Below are positions 1-64,000 of a stretch of DNA of 64,000 nucleotides, in pieces. The position numbers and the translations under genes are program-made. How positions within the stretch are numbered: position 1 is the first letter of the stretch; each line of letters starts with the position of its first letter. Location: the NCBI GenBank assembly GCA_963514005.1, contig OY740811.1, forward strand, positions 33,108,001 through 33,172,000. Reading direction: 5' to 3'. Below the pieces are notes generated by a model. It had not been told where the DNA came from. It searched no databases and was given only the letters and a program-made list of their open reading frames with translations. The DNA is from Raja brachyura (lineage: Eukaryota).

Positions 1-48
1 ACTATGACATTGGGAGAACAATTCCTCCTCTGCCTACCTACTCGCGTT

Positions 49-136
49 AAACACAAAATGCTGGAGTAACTCAGCGGGTGAGGCAGCATCTCTGGAGAGA
101 AGGAATGGGCGATGTTTCGGGTCAAGACCCTTCAGA
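49..136. mobile_element. Penelope-derived short element (single arm) with 19-bp TSD
   Basis: family consensus ACACAAAATGCTGGAGTAACTCAGCGGG...GACCCTTCAG; flanks 30-48 and 137-155 match 18/19. Confidence 0.8.
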
Positions 137-245
137 CTGCCTACCTACTCGTGTTGTCAGATTACTGGAATGGTCATTATGTAGGACTTTCAAAGTTGCT
201 CTGATGCAAAAGCTTAAGTACGATTTGGTCTTGCACCAATTCACA

Positions 246-492
246 GGATGTATTCAAGAGAGAGTTAGATAAAGATCTTAGGGCTAACGGAATCAAGGGA
301 TATGGGGAGAAAGTAGAAACAGGGTACTGAATCTGGATGATCAGCCATGATCATATTGAATGGCGGTGTTGGTTCAAAGGGCCGAATGGCCTACTCCTGC
401 ACCTATTTTTCTATGTTTCTATCATATTGAATGGCGGTGCTGGTTCGAAGGGCCAAATGGCCTACTCCTGCACCTATTTTATATGTTTCTAT
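246..492 (+). mobile_element. CR1-type LINE 3' end with tandemly duplicated terminal ~70 bp
   Basis: GATCAGCCATGATCATATTGAATGGCGGTG...GAATGGCCTACTCCTGCACCTATT tail present twice (350-420, 421-490). Confidence 0.75.
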
Positions 493-1770
493 ACACATTT
501 ATAAGTTTTATATTTCTATTTTTATTTGCTTATTATACAAATAATAAACCTAATTGAAACTAATCAGCATGCTGGTCTAATTTGCATACCAGGTTAAAAC
601 TTCTGCAGTTGGATATACTGTACTCGTTGATGTTTTAAAAATCATATTTGCAACAAGCACGGATAAAAGCTGCAGAAATAGTTTTAAGCATTCTTATTTT
701 AAAACAGTGCTAATTAAAAATATACGCAATCATTATCATTATTCTCTCATATTTAGTTTGTGATGAATTATTGAAATGCACAGCCCAGTTAACATAGGAA
801 AAAATATTCTATTTGCACTGTAACCAGGCATCAGAAAATAATTTGCAGGACTATAATTCTAAGAGTTTTGAGCTAGAAATTTTGGAATCATTTTGCAAAT
901 TGACATAAATATACTAAAAGGTTTTGGGGAATACCTCGTGACTGAAAGAGTGCCGGGGAAATCAAGCATTCCATTTCGTGGATCACTGGCACAACAACAC
1001 GGAGGAACAGCACCATTATGGTGGCTGCTTCTGAAATGAGCTGGGAATGGGGTCGAATCAGCAAGATATGGGGTCATCAAATGTACATTAACCCAGCAAA
1101 TGAACTGAGCCTGATAGCCCCAGGGAAAATGATCGCATTAATAATATTTTGCAATCAAATGCAAGGGTACAGACTCTTGGTCAGAATTGCATTTCATGTA
1201 AAGTAAAGGATGTAAAATAATTTAATTTTTTAAGAGATCTCAGAAATGTGTGTGTAAAGCATTAAAGGAGAAATACAAATGAGAGCACATTAAGTATATG
1301 CACTTTATTCAAACCCACTTACTATAAGGAACTGCAGGCATAACTTAATGATATATGACAGCATTGTGATCAAGTCTAGGAATTTCTTATAGCAGATAAA
1401 TTACATCTGATGTTTTAGGAGCCTCGGACTATCTAATCTAAAAATCAAAAAGTTATGATCTGATTGAATGAAGCATCAAGTTTGAAGGGCAATGTTTTCC
1501 TATCCTGTCCTTAAGATCAAATACATTCCTAGTTTGTTATGATGCATGTGATGAGTCTATTTTGGAAATGGCTGAAACTCTTGCCAAAGGTTAGTTTGCT
1601 GGGAAGTGCCGGTAAGTAGGGCGATTAGCATGTTCTGTTACACATATCTATTCAGCATTGAGCTACGTAACACATTTCCAGGTTGTGGCAACATTTTGAA
1701 GAGTTGTGTTTGTAACACTTGAATTGTGTTATGGATGCATGGGCAATAGTAATTGCCAAGAGTGATTTAC

Positions 1771-1894
1771 CTCTGAAAAGTTATCAATGCGGAAGGGTGG
1801 TGGCAGCTGTTCAGAGTTACTGAATGCAATGTGATACGTTGCTCCTTTAAGGGTGATTTCTACCCGGAGGAGGTGACAATTACCTTGGGTATCC
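1771..1894 (-). CDS. VPS13D: VPS13D exon (~ex53) DTQGNCHLLRVEITLKGATY...PPPFRIDNFSE
   Basis: tttgcAG|G, GAG|GTAAAT; 124 nt. Confidence 0.95.
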
Positions 1895-3377
1895 CTGCAA
1901 AACAAAACGTAGTTGAATGATGCCTTCAAAGTTAAAATCACCAGCCTGCTCCTTGCTCAATTTCCCTGCTTACCACTGCATCTCTCTGGTATTTTCAATA
2001 TTCTGTAGTAATTTCCCCACAAATCTATATTTTAATACTCAGTGGACAGTGACATTGACTTGGACAGTTAATCATGAAGTTGATTTCCAACAGGGATTGT
2101 ATTCTGACGTATGGAAAATTCCCTCGGGAATTGCTACAAAAAGCTCAAGAATGGAAATTTTCCACTGCTTGCTCTCTGGACACCGAGGCAAATTGTGCCT
2201 CATTTATTTAAACAGCACCTAGAACTTCAGTGGTGCAGCATTGGATTGGAAATCAAAGACTTGTCTGAACCCCAGAATACAATATGTCGTGAAGCCAATG
2301 GGGAGACGAGTGCTGCAACAGCTAAAACATGTGAAGCATAATAAGCCTTGACTTTTGCACATGAACATTTCATCTAGACTTCTGAACTGATTTCAGAATT
2401 ATCACAATAAGAGCAGGCAAAATGGCAAAGATTTAACCAGTATGTGGGGGAGAAAATCTAACAGATATTGAAAAGCCCAGGTTTGCTAAATAGTTAACAT
2501 GGAAAAAGGCTCATATTTGGCTGTTGGCCTCTTAAACCTAAACATGTTTATTTTAAAACTCTACAAAAATTTGGCTCATGTGCTCCACTATTTTGGTCAC
2601 TGGGATTTAATCCCACTGTTCAATCTAGCAACAAAAAAAAGCATTTTAAAATCCCCCAGCATTCTAAAAATCAAAATTATAACACAAAAGGAAAACTAAA
2701 CACACATAAAAGTAGATTTTAGATTTTAGCAAAATCAAATCATGGAGAAAATCCCTTCCGAACGAAAGGCATTGCACTAAGCCAGTTGACACAAACTGCA
2801 GCATGTTCTTAAATATCCGTAAAATCAATGAAAGGAATGACTAACTTTTCGCAAACTGCCAGTAACTCTACCATTCCACCAGGGGTTTTGGCAGGAACTA
2901 AGACGCTCAAGCTCTCCAGTGACGGATGTGATATTAAAGATCCAACACACTGAAGCGAGGTGAAGAGACTAAAAGAGTCTTCATCATTCCAACAGATTAC
3001 CAATGTGGAGACATGAGAGTGCAGATGCTGAAATCTTGAGCAAGAAAAATAGTGCTGACGGAACTCAGTGGGTCCGGCAGCATCTATGAAGGGAATGGAC
3101 AGATGAATGGATGGATGTCACGACCCTTCTTCAGACGGAGCTGGCCCATATTATTGGTAACGCACAGATTTTTATACCATGTTCATAACTTCTGTAAAGG
3201 GGACCCAAGTGCCTTAAAAAGGAAGTGTGCAACATAAGTAGCTTAGATCAAGGCCATCCTGCTCTTTTACTGATAGCACAACTCACCAATTTCTAACTGT
3301 CAACAATATCCTTGTTAAGCTGTGAATGACCCTGACTTCAGCTACCTCATCTCATTTCTCCAGAATACAATTCTCAC

Positions 3378-3553
3378 CTCATGTTGATGTGGAAGGAACT
3401 GTTCTTGTTCACCTCAAACCCCCCAGACCAAGTACAGTTGGAAACATCCATTAGGCGTACACATAGCAACTGATCATAATCATTCCTTGGCCAATGGAAC
3501 ACTACACTAGCTCCGGGTAGAGTTGAAATATAACCATCTGGATTTTGAGTGCC
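3378..3553 (-). CDS. VPS13D: VPS13D exon (~ex52) GTQNPDGYISTLPGASVVFHWPRND...SFHINM
   Basis: ttttcAG|GGC, AG|GTGAGA; 176 nt. Confidence 0.95.
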
Positions 3554-5018
3554 CTGAAAAAGAAAGTTTACATTCATTGTTGTGTCAAAAGTCAAAGCGA
3601 TTTATTGTCAGGACAATGATGTCGAAGGAAGGAATGAAAGAAGATTAGGTAGAAAAAATTATATTTATGTTTTTTTTTAAATGGGGTTTCATCAAATGCT
3701 TCAATTCTAATAAAATACTTGTGAAATGAAAATTCTTGGTTTAAAATCCAATTAGGAGACAAAATATATCGACTGGTGGTGCAGGTGAAAAATGTAATTA
3801 CTTAAGCAGTTAAGTGTCATGTTAGTTGTACTACATCCCTGTTCTTAATTAATGAGAATGACTTTTGTTATGATATCTATAGCTGGCATAATCATATGAA
3901 AGCAGGGTATTCTGAAGCTAATTTGTTCAAAGCAAAGTCCCAGAAATCACTAAAGAGATGAAACTGGTGGAATTCAATGAAATATCCATTGGGTGTACAC
4001 ATAGCAAGTGTGTGCCCTTAGCTCCATCTGCCTGATCAGACTTTGCTAATCTATTACGGAGAAGCTTTAACAGTATTATTCTCTTACCACCTTGTTGAAG
4101 TGTTGGGCAAGAAGTATTCAAATTTCAGATCGAAACCCAAGTCACAATTTATGTGGCGAGGATTATGAAATGGAATATATTTATAAACACTATTCAGCCA
4201 CTGGACTGATCCTTAGCGGAAAGTATGACGCTGTTGCTAAAGAGGGAAGAAATTGAGGTTTTTAAATTTACAAAAAAGGCGAATTGAAAGGAGAATTGAG
4301 AATAAGAGGAACATTGCGAAAACTAAACAATGGTAGGACAAATGACACAGATTAGGACTGACATCTGCAAATTCACATAAACACTGACAAACAGATAGAA
4401 TATTCTTCCAGGCAATGGAGGTGCATTTGAATGTCATGAGAACAGGACTGTAGCATCTTTCCTAATGGATGAACTGAAATGAGCTGAATAGCTCTTCTTA
4501 TCTGCATCCATCTTGTACTGACACAGGCGTACATAGCAAAGCAGTTGGGGGAGAGAACCAAGTAGCGCATTGAAAGTGCAATATTCATACAATAGATAAA
4601 CGTTTTAGAAAGGATAAAAAGCAGTTCTACAATATCACTGATGGGCTAAATTGATAACCAATTAAAAGCTACTAACAATGTATAACACTGATGAAATGAG
4701 CTCATCATATTACATCAACTGTTCCAGCAAGCCTGCCCTGGGTCTGCCCAACTTATTCATGCTGCTGTTTCTGCATCACTACAGCTTGCAAACTTCTGTA
4801 CGCAAAGCTTTTGTGGAAATGTCCCTACCCACTATCAAATTATTTTCTCATCTATTTTAAGAGAAGGCCTAATGCAGTACCGGCAGGAATTCATCAAGTT
4901 TGCTCATGTGAAATAAAATATTTGCAGTAAGTTCCAAGTTTCTGCTGCATTTCACATTCCTTTCTAAAATACAATTTAATGTGTCATGTCTTCACAGCAT
5001 CAGAAAGCGCAAGCCTAC

Positions 5019-5149
5019 CAGGCCTCGGGCAAACTCCCGTTGGGCGAAAGCCAGTTTGTGAGAGGATTTGTTGTCCAGTAGGTATCTGGGTGCAAAAGTT
5101 ACAATGTTGGTATCTCTGTAACGGCCTCTACCCTTCCGGATATCAATTC
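5019..5149 (-). CDS. VPS13D: VPS13D exon (~ex51) GIDIRKGRGRYRDTNIVTFAPRY...EFARGL
   Basis: gtttcAG|GA, CTG|GTAGGC; 131 nt. Confidence 0.94.
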
Positions 5150-5209
5150 CTGAAACAGAAAAATAAAAGCATTTAGAAACAACAAACTTTGATGCTGTCT
5201 TACGCAAAA

Positions 5210-5823
5210 GGACACAAAGTGCTGGAGTAACTCAGCGGGTCAGGCAGCATCTCTGGAGAACATGGATAGGTGACGTTTCACAGAGTGCTGGAGTAACTCA
5301 GCGGGTCAGGCAGCATCTGTGAAGGGAAGGAATGGGTGACGTTTCGGCTCGAGACCCTTTGGGTCTCGGCCCGAAACGTCACCCATTCCTTCTCTCCTTA
5401 AATAAGTGAATTTTCAAATGGTGCCAATTACTAAGGGTGCGAATTATCTGATATTATGGTATTCTGGAGAGAAGGAATGGGTGACGTTTCACAGAGTGCT
5501 GGAGTAACTCAGCGGGTCAGGCAGCATCTGTGGAGAACATGGATAGGTGATGTTTCACACAGTGCTGGAATAACTCAGCGAGTCAGGCAGCAACTGTGGA
5601 GAATATGGATAGGTGACGTTTCACAGTATGCTGGTGTAACTCAGCAGCTTAAGCAGCATCTGTGGAGAACATGGATAGGTGATGTTTCGGTTTCGGACAC
5701 TTCTTCAGAAGGGGTTCGGGTCAGGACCATTCTTTAGCATATTTTCTGATGAAAGGCCCTGATCCGAAATTCCACTTATCCATGTTTGCTGGACCTGCTG
5801 AGTTACTCCAGCACTTTGTGTCC
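5210..5823. repeat. cluster of Penelope-derived elements including 66-bp tandem units and a fold-back
   Basis: GCTGG(A/T)(G/A)TAACTCAGC recurs at 5221, 5287 and at 5498, 5564, 5630 (66-bp period); inverted copies at ~5361-5396 and ~5746-5823. Confidence 0.85.
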
Positions 5824-6010
5824 TTTAATATAAAAGCATGTTTGGAGAGACCCAGTAATCTAAAGCAGGAGTAGAGGGATAAAAACATTATTGTTGGCAC
5901 TGGACAAAATCTGTTAACAGCTGTGCTTTTGCAATGATGGAAGAGGATTCTATTCATCAACACCTGAACATATCTCAATGAAGTCAGTAACACAGTTTAT
6001 GCAGCCTTAC

Positions 6011-6153
6011 CAATACTGTAAATAAGTCCTGGTCTGTTCCCATGTTGAATCACTTTCACGGCTCGGACACCGCTGCCCCCATCTGGGGAGAACTCCTGAC
6101 ACCATCCAGGTACTGCATCTGGGTGGATCCCCTTTCCAATCCTCATGGTACAC
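6011..6153 (-). CDS. VPS13D: VPS13D exon (~ex50) CTMRIGKGIHPDAVPGWCQEFS...PGLIYSI
   Basis: tttgcAG|G, G|GTAAGG; 143 nt. Confidence 0.94.
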
Positions 6154-7202
6154 CTGCAAAGATCATCAGAAATGTGAACAATGTTGGTGTGTCTTGGTTA
6201 ACATTTGATCAATTTGCCTCCTGAGACAAATAGTTCTATCATATCGTACAGTTACACAGCTAAAAGTGACGCGGGGACCCAGGAGATCGCCGATGTGGGA
6301 ATGTTGTACAAAAAACAAACTGAAGGCGGATATACGGGTCACGAGGCATCTGTGGAAGAAGATGGACAGACGACGTTTCCAATCGAGACCCTTCTTCGAA
6401 CCTAGGATAGAGATAGCTGGTGGAAAAAAGTAAGCGTTGATCCTTGCAGCTCATGGATAAAATAATGTGTAGAAATCAAGTAATAACTCAAAATTTTCCT
6501 TTCATCAAATGGCTGTTAACAATCTTTACATTAGGTCATGAGGTCTTTACAATGACTCAGTGATAATAATTAAAGTGTAATGCTCCACAAAGGGTATTTA
6601 GTAATTACATTAAATCTACATTATAGAACGTGTTTATTGTTTCAGGATGGGTGAAAGATGCTGAGGGTGGGGAAAATAAATAAAGATGGGGATCAGCAGG
6701 TAGAATGAGTGAGATACAGGAGGTGGCAACTTACGCACAAAGGAATTGAGGATGTCACTTTAAGAAACAAACTGACTGCAAATCAGTTAAATTGCAAAGA
6801 GAAATTGAAAACGTAAAGGACTGGTCTCATTAGAGAATGAGTTTAAGTAGTGAAGACAAAACAGAAAATCAGTGAGTCAGGCAGCAACTGTAGAAAATGA
6901 AACAGTTAACGTTTTAGGTCAAGAAGATTTCAGCATAACTGCGAAAGAGTGAAAATAAGGTAGTTTTAAGATCTAGATTTACGGTTCACTTAAGCAGACA
7001 TGTACATTTCATACTGATTTAAGCGTGACTCAAATAATTTTGAAAACATTATAATTCCTGGCATCTTAAAAATTAAAGCTAGGCCTTAACAAAGGTGAAA
7101 GGATGGATGTATCCTGTCCTATAGGAACAGCTGACACTGGAGAATAGTCACATGGAGGATAGAAAATAAAGCTGGGAGTGTAGCGTTACATGTATCACTC
7201 AC

Positions 7203-7329
7203 ATGTTGGGTTGCTCTTTGTCTGCAAAGCTGAACAGGAGGGGGCTGAGGCTTCGTGCCAGCTCGTGCTCCTCAAATTGTCCTGCTGCATCAGCCTTTGC
7301 ATTGTCCTGCCGAAAAATCAGAGGCAAGC
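7203..7329 (-). CDS. VPS13D: VPS13D exon (~ex49) GLPLIFRQDNAKADAAGQFEEHELARSLSPLLF...EQPN
   Basis: gccacAG|GC, AT|GTGAGT; 127 nt; preceded by a 115-nt intron. Confidence 0.94.
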
Positions 7330-7444
7330 CTGTGGCAAGATGGGAATGAAACAAAAATCTTCAGAGGGTTCATCTCTGCATACCACTGGCAGCATTGCAA
7401 TGTGCCCACTTATTTTTACTCTGGAATTTGAACCCTTTTCTTAC

Positions 7445-7636
7445 CCGTCTTATTGAGGAGCCAGTAAGGGGCAGAAATAAGTATCTTCAGGGAACCTTCA
7501 GCTCTGCACACAATCCGAATGCTCAGATTCAACAGGCTCTTATTGGTGTCATAGAGTCGCATGTGAACATGATAATTAGTGGTCCCTGCTGGGATCAGTA
7601 GCTCCTTGCACATGGGGAAGTTTTCAAGTGTTATGC
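7445..7636 (-). CDS. VPS13D: VPS13D exon (~ex48) GITLENFPMCKELLIP...SAPYWLLNKT
   Basis: ttttgtcAG|GC, G|GTAAGA; 192 nt. Confidence 0.95.
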
Positions 7637-8068
7637 CTGACAAAAAAAAAGATTTAAAGCATTCTGAAAATAAGAATTTATTTTGCATTTAAATGGCTTA
7701 TATGATGTTAGAACAGAAATGCTGTTTTCGTTTCAGATTTACAGCATTACATTTTTTTTTGATTAAATGAAGCATGATGACATCAAGTAACAAGGAACAT
7801 CACTATTCCTCACAGCAACCACTTCTGGGATTTGTGTTTAATTTAATTTTAGTGGTAAAGTTTCAGAGCACTTGTGCTTCTATTAGAGTAAGCGAGAGAA
7901 CATATATGTGTGTTTCCAAACACACGTGAATGGTATATTTAAACATCTTATCTTACAAAGTTTCCAAAACATGCTTGGGCAGAATATCATGTGTTGTGTA
8001 TTTTACTCTTTTGCAATTTGGAGATGTTGCCTGCATTGAACAGATGAAACGACCAGTCGGTGTCTTAC

Positions 8069-8316
8069 CCAGCTCGATGTTGTGAGACGTGTCAGCTGTG
8101 TGCAGTACCGCATCTTTCCCTCGTTTTAATGAGCCACTGATGGGGGTGCCTTTGACATAGTAGGACAGCTCACAGGGGAGGAGGTTTGTCAGAACAAGGG
8201 TGGGCAACAAGTAGATGGTGTGCCCTGGTTGCCGGTACACCTGCATTGCATTGCCAGACATTAAATTTAAGGGCAGGTAATCAGGGTAGTTCTCTTTCTT
8301 AACTGCCACACAGTAC
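8069..8316 (-). CDS. VPS13D: VPS13D exon (~ex47) YCVAVKKENYPDY...TSHNIEL
   Basis: within ORF 7953..8393; atccAG|G, G|GTAAGA; 248 nt. Confidence 0.95.
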
Positions 8317-8626
8317 CTGGATGAAATGACAACAATCACAGTGTCACATTTACATTCATATACTCCAATAACAGTGATCTGGAAAATCCACAATAATAAA
8401 CAGAAAGGTTTATTATTTCACCTTTTACTAATTTGCAGCTGCAAACTGAAAGACATATATTTTTAGAATTCAACAAATCTCTTTAAGATTTGATTTAAGT
8501 GCCCGGAGGCTGAGTGCAAATTTTCATAATTGCAGAAAAAGCAAGTGAATGAATGTCTTTAATCTGATTAGGTAAAACATTAGAAGGCTGCATGTCATAA
8601 ATATAATTGAAGACTGCATGTATAAA

Positions 8627-9270
8627 TAAGTTTACTTTATTGTCACGTGTACCGAGGTACAGTGAAACATCTTGAGGCTTCGGTCCGGGGGGCTTCCAGC
8701 CGCGGGCGTGGTGGGGACTTACCATCCGGTGCGGGATCCCTCACCGGGGATCCCTGGAGAAGAGCTCCGACCACCGGCCTACAATATCCTGAAGCCGTGG
8801 TCTCCGGTAGGGAAGCACCGATTCGGGACTTACCTTCCAGAAGAGAGGGCCTGTACATCTGGCCGCCCGCAGCGGCGACTGCGGAGGTTCATGGCCCCGA
8901 CCACGGGGGAACAATGGAGGAGGACTGACTGTACTTTGTGCCTTCCACCACAGTGAGGAATGCTGTGCTGGATGTTTGTGTTACATTTTATTGTGTATTG
9001 TGTGTTCTTTTTGATTGTACCGCTGCTGGCAAGTTAATTTCACTGCACTTTATTGTGTATGTGATGAATAAATCTGATTGATTGATTGAAAAGCTTTTGT
9101 TGCGTGCTAACCAGTCAGCGGAAGGACAATACATGATTACAATAGAACCATTCAGTGTACGGATACATGATAAGGGAATAACGTTTAGTGCAAAATAAAG
9201 CCCGTAAAGTCTGATCAAAGACATTCCGAGGGTCCCCAACTGAGGTAGATAGTTGTTTAGGACTGCTCGC
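8627..9270 (-). mobile_element. Rex1/Babar-type LINE 3' UTR fragment interrupted by a nested element
   Basis: reverse complement of the 3' UTR at ~15060-15277; split at CAGTGAAA|AGCTTTTG. Confidence 0.7.
8668..9086 (+). mobile_element. GC-rich non-autonomous retroposon with LINE-like 3' tail ending AATAAA-(TGAT)n
   Basis: CpG-rich body, tail motif AATTTCACTGCAC...TGTGATGAATAAA, microsatellite end, short TGAAA duplication. Confidence 0.6.
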
Positions 9271-9360
9271 TAGTTGCCCGATTTCAGCTGGCCCAAATAT
9301 CCAAATATCCACTATGATTCCCAGTGATAAATGCAGCAGATAAAGGAGCACACTGCTTAC

Positions 9361-9571
9361 CTGAAGGATCTATTGTCATCACAGTCTGACGAATGGCACT
9401 CCCGCTTGCTGCTGTTCACTTCTCCTACTTTTGCTACACTGGTCCAGTGGATGGGTGTTTTACAGAAAAACAAACCAAATCCATTTGGTCTTGCTTGTAG
9501 ACGCCAGGATGTCAGGTGTAAAGGGATCGCCAATGAGTCACCGGGCAGCACAGCTGGCAGCACCACCGGTT
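9361..9571 (-). CDS. VPS13D: VPS13D exon (~ex46) KPVVLPAVLPGDSLAIPLHLTSW...NRSF
   Basis: atttcAG|AA, AG|GTAAGC; 211 nt. Confidence 0.95.
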
Positions 9572-10592
9572 CTGAAATTATTAAATTGGTTTCATTAGCA
9601 ATTGGCATAGTTTTGGCATAGATTTGAAAGAAATCAAAAAGTAAACCATCTTTGTAAAGTGAGAGTCACACAGGACACTGGCCCTTGTGTCCACCATGTC
9701 CATGTCATCAATTACTCATCTACATTAATCTCATTTACAAACGTCTGATGTGTGCCTTCTATGCCCTGGCACTTTAAAGTCCTCTCCTTAAAAGATGAGA
9801 GGACCCACACGATGTATTCTAGGCTCCAATGACATTATGGGCCGACTAGCCCAACAACCTTCCAAACGTTGACTACCTGATCTAGTTGCTGCCTGACCCA
9901 CTGAGTTCCTCCAGCTGCTTGTTTTTGTTTGCTCCAGATCCCAGCATCTGCAGTCTCTTGTGTCTCCATTTTACTGACAAACTTGGTTGCATCGGACAAT
10001 ATTCTGTTCACCTGCTGATGCTTTGCTTTGGCCCCACACGTTGACTTCCTGGTCTATTACTGCAGTTCAGCATTAGCTGTAATTGTGCAGAGGCTCAGGA
10101 ATCCTGCACAAAGGCTGACAACCTGAACTTCCACACTGCTAAAAGGTGGTGATTTCATGTTTAAACACCTCCTTTGGACCCCTGCAAGGGAGGGTAAACT
10201 TCTGCAGATTTCCCACCTGTTTTTCAATTCTACACAAATATCTTTTGAATATGGAAAGCACACAAGGTTGTAGCAAAAGTGGATGAATAAGCTTGGTAGA
10301 TGTAATGATCCTTTGTAGAAATTGCCTTATTTTCCCAATTTTATGCCTTGTTGGGTCAAGGAAAGAGCGTTCACGTAGCGACCCTGTTTCCACCAATCTT
10401 TCCACCACCACGCACAAGAAGCACAAGACAGACACCATTGTATGCAGATGCCCGAGAAGTGTGTTCAGCTCTGGCTGAACAACTTCTAATCTTGTGTGTG
10501 GAATTGATAAGAAGAAGAAGTAGTACTGTTGAAATGCAGATGGATTTCCACAGAAAGATCTCAACTTAATGCTGCATGGATTAATGACTTAC

Positions 10593-10743
10593 TGTCTGGA
10601 GCAGATGGACTATCCAATCTCAGTTCCATGGGTACCTCCAGTTTGTTTTTCACTATCAGTGCTGAACGGACTGTTATCACTTTCCTTGCGCTTCCCTCAA
10701 GAGTCACAGAGAATACAACCCGGACAGGGGGAAGAGCCGAGAA
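10593..10743 (-). CDS. VPS13D: VPS13D exon (~ex45) FSALPPVRVVFSVTLEGSARK...DSPSAPD
   Basis: cttgcAG|TTC, A|GTAAGT; 151 nt. Confidence 0.95.
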
Positions 10744-10887
10744 CTGCAAGGTAAGAGAGCAGTGAAATACTTTATTTGTAAAGGATCATGTGTAACACAA
10801 TATTAATAAACGATCAAAGCTATCTGTGCAACGGTAAAATATACAAGTTTATCTGCAGTACTCCCTTAAGTACAAAAAAACGAGGTA

Positions 10888-11119
10888 AGGGCCTGTCCCA
10901 CTTGCCGATTTTTTTGGCGACTGCCGGCATCATTGATTGACGTATCAGGTCACCGAAAAAGTCGTGGCGTGATGACGTATTGACGCACGGTGTTTCAAGT
11001 GTCGCAACATTTTTTTGTTGTCGCTGGATTTTGAAATGTTCAAAATCTTTCGGCGACCCTGATAAGTCAGTCCATGACGCCGGCAGTCACCGAAAAAAAT
11101 CACCAGTGGGACAGGCCCT
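10888..11119. mobile_element. PIF/Harbinger-type MITE
   Basis: TIR AGGGCCTGTCCCACT / AGTGGGACAGGCCCT; subterminal GGCGAC/GTCGC repeats. Confidence 0.8.
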
Positions 11120-11266
11120 ATACAGATTAGTTTGTCCATTACACCGTAAATTAAATTCCTTGATCACATGAAGCTCACAGTAAGCAATATGCATAAATAT
11201 ACATAAAACAAGGAAAATAAAGGCGAGTGGAAAAGTCTATATTCTGGATATTAAATTCTTAATCTA

Positions 11267-11436
11267 TGTGCAAGAAAGAACTGCAGATGCTGGTTTAAAT
11301 CGAAGGTAGACAAAAAATGCTGGAGTAACTCAGCGGGTGAGGCAGCATCTCTGGAGAGAAGGAATGGGCGATGCCTATTCCTTCTCTTCAGCGACGCTGC
11401 CTCACCCGCTGAGTTACTCCAGCATTTTTTGCCTAC
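11267..11436. mobile_element. Penelope-derived fold-back element with 14-bp TSD
   Basis: inverted arms; flanks AAATTCTTAATCTA 11253-11266 and AAACTCTTAATCTA 11437-11450. Confidence 0.8.
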
Positions 11437-12407
11437 AAACTCTTAATCTAGTTCCAATAGTCAGAAGAAAGGTCCGAGCCAAAATATCACCTATATATTC
11501 TCTCCAGATGCGGACCCGCTGAGTTAATCCAGCATTTTGTGTCTATCTTTGGTAAAAACAGCATGTGCTGCTCCTTTTTATTATATTATATTCCAATAGT
11601 GCACTTATTGTTAAAATCTCTAATAACTCAGTAAATGATTTGATACAATATTTTAAAATAGTCAAGCAGACCCGGCACTGATTGCTCACGAAGGGTTTAG
11701 ATTATCTCCTGAGCCTAGCACTGCGTATTCACATATATATTTGATAATGTTAGACTCATGACCTGCCCAAACATACACATGGAATTGTTTTAATTACTAA
11801 TCATGTTGGCATGATTTAGAAAAATGCTTTATTGTTCTGAATGTAGATAAATATAGATAATGTGAAAACTGTGCCGTCTCATAGTGACAGAAAGATGCTG
11901 GTGGAAGGAGAAATATTGCCAAGACATCAGGAAAACTCTGTTTCTCTCTTAATTGTTCTACAGAAACTGTAGAACAAATATACAAAAGAGGAAACAATTT
12001 TAATTTTAAATATATCTTTTTAATGACACAATGCTTATGTATTGAGAACCCATCCAAAGCTCAGTCTGGAGTGTTTAAATTCTTGTGATCAGTGTGTTCT
12101 GGGGATCACACAAACTTGATTCAAGAAATAATATTACAAAACTGAATGAGGGAGAACTCTCATAACAAGGAAGAAGAAATGCAAAGGAATGTAAATGATG
12201 GAAACTATACATCATAATCATAAACAGCATAGTGACAACTGAAACATTCCTGCAATACAAATTTTTAAAAAATCAAATATCTGGAGATTTGGAAAAAATT
12301 ACATTAAAAAAAAAGTAATTCAGTACAAAATTATATCATAAAATAATTTGAAAAAGTAACATTAAATTTTTATGAGGGTTGTAATCAGAGAGTAAAAGAA
12401 TGCTTAC

Positions 12408-12455
12408 ATAAACATGTGGATGTATTATATTGGTCTTGCTAATGGGACTTCCAAC
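12408..12455 (-). CDS. VPS13D: VPS13D 48-nt exon (~ex44) VGSPISKTNIIHPHVY
   Basis: gccgcAG|GTT, TAT|GTAAGC; phase 0/0; matches human IGSPSSRTNIIHPQVY as recalled. Confidence 0.9.
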
Positions 12456-13497
12456 CTGCGGCACAAAGACAGCAGACACACATTACAAAAGCACCATGTG
12501 TTAAGTTTTATGACTCGTTGTGCATAGTTTTCATTAAATATTTTTGCATATAGCAGCTGACAATGAACGATTGAGATGGAAGGTTTAATTCAAACTATCT
12601 GGAATTAAACTATTGGGATCAGAACGAGCTCTTTCATATTTTATATTTCACTCACATCCAAGAGCTTGTGTTCTGATCATATCAATAAACAATGAGGCAA
12701 AGAGGCTATATATTACCTCACGATTGTGTTCAGTGAATTATCATCAGGGAATTTTACTTCTCAGATGGAAAAAAAAACAGTTGTTTTCTTCCTCTCTCCT
12801 GTATCTTTGACATAGAAAGTCAACTGGGCCCAAATAGTTCATCTCTACTCTGCTCAATTCCCCATGCTACCTCATCGAAATCTTTTAGCAAACCCAGAAT
12901 TCCCTTCTCAAAGGATTGTAGGAATTTCCCTTCAATTTATCTGTACAATTTGAAACAACTGCCCAATATCCTGGAAAATGTCGTCATGTTTTTTTCTTGT
13001 CATTTGTATTGCGCCTTTGTGGACCTTGTGGACAAATGAAGATATGCCTAAGGCTACACTATCAAAACCTTCCATAAAGTAAAAAAACTTTGAATAGATT
13101 ACTCCTCAGCTGCCTCATTTCATAAGATTCAACCTGTTCATTTTATCCCAATTAGTGTCATTTTATCAAACTATGTAAATGGTTTTCACAGCTTTTGAGT
13201 TTTTCTGTTTCTTTTTGTAAGATGGCAACCTAAAATATATATGTGGCCCTTCTACTGTAACCAGAGTGTTGACTCAAGTTCAGTAAACCTCTCTAGTCTT
13301 TTTTTTTTTTTTTTAATCGTAAGGCTCTGGATTATATCACCTTATATGCTATTTAAAAAAACAAATTATTATTTGCTACAAAATTCAGAGCAGTTGATTC
13401 TTCAGAATCTCATGTTATCAAATTACTACTAAAAAGACAGAGTCTTTGAATGGTATAAGTTTTGACAAATGATGTGCAAGCAGTTAATCACAGTTAC

Positions 13498-13633
13498 CAT
13501 GGATGACTGGTTGTTGCGATCGGGTGCTGCACAGCGGAAGAAGATGCCGACTTTATCCACAGACACGGGGCTCACTTGTTCCCACCCATTCACACGGACC
13601 AATAGCTGATGAATCTTCAACTCATGGGTATGT
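13498..13633 (-). CDS. VPS13D: VPS13D exon (~ex43) HTHELKIHQLLVRVNGWEQVSPVSVDKVG...QSSM
   Basis: ccaacAG|A, ATG|GTAACT; 136 nt. Confidence 0.94.
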
Positions 13634-13879
13634 CTGTTGGTACAAATGCAAATTGTAGTAACATTACTACATCAGCCATGATCACAGTGAATGGCGGTGC
13701 TGGCTTAAAGGGTCGAATGGCCTACTCCTGCACCTGTTGTCTATTACATTACATGCATAGTTTATATTACATTACAGAATGACTACACAATTTCTCACAG
13801 CACATCCAACGCAGCACAAATACAGTTACAATAGTGATAAGATTGTAGGAGGAATGCCATGCCATCTTGTTTCACACAC

Positions 13880-14032
13880 CTGTGCCTTAGTTTTTCCCTG
13901 GCTTCAAACTCGAAAGGAACTTCTTCTCCTGGGAGCACCTCACGCCATTGACTGACATTGTGCTGGTCATCAAGGTCAGCTACAGTTGCTTCATGCATGT
14001 ACCCTGGGCTTTCGCTGTGAGACAGGGCCACT
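13880..14032 (-). CDS. VPS13D: VPS13D exon (~ex42) VALSHSESPG...FEFEAREKLRH
   Basis: within ORF 13795..14085; atgtAG|A, AG|GTGTGT; 153 nt. Confidence 0.93.
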
Positions 14033-14258
14033 CTACATTCAAAAACAACATCTACTTCACTGAGGGTGCACCAAACAACTCTCATTTACAGTCACAGCAT
14101 CAGTACAATCCAATGACAATTCATATTGAAGTACGTACTTTCAATTCTAAAATTATCAAACAAACTTAATTGGAGGAATAGGGGACAGCTGGACGAAATG
14201 CCAAGCAAGTCAACTGTTGCTGAATGATCAATGACATTTAGCAGGGTGATATATCTAT

Positions 14259-14490
14259 TCATAAGTTCATAAGTGAAAGGAGCAGAATTAGGTTATTCGG
14301 CCCATCAAATCTACTCCGCCGTTCAATCATGGCTGATCTATCTCTCCCTCCTAACCCCATTCTCCTGCCTTCTCCCCATAACACCCGACACCCACACTAA
14401 TCAAGAATTTAACTATCTCTGCCATAAAAATATCCAATGACTTGACCTCCACAGACGCCTGTGGCGATGAATTTCACAGATTCACCACCT
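14259..14490 (-). mobile_element. CR1-type LINE 3' end
   Basis: reverse complement of CR1 RT C-terminus/3' UTR with (ATAAGTTC)-type tail. Confidence 0.7.
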
Positions 14491-14652
14491 GGTATTGGTT
14501 TCCAGCATAAGCAATCGGTGAACGGATTAGTTATTTCTATGAATGAATCTTTGCCAGTGGCCAAGCTAAAGGATAAAACCTAACATTTGTAATGAAATAT
14601 CCAGATATGCTTAGAATAGAATATAAGATGTCACAAAGAGAAGATTCCACAC

Positions 14653-14758
14653 CTTGTTGGAGTGGTGGTGAGCGTGGCAAACCACAAGGTGCATCCCGTG
14701 TGATTCCTCAGAGCGTATGGCACAAAAGGTTGCCGTCGCTTTGGTATCTTCTCCTCTG
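14653..14758 (-). CDS. VPS13D: VPS13D exon (~ex41) AEEKIPKRRQPFVPYALRNHTGCTLWFATLTTTPT
   Basis: ttttgcAG|CAG (NAGNAG), AG|GTGTGG; 106 nt. Confidence 0.93.
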
Positions 14759-14854
14759 CTGCAAAATGAAACAAACAAATTAAAAGCCACTGTTGATAGG
14801 GAGTTGATCACCGTAAACCTTATTTGGCCCAGATAGTCACACAAACCAACCGCC

Positions 14855-15277
14855 ATCCCATTGACCTCATCTACGCTTCATGCTGCCTCGGCAAGGCCAG
14901 CAGCATAATCAAGGACGAGTCCCACCCCGGCCACACCCTCTTCTCCCCTCTCCCATCAGGCAAGAGGTACTGAAGTGTGACAACGCACACCTCCAGATTC
15001 AAAGACAGTTTCTTCCCAGCTGTTATCAGGCAACTGAACCACCCTATCACCAACAAGAGAGCGGTCCTGAGCTACTATCTACCTGATTGGAGACCCTCAG
15101 ACTAGCTTTAATTGGACGTTATTGGACTTTAACTTGCACTAAACGTTATTCCCGTTATCATGTATCTGTACACTGTGGATGCCTCAATTGTAATTGTGTA
15201 TAGTTTTTCCGCTGACTAGCTAGCACGCAACAAAAACCTTTCAATGTACCTCGGTACACGCGACAATAAACTGAACC
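14855..15277 (+). mobile_element. Rex1/Babar LINE 3' fragment (RT C-terminus + 3' UTR)
   Basis: translates as CLGKASSIIKDESHPGHTLFSPLPSGKRY*SVTTHTSRFKDSFFPAVIRQLN, the Rex/Babar ORF end; UTR ends GACAATAAAC. Confidence 0.8.
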
Positions 15278-15899
15278 TTCAGCACCCATTAAAATAGTAG
15301 TTTGGCAGCTGGGAGCCCTGCAGGCAGATGCTATTAAGGAACATGTAGGAATGTGACTGTGCATGACTCAGGATGCAAATCATCCTGCTGAGGTTTCACC
15401 AGTTCATCATTTTTCTTTTGGAGGGTCAAGTTAAACATAAACTCCGACGTTATTGCTGAATCCCATCTTATCTTATTAATAAGAGACACATTCGGTTTTT
15501 AGGATTGAACATCGCTGGCAAGGCAGCATACATTGCCTGTCCCCAATTAGGGGACGTTTGGTGTTGTGATCCACGTCGCTGCAATCATTTGAGTGAACAT
15601 AAGGATTGGCAGGTTGCTTGGACTCTGTAAATTGTCTGTGTGCTGCAGAGGTGAGAGTAGATAATGTAGAACTATTGTGTATGGATGATCAATGGTCGGC
15701 ATGGACTCGGTGGGCCGATTTCCATGCTCTATCTTTCAATCAATCAACCAACCAATACTCCTACAATGTTGTTAGGTTTAGACCCAGTAATGATGAATAT
15801 ATTTCCGCATCAGAACGTGCATGGGATCTTCTAAGTTGCGATATTTCCATAAGCTTGCTGCTCCAGCCCTACTTGGCAATATGGGTTGTGCGTTTGGGA

Positions 15900-16290
15900 G
15901 GTGCTTAGTGAACTTGTTGAGTAAACGCCATGTGTTTTTGCAAATGGTGCACACTACCACCATTGTGCACTGCAGGTGGTGGGAATGAATATTTAGGGTG
16001 GTGAATGGCGTTTGGGCAGTGGGAGACTGGGAACTAAACTGGTAGACCGTTTCATGGTGAATTGTGTGAGCTTCTTGAGAGTTGAAGGAGCTGCACACAT
16101 CCAGACCAGCACAGGCTATTCCATCATGCTCCTCACTTGTCCTTAGAGATTGTGGAAAGGCTTTGAGGTGTCAGATCAGTAACTGCCAGAGGATAGCCAG
16201 ACTCTGACCTATGCTTGTGGCCACAGCATTTAAATGACTGGTCCAGATGAGTTTCCAGACAATGGTGATTCCAGGCTATTGTCTGTGAGT
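15900..16290 (-). mobile_element. old degenerate CR1/L2-group LINE RT fragment
   Basis: residual motifs such as LNIHSHH..CT..VCTI.K and similarity to TIDxKLNWTSHI...SVMEYS; many disruptions; boundaries approximate. Confidence 0.55.
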
Positions 16291-17189
16291 GCAGGAGAAT
16301 TTATAACTACATTAAAAACAAACAACAATATCAATGAATGTCAAGGAAGATTGGAAATTGTAATTATTTGGAACTTTAATGGAACTGTTGTTACTATCCT
16401 CTTGTCGGCCCTTGCCTGTATGTTGTCTTGCTGGGTTTTTTAGATCAAGTTATTTTGTAAGGTATTCTAATAAACATATACATTATTTAAAATTAATGGG
16501 ATTGTAAAAATATTAGACAAAATTAATTTAATAAACTAATGTTAATCAAATATTTATCAGGATTCTTTTAGATGAGGATCTATGGTGAGAATTGAGATAT
16601 ATTTATAAACACCAACACGAGGATCATTAGCATGGGATTACATTTCTGTGATCAAATGAAGATGGTGACTTTTAATGATCAAATGGAACACTTGAAATTG
16701 TGTCCCTTAATCCAGCCTAACCAATGCAGTACTGTCATGGGAATAGCAAGGAGCTGGCTTCATAGTGCAGTTAAACTATTTGGCAAAAGAAAATGCTGAC
16801 ATTGCACTCGTGTGGAAGGAATATCAAACTTTACGAGCATGCTACAAACCATATAGCTATGTTTGTGTGTGTTTATAAATATAGTGTGCACATCTTGGCT
16901 TCTATTACACTCAGTTGGCAAGCTTGGCGTTACTAACTTGCAAACGTGTGATTTCTGTAAAGACTTTTCCCAGACCCAGCGCACACACTCTGCTGGGATG
17001 AGTACTGATGCTGACACACAGCAGTTGTTCCTTAAACCCGAAAAATCAGATGATGGAAGGTGCCTTTTGCTTTCAACAATTATGGCCCCTTGTCATAACT
17101 GGTAACAATATACAATTTAAATGTTTACAATAATAAAGAACATATATAGTTCATATTTTAAACAAAAATCAGAATGTGGCTATTTGTAA

Positions 17190-17308
17190 TAGACACAAAA
17201 TGCTGGAGTAACTCGGACAGACACAAAGTGCTGGACTAACTCAGCGGGTGAGGCAGCATCTCTGGAGAAAAGGAATAGGTGATGTTTCAGGATGAGACTC
17301 TTCTTCAC
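17190..17308. mobile_element. Penelope-derived short element with internal duplication of its start
   Basis: AGACACAAAATGCTGGAGTAACTC present twice, then family body. Confidence 0.7.
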
Positions 17309-17804
17309 AACTACATACACTGACGTGAAAAGTACCCATAGATTTCAACCTATGAACAAAACAATTGGATAATTACCTAAGAATGGGCTTGGTCCTGAAG
17401 AAGCACAATATGAAAAGAGAAAGAATCATTTTGCACCATAAAGGACAATGAACAGAAAAGCAACGCATCTATTTGATGCTCATATACAGTACACTAAATG
17501 GCTCTTGAAATTGTTTCCTGTCCTGTAATCCTGATCTGCTCAGTGAAACTCAGAGCTGTTAAAAAGCAAACCTCACGTCTGAGACAAATTGCAATTGGGT
17601 ACATCATCACGGGGACCACTGATTATTTTAAATATTGATACTTGATCCTGGCATGCTTAATCGCAATGTTTTGCAAACTAGTCTTAAATGAAAATCAAAG
17701 AAAATCTGAAAGGTTTCATTTACATTCTTTGTAAGTGGATTCATCACCAGATTCAGAAAAAATACATTCTCCTCAGTTTACAAAAAGCAAGGGGGGAAAT
17801 TGCA

Positions 17805-17924
17805 GAGTGTAGGAAGAAACTGCAGATGCTGGTTTAAACTGGAAAGAGATGGAGTAACTCAGTGGGACAGGCAAGTCTCAAGGGAGAAGGAATGGGTGAT
17901 GTTTCAGGTCAAACCCTTTCTTCA
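17805..17924. mobile_element. Penelope-derived short element with 9-bp TSD
   Basis: GAAATTGCA at 17796-17804 and 17925-17933. Confidence 0.75.
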
Positions 17925-19137
17925 GAAATTGCACTGGGTTCTGATAATCATTTGTTGATCATCCCTTGCTACAGGAATGGTGTTGGTGTGTTGGTTGTGA
18001 GTTTGCTTCAAAAAAAAACAATGAAGGGATAACAAATAATTACAGACCAGTTTGTCTAACAAGTGGTGAGCAAATTATTGCAATCAATCCTGAGGGGCAG
18101 TGAAATCCTTCGTACAAGATGTTTTCTTTATTAGCCCAGGAATAGATAAAAGGACCGGGGAGGTTTATGCTAGAACTATACACAAGTCTTGCTTGTACCT
18201 TGTACCCTGTGGTCATTACTCCCGAAGAGTCCAGCAGGGACTATACTATGGCCACAGCTTTAGAAATTTGTAGAGTTCCAATAGACAATAGACAATAGGT
18301 GCAGGAGCAGGCCATTCGGCCCTTCGAGCCAGCACCACCGTTCAATGTGATCATGGCTGATCATCAAATATTACACTGGAGATGGTGCCGAGGACATTTA
18401 TGAGCATGTTGCCAGGATTACATGTTTTAGCTGAGAGGAAAGATTAGGGTAGAGCAGTTGATTTTGGAACAGGGGAGGTTGATTGGAGATTATTTTTTGT
18501 TGCATAAAAATAAAAGGCCCTGGATAGCGTAAACGGGAATAAACAAGGAATCATGGCCGGCACAGAAATTGTGGAGCCAAAGGGCCAGTTCCTGTGCTGT
18601 ACTGCATTTAAAGTAATTTACAGAAAGATAAGAAAGAAAGAGAGGAATTTTCTTCCACTCGGATATGTTAAGAGGTTGGGAACTCAATGCCAGAAAGGGA
18701 CCTAATGGCAGAAATGCTCACCTCAGCCAAAAAGTGCTTATGTGTGCACCTGAAGTGCTGTAATCTGCAAGGCTACCAATCAAGTGTGGGACCTTGGGCA
18801 CTTTTCTGACTGGCACAAGCCAAATGGCATCCTGCTCTGTTGTAAATCTCCTATGATTCTATGTATTCAGAGTTACATGGCAAAGGAAAAATAGAGCCAG
18901 CATCTTTTTATGTAGCATGCCATCTGTGAAGTAACTGAAATAAAACACTGACAGCAAGTTGGACTGCTCTTTTTCCAGTTGGCTAAAACAGTCGCGATCA
19001 TAACATACAAGGCAGCCTCTGTACAATCTGGTACAAGTCAAGAGAGGTCGAAATGATCGAGAGGATGTGCATCATCTGGAGATATAAGAGTGTGTAGGTA
19101 CTGGAATCTAGAGCAATAAATCTGCAGTGGCAGCTTT

Positions 19138-19159
19138 GGGGGGGGGGGGGGGGGGGGGG
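19138..19159. repeat. poly-G tract (22 nt)
   Basis: direct reading. Confidence 0.9.
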
Positions 19160-19179
19160 CGGGAAATAGGATTGCCATA

Positions 19180-19960
19180 ATTTTGGGTCAAAACCTTGCA
19201 TCAGAACAGAGAGTGGAGAGGGGAGATAGTCAGTCTAAAAAGGAGACGATTGTTGCGACAAGGCCCAACAAGCGAAGGGCGAGGGATGATGAACAAATTG
19301 GGCTGGGTAGGGGAGCGAGAGCGTTGAATTTCGGAACAGGTGGATAAGTTTAAAAAAAAAGGACAGACGGCGCCAGGTAAGGGGGAAGGGAGGTGAAGCT
19401 AGAGCAGTCAGGCTGGAGACTATGAGAACACAAAGGCTCCCACGGTTGGAATCTGATAAATAAGGAAGGTAATAATGGGAAGAGGTGGAGGATGGATGGA
19501 ACTAGAACCAAGTGGGGGAGCGTTGGAGGTGGAGGAGTGAGTGAAATGGGTGGGGAGTGGATGGATGGAACCAGAAAGGGGTGATCGGGGACTGAAGGAG
19601 GGGATACGGAGTCTGAGAAAGTCGACAAAAATGGGAGCACCAGAAGATGATTGAAAGGAGAATGCGGCGAGGAAATGTAATCTTCATAACATTGGGCTAT
19701 AGATTTCCCCGGTGGACTATGATGTGCCGTTCATCCTTTGCTTTATCCTGATAGAAGATGGTGCAGGATGGTGTGGAAATGGTAAGGAGAATTGAAATGG
19801 CTCACTCAGGATAGGCACTGTGGACAGGGCGTAGCTAGTCTGAAAATAGGTCGCCTTATCCCAGTTTGGTCTCGTCATTTTTGAGGAGGCTACATCGGGA
19901 GGTTGGAAAACTGGATTGGTACGTAACCATGTAATGTACTCAAACGAATAAGTGACCTTC
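19180..19960 (-). mobile_element. decayed Penelope-like retroelement: GIY-YIG endonuclease remnant, pyrimidine-rich trailer, hammerhead-like end
   Basis: minus-strand frames give SRCSLLKNDETKLG*GDLFSD*LRPV, SHFNSPYH and KDERHIIVHRGNL*PNVM, matching the PLE pattern CGLLYIGETKRRLGDRF.EHLRSV / SHFNSPSH / KLEEQHLIFRLG.LQP.GMN. Confidence 0.7.
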
Positions 19961-20098
19961 AAAGCAGTTCACACAATGGGATAAACTTTCCAAATTGGAG
20001 TAAAGTTTCAACTGAAACAGAAAGAAGTTAGAAGATAAATAAAAATAACCAAGTTTACACTTCACATTTTTCTTCTGGCTGGCACTTGGGAGCCCTAA

Positions 20099-20730
20099 AG
20101 GGCCTGTCCCACTGTCATTTGCACATCATTTACGCGACAGACCGGTAGTGACTGATGCGCGACGGTCGCGCGCAAATCACGCGTCATCATGCGTCAGACC
20201 AGCCGTCTGGTACGCGTGGCGTCATTAGAATACCCTGCTTCCCTATTCTGCATCATGACCATCATGGAAGAACTACAGATGTTATTGCTACAGCAACAGA
20301 GACTTCTGTTAGCAGCAGCCCTCATACTTACAGATCAGCCAGGCAGAAGTACAACAAGAAAGGCCAGCAAGAAACCCAGGAATAGGTCTGTGTGGACGAG
20401 GTTAGAGGTTACATGACACGTAAAAGGCGGGCCGACTGCGTATGGGCGGCGTCGCATGTTTACGGACGTTAACGCACGGTGACATAACCATGCGTCACCA
20501 CATGATACAGCGTGTGACGTCAATGTGTCAGCGTGCATAAGCAATACGTCATGCAGGTGGCGAGCGAGGATTTCGGTACACTACGATATCCTGGAGCAGC
20601 GCGCGTACCACGCGATTCCACGCCTCACCATGCGCCATGCGAGCGTCACCCACGCGCCCCCCATGCGTCGACCAATTTTATACATGACGCGTAAATGAGG
20701 CGCAAATAACGCCCAAATGGGGCACGCTCT
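20099..20730 (+). mobile_element. PIF/Harbinger deletion derivative retaining a putative transposase N-terminus
   Basis: left TIR AGGGCCTGTCCCACT, degenerate right TIR, TAA/TTA flanks; ORF 20189..20416 ends ...KKPRNRSVWTR. Confidence 0.7.
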
Positions 20731-21053
20731 TTAATCAATGGCGTGATTCGCACCCTTTGTTTTTGACCCCTCCCACAACTCTGACTAGCAGGAGGGGAGG
20801 GGTCTGTAAAATTAACATCATTACTTATGCACAAAGTATTTGAAGTAAACTACTAAACACTGACTGAGAGAGTGAAATGTACAAAAATACATGGGCACAA
20901 CAATGGACAATGTACCCCTGAGTCTGACCAGTAAACTGAAAACGTATAGATAAGAAAATATAAGACAACAGCCAAATGCTTTTTGTTGGTATGTTACACT
21001 ATATATATACAAAATATATATTTTTCACTTCTTCCCACACTCAGGTGCAGTAC

Positions 21054-21128
21054 CTCTGGCATATATCTGCCGCTCTAGGTTGGTCAGGCTGGCAGTGCTT
21101 CTAGTTCTAAGGTAGGCAAGAGGGCTGT
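21054..21128 (-). CDS. VPS13D: VPS13D 75-nt cassette exon (~ex40) NSPLAYLRTRSTASLTNLERQIYAR
   Basis: (TC)n-TGTCAG|AC acceptor, G|GTACTG donor; symmetric phase 1/1; matches human SLPLVYLRTRSTASLTNLEHQIYAR as recalled. Confidence 0.92.
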
Positions 21129-21130
21129 CT

Positions 21131-21133
<3 letters not shown>

Positions 21134-21171
<38 letters not shown>
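21134..21171. repeat. (GA)n/(TC)n microsatellite forming the polypyrimidine tract of the cassette exon
   Basis: direct reading; abuts the acceptor at 21129-21130. Confidence 0.95.
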
Positions 21172-21174
<3 letters not shown>

Positions 21175-21309
21175 TTGAGTTAGAAAGTAAACGGTGAAGT
21201 GCGGTTTAAAATGTTATTCCTCCTTAGATTGAGAAATGTAATGATCAATAAATATAGGTACAATGATGATAGGTATAAAAAATAATGCTGTATTTTAAAT
21301 GGGGTATGG

Positions 21310-21600
21310 TGTACAATATTACCGATTGTCTGCTATAACCGAGTAAGGGGGGTTATGAGTTATTTACATATATCAAGTGCTTTAACAGCTAACAATACTA
21401 AAGGCAGTTTGTTGCATTGTTTATAGCATATCATTGCATTAGTGTCAATCAAAGCAATTGCTTGTCAATGTGAATGGGCCCCCGCAATGTAACTAGCAGC
21501 CCGTGTACTTAAAGAGACCGTGGTGTCCGATTACGGTGGGCATGCTCCGTCCACTATAACCAAAATCCATTGTAAAGTCCATAATAACGAGGGTAGACTA
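21310..21600. mobile_element. possible Tigger/pogo-like MITE remnant
   Basis: right end ATAACGAGGGTAGACT resembles Tigger-type TIR; repeated (G/A)CTATAAC subterminal motifs; left TIR not found. Confidence 0.35.
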
Positions 21601-23615
21601 TTATTAAGTGTCTCTTGATGATTTTTAGGCAGTAATTTTAATTTACTTCTTCTTAAATTTGGGTCTCATCAGTCATTTAACTAGTACCAAAAAGATTGTA
21701 TTTGCATATTGCCTGTCACCGATGCAAATTTTACTTCCCGATGTCAACCTAGATTTAGCAATAATCAAAGCACTCATTCGACACGTTCAAAGTAATAAAA
21801 ACTCTCTAAAACTCACTGGCATTTTACAAACCATGTTAAACTGCATCTGCTTTGTATTAAAGAATGAACAGTTTTGCTTAACGATTACTTCAGTATTGCA
21901 TGCTGAAGCATTCTAAATCATCTTTATATTACTGACAGATGAAGGGAAACCTTGTTTAATATGTTTGTCTTTCAAATGGAGATAATAACATATTTTAAAG
22001 TAAATATTTCATTCATATGGACCACCAGGCAGGCCAAAATGGTGATGAAAACTATAGGGACTGACCTGCACATGACTCTCAATTTGGACAGCATAATATT
22101 AAAGTAGCCTGAGAGGCCATCTGGGAAACTGTCGCACAGGGTGGGAATATATAAAGTAACAACAAAATAAGTTATTATTTTCCTCATTAGAAAAAGTACT
22201 TTGTACAACTTTGCAAAGTGGCACAAATGTAACTGTTCGCCAGAAGATCATCAGTGAAATTTTTCGAAAAGTCAAAGTTCATTCCATGTAGTTTAATAGA
22301 TGAATCAACAGGTTTTTACTGCATAACCTGCACAGCTTAAGAAGGGGAATCATGCACCTTTTATCGAGGAAGATTTATAGGGATGGATAATGACACTTGG
22401 TAATGTTCCTTAGCTTAACAGTGGGACATGTCATGGGAGAATAATTGATCCCAATTGGTTAGTATTAATAAAATGAATAATTTCTCATGTGAAATGTTTT
22501 TTTTTGGTAACATACTTGGAATTTGTGTAACGGAGGAGAAGTTGTAACTGCATTTCTTATGAGAAAACTCCACTCCAAAAAGACACATCTGGGATTTAAT
22601 ACGATACGATACCACCACTTTATTTATCCCAGAGGGAAATTGGTCTGCCACCAGTCAAAAGATACAGTTACAAGGCATTGGGAGCGTCATGTGCATTATA
22701 ATAATAATAATAATGAGATTTAAGTGACCAATTATTGCACAGCATGTATGCAATATTGCATTAACATGAAATTAAATTCTCGTGGAAACAACCAGGATGA
22801 GGGATGTGCATAAGGGGGGGGGGGGTCAGTCCACCCTACGACAAAAGTGGGAGGAGTTGTACAGTTTGATAACCACAGGGAAATAGGATCACCTGTGGCA
22901 TTCACCTTGGTGGGACCAGTCTGTTGCTGAAGGTGCTCCTCAGGTTGGCCAGTATGTCATGGAGGGGTATAATACACATTTTATACAAAATGTCTTCATT
23001 AGCTTTTAATCTATAGAGTCATACAGCATGGAAACAGGCTCTTTGGCCCAACTCGTCCATGCCGACCAAGATGCTCCTTCCAAGCTGGTCCCATTTGCTC
23101 AGCATTGGCCCATGCCCAATGACACAAAATGGTCTCTTCGATAGTCCTTTCTTAAACTGCTCCAGTTCATATTGGGAACTTTCCTGCTGTTGCAGGGGTC
23201 TGATGTTGACATATTGAGTACAAATAGCAGAAAGAGGCAGCATTCATGGTGACTCCGAAATGAAAAACTCCCAAGCCTTTGTTTTGAAAATAATTAATAA
23301 TTAATAACAGATTTTAAACTCTTGAAATTGTTAACAAATTTTAGAAATTTAAGAATTTGAAACTATATCTTACAAAATCTAGCTATCACGCAGTATGAAT
23401 AATTCCTTCTGCTCTTTGGAGTTGATTGAAACATGTTGGTCATTGGGATGTAGACATATCTGACCCTCATTTCCATGTAGTGAGCTTTTGTCTATGAGAA
23501 CAGCCTGTTGCATTTGCTGCTTTAACCTTTCGATACATGTTATATCTTCAACTGGGAGTTGCAACCTTCAATCATGAGCCTATTGTCACTTTGTCTAGAT
23601 GACATGGAATCATGT

Positions 23616-23740
23616 GGAAACAAGGAACTGCAGATGCTGGTTAACACCAAAGGACACAAAGTGCTGGAGTAACTCAGCAGGTCAAGCAGCATCTCTGGAG
23701 AACATGGATAGGTGACAATTTGGGTCGGGACCCTTCACAT
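23616..23740. mobile_element. Penelope-derived short element with decayed 18-bp TSD
   Basis: GATGACATGGAATCATGT 23598-23615 versus GATGACTTGGCGTCATGT 23741-23758 (15/18). Confidence 0.7.
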
Positions 23741-23919
23741 GATGACTTGGCGTCATGTTCGGCAGGGACATGGTGGGCCAAAGGACTTGTTCTACTTTCT
23801 AGGTGCACTTTCAGAGCCGATAATTTAAACAAGACAGCCAAATTCAATTTTCTGATAGACATTTATTACCTTTAACAATGGAAGAAAGTGTCCTACACCT
23901 TTTTATATTAAGTACTTAC

Positions 23920-24036
23920 TCTGTCCGTGTAATGGATCGACATACATTCCAGTCCTCCACTGAGATGTTTCTGAACTCTCACTTTCTTCCTTACAGTAGT
24001 CAGCAATCCAAGAGGCTTTTGTCCTTTTGTACTGCT
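23920..24036 (-). CDS. VPS13D: VPS13D exon (~ex39) EQYKRTKASWIADYCK...VDPLHGQ
   Basis: tttatAG|AG, A|GTAAGT; 117 nt. Confidence 0.93.
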
Positions 24037-24656
24037 CTATAAAAAACAAATAGAACAGTAAAATGAAAGGAATTGGGTTAGGTTGGAAATTATGCTTTTG
24101 GAATAATGTTACAGCCAAACCACATTGATCCGACAACATTTTACGTTGTATGCATGTACCTATAGATGATACTGAGTGGATGTTGCCATTCCCATTGTTT
24201 GATCCACCAAAAGAGGCTAATTCAAGAAATGGGGAGTGTATCAATCTAGGCTAGGAACGTGTTCAATTAAAAGAAAAGACTGCAAATACTAAAAATCTCA
24301 CAGATAAAAATGAACATTTAACATCTGGGGAGAGACACTTTATTCAGAACTCTTCCTCTTTCAAACCAGCCACTAAAGAGAATATGAGATAGCAAGGATA
24401 CCAACTGATATGTATAAGTGTAATAAAGATGTACGAAGCATATTTCACATTTCAGTGCTTTACATCCATTCACAATAACTTTTCTGTACATCTCTCGTAC
24501 AAATTGTTGTGAACTAATGGTTGGCATTGCTTACAAAATTACAGTCAGCATAAATCCCCAGTCATTTTCACAGACCAACAGGTAATCCTCAAGTTAACAG
24601 CTAACACAATGCCTGCACTAAGATCTGCCGACCTGTTACTACTGAAGATTCCTTAC

Positions 24657-24797
24657 CCATCAGGACAGATGTAATGTTGATGTCAAGCCGCTGTTTTGCT
24701 TGGAGATCCAACTTAAGGCGAGGTGGGTGAAGACGACTAGCTGCTTGCTGCTGCCAACTCAGGAACGTTGTCCAAGGTTCAGCAAAAGGCTCCCACC
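24657..24797 (-). CDS. VPS13D: VPS13D exon (~ex38) GWEPFAEPW...LDINITSVLM
   Basis: acactAG|GG, G|GTAAGG; 141 nt; conserved VPS13 WEP-x-x-EPW motif. Confidence 0.95.
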
Positions 24798-26760
24798 CTA
24801 GTGTAAAAATATAGGGGAGATTCAACGCATCCAAATTATGAAAAGCATACGAACTACGCCAAAGCAATTGATCTAAAGTTTGTGAAGGATTTGATACTGA
24901 ACAGATAGAGCTTTGCACCATCACATTCTTGCTTGTTACCTTGTCAACCGACTGTAACTAAATTGGTCTATTAGCAGGATCCTGAATATTGTATCAGGGA
25001 GAGCTGGTCCATTTACACTTGCGATGTGTTGCTATATTTGTCACTAATGGCTGGTAAGATCGATCCCCTGACAGCGTTTAAAATTCAAATTTTGTATTTT
25101 GTCAGCATTGGACTGAGGGTGGCCAACCTCGCGTGCTAATCGTTTTGTTCATAGAATTCTTTAAAAATTGCACTGCAAACTTTGAACTAATTTAGAAAAG
25201 AGCAAAACCAAACAATAATTAATTTCATGACGAGTTTTCTTTGCTGAAACCCAATACTGGTACTTTGTCCCTTGTAACATCTCCATTCTTTTGAAAGACC
25301 TCCAAATCCTATAGTTTATTTGTGTTATTAAAACTCAAGATTCAAAAACGATTTTATTTTATTCATGGGATGTAAACATGTTCCTGCCAATAATTGCCCC
25401 TTGGATTGTGGACTAGTAATTCATGTCAGGGGGCAAGTAAGATTGGATAATTTCGTTCACAGAGGACATCAACGAGTCAGATTTTTTTCTTCCTTTATGA
25501 TCACCCTGTATGCTCATAGAAATCATAACTGAATTACTTGAATTTAAATTCGCCAATTCCAATTCATTTCTCTGGATCAAATGTAAGGTGTCAAAGTACT
25601 AAATACTAGTCTGGAAATTTAACCACTGCCAAGGCAGCTTGTTTACAACAGTTGCATGTTGCATAGAGTACGATGTACTTTATGCAACATGCAGCTCTAT
25701 GCAGTTGCAGATAATACTACGTTTATGTATCTGTACTTATGTACTGTTGCAAGTTAGAATTTCACTGTTCCGTTTCAGGACAAATGACAATAAAACTTGA
25801 CTTGACTCTTTTCAAAAACTGCACAATAATCAGAGCTTGTCAACTTGGTACAAGCTATGAATCAGAGCAAAGATTTCCATATTTCAAATCCACATCTCTT
25901 TGGTCCTTGCCTGGCCAAAACAGAAAATGTAACTGGATGCAGTTGAATGTTGCTGAGATTTAGCTGAACCGGTGCGTGCATGAACTCTATGCCTAACTGC
26001 AGCTTGCAGGACAAGTATGCTTTCCTGGATGCCAATGCAAGAGCACGAGGTTTTCACAATAACTTGGCCAGGAAGTTAAATACTGATACATTGGAGACCT
26101 GATTGGCAAAACAAAGTTTAAAGTAAACCCCAGGCCTTGCAGCTTATCATAAATTTTAAAAGAATTAAGAAACGACAGTATACATTATTGGGTTTCTGCA
26201 ACAAATCTGAAATCAAAATGCCCCCAATTTCAAATTCCTCAGCAATATGATCTAGAAATAATTCATTGAGTACAGAAAAGCTTTTATTGAAATAATAAAT
26301 CAAACAACACTGCTACTCTGTTCTTTGTGCGGAGATTTGGCTACTGCTGAAAGATCTTGTTGTCTGTGTAAGGACATAAAGTCTTTGGTGTTGGAAAATC
26401 CTATCCAGCAGTCTGTTCGCTAATAAGCCACGTCAGCCAGAAAATCAAAAGAGCGCACATAAACCCTTCAGGTCCCATGTCCCAGTGTATTGTAATTTAA
26501 ATTATTCAGATGAACGGGTGGGGGGGGAGGCTCCATGGACGTTCTTTAAAAAAAAAACAAAAGCTGTCACAACACCAGCACCAGAGGGTTTTAATATCTT
26601 TGTTCCCCCATAAATTACAAAATTGCAACAATTTTTAAAACCAAATAAAAAATGTGCCTACTTTTTAGGTTTTGAGCATTGGCAGTAGTTCCCATCACTA
26701 CATCCAATGATGTGCAGTCACAAGGACAAGAATACATACACTGATAACACAACACTCAGA

Positions 26761-26935
26761 CGTGTTTAAGAAAGAACTGCAGATGCTGGAAAAATCGAAG
26801 GTAGACAAAAATGCTGGTGAAACTCAGCGGGTGAGGCAGCATCTATGGAGCGAAGGGATAGGTGATTCCTTATTCACCTACGCTCCATAGATGCTGCCTC
26901 ACCCGCTGAGTTTCCTCAGCATTTTTGTCTACCTT
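26761..26935. mobile_element. Penelope-derived fold-back element with 11-bp TSD
   Basis: inverted arms; CAACACTCAGA at 26750-26760 and 26936-26946. Confidence 0.85.
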
Positions 26936-27611
26936 CAACACTCAGAAGTAATTGTTTAATGTTTTAGTACTCGGGAACGTATGCATACAGCTAACCTGTA
27001 GTACATTCAAGCAACAGCAAAAATCCATCCTTTCAATGTTGAATACAATCATTGGAAGCTAAAACAGAAGAATGAGTCAAAAATGCACAGCAGGTCAGTC
27101 TGCATTTGAATCAGAGCGTACAGTTTATTGGTTTGAATATAACATTTTCAAGAGCACTTGAATTTCTGTGTAAAATTACCCAAAACTGAATTGGCGAGGA
27201 TTGCAATGGATAGGCTGTGCCTTTCCAACTATTCCTGTTTTGCTTCAGATGTTCAATATTTGCTGTTTTTTTCTAACATCTGAGAACAGCATTAAACACA
27301 GGTGGTGATGTGGCACATAACCACTCTCAAATAGTACCAGATATTAGCCCCATCTAGTGGTTATTACAGCAGAATATTGTTCTGTCATTCAAATATTTCA
27401 ATGTAATAAATGCTGGGGCATAACATACTGCCAAATGGGGTTTTCCTTGTGGACCATTTGTCCCACAGCAATGGGAAAAGTGTGTTTGCATTATTGAAGC
27501 TCATTGAGCTTCTAAATGCGTTTTTTCCCATTTACAGCTTTAAGGATTATCATTAAGGTGTTTTCCATGTAAAGGCAAAATAAATCTATCTAGCAAAGTT
27601 ATTCATGTGAT

Positions 27612-27788
27612 CGACACACAATGCTGGAGTCACTCAGCGGGAAAGGCGCAATCTCTGGTTAGAATGAACGGGTAACGTTTCGGGTTGAGACCGTTCGAGG
27701 GGTCTTGACCCGAAACGTTACCCATTGCTTCTCTCCAGTGATGCTGCCTGTCCTGCTGAGTTACTGCAGCATTGTGTGTCTATCTTTG
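27612..27788. mobile_element. Penelope-derived fold-back element
   Basis: arms invert around ~27695 within the hammerhead motif. Confidence 0.75.
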
Positions 27789-28055
27789 GTGCTAGCCAAT
27801 TGTCTCACTTTTTCTAGCCTACAGAATTGTTACTTCACTAAGTTGGTGTCTTAACCTCCCCTATCCACTCATTGCGAACTGCCAAGGTTATACCAGCCAT
27901 CCCACATTTTCCATTTCGGGACCAGATCAGGTAGGTGGGTCCTGCACAATTTTACATTGAACATACTTGGTGCGTGGTGTAACAGCATGCATGTTCATGC
28001 ACAGTTATTACCTAAAGTATACAATGCTTTCTATTTTTAATTAATAAGATCTTAC

Positions 28056-28145
28056 CTGACAACTCACGGTTGTAATAATTTCCCGAAAGCGTAAAATTAG
28101 CCGACCCCTCTGGATTTGATCCCACTCTCTGCAGGAAGTATAATC
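28056..28145 (-). CDS. VPS13D: VPS13D exon (~ex37) RLYFLQRVGSNPEGSANFTLSGNYYNRELS
   Basis: tttattAG-type acceptor |GA, G|GTAAGA; 90 nt. Confidence 0.93.
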
Positions 28146-28171
28146 CTAAATAAAGAAAAGAATCCACTTTA

Positions 28172-28523
28172 AGGGCCTATCCCACTTACTCGATTTTTTC
28201 GGCGACTTGCCTGCACCCGTCGTAGTCGCAGCAGGTCTTGAAAATCTTCAACATGTTGAAAATCCAGCGGCGACCAGAAAAAGGTATGACTCTTTGGGCG
28301 ACTACTCACGACCATACAGGCGTCACCACGCGACTGCGTGAGTCGTGAGTTGTCACCCAAAGAGTCGTTCCTTTTTCTGGTCGACGCTGGATTTTTGACA
28401 TGTGTCGTACCTTTTTCTGTCGCCGTTGGATTTTCAACATGTTGAAGATTTTCGGAGACCTGCTGCAACTATGACGGGTGCCGGCAAGTCGCCAAAACAA
28501 ATTGCATAAATGGGACAGGCCCT
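28172..28523. mobile_element. PIF/Harbinger-type MITE with TTA TSD
   Basis: TTA-AGGGCCTATCCCACT ... TGGGACAGGCCCT-TTA; long imperfect internal inverted repeats. Confidence 0.85.
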
Positions 28524-29126
28524 TTAAGTATCTAAATATGAAAGGGTCCTGCTTCAATGATCAATAAAAACATGCTTAATAGATGAAACCCCTTCTATAG
28601 TTGCTCTAGAATTGTGCGTTCCATAGCCATCTGCTCTCAATCGCAATGGGATTATCTTTTGTCCTCAACACACAAATTCTCCTTCGGTAATTTCCAAATC
28701 ACATTGCTGCTAGCTGTATTTTGGTGTACTGCAACAAAATTGATGGATGGTTGGGTCCAGTTATATCTTGAGCTGTGGCAAAGGTATGATTTAATGAACT
28801 CTTGATCCAACACTGTCCTTGTTCTGCCTGGTAAGAGAGGGAGTGCAGAGGGGGAGCAGAAGTGTAAGAAACAGAGAGGGTTGAAAACCCTCACCAACCA
28901 TGGTCAAATGGAAGCCATGGTTAAAGAAAAATGAATCTGTTTTAAACGGACTGGTCAACAGAACTGTTGGAGTAGAGACGGAGAAACTGAGAAAATGGAA
29001 TAGAGTCCTTGCAGGAAGCTTGTTTTCACCTCGATGGGTTAGTATTGAATCAGACAGTGACTTTTCCCAACTTGTCTATTAAGGAAGCTGGAAGTCATTT
29101 TTAAGAGTGTTGTTCAAGTAACCTAC

Positions 29127-29327
29127 TTGAAAAGGTAAGTTCAGCAAGAGGTACGTCACAATCCATGCAGTCATCAATCAAGCAGATACAGATGCTCTCA
29201 GCTTTCACCTCGACCCCGGAGATAAGCAATGCTGCAGCTGCTCCACCATCACTGCTGATCGCTGCTGCACCTGCCGACACGGGCTCAGCGTTCTTAAACA
29301 ACCACATGGCTGCCTGATTCAGCTGGC
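29127..29327 (-). CDS. VPS13D: VPS13D exon (~ex36) GQLNQAAMWLFKNAEP...PLAELTFS (UBA C-terminal helix onward)
   Basis: gtgcAG|GC, A|GTAGGT; 201 nt. Confidence 0.93.
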
Positions 29328-29537
29328 CTGCACCGTTAGAAACAAACAGGAATTAAATTATTAAATATGTTCAGTAGCTCCGTTTATAACAAACAGTAAA
29401 ATGCTGTGGAATCAAAGTACCACCAATGCAGGTTATTATTTTAATTTGCAGCAAGAGCACTGGATAATGAGCAGGAAGCATGAATATTGGCTGATTTGGT
29501 TCTACCATTCCATGGATTGAAATTGGTGCAGCATAGG

Positions 29538-31266
29538 TAGGTATGTTACAAACCTTACCTTCATCAGATCTGCAGTTCTGTCACTGGTCGTGAGCGCGAC
29601 TTTGTCGCCTTTGAGGGTGGGGGGGGGAACGGGACGGGATTAAAATGCCGTATTTTCCTGCCTGTCCGAGATATATTTTCTTGGGCTACTACTTGATGCT
29701 GAAAAGTCGTTCCGACTGCCGTTCTTGGTAGTTTTTTTTAAAAACCTGCAGGACAATGCAATCACTGGAGTAAAATAAAAATCTACTTCTAACGTTGTCA
29801 ATGCCGACAACGGGACGGATCTCACGTCGGGGACAAACCATAAGGTAAGCCGTGTATTTTACATATAAACTTGCTTCTTAGGATTACTTTAATCAAAATT
29901 TAATTGGCGAAAATGTGATTAAAGCCCCATACGAACCGGCAGTGTTTTTCCTGCCGATATGGGGTTCAAATTCACCGCAACGTTCCAATCGATCGTGTTC
30001 CACAAAATCTCACTCGAAGGATGATTTAAATGGCCATTAATTTACGGGAATTAAACACTAAATTCCTTCCATTTGGCTTAAAATTCATGACAATGAGATT
30101 TAAAAATCATGTTATATTGTGAATTCTTGTGTGAATGTTATTTGGACAATTAGGCTATTTAAAAATGTTAACCTTTTCTTAAGAAATGGATAGATGTTTA
30201 GATCTAGTAATTGAATTTCGTAATTAGCTACAATTAGGCAACTAACTAATTATATGCTTTAATTTCAGGTCATCCAAGTAAGATTGTTTCATATTTGTTT
30301 CCGAATGCTTGAAGGTGGAATCTCATATAGATAGGGTGGTAAAGAAAGCTTTTGGTATGCTAGCCTTTATAAATCAGAGCATTGAGTATAGAAGCTGGGA
30401 TGTAATGTTAAAATTGTACAAGGCATTGGTGAGACCAAATCTGGAGTATGGTGTACAATTTTGGTTGCCCAATTATAGGAAGGATGTGAACAAAATAGAG
30501 AGGGTACAGAGGAGATTTACTAGAATGTTGCCTGGGTTTCAACAGCTAAGTTACAGAGATAGGTTGAATAAGTTAGGTCTTTATTCTCTGGAGCGCAGAA
30601 GGTTAAGGGGGGACTTGATAGAGGTCTTTAAAATGATGAGAGGGATAGACAGAGTTGATGTGGACAAGCTTTTCCCTATGAGAATAGGGAAGATTCAAAC
30701 AAGAGGACATGACTTTAGAATTAAGGGACAGAGGTTTAGGGGTAACATGAGGGGGAACTTCTTTACTCAGAGAGTGGTAGCGGTGTGGAATGAGCTTCCA
30801 GTGGAAGTGGTGGCGGCAGGTTCGTTGGTATCATTTAAAAATAAATTGGATAGGCATATGGATGAGAAGGGTATGGAGGGTTATGGTATGAGTGCAGGCA
30901 GGTGGGACTAAGGGAAAAAAGTTGTTCGGCATGGACTTGAAGGGCCGAGATGACCTGTTTCCGTGCTGTAATTGTTATATGGTTATATGGTTATATGCTT
31001 GAATCTATAATAACTGAAAATTTCATTCAGTTCTCTTAATTTTTAAGAAAGTTATGGACTGTCCTCGATCACAGCTTTTAAGTTAAGTCAATGGAAAAGC
31101 AATAGGGAACAAGATGCTAATTTCAGTATGAAAGTGGCCATAACTTTTTTAATACTGAAGATATGAGAGTGAATTAGGTGTCAAATTAAATTTTTTTTTG
31201 TGTTTTATCTGATGGGATAAATTGCAGACTTGATTTTTAAAATCTCAAAATTTTCTAACATTGCTG
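29538..31266. mobile_element. non-autonomous DNA transposon (hAT-like), ~1.04 kb excluding nested CR1
   Basis: imperfect 15-bp TIR TAGGTATGTTACAAA / CAGCAATGTTAGAAA (11/15); GCATAGG duplicated at 29531-29537 and 31267-31273. Confidence 0.65.
30309..30996 (+). mobile_element. 5'-truncated CR1-clade LINE: intact ORF2 C-terminus (30309-30911), 3' UTR, (GGTTATAT)n tail
   Basis: 200-aa ORF with LYKALVRPNLEYGVQFW, ERRRLRGDLIEVFK, TRGH, FFTQRVVAVWNELP; ATGCTTGAA at 30305-30313 and 30995-31003. Confidence 0.93.
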
Positions 31267-32010
31267 GCATAGGCAAGCAATAAATAAAGAAATTCTGGTG
31301 TGAAGTACTAAAGTTAGGCAATTCATCATCTTTATAGGAAATAGGATGCAAAGGCATCCTAACTTCCATAATTCTCAATAGACTGAAGGATCCGGAAACC
31401 ACAAGTTTATACATGTGTCAAAATATCAATCTGAATAAGAATGTTTCAAACAAGAGATATACGAGGACAGAGACACAAAAAGCTGGAGTAACTCAGCGGG
31501 ACAAAATCAGCAATCAAAATGAATTTGAATTAATGCCACTTTTAGATTATAACTAAAGGAATGTCCACAGAATGAATTTCCATGTTAAAGGAGAAATGTG
31601 CAGAGAACTTTCAATAGTGTTCTCTCTTCAAACCAGAAGAAGTGATATCTAAAGTGAAGCAGAAGAAGTCACTTTCACTCCATCTTTTCCCGATGTAGTA
31701 AGAAGCCAACAACCATAGAAGAAGGGGCCGTGTATGTTCTCCAGCTTTGGATTGCAACAATCATCCAGGCTACATTTTCATTCAGATTATTTTTAGTAAA
31801 AGCCTCTTTTGAAATGGGTCAGGAACACTGCAAATCACAAATTCCAGGAAACCAAATGGTTTTTAAATGTCTTTTCATAAACTATTTGATAAATTAGTCT
31901 TCATTTTTCCTCCTCTCCTCAAATTCCTGAGAATAATTTTCCATTCCAACATTAGGAGCATGACCAAAAATAATATACTCTACAGTTGGAATTACATGTA
32001 TGTTCTCTAC

Positions 32011-32085
32011 CTTTGGATTGCAGCAATGCTTTACGACAATCGTCCAAGTTAAATCCAAGGTCTTGGAGGCGATCCAGCTGCAACT
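32011..32085 (-). CDS. VPS13D: VPS13D exon (~ex35), UBA domain ELQLDRLQDLGFNLDDCRKALLQSK
   Basis: ttattgcAG|AG, G|GTAGAG; 75 nt; LGF loop typical of UBA. Confidence 0.93.
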
Positions 32086-33077
32086 CTGCAATAAAAAGAA
32101 AGAAAATGCTGATGTATAATTAGAACTAACAATCTCTGCATTTCACATGAGTTAAAGGTAATTTAAGGATTGTACATGCCTCTATATCACCTACATTGTA
32201 TATACAATTAGTACAAGCAACTGTTTTAATTCAAGAAAGGTAACCCCGTGGGAAAATGCGCAAAGCTGCAAAAACTTGTTACACCACTCCGCATTCACAG
32301 AATTGTAATCATTATTCAGCCACCATAATATGATGGTTCTTGACTGATTTCAAATGGAAAGGATTAATATCAAACAGCTAAGTCCAAATTGGAATTTTCC
32401 CCACTTTTACATCTTATAGACTTGCAATTTATAACGTGAATTTGTAAGCTGCCAAATAAAAAGGGGAAAACTTTTGGATTTTGACTTCAATTAACCATGG
32501 AGAGATTCGTAAATGACTCAATTAGGAGTTAATTCAAGTAATTTATAGAGAAGAATATTTTCTTTAATGAGGCAGTCATGATCTGATGAACTGACTAAGC
32601 TATCTTTTAACTGGAGTTTAAAAATAGTCAAGAATGATACAATGAAATCCTGACCTCACTTGCCCTGAATTAATTGAGTCTAGACAATTTGAATCCAACT
32701 TGCATTTCTAAATGTTGACATTAAAAAATAACCCATATACTTCGATATTAACTGGGAAACTCGTCAGGAAAGAATTAAAGAATGAGTAAGATGAGTGAGC
32801 CATTAAAGTACCATTGAACCATTGATAAAATAGCAGTTATCATATTCAGTAAAGTGCTTAATAGGTAGACATTGTGACAAATAGAGAAATTTAGAAGTGG
32901 AGATGATACATATTGAATAATAGTGAGATCGAGTACAGAATATAGAATCTTGAGAGGAATAGATCGGGTAGGCACACAGTCTTTTGCCAGAGTAGGGGAA
33001 TCGAGAACCAGAGAACATAGGTTTAAGGTGAAGGGGGGGAAGAATTACTAGGAATCTGACTTGATTGTGTTCATGTA

Positions 33078-33208
33078 TAGTTTAAGAAAGAACTGCAGAT
33101 GCTGGAAAAATCAAAGGTAGACAAAAATGGTAGAAAGCCAGCAGGTGAGGCAGTATCTATGGAGCGAAGGAATAGGTGACGTTTCAGGTCGAGACCCTTC
33201 TTCAGACT
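33078..33208. mobile_element. Penelope-derived short element (single arm)
   Basis: AAGAAAGAACTGCAGATGCTGG...GACCCTTCTTCAGACT family consensus. Confidence 0.8.
33178..33205 (-). ncRNA. minimal type I hammerhead ribozyme motif (best-preserved copy)
   Basis: CUGAAGA-A-GGGUC(UC)GACCU-GAAA-CG-UC: both core boxes, stem II, palindromic ACGU stem III, UC cleavage site; stem I weak. Confidence 0.55.
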
Positions 33209-33417
33209 GAGGTATACAGATGTGCTCATGTAAAGAATGCTTTGACTGGATAGCATGCAAACAATGTTTTCATTGTATCTCAGTGCATGTGACAATATTA
33301 AAGCAATACCATTTATAATTTGTCCAATACCATATTGGGAGCAGCTTGAGGGGCATGCAGACCACTGACAAAAAGGATAATCAATAAAGGGGTTGTGTTG
33401 CTCTGCCTATTATTTAC

Positions 33418-33634
33418 CAAGGACAGGATCTATTTGGTGTCCACTTGTTTCTTTTTTCCCAGATCCTGTTGTTGAGATGCCTGTCAAACAAAATGAGTTG
33501 GTATTGCCATTCATTGACCCAGGATCAGGCATGGCAGGCACTGCAGTAGTCTGCTTCGGTATAGACTTCACTATTGCCAGAAATAGCTGCACATCGTTGT
33601 ATGAAAGTCTGATGTCAAGACTGGAGAATTGAAT
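33418..33634 (-). CDS. VPS13D: VPS13D exon (~ex34) IQFSSLDIRLSYNDVQLF...IDPVL
   Basis: within ORF 33410..33643; tttcAG|ATT, G|GTAAAT; 217 nt. Confidence 0.95.
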
Positions 33635-33888
33635 CTGAAACACAAGAGCAAAATAAGTTTAAGATTACGACAGATATCTATGGGCTTCTTTTGTGCTGTA
33701 TCTATCTATAATTCTATTCTACGCATTATCTAGTCTTCTTTCTACTTTTGAAGATGAAAAAAGAAGCCTAGAGTGAAAAGATATCAGTAATATCTCTTAA
33801 ATTATTCGGTCTTAATTTTGAATTGTCATTGAAGCTCATCACTTTCGGGGGATAAAAACCTAGCAGCAACAGTCTTCTCCCTCATATC

Positions 33889-34238
33889 TTTAGAGATGCA
33901 GCACAGAAACAGGTCTGAAGAAGGGTCTTGATCCAAAACGTCACCCATTCCTTCTCCCCAGAGATGCTGCCTTCCCGCTTTTTGTGTCTATCTTCGACAG
34001 AAACAGGCCTATTGGCCCACCGAGTCTGCGCCAACCAGCTATCACATTAGGAACAATTTCAAGAAGCCAATTAACCTATAAACCTGTACGTCTTTGGAGC
34101 GTGGATGCACCTGGAGAAAACTCACGCGGTCACAGGGAGAACGTACAAACTCCATACAGACAGCATCCATAGTCAGGATCAAACCCGGGTCCCTGACACT
34201 GTAGGCAGCAACTCTACTGCTGCGCCACTGTGCCGCCC
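33889..34238 (-). mobile_element. HE1-type tRNA-derived V-SINE with a Penelope-derived element nested in its tail (33914-33996)
   Basis: reverse complement of SINE at 60015; nested element flanked by ACAGAAACAGG at 33903-33913 and 33997-34007. Confidence 0.8.
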
Positions 34239-36619
34239 CTTCTTCTTATTACATATTCTAAGACTGTTACTGATTTGCCAACAAACTACAGCACATGATC
34301 TATTTTAGACCAGCTGGTATTGACATCACCAAGTCAGATCTATAGTGTTTCCCAGTCGTTTTTTCAAGACTAACTTTCACTCTCATTTTCTTATTCTTGA
34401 AAAATGGCAGAGAAAGACTGTTAAAGGGAGACATTATTTCAGCTTTCTGTGGCATGGAAAAGACTCTTCTGCAAAAGGGTTGCAAGATTCTGGTCTCCAT
34501 CTTGGAATTAGGCAGTGGCATGAAGTCAATGATCAGGATTTAGGATTATGGTGCTCACAGATTGCACACTTGCCCTTCTTTTGGATACAAACGGACTATA
34601 TTTTTGCTCTCTCGGAATTAACAATATTGCCAAATGGGATACAGCAATCTTGTTAGAACCAATAAGATCTGGAACTTGTAAAGGCAGAAATTTGTATGGG
34701 AACCATTGATGTTCAGCCATTTGAATGGCCAATTTCAAAGCATGTGCTTTCAGACACATTTTATACACTGATGATGTGAATGGTTGGAGCATCTATTTTA
34801 GCTTTTTACTCTTGATGCTGTGCTAGTCTATTCAACCCAGTTTAATATCCGTAAGTGCTTTATCCAGATAAATGAGGTGGTTTAGCAATGGAAATAAGAA
34901 AAATTCCAACTAATTTGACTGTGTAAAGATAGTATGTAATTTTTAATGTTTTGCTTCTCTTTTCTTTCATCTAATTTCATCCACCTCCATGTATCCTCAC
35001 TCTCCTTTCCCACCTAGAGACCTTCAGTGTCAATTTCATGAACTTTGGCTGCCCTCCAGTAGCTCAGTCAAGTGTCCATTCTTCCCGTGTAAAGCTAGAC
35101 AGAGCCGCACACAGCATGCCTTCACTATGATAATTCCACTGAGGATAACCTCATCTTGTCTTAATCTTTAAAAGCTGAATAAATCTGCAAGTGATTATAA
35201 TGCATAGCATAAAACAGTAACCACATCCAAAATCCAACTCCTCCTATCTTCTTCAATCTGTTCTCTACCCTCAACTAAAAGTACCACCACATGTTTGCTT
35301 TGAACCCAGAAAATTACAGTGGCTTTATGACGAGGGCTTCAGACTGGTGTGTCACACCAATGTCTCATGCCACAGCCTGGGGAAATTAAAGCTTCTAAAA
35401 CTAACAAATAAAAATTGCTTCATTTACTGTTGATCTTCAAATTCAAGTCTCAATCTTATGTTGCAGTGGTGTAAAATTATATTCACTCATTATTGTTCTT
35501 GGAAATAGATGTTATAAATTAAGGCCCTTGATATAGAGCTTTGTGTAACAGTAATGCTCATTATAACTTAGGTCAAAGAGGGCAAAAGCTCATTAGAAAT
35601 GTAGGACGAAACTTATGTTCAGACTTTCTTAATCTTTACTCCAAATTCGTGATTTATTATACTATGATGTTCAGTTCAGGAGCACTAAATATATGATGTA
35701 TTTGTCCCTGTTGGATTACTACTCTGCATTGATCAAAATGTTAAATGGTTGAAGTTAAAAACTTCTTGGTTTCTGTTTGATTTAAAAACTCTTCTTTTCA
35801 AAGTCAAAAGCCTTTTTATCGTCCTTCATGATTTATGATTACATCTTACATCTGGAAATCCTTTACGACTTTGGCTCGACTTCCTCTGTTTCTCCATTCT
35901 GCAATTCATAAACTCTGGTGTCTAACTGCCTCAAGGTGATTTGCAAATTATGAGTATTGCTTAAAAGAGCAAATGAAGCAAGCAGGGAAAAGAAAGTAGC
36001 AATTCTATCCATGATTCTTGCATGTGATGCCCTGAGTAATAAGGGCTGGAAACTACAGTAGTGTCAGGGTTAGAGAAAGGTCAGCAAAGCAACTCAGCAA
36101 AATTGCCACTGGCAGTTTGAATAGCCCATGCGATTGAAATACTGATTGCAGGGAAAATCTTTGGTTTTCTTATAAAACATATGTATGGAAACGGAAGACA
36201 CAGTACTTTAATGTTAAATGTGCATTCCTTTACAAAAGTGATCTAATAAACAAGCATTTCAATTGAAATCTGTTCAATCACTAGACTGTAAATAGCTGCT
36301 ATTCCAATTAAAACACTGCTTGAATTTCTCTCTACTCTTCTTTAAACCCAAACTTACTGATTAATGACTTTGGCTTCTTCAGTAATATACTGACAAAAAT
36401 ATTGTCCGAACGTTTGAAAAGGATAGAACCTGCTGGAATCACAATAGTTCAGGCAGCATCCGTTGAAATGGAAACAGTAAACATGTCCAGCATTTCTATT
36501 ATTTCAGATTTTTAAAATTTTCATCTACCTTCAAATGTATGTCTCTTTCAAATTGAAAGATGCAAGAGTCAACTGCAGGAGCTTACACAAAGTATTTGGA
36601 AAAAGGGAACAGAGAAATA

Positions 36620-37041
36620 TGGGCCTGTCCCACTTAGGCTATTTTAGGTGACTGCCATTGACTGTCAAAGTCGCAGCAGGTCACCGAAAAACGGCGACTG
36701 GACCCCCCTTCGACATAAAATTTGAAATAGAATAATTTACTTTAACAACAAAAAAAACCCGAAGTTAACAAAAAAAAAAACAAAGTCAGCACCGGCGACA
36801 ACCTACGTCACCTGGCGACAACTACGGCAGCACCTACGTCAGGAGAAGTCAAGCTACGCTCATTGGCGTCAAACCCACTGCGCCAACTGTCTCCGAAACT
36901 GTTTCAACATGTTGAAAATCCAGCTGCAACCAGAAAAACACTACGACTTTTTGGGCGACTGAGGAGACTACTCATGACACCCCGGCGACCATGTGGCGAC
37001 AGCCTAGTCGCCTAAAAAATAGCCTAAGTGGGACAGGCCCT
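36620..37041. mobile_element. PIF/Harbinger-type MITE
   Basis: GGGCCTGTCCCACTTAGGCTATTTT ... AAAATAGCCTAAGTGGGACAGGCCC (25-bp inverted ends); GGCGAC repeats. Confidence 0.85.
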
Positions 37042-37167
37042 TTATTTTCCTTCTTCTTAACTAAGAAGCTAATCTGATTGTTGCACTCCAAACTACTGCA
37101 TAGCTAAGAACAATTAACAATCACAGATTGACAATCAAATCTCAGAAGTCATCTGTTAAAATGATAC

Positions 37168-37323
37168 CTCAAGCACTGGTGGGAAATCCTCACTACCAAA
37201 GGCATCTAGTAGGCCCGAGCTCCTCTGGTAGATCGGGTTGCCAATCAATTCTATCTGCACATTTACAGGATCGATAATGGACAATGCAGTCTCTTGCTCA
37301 CTGCCAAGTCGACACGAAAACAC
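37168..37323 (-). CDS. VPS13D: VPS13D exon (~ex33) VFSCRLGSEQETALSIIDP...DFPPVLE
   Basis: tttacAG|GTG, GAG|GTATCA; 156 nt. Confidence 0.94.
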
Positions 37324-37880
37324 CTGTAAATAGGGTAAAATAGCACAGGTTTAGAATCACAAAATGGAACAAAAATGAGAAAATAAATCTAGTCATTGTT
37401 TGCTGCAGTTTTAAAATATGAAAATATCAATGCAATTTATTTTTAAAAAGTATTTCAGTACATAGTAGACATTTTACAACTCAAGTGACTGACTTTAGTC
37501 ACATCGATAAGAAAGGAGCAGCAGGAAAATAGTAGCCCCATGAGGAATGCAACATCACAATGCAACCAGTTCTTTGACTTCAATCCAGCAGGCTCCGGGT
37601 TAAATTGAAGTAAATTTCATTAAACTTTTGATTTTTCTCCATTTTTAAGTGATTGGTATCTCTGGGTTTTGAACCAAAAGTAAACTGTTTTGGAAATAGT
37701 GACCGAATTACATTAATAATTCACTTGTGATATTAATCTTTTTTGAATAGGAGTATATTTAGAAGGTTATCTTGATTACACAGCGCAAAAGGTATCTCAT
37801 TGCAACGCAATATTACAAAAATGACCGTAAACTTGAAAAACAACTTTATTTTCTTCATATGATATTGCAGTGATTTTTAC

Positions 37881-38014
37881 CTCAATTCCTCCAAGACTGC
37901 CGGAGAAAGGTCGATCTACTAGACGTGGTTTATAGGTGAGCACGGTCGTGGCCTTCAGAATGACTGCATTTGTATCATGGCATGACATGTCTTCAACCAC
38001 TACAAATTCAGTAC
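37881..38014 (-). CDS. VPS13D: VPS13D exon (~ex32) GTEFVVVEDMSCHDTN...SLGGIE
   Basis: ttccacAG|GT, GAG|GTAAAA; 134 nt. Confidence 0.94.
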
Positions 38015-38223
38015 CTGTGGAAATAATTATCGTTGGTTCTTTAAGTCAAGCTAAATTGGGATTAGGGACAGAAATGACATTTAACCCTTAAACTACACAA
38101 CTGAAAACAACAATCCCATTCAATGGGAGTAGCGCAAAAGAATATTACTTGATTTGGGCATGGTCCATTTGCAAATCACATGGTGAGGAACTGGTTTGGT
38201 AGCGTGTAAATGAATGGTTTTGC

Positions 38224-38665
38224 AGGCTGTCACACTGCGGCGACCTAATTGGCGAGTTTGGGGGAGTTAGAAAAAAATGTCACGTTGAAGACCTCCTTCA
38301 ACTATGTAGAAGACTAGCTTCGGCTAGCTTCGGGAAAATTGGACACCGAATAGTGGAGAGTGAAGACGACCTCCTTCGATCTCCTTCAACCTCCCTTCGA
38401 TTATGTTAAAGACTATCTACGACTACCTTCGACTACCCTCGATTACCTACGACTAACATGCCGACCTACTACGACTAAACCTACGAGTAAAAAAAGTATC
38501 TATTTTTTCCATGGCGACTCTTTTTAACTTGCGGGCATTTGGCAACGTGTCGAGCATGAAGGAGAGTTACAAAGACCTCCTAGGACCTCGTGTCGACCAT
38601 GCTGCGAGTATGAGTCGAGGGCAAACTCGTCTGAATTCGCGGATTAGATTGCCGCAGTGGGACTT
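38224..38665. mobile_element. PIF/Harbinger-type MITE with eroded termini
   Basis: GTCACACTGCGGCGACCTAAT ... ATTAGATTGCCGCAGTGGGAC; internal CTACGAC/CTTCGA repeats. Confidence 0.7.
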
Positions 38666-39368
38666 TATCAACTCAAATTCACTATGTGCTTTAATCAGAT
38701 TTGACATTCAGATATTGTAAGAAATAGATCACTGAAGCCAATAGATGGCAATTTGCACCTCAGGACACCGCTGACTAATGCATGTACAAACAATTCTGTG
38801 AAAGCAGGAATAGAAATTCAAGAAATATCTTCTGCAACTGATGGCTAAAATTATATTTTTTGCATTTGAGGAAGGCTCAGCATTGTATAGTTTACCCCAC
38901 TGAATTATTTTTCATACATGAACTCTTGCTGCCCCAAGATTTTGTGATGAACATAAGTCATGCGTGTCCGAGCAAATAAAATGATTGTTAACAAGCGACT
39001 TGAAAGCAGTGAGCCCCATTCACCCATCAACATCACATTTGTGCACGGTCCAGCCAAAACTGCCAGCTGGTCCTCATGGTGTAAACCACTGGTAATTTTA
39101 ATTCTTCCAAGTCCAGATGAATCCATGCTAAATTATTATGTTTCAACTGTTGTCCAAACACCACCACCTAATTCAGGGGAGAGAGAATTTCAAACTGTCT
39201 GTCCAATGCCTATGCAGCTGACTACTATACCCTTACCGCTATGACCACAGGAATGGAGATTTTAAGGAAATATAAAATTATTCTCCAGATACTCCTGTGA
39301 AATAGATCTGGGAACAAATAAGCATATAAACATGTATTAGCTCCCTAAAGATAAATTGCAGTTGTTAC

Positions 39369-39631
39369 CGGTTACATTGATTTTCACTTCCAGGTATTTC
39401 TCATTTGGCATTGGCACTGACGAACGCTTTGTGACAACTCCATATTTCACAGTTTTGGGAATCAACACTTCGTTGCCCACTTTTCGGTCACGTGCTGGCG
39501 AGGCATTTTCTGGTTTCTTTGGGCTGTCAGACGTTTGCAGGAAATCGCGCACAAGCATCAACCAATCAAATATGACAAAAACACGGAGGTTATTCAGAAC
39601 CACTGTGAAACATGAAGCATCTCTGGTCGAC
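39369..39631 (-). CDS. VPS13D: VPS13D exon (~ex31) STRDASCFTVVLNNLRVF...EVKINVT
   Basis: within ORF 39337..39675; ccccAG|G, G|GTAACA; 263 nt. Confidence 0.95.
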
Positions 39632-40277
39632 CTGGGGAATGAAAAATAAACATTCACCACTGAGCAAGGATTCAATTTATCCTGGAGTTGTTTCTATGTT
39701 CACTGACTCTTAACTCTATCTCATCGGTTATTCTGTTGTTGTACTTTGTGTTGCTCGGATTTTGTACTCCAACCTTGCACTATTCTGGTGTTTTGCACTC
39801 ATTGTATTTATTATTACTGTATGTACACTGTTTACTCTGTCAGCTTCATGTGAATAAGGAATTTCAAGGAATTCTACTTGTGGTGCATTTAACAAGAACC
39901 TTTTCTAACCTAATCAGGAGTTGACAAGGTCTGGAGCAAAACATGATCATATTGAATGGTGGTGCAGGTTTGGGAAGCTGAAAGGCTGCTCCTACTTGTG
40001 TTATTCTATTGTTTCATAAAAAAATATGTTAACTTACACAAGGATTCAGTTCTTATGGGTACTGATGGTCTTGCCAATAAATTATCAAAATACCCATTCT
40101 TCATTTATGAACAAGAAGAAGCCCACACTGGACACTCATTCATTGGGAATGTCACAATTGAGCCTGAGCTGTCATTATGAGATATCCACAGTGATTTCAG
40201 CTTGGGCCCATTTCTAATCATAGATATGAAAAACCTCTATTAATTGCAATGCTAAAACAGCTATATTGTTTTGTCAC

Positions 40278-40490
40278 CTGTAATGTAGTTCCATTTGCAA
40301 GGAAGCTTGGTTGCTACCACTTTTTGATGCATCCAAAATGCATCGAAACACATTCGTTTTAAGGTCTGGGTTGTTTGCTTTTCCAGCGCTCCGTGTGTCA
40401 TGAGCCATCATTGAGTGGGAGACCAGATTTACAGACTTTGTCGTGTTTGAAAAACTCTCATAAAGTAGCTTCGACTTTTTGAAATCAAAC
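40278..40490 (-). CDS. VPS13D: VPS13D exon (~ex30) FDFKKSKLLYESFSN...QMELHY
   Basis: tttttcAG|G, AG|GTGACA; 213 nt. Confidence 0.93.
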
Positions 40491-41362
40491 CTGAAAAAGA
40501 AATAGTTAACCTAATTCATAAACTCAGCAAGATTTCACAGTACATCTTCCAGTGATTTAAATAGGTAATATTCACTTGTTAAAATCCTTACATTGAATCA
40601 TAGTACAGTGAAGGAAGCTAATGATCAACTGATTTCAAGACAGTTTGATTCAAGAGTAATCCAGCCGGTCACACACTCTCGCAACAGTACTTATTCAGTT
40701 TCACTTCTGAACACCACAATCACATCTGCTTCTTTTGCCCCTTCCGACCGTGCATTCCAAATCATTCATGTTGGACGGGTGCTCTTCCATTTGAACCTTC
40801 AGTCTGATACAGAATTCACACTGCTGCCCGATATCATCTTTAGTCTATAAATTCCTACGTGTCCAATTATCATGAAAACTGCGTCCGTAAACGGTCTATC
40901 GTGATGCCGTCCTTCCTGTGGTAGCGCAGACCTCTCAGGTGTGCATCAGAAATCCTCGGCTTGTTCTGGTGGGAACAATTCCCTGCTGCAACCAATTGCT
41001 TTTACTCCTTCCCTAATCAATGTATTTATACAAATCTGGAAACGGTACAAATTTCAAGTCCAATTTGGCATTAATTTGGCATGCTTGCCTTGATTCAACC
41101 ATCTGCCTTCTAACTCTTCTTCAATCAAGGTCTCGATTTCTATTTGATCGATGGTTTCAACACATGCACAGGATTAATTGCAATGTATAAATTTGATACC
41201 AATTTTATTTACAATCCACAGAAATATCACAATGGAAGGTTTAGTTTATTGTCAATTGCACCGAGGTATTCTCAGTTATTCTTCTGCAATTTGCCCGATT
41301 GAAGGAGCCCAATATAAGGTGCGTGACAGGGGAGAACTACATGTACAAATAGCAGCAAATAC

Positions 41363-41478
41363 CTTGCTAGTGAACTGCTGCTTGCGTTCTTGCCCTTTGA
41401 CCCGAGAAGCTCCAAGCTAACATTCATCATATCGATGAGAAACGACATGTTCGTGTATACCTCTCCGGTGAGAACAGT
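41363..41478 (-). CDS. VPS13D: VPS13D exon (~ex29) TVLTGEVYTNMSFLIDMM...SLAR
   Basis: ttctcAG|ACT, AG|GTATTT; 116 nt. Confidence 0.94.
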
Positions 41479-41759
41479 CTGAGAAGACCAGAAACAATTA
41501 AAATAAACCAAATGCCTGAAAAGAATATTAGAAACCTTGTTCATCAACATTTTTTTGTGACAAGAAGCCAAAACCTGAATGGTTTCTGTTACACGTTTGC
41601 ATGTTTTGGCGGACAATTTGCTGGGCTTGGGAACTCCTATTGCCTTGGTGAGGGAATATTGCACCTGGGGCCTCAGCGTACAAGCCAAGCAAATAAACAT
41701 CAGTAAAGTGACCGAGTACCTAAGGTCCAAGGAAGAAAGCGGGGGGTAGATCAGAGTGG

Positions 41760-41995
41760 ATGAATTAAAAGTTCAAATTAGTACACAACTGTGTGGGGCA
41801 AGTTATTTTATACACAGAGCAGTGGGGGCCTGGAATGCATTGCGCCAGGGGTGGTGGTAGAGGCAGATTCAAAAGTGGCGTTTAAGATAGGCACACGGAA
41901 GTACAGGGAATAGATCAGTTTAACTTGTCATGATGTTTTGGCACAAATATTGTGGCCCGGAGGGCCTGTTCCTGTGCTGTACTGTTCTATGTTCT
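41760..41995 (+). mobile_element. degenerate CR1 3' end
   Basis: ACACAGAG..GTG..G.CTGGAATGCATTGC coding remnant and GGGCCTGTTCCTGTGCTGTACTGTTCTATGTTCT tail. Confidence 0.6.
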
Positions 41996-42220
41996 TAAAT
42001 ATTAAATATTATTAAAAAGGGCGGTGAGGTGGGGGAAGAGAGAGCAAGGGTGAATGTGAAGGACAAAGAGGGAAACATGGCACAGGAGAACGGGGTAGAT
42101 TGGCATGGGAACAAGGATCCTAAACATTATCCTGCAGGAATGGGATTCATTTCAGCCATGCTTTTAACTTGATCCATTTCTTACCCCAAATATTTCTAGA
42201 TCCTGTTATGTTATACTTAC

Positions 42221-42392
42221 ATGTATGCTGGGGTCCTGCAAATCAAATGGCCTCATGAACTCTTCAATAGGCTCCCCTAAATTGTTCTGTATTAATCCAC
42301 GGATTAACTTGTATTTACCAAGGTCCAAAGAGCAATGGACTGATGAGAGACTGCCATGGATGGCCATATCAGGGACTGCATGGCTGATCTCC
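42221..42392 (-). CDS. VPS13D: VPS13D exon (~ex28) KEISHAVPDMAIHG...RPFDLQDPSIH
   Basis: ctcAG|G, CAT|GTAAGT; 172 nt. Confidence 0.94.
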
Positions 42393-43087
42393 CTGAGTGG
42401 ACAGAAGGATAGTCACAAGAAGGCACAGTACAGCTGGTGCAAAATCTCATTCTGAGCAACTTCAGAAATGGCTCATCAATATAAAATATGATAAATGGAA
42501 CAATGGGAGGTTCAATTCTTTTATCCTCTAAGTTTTATAAAATGGCATCTCAGACCTTTAACCAACCCTACTATTTGCTGTGATGGATAAGCAACTCAGG
42601 AAAACTAAATGTAAGCAAAAAATGTAAATACTTTGTAAATCAGAATATTTCACCTCTCTCGTCATCTCAAACCCTTTCATTATTCAACCTCCACTCTGTC
42701 ATTATCACTGTTTCTCGTTAAAAGTGTTAAATGTATGCACTGCAATCCTCCAATAGCTTATTCAATACCTCCATATGTAATTTATAGTCGATGCCAACTA
42801 TTTTGTCCTCACTACTTTTGAACAAAATAAGTAATTTCCAATTTGTTTTAAAAAGCACAGTAAATTTATCATGTTACCAAATGTCTGTGCAATAATTTTC
42901 ACAGTGAAGCTCCTTCCCCACTGCCTACTGTCTTCTTTATGTTATTGATCAGCAAGTAAATCGCACGGAACAATGTCAGATGGAATTGCAAAGTGCGAGG
43001 ACATACACACATCATTGTAGAGCCTGGGGAGGTATGGAGGAACAATTTAGTGGTCATTTCATCAGGCTGGAAAGAACAAACACATAC

Positions 43088-43298
43088 TTATCCAGGTTAC
43101 GTTCAACCTGCAGTTTCAGACAGCATCGTTCTTTCAGCAGGTTCCCATCAAGATGTCTGACCAGATAGGATGGGAAATGCAGGTCTGAAGCACTGCTTTC
43201 AGGCCTTCCAGCACGCTCCCTGGGATGTCTCTCTGCAGTGAAGATATCCATATCTTGTAGGTCAACCACAATGCAGTCTAGCAGGCAGATATGCTCTT
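43088..43298 (-). CDS. VPS13D: VPS13D exon (~ex27) EEHICLLDCIVVDLQDMDIF...LQVERNLD
   Basis: ttttttcAG|AA, AA|GTATGT; 211 nt. Confidence 0.94.
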
Positions 43299-43503
43299 CT
43301 GAAAAAAGGAAGTATTTGCACTAAAACCTTGGAAATATTTCAATTTTGTACACTGAGTAACAGGCAAACATTTCTCAAAAATACATTCCTTTGCAAATGA
43401 TATGCAAGTGAATAGAAGATGACCATCTCGGCTTATTACATTTTCTTATTATCTCTAGCCTGCTTTCCAAGATGAAGACATTTTTTGGAACTTGCTTTAT
43501 TAC

Positions 43504-43738
43504 CCTCGGATTCCTTTAGGTCCACATTCTGAGGTTGAGCATGCTGCCCTCCTTCCTGTATTTTCTGTTTTGCACCAGCTTCAGATTCACACGGTGGCTT
43601 ATTATGAAGAGTTTCTCTGGAGCAACCAGCACCAGAGCCAAGTTTGTCTGGTCTGCAAGGAATGGATAGAGGATCTGATGTGGTGCTCGTTGCGGTCTTC
43701 TGATTTAATATTTCTTCAGATGGGAAGTTGGCAGGTTC
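43504..43738 (-). CDS. VPS13D: VPS13D exon (~ex26), divergent linker EPANFPSEEILNQK...DLKESE
   Basis: within ORF 43436..43756; tttcatgccAG|GAA, G|GTAATA; 235 nt bridges phase 0 to phase 1 exactly as required; sequence poorly conserved. Confidence 0.8.
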
Positions 43739-44811
43739 CTGGCATGAAAGAACCAAAGGTTTGAGGAAGCAACAACAACGCTACAGATGAAAGGCCAAAA
43801 CTCAGCATCACTGTATGTTTAAAATATGTAATCTATCCAAATATACATTTGAAAGGTTATAATGTAAATTAATTGCTGACTTAACCATTTAGCCTCATTG
43901 CAGCTTTTTTGCAGGGATTTGTTCCCATTATCTGTCATGTTGGTTGCATCTACTACATCCTAATGTCTCTAGATACAGCTTTTGGGGTTAACAGAATCAA
44001 GGGATAAGAGGAAAAAGCAGGAACGGGACACTGATTTTGGATGATTGAATGGTGGTGTGGCTCGAAGGGCCGAATGGCCTCCTCCTGCACCTATTTTCTA
44101 TGCTTTTCACATAATTAGAGCTGAGTGAATCACTTCCCGAGCAAAATCCTGATTAGAGATAACCAAATTACTGGTATACTTATTAACTCAAAAAGATAAT
44201 TCTTTGGGCCAGGGAGATCAATTAACCCAGGAAGATAAAAGACATTTCAAATGCTCACAAAATCATTCTGCACTTTTTCCATGTCTGGTTACAAGGTACC
44301 AAGCAGTGCATTTGGATGAACTATTTTGATATCCAACCTTTTAAAGCTGGAAATAAAAAATGGATAGAGAGGATTACAGGTTTACATATTTTAAAATTCA
44401 GTTGTGTTTATTAAACAAAAAACACTCATCAAAAATACAGATCACTCCCAATTTAAATAATGCAAACTTACTATTTTCTATATTTGGTAATCTCTTTCTT
44501 CATAAAGCCAAAGAAAAAGCACTGTGCAACCTTTGGGAATGAACAGTGAATTCTTTATCTTCAGGTGATCTAATTTCACATTGTTCCCCCACCAATCACA
44601 CTTATATCAATTTCTCACCGTTTCTTTTAAATGCCTCATTAATGGTCAGTTCTTATGTTCGTGACCTGTCATAACTTATCTGGAGAAAGGTCTCGACCTG
44701 AAACATCACTTATCCATGCCTTCCAGAAATGCTGCCTGACTTACTAAGTTACTCCAGCACTTTGTGCCTATAATTTGGAAACCAGCATCTGCCGTTCCTC
44801 ATTTAGTTATT

Positions 44812-45120
44812 TTAGTTTAGTTTAGAGATATGGCACAGAAATAGGCCCTTCGGCCTACCGAGTCCACACTGACCAGCGATCCTCGCGCATTAACACTATA
44901 TAACACCAGGGACAATTTTTACATATATACCAAGCCAATTAACCTACAAACCTGTGCGCCTTTGGATTGTGGGAGGGAACAGAAGTTCTCGGAGAAAACC
45001 CACGTGGTCACGGGGAGAACGTGCAAACTCCGTACAGGTAAGCACCCGTAGCCAGGATCGAACTCGGGTCTTTAGCGCTGTAAGTGACGTAAGGCAGCAA
45101 CTTTATTGCTGTGCCATTGT
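44812..45120 (-). mobile_element. HE1-type V-SINE
   Basis: reverse complement of the element at 60015-60327, with (TTTAG)n tail. Confidence 0.85.
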
Positions 45121-47054
45121 TTCTCCACAACCTATCTCTGCATTCTCACCCCTGCCCACCTAGTTCTGAGGAAGGGTTGCTGATTTGAAATAGTGACAGG
45201 CTCTCTTTCCACACATGCTGCTTGAATGACTGAGTTCTTGCAGCATTTCCGTTCTTATTGCAAAATACTTTGACTGCTGGAAATCTTAAATTAAAACAGA
45301 ACATGCTGCAAATACTCAGACGATTAAACGGAGTATGTCCAGTGCTTCCAATTACTAATTCTTTCCAGGTGGCGTTATATTATCATTTTAGTGCTTGTTG
45401 CTAAAATGGCAGCAAAAATACAATGAACAATTAGAGGAAGTTAGAAAAGGCATTATAAAGATTGGCTATTTTGCTATTTATAGTATATACTACCCAGCAA
45501 CTATGGGCCTGTTCAGTCTGAAGAAGGGCCCCAACCCAAAACACTGTCTGCCCATTTCTTTCCAGAGGTGCTGGCTGACCCGTTGAGTTCCTCCAGCACT
45601 TTGCTTTTCATTCAATATTTCAGCATCTATAGTCTCTTGTGCCTCCACCCTATTAATTCTATCAGGCTCACAAAAGGAAAACCACTATTTGTGAAGGGTG
45701 TGAAGTAAGCACAGCAACCATTATATAAACTCTTGCATGAAATGCTACTCCAAGATTTAAACAAGGCTTCATGCTGCAGCCATATCCTTCCTGTTTTAAA
45801 TTGATTGCAGTGTACAATTACCGACTAAAATGACAGAGCTCACAGCGACACGGTGCTCCCTTGGTCAGAAGAATCTGAATATGATACTGTTCCTTTGGTT
45901 TCAGCCAGTTCATTCCAAGAATGCAAAACAATGTATTTTTGTCATTTTCGTTTACATTTAAGAATATCTGGGTTTCATGTGATTGTGGCGATTACAGGTA
46001 TTAGTACAATTCTGTAGCCAGTGAAATTCTTTGGTAGATTAATGTACATTTATTTTTAAACCGCTGTCAACGACTTCATCCATTTGCAATGTAGCTATAA
46101 TCCGATCTCAAGCCAGTCCAATATATTGATTATATTATATTATGGCACTATGTTCTAGCAGCAGAGAGTTAGGCTATATCGGCTCAGAAGCCATCTCTTC
46201 AGCATACAATGAATGGAAAATAAATAGAACAATGTCAAGATAAAATATAGCAAATTTATGTTCCACATCTCGAGCAACTTCAAATCGGTAACTAGAGCAA
46301 AGTGAAGAAAATGCAAGTGACTGTCAGTTTGTTACATAATAAGATAAAAACGACCAGGCTTTCATTATCCTTTAGGAAAGTATGCACTCCATTACGCAGG
46401 AGAGATGTTCCAAGCTAGTATTTACACACAGATTAAAAAATAAAAACACAAGGAAAATAGTAGGAAGATAAATGTTTATCAGAAACAAAAGCATGTCTTA
46501 TAATAGCAGCAGGTTGCACACCCATCCTCTGTCGTTCAGTGCAATGATGCATGCCTGCAGAAGTGGTGGCATTTTCACTGCAATCCAATACAAGCTTTGT
46601 CATTTAATGATTAAAGCGAATAAAAATTAATCATTTTTTCAGCCAACTTTAACAAAGCAACAAGTTCTCTTGTACTGAGTGCTAGTCAATAAACATGCAA
46701 TTTGTTGTGTTTGCAGATTGGAAATTTAATTATAAAACGGAAGGTTATGAAGTCCCTCCGTTAGGGAAGCTGTCCACAGACCAAATGACAGCAGAAATAA
46801 ATCTGTTTTAATTGTGCAAGGTAATCCTGACTAACTTCAGGATCAACTGAATGGAAATAATTATGTAGTGTCGACAGGTACATCTGAGATTCATGTTATA
46901 ATTCAGATTATCTGGTCAACTATACACCCAAAACATAACATTACATATTTACATTTAGGGAAACTCATGAGATTGTAATGAATTCCTTTGAAATGAGTTG
47001 GCCACAGCAGTAATCTGTCTTTATATAGTATTTTTAACATTGTTATACAGGTAG

Positions 47055-47159
47055 TAGAATAGAATAGAATGCCAAGTATTGTCATTCAAACAGACATGGT
47101 TCGAACGAAATTTCATTCGAACCATGCCTGTTTGAATTCTATTCTATTCTTCTATTCTA
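47055..47159. repeat. palindrome made of two opposed LINE-like 3' tails, bounded by (AGAAT)n and (ATTCT)n
   Basis: 47084-47137 self-complementary about GAAA|TTTC with two mismatches. Confidence 0.75.
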
Positions 47160-48334
47160 ATACATGGCTGGTCAAAGGGAAAATTTGCATCTGCATCTAA
47201 GAAGAGGAGACAGAGATATGGAGGTGAAGCAATTTAGGGGGCAAATTCCAGAGTTCTGGCTATGTCCAGGCCACCACCAATTCAACAAGTAAAATTGAGA
47301 GTACAGAAGACCAGAAAGAGAAGAATGCAGCTGTACCACAAATTATCAGTGAACAGAAGGTGATATGTGTGTTGCAGAATTTTTGATAACTTCAAGTTTA
47401 GAGGGTAGAATGCTGGAAATTACCCGGGATGAGTATTTTAGCAGAAGGTATACTGAGGTAGAATTATATTAAACTGACTAAACAGGACAACGAACAGCTT
47501 GCACATAATTTCCATCGGTGGTACTGACATAATACGGAAAAGAAACATGATCAACACAACTGATTCAGGTGCAATCAGGGACAGTGTTTTTTTAATTTCT
47601 ATCTCATACCCGAGTTAAAATGCATTTGCTGTTGTCACCAAATGGTTTAACAAGAATTGTATGCCAGTTTATACGGTCATTGCAGCCTAATCTGTGATAA
47701 CTCAATCAATTATCCTGGTTTCACAGAAGCTGAATGGGGAATCACTGCAGTGGCACGGGTTATTGATTGGGGACGATCAGCCATGATCACAATGAATGGC
47801 AGTACTGGCTCGAAAGGCCGAATGGCCTCCTCCTGCACCTATTTTCTATCTATCTATCTATGATTCACGAGGGTCATTCAACTCAATATTAAAAACTACA
47901 GAGAACACAAGGCAATTTTCATGCAGGTGCCTGAAACACGAGCACAGTCAGTTCAAACTGGTGCAGGACACCTCTTAAATACATCACATGCAGGAAATAG
48001 GGTCAAATCAAACTCTCACACACCCTTTGCAGATGATTTTCTGTGTTCATATACAAATCAATGATGCATGCCTATATCTATTCCCTTCAACAGCTGGAGG
48101 CAAACTCATTCACAAAATGTCATGGACATTCATTCTTTTTTTTATAGAACGGACACCAGAGCTCTTTCTCACATAGATTTCTCCCCAAATATTAAAATAA
48201 TTTTTGCAACCCATTCATTCTCTGCAGAGGAGGCTGGGGGTTTCATTTACCAACATGTTTCACCCTCAAAATTGAGATTTAAACATCTTTCATCAGTCCA
48301 TTTCATTTTCATCATTGAGAGCATGAGCAAGGAC

Positions 48335-48652
48335 CCACTACACTCTCATTATACTCCTGCTATCAGGAAGAAGGCACAGGAGTCTGAAAACTGTGACTTC
48401 CAGGTTCAGGAACAGCTTCTTCCCAACAGCCATTAGGCTCCTAAACACTACAAACATCAACTAAACTACCAATTTACTTGGTTGCAACGGGACTTTAGGC
48501 TCTTGTTTTGGACTAATATTGTTTATAAAAAATGTATTGAACATTTTGTTTTATTGTGTTATCTACGAGTACTGTGTTTACAGACCTGTTATGCTGCTGC
48601 AAGTAAGAATTCTATTGTCCCTTTTACATTATTTATTAAACACTTTTGACTT
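48335..48652 (+). mobile_element. Rex1/Babar LINE 3' fragment
   Basis: translates as LLSGRRHRSLKTVTSRFRNSFFPTAIRLLN, then a UTR ending in GACTTGA. Confidence 0.7.
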
Positions 48653-50953
48653 GAAGTACCCATATCATTTTGATCAACGCACTAATGTTGAATGTCAAAT
48701 CCTAAATCCAAGTGCATTGTTAAGGCATGAAAACCAGAATCAATAGGTTCCCACCTCATATGTTTCACACTCAGCTGCAATATATAAAATACTTGAATAA
48801 TTCCAAACCATTTAAGTTGGCATTTGCATCATTACTAAATAGCTGGATATCCTCTGCAGTGTACAGATCAGAACAATCTACGGATTATAATCATCTACTA
48901 TAGGTGCAATTACTTGGGAGACAGTGCAAAGTGCATGAACACACGAGGAAATATCACACTACACATTGCCTGTGCAAAAGCATTCAAAGAGGTGATCTTG
49001 TCAGTGTACCTCAAATAATGATGGGTCCTTGTATGAATTGGCGTGCAAAATCAAATTCTCAGAAAAAGAAAAAAGGCAAATAAATAAACTTAAACCAACA
49101 TTACGTCACATGTTATGAAAATAAATCAACCAACCACTTTAAGTGTTTACAGTGAACGCAAAAGAAAAAATAAATAAACAGCATGCTTGCTTTCTTCAGA
49201 GGAACACTGCAAAATGTTGCATTTAATTATACATAGTCTAGGAATTTTTTGTATGCCTTTGAACCTGGGATTTACAAATGATTTATTTTGCACTACATTA
49301 AATTAAAAATTAATGGACTAGCACACATGTTATGCTAACATAATCACTTCCATATATAAGTGAAATTTGAAGAGAACATTTTCTACCATGGGTGAGGATG
49401 TTAATGGTGGATAATCCAGTCTTTTGAACTCCTGTCAAAGAGGAAATAGTGATTCCCCAGACAGCCTCAATCCTGGGTCATGTTCAGGATACAAGCTATT
49501 ATCGTGACAACATGGCCTCCACTCCAGGTCATTCACAGCCCATCAGTCATTACCCGAAGCAAAGCTTAACTGCCAGCAAACTTGCAATTAGCTTGACAAC
49601 GCAGGCCCGATTCAATGCAGAATCACCAATCACTGTCGGTCTCAAGTCAGCTTGTGGAACACTGTTATTATTCTTACAAGACAGGTAAAATTCAAGATTA
49701 GATTTATACAGCTCATCTGTTATGCTGACAATTTTAAACCAGGAAAATGCAGCAGACACTCATTATCCTCATCAAACAGCATTCACCGAGTTCAAGTAGG
49801 AACACGATCATTTTGCCTACACTGCCTCACTTAGTTGAGAAACAAATCCAAATAGTTGCCTTCTATTTAATATAGTAAGTAAAGGATTCAAAGGTAATGA
49901 TATAATACGTGTGGTGCTGGCTCGAAGGGCTGAGTGGCCTACTCCTGCACACATTTTCTGTTTTCCACCAATTTTCCTAATGCAGCAAAAGTCCAATTGA
50001 ACAAGCTATCCCATCCACAGAGTTATTCTACAATGATGAGCTGGGCAGTAAGTAGTTATACTATGCAGTATACCACAACAAAACCAGTTGCCGACCTCAC
50101 TGACTGATGTCAATTTGCACAGGAGGTGTAGGAAACCTTTGCTTTTCATTTCTTGTCTGGTCTGTGATGTCAATACTAACTGCAGGAACCATCATAAACT
50201 GGAGTTTCTAACTCACAATCTCAATTGCGCAACTCAACTTTTAGAAATCAACCTATCAGACAGACTCCTCATGTGGCTTCAGTCATCTGATAACATTCAA
50301 TGCAGAATTACAAATCACTGTTAACTTTCATGTCACAGTAATTATCCTTTAAAACATTTGGAATTCCAGTTAAAAAGTATACAACTCAATGATTAAGCTT
50401 CATCTGCCTTTGCAAATAAAAGAAAAACAATTCCTATCCATAAATTGAGCAACTTTAAGCTTGTCATACACAAACGATCAAGACTCAATTTTACCTCTAA
50501 CAACTCTTCAGACATGTCTCACGAAACTATCAATGGCTTTGTTGACAAGACTTTTCCACAACTTTGTGCTCTATGTTCCTCTTTCTCAACCATCATATTT
50601 AATGACATTTTCCTAGATTTCCAAGATATGGCTCAATTAAAGACTTTAATAAATATTTCAGTGCATGGAATAATGTTGAAGGTTTATCAGAGAGAGGAGC
50701 TAGGCAAGTTCAATCTATAATGATTGTGGAACTGTTCAGGAGTCTCGCAAAATGTGTTCAAACACTTGGCTCCATTTTTATTTTCCTAATAAGATGAGTG
50801 ATTATAGTCTCTAAATAAACATAACCAGAAATATGAAACATAAAATTAAATGAGAAAAAATTGGTTAAAAAAAAAATCAGAGAAAATAAAAAATGATTGG
50901 AATTTTTCTCCAGCTAAGCGAGAACAACATGAATTTTGGAATTTATTTTTTAC

Positions 50954-51136
50954 CTTGTCTCGCAGCGAGAATGTCCCTGGTGATCCAGCAAACAAGAACT
51001 GGTTCTTCACTTTCAGTTTACCAAGGTTTGCCACAATCAGCTGATTTGATTTGGAGCTTTCTGGGATTAGGACGACTGGAGCACCAGCCTCAATGTCGAG
51101 CAGGATCCGAGAGGCCCTCTGTGCCTTGTCTCGCAC
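50954..51136 (-). CDS. VPS13D: VPS13D exon (~ex25) VRDKAQRASRILLDIEAGAP...TFSLRDK
   Basis: within ORF 50846..51136; tctAG|GTG, AAG|GTAAAA; 183 nt. Confidence 0.95.
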
Positions 51137-52080
51137 CTAGATTCCCCAAAGCAAGTGGGGAGGGAGAGAGAAAATAAATTAGTGAGGACCATAATAAACA
51201 CAAACAGAAAGCTTTGAAATCTTGAAAAATGGAAAATACTGCAAACATAGGTTTGGTAATGCCTTTGAAGTGGAAAGACAGATATACATTCTAAGTACAA
51301 TCCTTCATTGAAACTTCATTAAGTTTCAACTCTTTTTATGGCATTTACACAAACCATGCTTCCCACTCTCACTGATAAGGTCAGTTTCATAACAGAATAT
51401 CTTGTGCAGTGTCTTGTCTAATCGTGTGGTATTCAAATTATAGTCTGCAGGCAAACCTATAATCGACAAACCTAATGATTTGGATTTCAGTTACCTTCAT
51501 TTAAAAGGTCTGAATTACACAAGTTAAGAGCTGATCAAAGACTATTCTTACCACCGTGGCCTTTTTGCCGAACCATCTAAACCTTGCTCGCATTAATTTA
51601 TTGTCTTGTCTCTACATTATTTTTACTGGCTCCTCAAGTCCTACACCTCAGCAAGAAAGTCGGTTACTTTCCTCCATCAATCAGCTCTGTTCAAGTTGAG
51701 AACCCCTCCCTTTACTACTACTTACTTCACCTAACGAAACTCATTTGAGTATTTCCATTTTATCTCTAGAAAGCACCAGACTTTTCTATTTTAATTAACG
51801 GCTTCATTATAAATAATTTTAAACTCAAATTCACTCCATTTGATCAGGAACAGTGGTGGAACAGTAGCTGGCGAAAACTGTCAGATTATGTGTTTCTTTT
51901 GATTATGGCTTTGATTGCTGTTCTTACTCTGTTCATTCCTCACAACTTGCTAACCACCCATTCTTGTATCATCTGCAAATGTTTGTTGCAGTTCTCTTCA
52001 AACCTTGTAATCAAGTCAATTTGATTACAAATAGTTGCCTTCTCACGACTGACCCCTTTTAGGAGTTATGATGCAAGTTC

Positions 52081-52273
52081 GAAGATAGGCACAAAAAGCT
52101 GGAGTAACTCAGCGGGTCAGACAGCACCTCTGCAGAAAAGGAATAGAAAAGAAGACCCTTCTTCACACTGGGGCTCTCGACATCAGAGATGCTGTCTTTC
52201 CCACTGAGTTACTCCAGTTTTTTGTGTCTATCTTCGTATTAAACCAGCATCTGCAGTTCCATCCTGCACATAA
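52081..52273. mobile_element. Penelope-derived fold-back element with 11-bp TSD
   Basis: GATGCAAGTTC at 52070-52080 and 52274-52284. Confidence 0.8.
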
Positions 52274-52609
52274 GATGCAAGTTCTCTCAACACAAGTCAC
52301 CAATGCAGCACTCTGCAGTTTCAAGTGCTGATGAGTAGAATACAGGGATGACACCAGTGCTAACCGGTTATTATAATCTGTTTAATCAACACGTTAGCAT
52401 TTTAAACAGCTGAGCAGGAAATCAAACAGACAAGCAATAGTAATTGCCAGAAAATCCAATAATTTAAAATCATCACAGCTTTTCAGTTTAACATCACTTT
52501 TAGTGTTACTTTTAATTAACAGTAAAGTCTGCTAAGAAACAATGATGTTGGGCTCATTTTTTAAGTATATGGCCAAACAAATTGCTGAATGTACTAGTAC
52601 AAATGACAG

Positions 52610-52802
52610 GGTTACACAAAAAGCTGGAGAAACTCAGCGGGTGCAGCAGCATCTAAGGAGTGAAGGAGATAGGCGACGTTTCGGGTCTCGACCCGAAACG
52701 TCGCCTATCTCCTTCACTCCTTAGATGCTGCTGCACCCGCTGAGTTTCTCCAGCTTTTTGTGTAACCCTCGATTCTCCAGCATCTGCAGTTCCTTCTTTA
52801 AC
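52610..52802. mobile_element. young Penelope-derived fold-back element: perfect 80-bp-arm palindrome, 14-bp TSD
   Basis: palindrome 52608-52769 with a 2-nt loop; AGTACAAATGACAG at 52596-52609 and 52803-52816. Confidence 0.9.
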
Positions 52803-53099
52803 AGTACAAATGACAGCTTGGGGGCTTACACGCAGGCATTTGTGTGCTAATTTATGGAGACTATTCAACAGCATTCAAAGGGCCTGCAAGCAGCTTATAC
52901 AATTCATCAAGTAAGAGGATCTTGATTAGCTTTTGTTTCAAAGACACTGCTATGCCATCTTGCTTCTGAGTATGAATACTATGGAAAAAACACAAGGACG
53001 CCCATTCTGCTGCACAATTCGGCAAACCAATGGTATTTTTTAAAATGGTGACAGATTGGGAAATGTTGATGCTCAATAAGACCTGGGTGACCTTACACA

Positions 53100-53620
53100 C
53101 AAGTCAGAAGTTAGTGCAAGTACTGTCAGCAGTTAGATGGCTTATTGTAAAATCATTTTGGCACAGGAGAAAGAGGTCTTACTGCAATTTAATTGGGCCT
53201 AGGTGAGACTGAACATTGAATATTGCGCACAGTTTTAGTCTCCTTAATTAAAAAGTAGTATGTATTTGTCATAGGAGGAGTGTCGTACAGATGTATTTGA
53301 TAAGATCCAGGGATGGGAATTCTGCAGTAGGAGAAAATAAGTACAATAATTCTGTATTTTCTCCAATTTAGAAAACAGGATGGATGCAGGGAGGATCTTC
53401 CCTTGGCTGAAAAGATTATATTTAAGGATCATAGTTGCAGAATAATGGGAAGGTTTTTTAGGACTTCATTGAGGACATATCTTTACTCAGCAGGTGCTGC
53501 ATCTTTGGAAGGGCAGTGGAAGCTCGTTCAAAACTGTGATTGATATATTTCTGGTTATTCGGAGAATGAAAGGATCAAAAGATATTACAGGAAATGTAGC
53601 TAAGGTAGAGATTAGCAGTG
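53100..53620 (+). mobile_element. highly degenerate CR1 RT C-terminal fragment
   Basis: eroded similarity to 30309-30911 (GGTGAGAC...TGAATATTG..CACAGTTTT.GTCTCCTT; TTTACTCAG..GGTG.TG.ATCTTTGGAA). Confidence 0.5.
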
Positions 53621-54064
53621 ACCACCATCAGTGTGCGTACTGGAACAGATTAGCTACGGCTAACATGTCTGGTTAGCACATTATTATCACTGCATCTGGG
53701 ATGTTGTCTCATCCTACAGCCTTTGCAATATTCAGCCATGTCCTGATATCACACGGAGAAAATCAAATTGGCAGAATTCTCGTTTCTGTGATTCTTTTTT
53801 GGGGGGGTGGGGGGAAATCAGAAGAGGCAGACAAGATGAATCACCCACTCAACACTTCAAACTGAAGGTGGATACCAATGTTTCAGTCTCGTCTTTGCCA
53901 CTCTCATGTTGGACTTTCCACCATCGATAGGAATGTGCTTGGAGCTACCTCCTCCAGCTTTGATGAAATGGCCATGACACGAGTCAACCACATATGCTGT
54001 TTTTGTGACAACACGAAAACCCGGAGTGGCATCTGATTCGATAACTTTTCTGTAAATAACTTAC

Positions 54065-54245
54065 CGCTTGTCCCTCTACAGCTGCTCTCTGTCTCCCCAG
54101 TACATCCTGCAGCTGCGTGAAGTGCTGTATAAATGCCACCACCTCGGCCTGGAAGCGCTGAGTGTGCACATACTGTACCGATGCCATCTGAAAACTCACT
54201 CTCACGTCACAGTCCCGTTGCAGCTTTGGGTCTGCTCTGCCATAT
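54065..54245 (-). CDS. VPS13D: VPS13D exon (~ex24) YGRADPKLQR...RQRAAVEGQA
   Basis: within ORF 53984..54259; actAG|A, GCG|GTAAGT; 181 nt. Confidence 0.94.
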
Positions 54246-54804
54246 CTAGTTTTAAGCAAATATTAACTTTATTGATCAACAACTTACTTACCTAACTTAT
54301 TTTCATTTAAACACCATATTTTCTGCTGAATGCAGCTGATGACATTCCTCAACTTCATAAACTGACGGATCCGTCAGTTTCAAAGGCGAAAATAAAGTAA
54401 ATGGTGGAAAGGCTTATGAGATTTCATTAACTTACACACAAGGCAGCTGAAAACACATTCACCAATTGAGGAGTAACGCATGGGGGATGCACTGGAGATC
54501 AATGTCAAGCGAAATTTAGCATATAAAAGGGGTACTAATCATGGCGAAGGATGCAAGAGAAGATAGGATAAAGCCAAGCGGAATGTAAATGTTAAGTCTC
54601 AATGTTTAAATAGCATCAATTGGACTGATGTTTCATTGAAACTATACTGGTACACCAACAAGGTGTGGTGCATGGTTGCAATTTCCATCCTGGTGAAGTT
54701 TCTAGAAGAATCTGGATATATATTCAGAAGTAAACAATAGAAATGCTGCTAATTGCTACAATACTTGCTTACATGCAGCCACCAGTGCAATAGTAGCTCA
54801 GGGG

Positions 54805-55050
54805 AGCATCTGGTAGAGCTGCTGCCTCATAGCACCGGAGACCCAGGCTGGATTCTGACCTTGGATGCTGTCAGTATGGAATTTGCACATTCTCCCAGTC
54901 ACTGTGTGTGTTTTCTCTGGGTTTCTGTAAAACTGCCCCAAATGTATAGGGAGTGGATGAGAAAGTAGGATAACATAGAACTAGAGTACACGGGAGATCG
55001 AAGGTCGATATGGGCTCAGTGGGCCGAAGGGCCTGTTTCAATGCTGTACT
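54805..55050 (+). mobile_element. degenerate HE1-type V-SINE
   Basis: GGTAGAGCTGCTGCCTCATAGCACCGGAGACCC head, V-domain, GGGCCGAAGGGCCTGTTTC tail. Confidence 0.7.
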
Positions 55051-55705
55051 AATATGAATTGAGGGGATGTGGTGGGGTAGCAGGAGACTGTGGTGCTGCT
55101 CTTTACGCTCTTCATTGATATAGAGGTATGGAAAACAGAAAGGTATAGAAAACAGAAAGAGTATATTTTTCTAAGAACTAATGGAACATGAGACTCCATC
55201 CAAGCTGTACTGAAATATTTTACTTCAGGCAAAACAATCTTTTAAGATCAGTAGCAGCTTCTTTAATTTACAATGTCAATCAGGATTTAATAGCAGCTGT
55301 AGTTTACTCCCTCAAGCACCCAACACCTGCAATCTTCCTTTTAATCTTTTTACCTGCACCACTCTGGTGCAAATTATTCTGAAATATATTTTCAGAATAT
55401 TTTCGTGAGCAGTAATCTCCTTTTTAAACATTCTGTGCCTGGAATTCAACAGGTAGAAACAGGAAAAACCTTCCAGCTTCCTGTGACACCATGAATGCAG
55501 CACAATAAGAATCCAATGACCAATGTTCGCATTCTTTCCCATTGTGGATTTAAACCGCAACGTTGATTGCGTCCAATTAAACTCCTTTTGAGATTGTTAA
55601 CCACCCCACTTGTTTTGTAAAGTTCTTTGAAACGACATTTGAAACTTTGCATGATTTTTGAGAAACGTAATCGTTTAATAAAAGGAAATGCACGCAAATG
55701 AATAC

Positions 55706-55832
55706 TTGTAAATGTTGAACACCAATGCCTCCTTGCCACTGGTGGTGAAGCGTTCCCTGTACAACTCTCCATGAGACGTCAAATCACTTAAGGAGAGGCT
55801 GCCAAGACTGCCATGCAGAGCAAAGTCCCCAT
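55706..55832 (-). CDS. VPS13D: VPS13D exon (~ex23) DGDFALHGSLGSLSLSDL...ALVFNIYK
   Basis: within ORF 55675..55875; ttatAG|AT, AA|GTATTC; 127 nt. Confidence 0.94.
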
Positions 55833-57374
55833 CTATAAAGTATAAAAGGAAGGTGACAGTGAGCAAAGCAGGCACAGGGACCTGCTGGTTGACAGATGGA
55901 ACAGTTCAATGACTCGACAAAAGTTGAACAACTGCACAACTTTACGAACAAAATGGGAGCATGATGACAATCCATTTTTTTAATCTTTTAGTGTTAAAAT
56001 CAATGTTAGAGGGGATCTTAAACACCATCCTTGCCCAATATAAACTGATAGGTTCAGCCCAGGTATTATAGATTTTCTGAACATTCTGGAACAGTATGTA
56101 TCACGGTTGACTCCGTTGTCATTACAGGAAATAATTATTAATAATATCTCACTTATTTTGTTATTGATGCTCTATTACCTCATAAGGGAGTCCTCAAGGA
56201 AGAGAGAATGCATTGTCAACACTTAATACTATTACAGTAAAATAGAAAATGGGAATCTAATGGAAAAGAGAGATTGGATGGGTACCCTACCACTCTGTGG
56301 GTGCGGTACAGTATTAGGATTGAGGACTGATTTTATTATGTAGTGCCTAGGTCAATGCAAGATGCAATGCAAGAAAATAAGAACAACCTTCAGAACAATA
56401 GACAATAGGTGCAGGAGTGGGCCATTTGGCCCTTCGAGCCAGCACCGCCATTCAATGTGACAGTGGCTGATCATCCCAAATCAGTACCCCAAACAAAAGG
56501 AGCAGGTCAGTCGGCTCCACAACCCGGTCGATATGAAAACTTGTAAGTAATATGTTAGACACAGAACCTGTCTACTGGAGCAAACCCACTAGGACTCCAT
56601 TGTAGTTGTTCACATAATGGTTGGCTCGGCTCAGCTTTGATAGAAGTTGTAGATTTTTCAACGCAGTTTGAACAGCTTGGTTGGCACCCTAATAGGTCAA
56701 TATTTTGCTGCCTATCAGCTGGGGACAGAGCTTTAACAGTTCGACACATACTCAAAGTATTTGGGTTTGCATTGTGAACATTGGTGAGACTGTGATTCTT
56801 GGCAAAGGTCATTCTGTTAGCAAAGTAATCACAGATTCCTATACTTGGGGAGGATTAGGATCGGCTATGGTTGTATTAAAATCAACTTTAAAGTTTGTAC
56901 CCGAGCTAACTACTGATCAAAAATCTGGAGAGATTAGCTGATGCATCATTTTGAGAAATGCAATAATGTTCAACAGTACACACATTGCAAAGATTAATTT
57001 GTAAATCTCAATGTTGGAAAAGTGGATACATTTGTCCAGGTTTTTTCATTGAACTATCCTTTTAAGACAAGCTCCTGGATTTTAGGTGTTTATGCACAAT
57101 CTGAAGAAAATTAATTGCTGATGTCATCTTAAAATACACGAATAAAGCCGGCATGCTGCCATGATTAACAATTTTATCTGTTTTCATAACCTGAATGTCA
57201 GAGCAACTAATTACAGCCAAACCATTTGTGAGGATTGTCAGCATGAATAAAGTGCCAGGTCTTTTTTATTATTTTAGTGCAATACTCTTGATCGAAGTTC
57301 TAACAGAGGTTGGATGACACCTACTGGTGGAACTTTACTTTTCAAAATGCGGAGACACAGCACAAAAGTTATAT

Positions 57375-57558
57375 GGAACAGCAGATGCTGGTTTAAACCG
57401 AATATAGACACAAAATGCTGTAGTAGCTCTGCGGGACAGGCAGCATCTCTGGAGGAAAGAAGCGGGTGATGTTTCGGGTCAAGACCCTTCTTCAGAGGGT
57501 CATCCTTCATCTGAAGAAGGGTCTCGACCCAAAACGTCACCCATTCCTTCTCTCCAGA
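57375..57558. mobile_element. Penelope-derived fold-back element with two opposed hammerhead motifs
   Basis: minus 57468-57495 CTGAAGAAGGGTCTTGACCCGAAACATC; plus 57511-57538 CTGAAGAAGGGTCTCGACCCAAAACGTC. Confidence 0.8.
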
Positions 57559-58899
57559 AAGGTTATATGGTGTCCCTTAAAGGCACATATAAAACAATTG
57601 GATATGCTGATACAAAAGGATATTTGTTATTAGAATGGAGAAAATATAAAAAATGGTTAACAAATGTTGTAATGGATGTGGGTCAGGATGATCACATTGC
57701 AGGCATATTTATCCTTCAGGCAGTGGTTGAAGACAGGTGTTACTTGAACTATCTGGAATTGGTGCGGAGAGATACTGCAATTTGTCTTGTTTGAGTGGAG
57801 TCCAAACACCACTCATTGTGATCAGGACATGAAACAAGGATGTCTCTGCCACCAGGAGAGGAGTAATGGCGAGTGCTAGACAACATGGTGTAACGGTATG
57901 AATGTAACTTTCTTTTTAAAAGAGTTCAGTAAAACTACAACAGTGTAGAAATCATGACATATGCATCTCATGTACTAATATCATAAACTCTGTATCTAAT
58001 TATAAATCCCCAAATCTGTTATTATTTCCTTTGTTGTGCTATATACCTGTCATTCATTACACGTAACGATTTATGATTGATCACCCTTGTATCATCTTGT
58101 TATTCCATACATTTCAGCCTCTTTCCATCACGCTTATAATATTCTTTATTTTATTTGCTAAATTGCATTACTATATGCAATACATTACCTATCACTTAAA
58201 ACTCTTTATAACCTTGAGAAATCTTTCATAATTATTTCTGATTGGTTACCCCAATTTTGGGCAATTTCAATACCTCTCGCTCTATTTTGGTTTAAATTAT
58301 CAATCGACCCGCATCCATTGGTTTCTGCCAGAAAGCCACATTTTTACTGCTATTTTTTTCCTAAGTCTTTAACAGTGGAAGAAGCAACCATTTGGTCCAT
58401 CAAGCCAGTACTGTTGTTAATTTAATTTAATCCAATGTTTATGCATCTGAAAGTCAATAAAATACAAGTGCTGCCAAATTGCCTTATAAAAGTTTTCCTG
58501 GAACACAAACTACAATAGTCTTTCAGATAATGTGTTCCAGATCTCAACTAGTTTTTGTGTGGAAATAGATTCTTCCCCCTTTTTTGCAAATGATTTTGAA
58601 ACCATGACGTCTAGTCTCTGAACCATTTGTTAAGAGTTTAATTTTCAGCTCTGCTGAAATCTTTCTCCTAACAATATTTTTGGAATGCCTTCTTTTAATC
58701 TATGTATTTTCAGACTGTTACATTGGCTTTATAAATACTGGAATTGTATTAATTTTTTTTTTTTTTTTAAAGACAATTTATTTAATAGTGCCTTACATAT
58801 CTCCAAATGCTCAAAAGCCTGTCTACAACTGACATTGGACTATCTAGTTCATCCTTTTTTCCCCTTCTTGAATATTGATTTGGAAAAGACATTAAGCAC

Positions 58900-59070
58900 A
58901 ACACAGAGCTGGAGTAACTAAGAGGGTCAGGCAGCATTGTGGAGGGATTGGATAGGTGACGTTGCGTGTCGGGACCCTGCTTCAGTTTGGAGATGTCAAT
59001 CGGAAACGTCGCCTATCCATTCCCTCCACAGGTGGTGTCCCCTGCTGAGTTACTTCAGCACTTTGTGTTT
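58900..59070. mobile_element. older Penelope-derived fold-back element
   Basis: diverged inverted arms of the same family. Confidence 0.65.
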
Positions 59071-59362
59071 TGTTTGGGGAAATACATTACTTTGTCATTG
59101 TTGCTGCTGCAATTCATAGTGGATATTTTATTCATTTTGTTAATTACAGGACAAATGAATATGCAGAGACATGAGTAGCAATTCTCTGGCTCAAAGATTG
59201 AGAACAGATCAGGACATAACATTTGTCAGGCATTAAATTTTGTCCATGTGGCATTTTATCAAAACTGCAATGACTATGCATTAAATCTTCGATCATAGTA
59301 CCTAATACATGTTTGACCCAGTATTCAAAAAAAATATAACAAGCGTAGTAATCAGAACTTGC

Positions 59363-59453
59363 CTATCAATGCAAGATGTGCTGCCAGTTTGGACACATTA
59401 GCTTTGGCGAGCTCATTTGTCTTTTTGTTCAATACCAGAGACAGTGAGTGAAC
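59363..59453 (-). CDS. VPS13D: VPS13D exon (~ex22) VHSLSLVLNKKTNELAKANVSKLAAHLALI; GC donor
   Basis: ttttAG|GTT acceptor; donor AG|GCAAGT; 91 nt, phase 1 matches next exon. Confidence 0.92.
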
Positions 59454-59485
59454 CTAAAAAGAAGAAAACAGTTACCACTCATATC

Positions 59486-59672
59486 GTGCAGGAAGGAACT
59501 GCAGATGCTAGTTTAAATCAAAGGTAGACACAAAATGCTGGTGTAACTCAGCGACACGGGCAGCATCTCTGGACAGAATGAATGGGTGACGTTTTGGGTC
59601 AAGACCTTTCTTCAGTCTGAAGAACTGACCCGAAACATCAACCATTCCTTTTCTCCAGAGATGCTGCTTGTT
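59486..59672. mobile_element. Penelope-derived fold-back element ~30 nt upstream of an exon acceptor
   Basis: family consensus; arms meet at TTCTTCAG-T-CTGAAGAA. Confidence 0.75.
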
Positions 59673-60014
59673 CCAACAAACTCAGATCGATGGACAACTA
59701 CAGGCTGTCCATATTTTTAAAACTTTATGAATTCTAAATACATATTTTAACAATTTGTTGAGATAAGCAGAGGGTGATTAATTGGTACAGGAATTATCAA
59801 TTAAGGTAACTGTATTAGCAAGAGTTTTTTTCAAGCCTGCAAACCTACCAAAATCATGCAAGCTCGAGAAGTTAATTTAAAAAAATGCACAATTAAGACT
59901 AAAGTTCTTATGATCTAAATTAATAAGACATGAGGAACATCAGGCTGGACACTAGTGATACAATTAATCAATCAGTAAAAGATACAGTAAAAGATCTAAA
60001 CAAATTTCATAGAT

Positions 60015-60327
60015 GCGGCATGGTGGCGCAGCGGTAGAGTTGCTGCCTTACAGCGCTTGCAGCACCAGAGACCCGGGTTCGATCCCGACTACGGGTGCTG
60101 TCTGTACGGAGTTTGTACGTTCTTCCTGTGACCGTGTGGGTTTTCTCCGAGATCTTCGGTTTCCTCCCACACTCCAAAGACGTGCAGGTATGTAAGTTAA
60201 TTGGCTTGTTAAATGTAATGATTGCCCCTAGTGTGTAGGATAGTATTCATGTGTGGGGATTGCTGGTCGGCACGGACCCGGTGGACCGAAGGGCATGTTT
60301 CTGCGCTGCATCTCTAAGCTAAACTAA
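60015..60327 (+). mobile_element. full-length HE1-type tRNA-derived V-SINE
   Basis: Pol III A box TGGCGCAGCGG (60024-60034), B box GGTTCGATCCC (60076-60086), V-domain GGTTTCCTCCCACACTCCAAAGAC, CR1-like tail. Confidence 0.9.
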
Positions 60328-60636
60328 TAAATTGTAGAATTGTTAATTCTCAAGGCTTAATGGGCACACTACCTTATAAGTGAACAGGGCAAACATTACA
60401 TTGTCAATTCACTGAGAACAAGCACGAATAAATAAAATTCCAGGCATTCTTAGTTCTTCCATACTATGCTGTATCTCTAACCCTTGATAATATTTAAAAC
60501 ATTTTCACAAGTTTATGCAAACCACAGGGATGATTAGTTTTAACATGGCAAGATCTACCACTACACTCATGAAAATAGTCAGGGAATTGGTCTGTTGTAA
60601 CAACTTGTCCCAAATACAGATGGATCTCATATCATC

Positions 60637-60872
60637 GAAGATAGACGCAAAAAGCTGGAGTAACTCAACAGGACAGGCAGCATCTCTGGAGAGATGGAAT
60701 GGGTGATGCTTCACGTTGAGACCCTTCTTCAGAAGAAGGATCTGAAGAAGGGTCTGGACGCAAAATGTCACCCATTCCTTCTCTCCAGAGATGCTGCCTG
60801 TCCCGCTGAGTTACTCCAGCATTTTGCGTCTATCTTCGATTTAAACCAGCGTCTGCAGTTCCTTCCTGCACA
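60637..60872. mobile_element. Penelope-derived fold-back element with perfect 14-bp TSD
   Basis: GATCTCATATCATC at 60623-60636 and 60873-60886; ~95-bp inverted arms. Confidence 0.88.
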
Positions 60873-60896
60873 GATCTCATATCATCAGCTGGGTAA

Positions 60897-61113
60897 AGGG
60901 CCTGTCCCACTTTCACGATCTAATTCACGACCTTTTTTACTAGTGGACATTTTTCATCATGCTAGAACAAAAGCCCTGACATACTTGATGTCACGAGTAC
61001 CTACGACAAGCATCATGGCCTGCTACGACCTCGTGACGGCCACGCTGCGAGTATGAGACAAGGGCAAACTCGGCAGAGGTTGTGAATTAGGTCGTGAAAG
61101 TGGGACAGGCCCT
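60897..61113. mobile_element. PIF/Harbinger-type MITE with TAA TSD
   Basis: TAA-AGGGCCTGTCCCACTTTCACGA ... TCGTGAAAGTGGGACAGGCCCT-TAA. Confidence 0.88.
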
Positions 61114-61306
61114 TAAATATATTTTTGACATTCTAAGTGGGTTGCTCCTGCCATCAAACTATTCTAGTACTCAAATGAAGTCTTTGTTAAATGGGAAACA
61201 CGAGAGAAATGTATTCAAATCAGTCCTAATCATATTAATCAGTCGTAGTTATTGACATTGCAGTTAATTGGCATCATAGCAAGAAAAGACAACAAAAATC
61301 AAATAC

Positions 61307-62344
61307 CTTCAGATCTAACTTTGTGTTGACTGGCTCCTGGCCTGAATTATATGGAGCACCAGCTTCATCAGGTTGCATCTGAGGTTGAGGCTCCTCCACT
61401 GGAGGTTTCAAGCCATGGTTGTTGGCTGTTGATCCAATCCCAAAAAAATCCAAGATCATTACCCAGGTCTGAAGTGTAATCAGCACATCCAAGCAGTTAA
61501 AATCTACATCCACATTCCTGTTGACTTTACTGTAACGTGTAGAAAATTCAGGGTGCTTCCTATCTACCAGAAAAATATTAATATGTACTAATGAATCGTC
61601 AAAGTTTGTTCTGGTGCAGTACACCTTGGAAGTCTTCAGTATTGGGGATGGTGGAGGGGTCAGAATACATTCTGCATTTTGATCTTCCTTATGTTTTCTG
61701 CGTGTAGAGGACGGCCTTTGGTAAAACTGGAAGACATTTTGTGCTTCTTCCATGTGAGCTGGCAGGGATCTTGGCATCTCAGGATACTCCACATTGGAGC
61801 TAGAAGGGCAAGACTGGGACAAATATTCCTTTTGATTGAAACTGGAAGCTTTTGGTGCTCCCCTCGACACCATTAAATGCTTGTGCTTAGAGTCTGTTTT
61901 TTTCTCCAGTAAATCTTCCATTAGCAGTGACCGTAGAGCTACCTGAATAGACAGAGTACAAGGCTGGTCTTTACTAAACTCAACTTCAAAGTCTTTAAAC
62001 TTTAAACTAACCAAACCTTGTGCTTCCAAAGCAAGATCGCCGCACAATTGAACCTGTAACTCAGAGATGCAGAAATTAGCCTGTATTTGAGTGAATGATT
62101 TTGACTCTGGAATTGGAAAGGAATCGACTGGAGTAGATGGATAGCTCATTCGGCCGAAAAGTCCACTCTCTTTCCATTGTCGTTGAAGATCGGCAATTTT
62201 CTGACCTCTCAATGGTGAAGGGACATGATGAGGGTCAGGCACGCCATCAGTTGAACCATGTGAGATATTGCCAAGATCGTCACTATATGTTAGGTTATCC
62301 AGCGTCTGCAAGACTTGCTCATAAACATGCTTTGCTAACATTAC
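61307..62344 (-). CDS. VPS13D: VPS13D large exon (~ex21) VMLAKHVYEQVLQTLDNL...VNTKLDLK
   Basis: ORF 61274..62341; ctgtAG|GTA acceptor, AAG|GTATTT donor; 1038 nt, phase 0/0. Confidence 0.96.
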
Positions 62345-63244
62345 CTACAGGATAAGAAAACAAGTTATTCCAACCATCCTGGTACAACAAGCATAGAGTG
62401 TAGCAAAACACTCCCAACCAATTATGAGAATTACGACAAACAGGAACTTACGACAAACAGCTGTCTATTAACCCCATCTTTTTCACTCTAAGAGATACCA
62501 CCTAACTTGCTCAATGTTTCCAATACTTTCTACTTTATTTATGAGGTTTTATAGATCCACACCTTAGAAGTGCAGTTTGATAGCCATAGAGAGAAAAACA
62601 AATAGGGTCATGGGCTTTACAAATTGATGCAGGATGTAAAAGATCAAGAAGTCATGATGAACATTATGGAACGTTGGTTCAGCCATAATTGGTGCATTGT
62701 GCTGAGTTCGAAGTTCAAAAGAAGACGCAGAAAAGATTTAGCAATGTGATTCCAGGGATGTTGGACTTAAGTGTAAATGTTAGACAAGAGACAAGACAAG
62801 AGACATTTATTGTCACATGCACCAATTGGCACAGTGAAATTTGTTAGAATTGATAGCAGAACAGGTTGTCTGGGATCACAGAAAAACAAAATATTAACAG
62901 TATTAATATTGAGACATGGTTATCATTGACAGAGGGGTCAATAACTAGTGGTGCAGAATAAAAATGACTGGCAAAAGAACCAAAATAAATGTGAGATAAA
63001 CATTTTTATGCAGCAATGACTAAATTCTGGGTAGTTGTTGAGTTGTTGAGATTCAATAGTAGCATCCAAAAGGTATCCAATAGATTTTGCATGGATATGG
63101 GCAGAGGGAAGCAGAGTGGAATAACAGAATTGCTCTTAGAAAGGGCTGGTACTTTTTTTATTGGGTTGAATGTCCTCCTTATGTACTGTAACTATCCTGT
63201 GATTTATATTTTCGGTCAATCCTTGACAACAGTAAGATTAACCA

Positions 63245-63344
63245 TCAGTCTGAAAACGGATCTCGACCCAAAACGTCGCCTATTTCTTCTGTCTAGAGAT
63301 GCTGCCTCACCCACTGAGTTACTCCAGCATTTTGTGTCTACCTT
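63245..63344. mobile_element. Penelope-derived short element with 15-bp TSD
   Basis: CAGTAAGATTAACCA 63230-63244 versus CAGTAAGATCAACCA 63345-63359. Confidence 0.8.
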
Positions 63345-63760
63345 CAGTAAGATCAACCAGGTATTAAACCTCAACAACAATTATTTTCTTATTTCTATCC
63401 ATTTGTCTATCATAAGTTTATGCAAGAGTATACGAGACACATATTGTATCAAGTGTACACTAGTTGTGCAACCATTAATATGATGCAGAACTACACTTTC
63501 AAACAATTAAATATTTGCCTGAACATAAGACGCAATAAACATTTAAAGGAATGACTGGTAACAGTAAAGTTTAGAGAATTTCAGACTAAATACAAAAGCT
63601 TTATGGATTGAGGAACAGTGACAGGATCACATTATACAGTCAATGGAGCCTCTAATTACAAAGGAACAGGAAAGTATTCATTTTATGAATGAAGTCAACT
63701 GCACACAATGCAGAAAAGTATTCACATCTACAACCTGCAATGGCACGATCAATCTTTTAC

Positions 63761-63918
63761 CTTCAAGGGATTGACAAATCTCCCTTCGATCTTCATTTTA
63801 CTGGTGGTCTCAAAGGAATCCGAAAAGTTAACAGCTGGAAAGGATGACCCAGGATCTGTCTCAACTGGGATTTTCTCGAGAACAAACTGGATTGTGGTGT
63901 CATTCAAGATATGAAAGG
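63761..63918 (-). CDS. VPS13D: VPS13D exon (~ex20) AFHILNDTTIQFVLEKIP...KIEGRFVNPLK
   Basis: ttctccAG|CC acceptor, AAG|GTAAAA donor, 158 nt; not in ORF track on this strand. Confidence 0.92.
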
Positions 63919-64000
63919 CTGGAGAAAATAATATTAAAATATATGATTATACAACTTCTGCCAAGTTTAGATTTAGAGATACAGTGTGGAAACAGGCCCT

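Follow-up and report, generated by a model that had tools for sequence, protein, structure and literature searches.

The window analysed here, a 64,000-nt stretch of DNA, carries exons of VPS13D on its minus strand, and the initial annotation of this gene as the minus-strand host was confirmed by exons mapped across the stretch. One VPS13D intron (positions 32086–33417, minus strand, GT...AG, 1.3 kb), lying downstream of the exon 33418–33634 (minus strand), hosts a stub of about 130 nt (~33080–33210, minus strand). This stub represents the 3′ segment of a pseudo-LTR (pLTR) and comprises an initiator-like start, a hammerhead, a linker, and a tail. The hammerhead copy begins 212 nt into the intron. 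Read along the minus strand from 33205 to 33178, it presents CUGAAGA, a bulged A, stem II, GAAA, CG, and UC, which is the layout of a minimal type I hammerhead (33178–33205, with C3 at 33205, G12 at 33185, and C17 at 33178). The predicted cut falls between 33178 and 33177. The core boxes are intact and the palindromic ACGU is present.

A strict descriptor matched twice in the window, 24 times in the surrounding 264 kb, and 28 times in 560 kb of genome samples taken at even spacing; reversed-sequence controls yielded no match. The motif at 33178 is far beyond chance, and the proposal of a minimal type I hammerhead stands on both the sequence reading and these controls. Neither of the two descriptor matches in the window keeps both the palindrome and the G10.1–C11.1 pair, and an Rfam scan of the window with E values up to 10 found no hammerhead families.

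Several details were revised. The motif was initially said to end the repeat; in the ribozyme sense it opens the ~130-nt repeat. Stem II, described as 5 bp long, has 4 bp and a 4-nt loop, since a loop of only 2 nt would be left if a fifth pair formed. The 33178 copy was also labeled the best one, yet it is damaged: C11.1 is replaced by T, giving a G10.1·U11.1 pair. The suspicion of a weak stem I was justified, as only 2 bp form within its outer limits (33176–33207, minus strand; 33207–33206 with 33177–33176), with a predicted pairing probability of at most 0.006, and the same 2 bp occur in intact young elements.

The claim of a highly amplified family with about 20 or more copies was also upheld, with 40 nhmmer matches in the window (each arm of an inverted pair being one match). 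An antisense stub in the preceding intron (33912–34010, plus strand) has lost G12. An inverted head-to-head pair at 57373–57568 joins a minus-strand arm (57496–57373), which keeps the core and has lost the palindrome, to a plus-strand arm (57509–57568) that has lost G12. In two further inverted pairs, the minus-strand arm lacks G12 (59486–59674) or both cores are damaged (60632–60875). Among the other copies first listed, only that at 57495 (minus) retains its core, without the palindrome, while those at 57511 (plus), 33915 (plus), 60742 (plus), and 59592 (minus) lack G12. A near-perfect palindrome of a young subfamily (52586–52804) folds back inside stem II, so that the CUGAAGA half of the core is absent, and a stub cluster with 66-nt partial tandem units (5191–5836) is devoid of the 5′ half of the hammerhead. 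The 66-nt units themselves (5191–5709) run from the GAAA box through the short tail, and a similar pair is found in neighboring DNA.

The opposite-strand stubs at 33084–33206 (minus) and 33912–34010 (plus) flank the VPS13D exon 33418–33634. Speculatively, these inverted stubs could pair and favor skipping or circularization of that exon. The window also holds other repeats and a reading frame. A 209-aa frame at 30282–30911 (plus strand) has no Pfam matches and resembles the C terminus of a LINE protein of the CR1/L2 type. Dispersed repeats of a second family (319–484, 13650–13745, 44058–44101, 47755–47849, and 49918–49961) probably represent LINE or SINE 3′ ends, and a two-copy 88-nt repeat (38576–38663 and 61019–61106, 77% identical) is unrelated to the Penelope family.

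The parent Penelope-like element

The repeat had initially been linked to Penelope-like elements and, at the same time, described as a separate non-coding retroelement family. The link was substantiated and the separate status refuted, as the repeat is the truncated end of an element coding for a reverse transcriptase (RT) and a GIY-YIG endonuclease (EN). Many genomic copies are preceded by the end of a GIY-YIG reading frame, one of them with Penelope-type RT motifs. At 24 of 30 loci anchored on endonuclease DNA (one being the query itself), the core lies within 400 nt downstream, and it survives in part at two of the remaining six. Of the 150 matches listed by a protein search, some lie inside very long open frames; all 12 long-ORF loci selected from this list carry an intact motif after the ORF. 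At four of the 12, the motif stands on both sides of the ORF, in a unit of ~4 kb. The pLTRs flank the ORF as tandem or partial-tandem copies, the arrangement characteristic of EN+ Penelope-like elements.

The intact layout consists of the motif, ~160 nt, the ORF, a pyrimidine-rich 3′ UTR, the motif again, and the tail, with the first ATG 163 nt after C3. The single ORF, 1,204 aa from stop to stop, encodes RT, a Cys linker, and GIY-YIG at its C terminus, in this order, as in other Penelope-like elements that combine RT and GIY-YIG in one frame. These motifs were read directly; the Pfam matches of the ORF to RVT_1 and GIY-YIG are weak and below curated cut-offs, and 1,794 relatives bear RT or GIY-YIG Pfam marks. 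Three intact ORFs are 98.4–98.9% identical, indicating a young family. The translation contains the CX2-5CxxC linker between RT and EN and the CCHH motif in EN, in line with the definition given in PMC8557442. By its linker and EN motifs, the element would be of the Neptune/Nematis type. Compared with the Neptune/Nematis-type EN+ elements described by Craig et al. 2021 (PMC8557442), its ORF is longer and has a Pro-rich stretch. In the ORFs of L091, L093, and L094, this stretch is long and precedes the RT region. The length of 1,204 aa exceeds that of most listed relatives (about 660–1,100 aa).

All bases of C3–A9, G12–A14, U16.1, and H17, together with the bulge and the palindromic 15.2–16.2, are present both in intact elements and in the 33178 copy. 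The intact masters have the G10.1–C11.1 pair where the 33178 copy has G·U. This pair is highly conserved in minimal hammerheads (min-HHRs), according to Cervera and De la Pena 2014 (PMC4209133). Helix I, in the masters as in the 33178 copy, has 2 bp, short of the 4–5 bp expected of a min-HHR. The ~130-nt stub aligns over its length to an intact young pLTR, with decay. No target-site duplication (TSD) was found for the 33178 copy, and no ORF remnant was found in the window, so the connection of this copy to the element rests on sequence similarity. Taken together, the repeat is very probably the pLTR end of an autonomous Penelope-like element, and the 33178 copy a decayed, 5′-truncated insertion that is likely to be catalytically silent in its VPS13D intron.

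The same stubs could be read as a non-autonomous family resembling retrozymes or SINEs, transcribed, self-cleaving, and mobilized by the Penelope enzyme in trans. Short stubs do vastly outnumber ORF-bearing copies, many have TSDs of their own, and animal retrozymes have been described as pLTR-derived (bioRxiv 10.64898/2026.07.22.740005). However, retrozymes consist of units arrayed head to tail, each with its own complete hammerhead, whereas the copies here are solo or inverted: head-to-tail arrays with complete hammerheads were absent from the window and from 824 kb of sampled DNA, where we found solos, inverted pairs, and partial tandems instead, and the 66-nt tandem of the window lacks half the core. 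Moreover, the 5′ ends of the stubs avoid the cleavage site, and in both subfamilies whose upstream DNA was read in detail, this DNA continues into that of the ORF. We consider a retrozyme- or SINE-like origin of the family improbable; some short stubs could have been copied from short non-autonomous masters.

Core conservation and cleavage in VPS13D introns

We counted conservation in 151 copies spanning the core. Identity to the family majority was 0.90 in the non-CpG core, 0.92 in the invariant tail, and 0.80 in the linker. Subfamily variants occur in the linker and none in the core. Since the core is free of subfamily variants and yet decays like the tail, the masters conserve the motif while inserted copies decay. 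The conservation test proposed at the outset had a divided outcome, with no core variant among subfamilies and, in the dispersed copies, a core (0.90) that fares no better than the tail (0.92). G12, which sits in a CpG, is kept in 96 of the 151 copies, against 117 of 151 for a comparable tail CpG (p=0.011), a comparison biased by the fact that the copies were found by their tail.

In the 2.7-Gb genome, 73,070 copies combine the core with U–A at the top of stem II (10.4/11.4) and 10,518 with U·G at this position, the latter constituting a subfamily, so that ~84,000 copies have the core and a paired stem II. At the same pair, the only one in stem II tested for covariation, C·A occurs in 1,845 copies genome-wide and C–G in 165, against 266 expected under independence. 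This pair shows one pair-preserving subfamily change, U·G, and no compensatory excess. A tail-only profile detected 170 arms in the 560 kb of genome samples, which extrapolates to ~820,000 genome-wide, and we estimate that the genome harbors several hundred thousand stubs.

With so many copies, sense-strand hammerheads might be active ribozymes that nick host introns, including those of VPS13D, often enough to matter. In addition to the ~84,000 copies with core and paired stem II, five copies that pass the descriptor are in sense orientation to VPS13D within the mapped span, and the somewhat greater loss of G12 than of the tail CpG (p=0.011) could be caused by selection against activity, subject to the same bias toward copies found by their tail. 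Sense copies are, however, not depleted: within the mapped VPS13D span, beyond which the 3′ part of the gene extends, we counted 27 sense and 19 antisense arms (p=0.30), and 12 and 6, respectively, among non-inverted arms. The predicted structures are also unfavorable. Stem I has only 2 bp, stem II has a predicted pairing probability of at most 0.07, and the active dimer of the 33178 copy is predicted to be ~13 kcal/mol less stable than the best co-fold; a potential partner, a sense copy bearing the palindrome, is found no closer than 48.6 kb away. For the intact master, too, the predicted energy of the active dimer is well above that of the best co-fold, and folding revealed no significant structure for the motif (z of +0.01 to +1.4 for the window copy).

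Published systems point the same way: monomers fail to cleave, and dimers are poor at it or require protein. In the assays reported in PMC4209133, cleavage was absent for single min-HHRs and weak for dimers. For the hammerhead of the anole element PAc, PMC11167929 reports that it depended on the element's protein, that insertion did not require it, and that no read ends fell at its site. We therefore regard intron nicking at a consequential rate as highly improbable. The suggestion that VPS13D introns are nicked finds no support, given the lack of sense depletion, the neutral-looking decay of the core, the absence of a close dimer partner, and the unfavorable predicted fold. The doubt initially voiced about activity agrees with the 2-bp stem I and this fold. 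On these predictions, cutting of VPS13D RNA by the 33178 copy appears unlikely. In the 140-nt pLTR end at L102:2206–2345, pairing is predicted between the purine-rich 5′ strand of the hammerhead and the terminal part of the long tail; such pairing would mask the core (z −1.25, not significant).

Stub ends and a possible strong-stop origin

The stubs often have TSDs and often occur in inverted pairs; an inverted partner was present for 130 of 313 tail-anchored arms (the aligned fraction of 318 found by tail). All of the Penelope-like traits of 5′ truncation, inverted 5′ copies, optional tail, and variable TSD were seen, and inverted copies, truncation, and an optional tail are published hallmarks of these elements. 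The 3′ ends cluster at two positions, ~+90 and +125 to +130 from C3; among 18 ends defined by TSDs, 15 fall at +89 to +100 and three at +121 to +130. Three young TSD-flanked stubs (L201, L221, and L230) reside inside older copies of the same element, near the ORF start, and an insertion preference for its own pLTR–ORF junction is possible.

At the 5′ side, homology ends at −5 to −1 from C3 in 78 of 313 arms and at the cleavage site in nine of 313. Hammerhead cleavage was thus rejected as the source of the stub 5′ ends. The upstream DNA is pyrimidine-rich in only three of the 100 copies in the −6 to +2 bin, so most of these ends are real truncations or inversions.

A fixed boundary just upstream of the core might also mark a splice acceptor, the ORF being spliced out or back-spliced and the spliced RNA retroposed. 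The core is preceded by a tract of 74% pyrimidines and an AG; at +163, the first ATG of the ORF overlaps with a donor-like site; and one locus shows an exact donor–acceptor join. Yet exact splice positions account for only one of the 31 joins of that region with the motif, the rest being scattered; several joins are nested insertions with TSDs; and the donor–acceptor joint is missing among the joints listed from public runs, which are contigs of doubtful RNA status. On the strength of the position control (1/31), we rejected a splice-defined 5′ end and ORF-skipping retrocopies, to which we assign a negligible probability. Contig depth in four public runs, which may be DNA, peaks over the motif and tail and is orders of magnitude lower over the 5′ part of the ORF.

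The 5′ boundary site fits the initiator consensus, YYANWYY, with A at −3. Copying of a capped end is marked by a non-templated G. From the first 100 listed copies with a non-C base at −4, we obtained 63 solos, of which 18 were TSD-flanked. In this small set, confined to copies with non-C at −4, G at −4 lay outside the TSD in seven of seven cases, compared with three of 11 when this base was A or T (p=0.004), and where a single extra letter was present it was G in four of four. Genome-wide, C occupies −4 in 41,069 copies and non-C bases in 10,209, many of the C copies being read-through or inverted. In an unbiased sample, G at −4 was not enriched (11 of 68 solos) and many solo stubs extend to −4 or −5, so the 5′ boundary spans more than a single base. 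In Drosophila Penelope, an internal initiator promoter in the pLTR has been described (PMC2377424).

These junctions suggest, with about an even chance in our judgment, that the stubs arose by integration of strong-stop cDNAs copied from a capped Penelope RNA, the start of which is the initiator three bases before the core. An RNA start at −3 would explain why stem I has only 2 bp. In such a cycle, the element's RT would start internally at two sites, as shown for anole PAc, and would copy back as far as the capped RNA 5′ end, which would lie three bases upstream of the core. Ribozyme function would be limited to the element's own tandem RNA, where the hammerhead would act as a dimer, probably together with the protein that the element encodes; the dispersed copies would be by-products that decay neutrally.

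Known relatives and significance

Motifs of this kind are already known, as minimal hammerheads in Penelope pLTRs have been published since 2014. As with the PLE min-HHRs described in PMC4209133, the family has the core boxes, the bulge between A9 and 10.1, the G10.1–C11.1 pair, and a palindromic 15.2–16.2 without helix III; its motif occupies both flanks of an RT and GIY-YIG ORF, and most copies are dispersed singly or form opposite-strand pairs. Unlike those described there, it has a helix II of 4 bp and a helix I of only 2 bp, though the same study presents a D. virilis min-HHR with a 2-bp helix I, and sequence variety within the family is low. The ~84,000 copies counted here are about ten times the 4,000 of coelacanth or 9,000 of Xenopus reported in PMC4209133, which were obtained with a different descriptor.

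The closest parallel for the ends is the Anolis Poseidon element PAc (Frangieh et al. 2024, PMC11167929), whose tail is defined by two internal start sites of reverse transcription. Both families have two 3′ ends ~35–40 nt apart downstream of the hammerhead, and in both the cut site goes unseen as an end of genomic copies. They differ in that the PAc ORF is reported to begin inside the hammerhead, whereas here the first ATG lies 163 nt after C3. PAc also belongs to the Poseidon clade and has had protein-assisted cleavage demonstrated, while the present element is known from its sequence. Animal non-LTR retrozymes, as described by Li et al. 2026 (bioRxiv 10.64898/2026.07.22.740005), likewise have a type I hammerhead, a relation to pLTRs, and many monomers; unlike them, our family forms no head-to-tail arrays of complete hammerheads in the DNA examined and is tied to ORF-bearing copies. 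Within an incomplete coverage of the literature, we found no study dedicated to this family in cartilaginous fish (such genomes may be listed in supplements to PMC4209133 and bioRxiv 10.64898/2026.07.22.740005), and none on a cap-derived G at Penelope junctions.

Genome-wide nicking of introns would be striking, and nothing in the present analysis supports it. A young family whose intact ORFs are 98–99% identical, and whose intact motifs number in the tens of thousands, does offer material for testing whether such hammerheads cut at all and which protein this takes. If the strong-stop reading is true, the ribozyme would occupy the very 5′ end of the mRNA; its cutting would detach the cap together with the first 31 nt, acting as a switch gated by protein, and the starts, stops, jumps, and fold-backs of Penelope reverse transcription would be recorded in hundreds of thousands of junctions. 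The Penelope transposition cycle is poorly understood, and the junction record, with its two 3′ ends, its initiator-like 5′ cluster with an extra G, and its inverted arms, makes this cycle testable from genome sequence.
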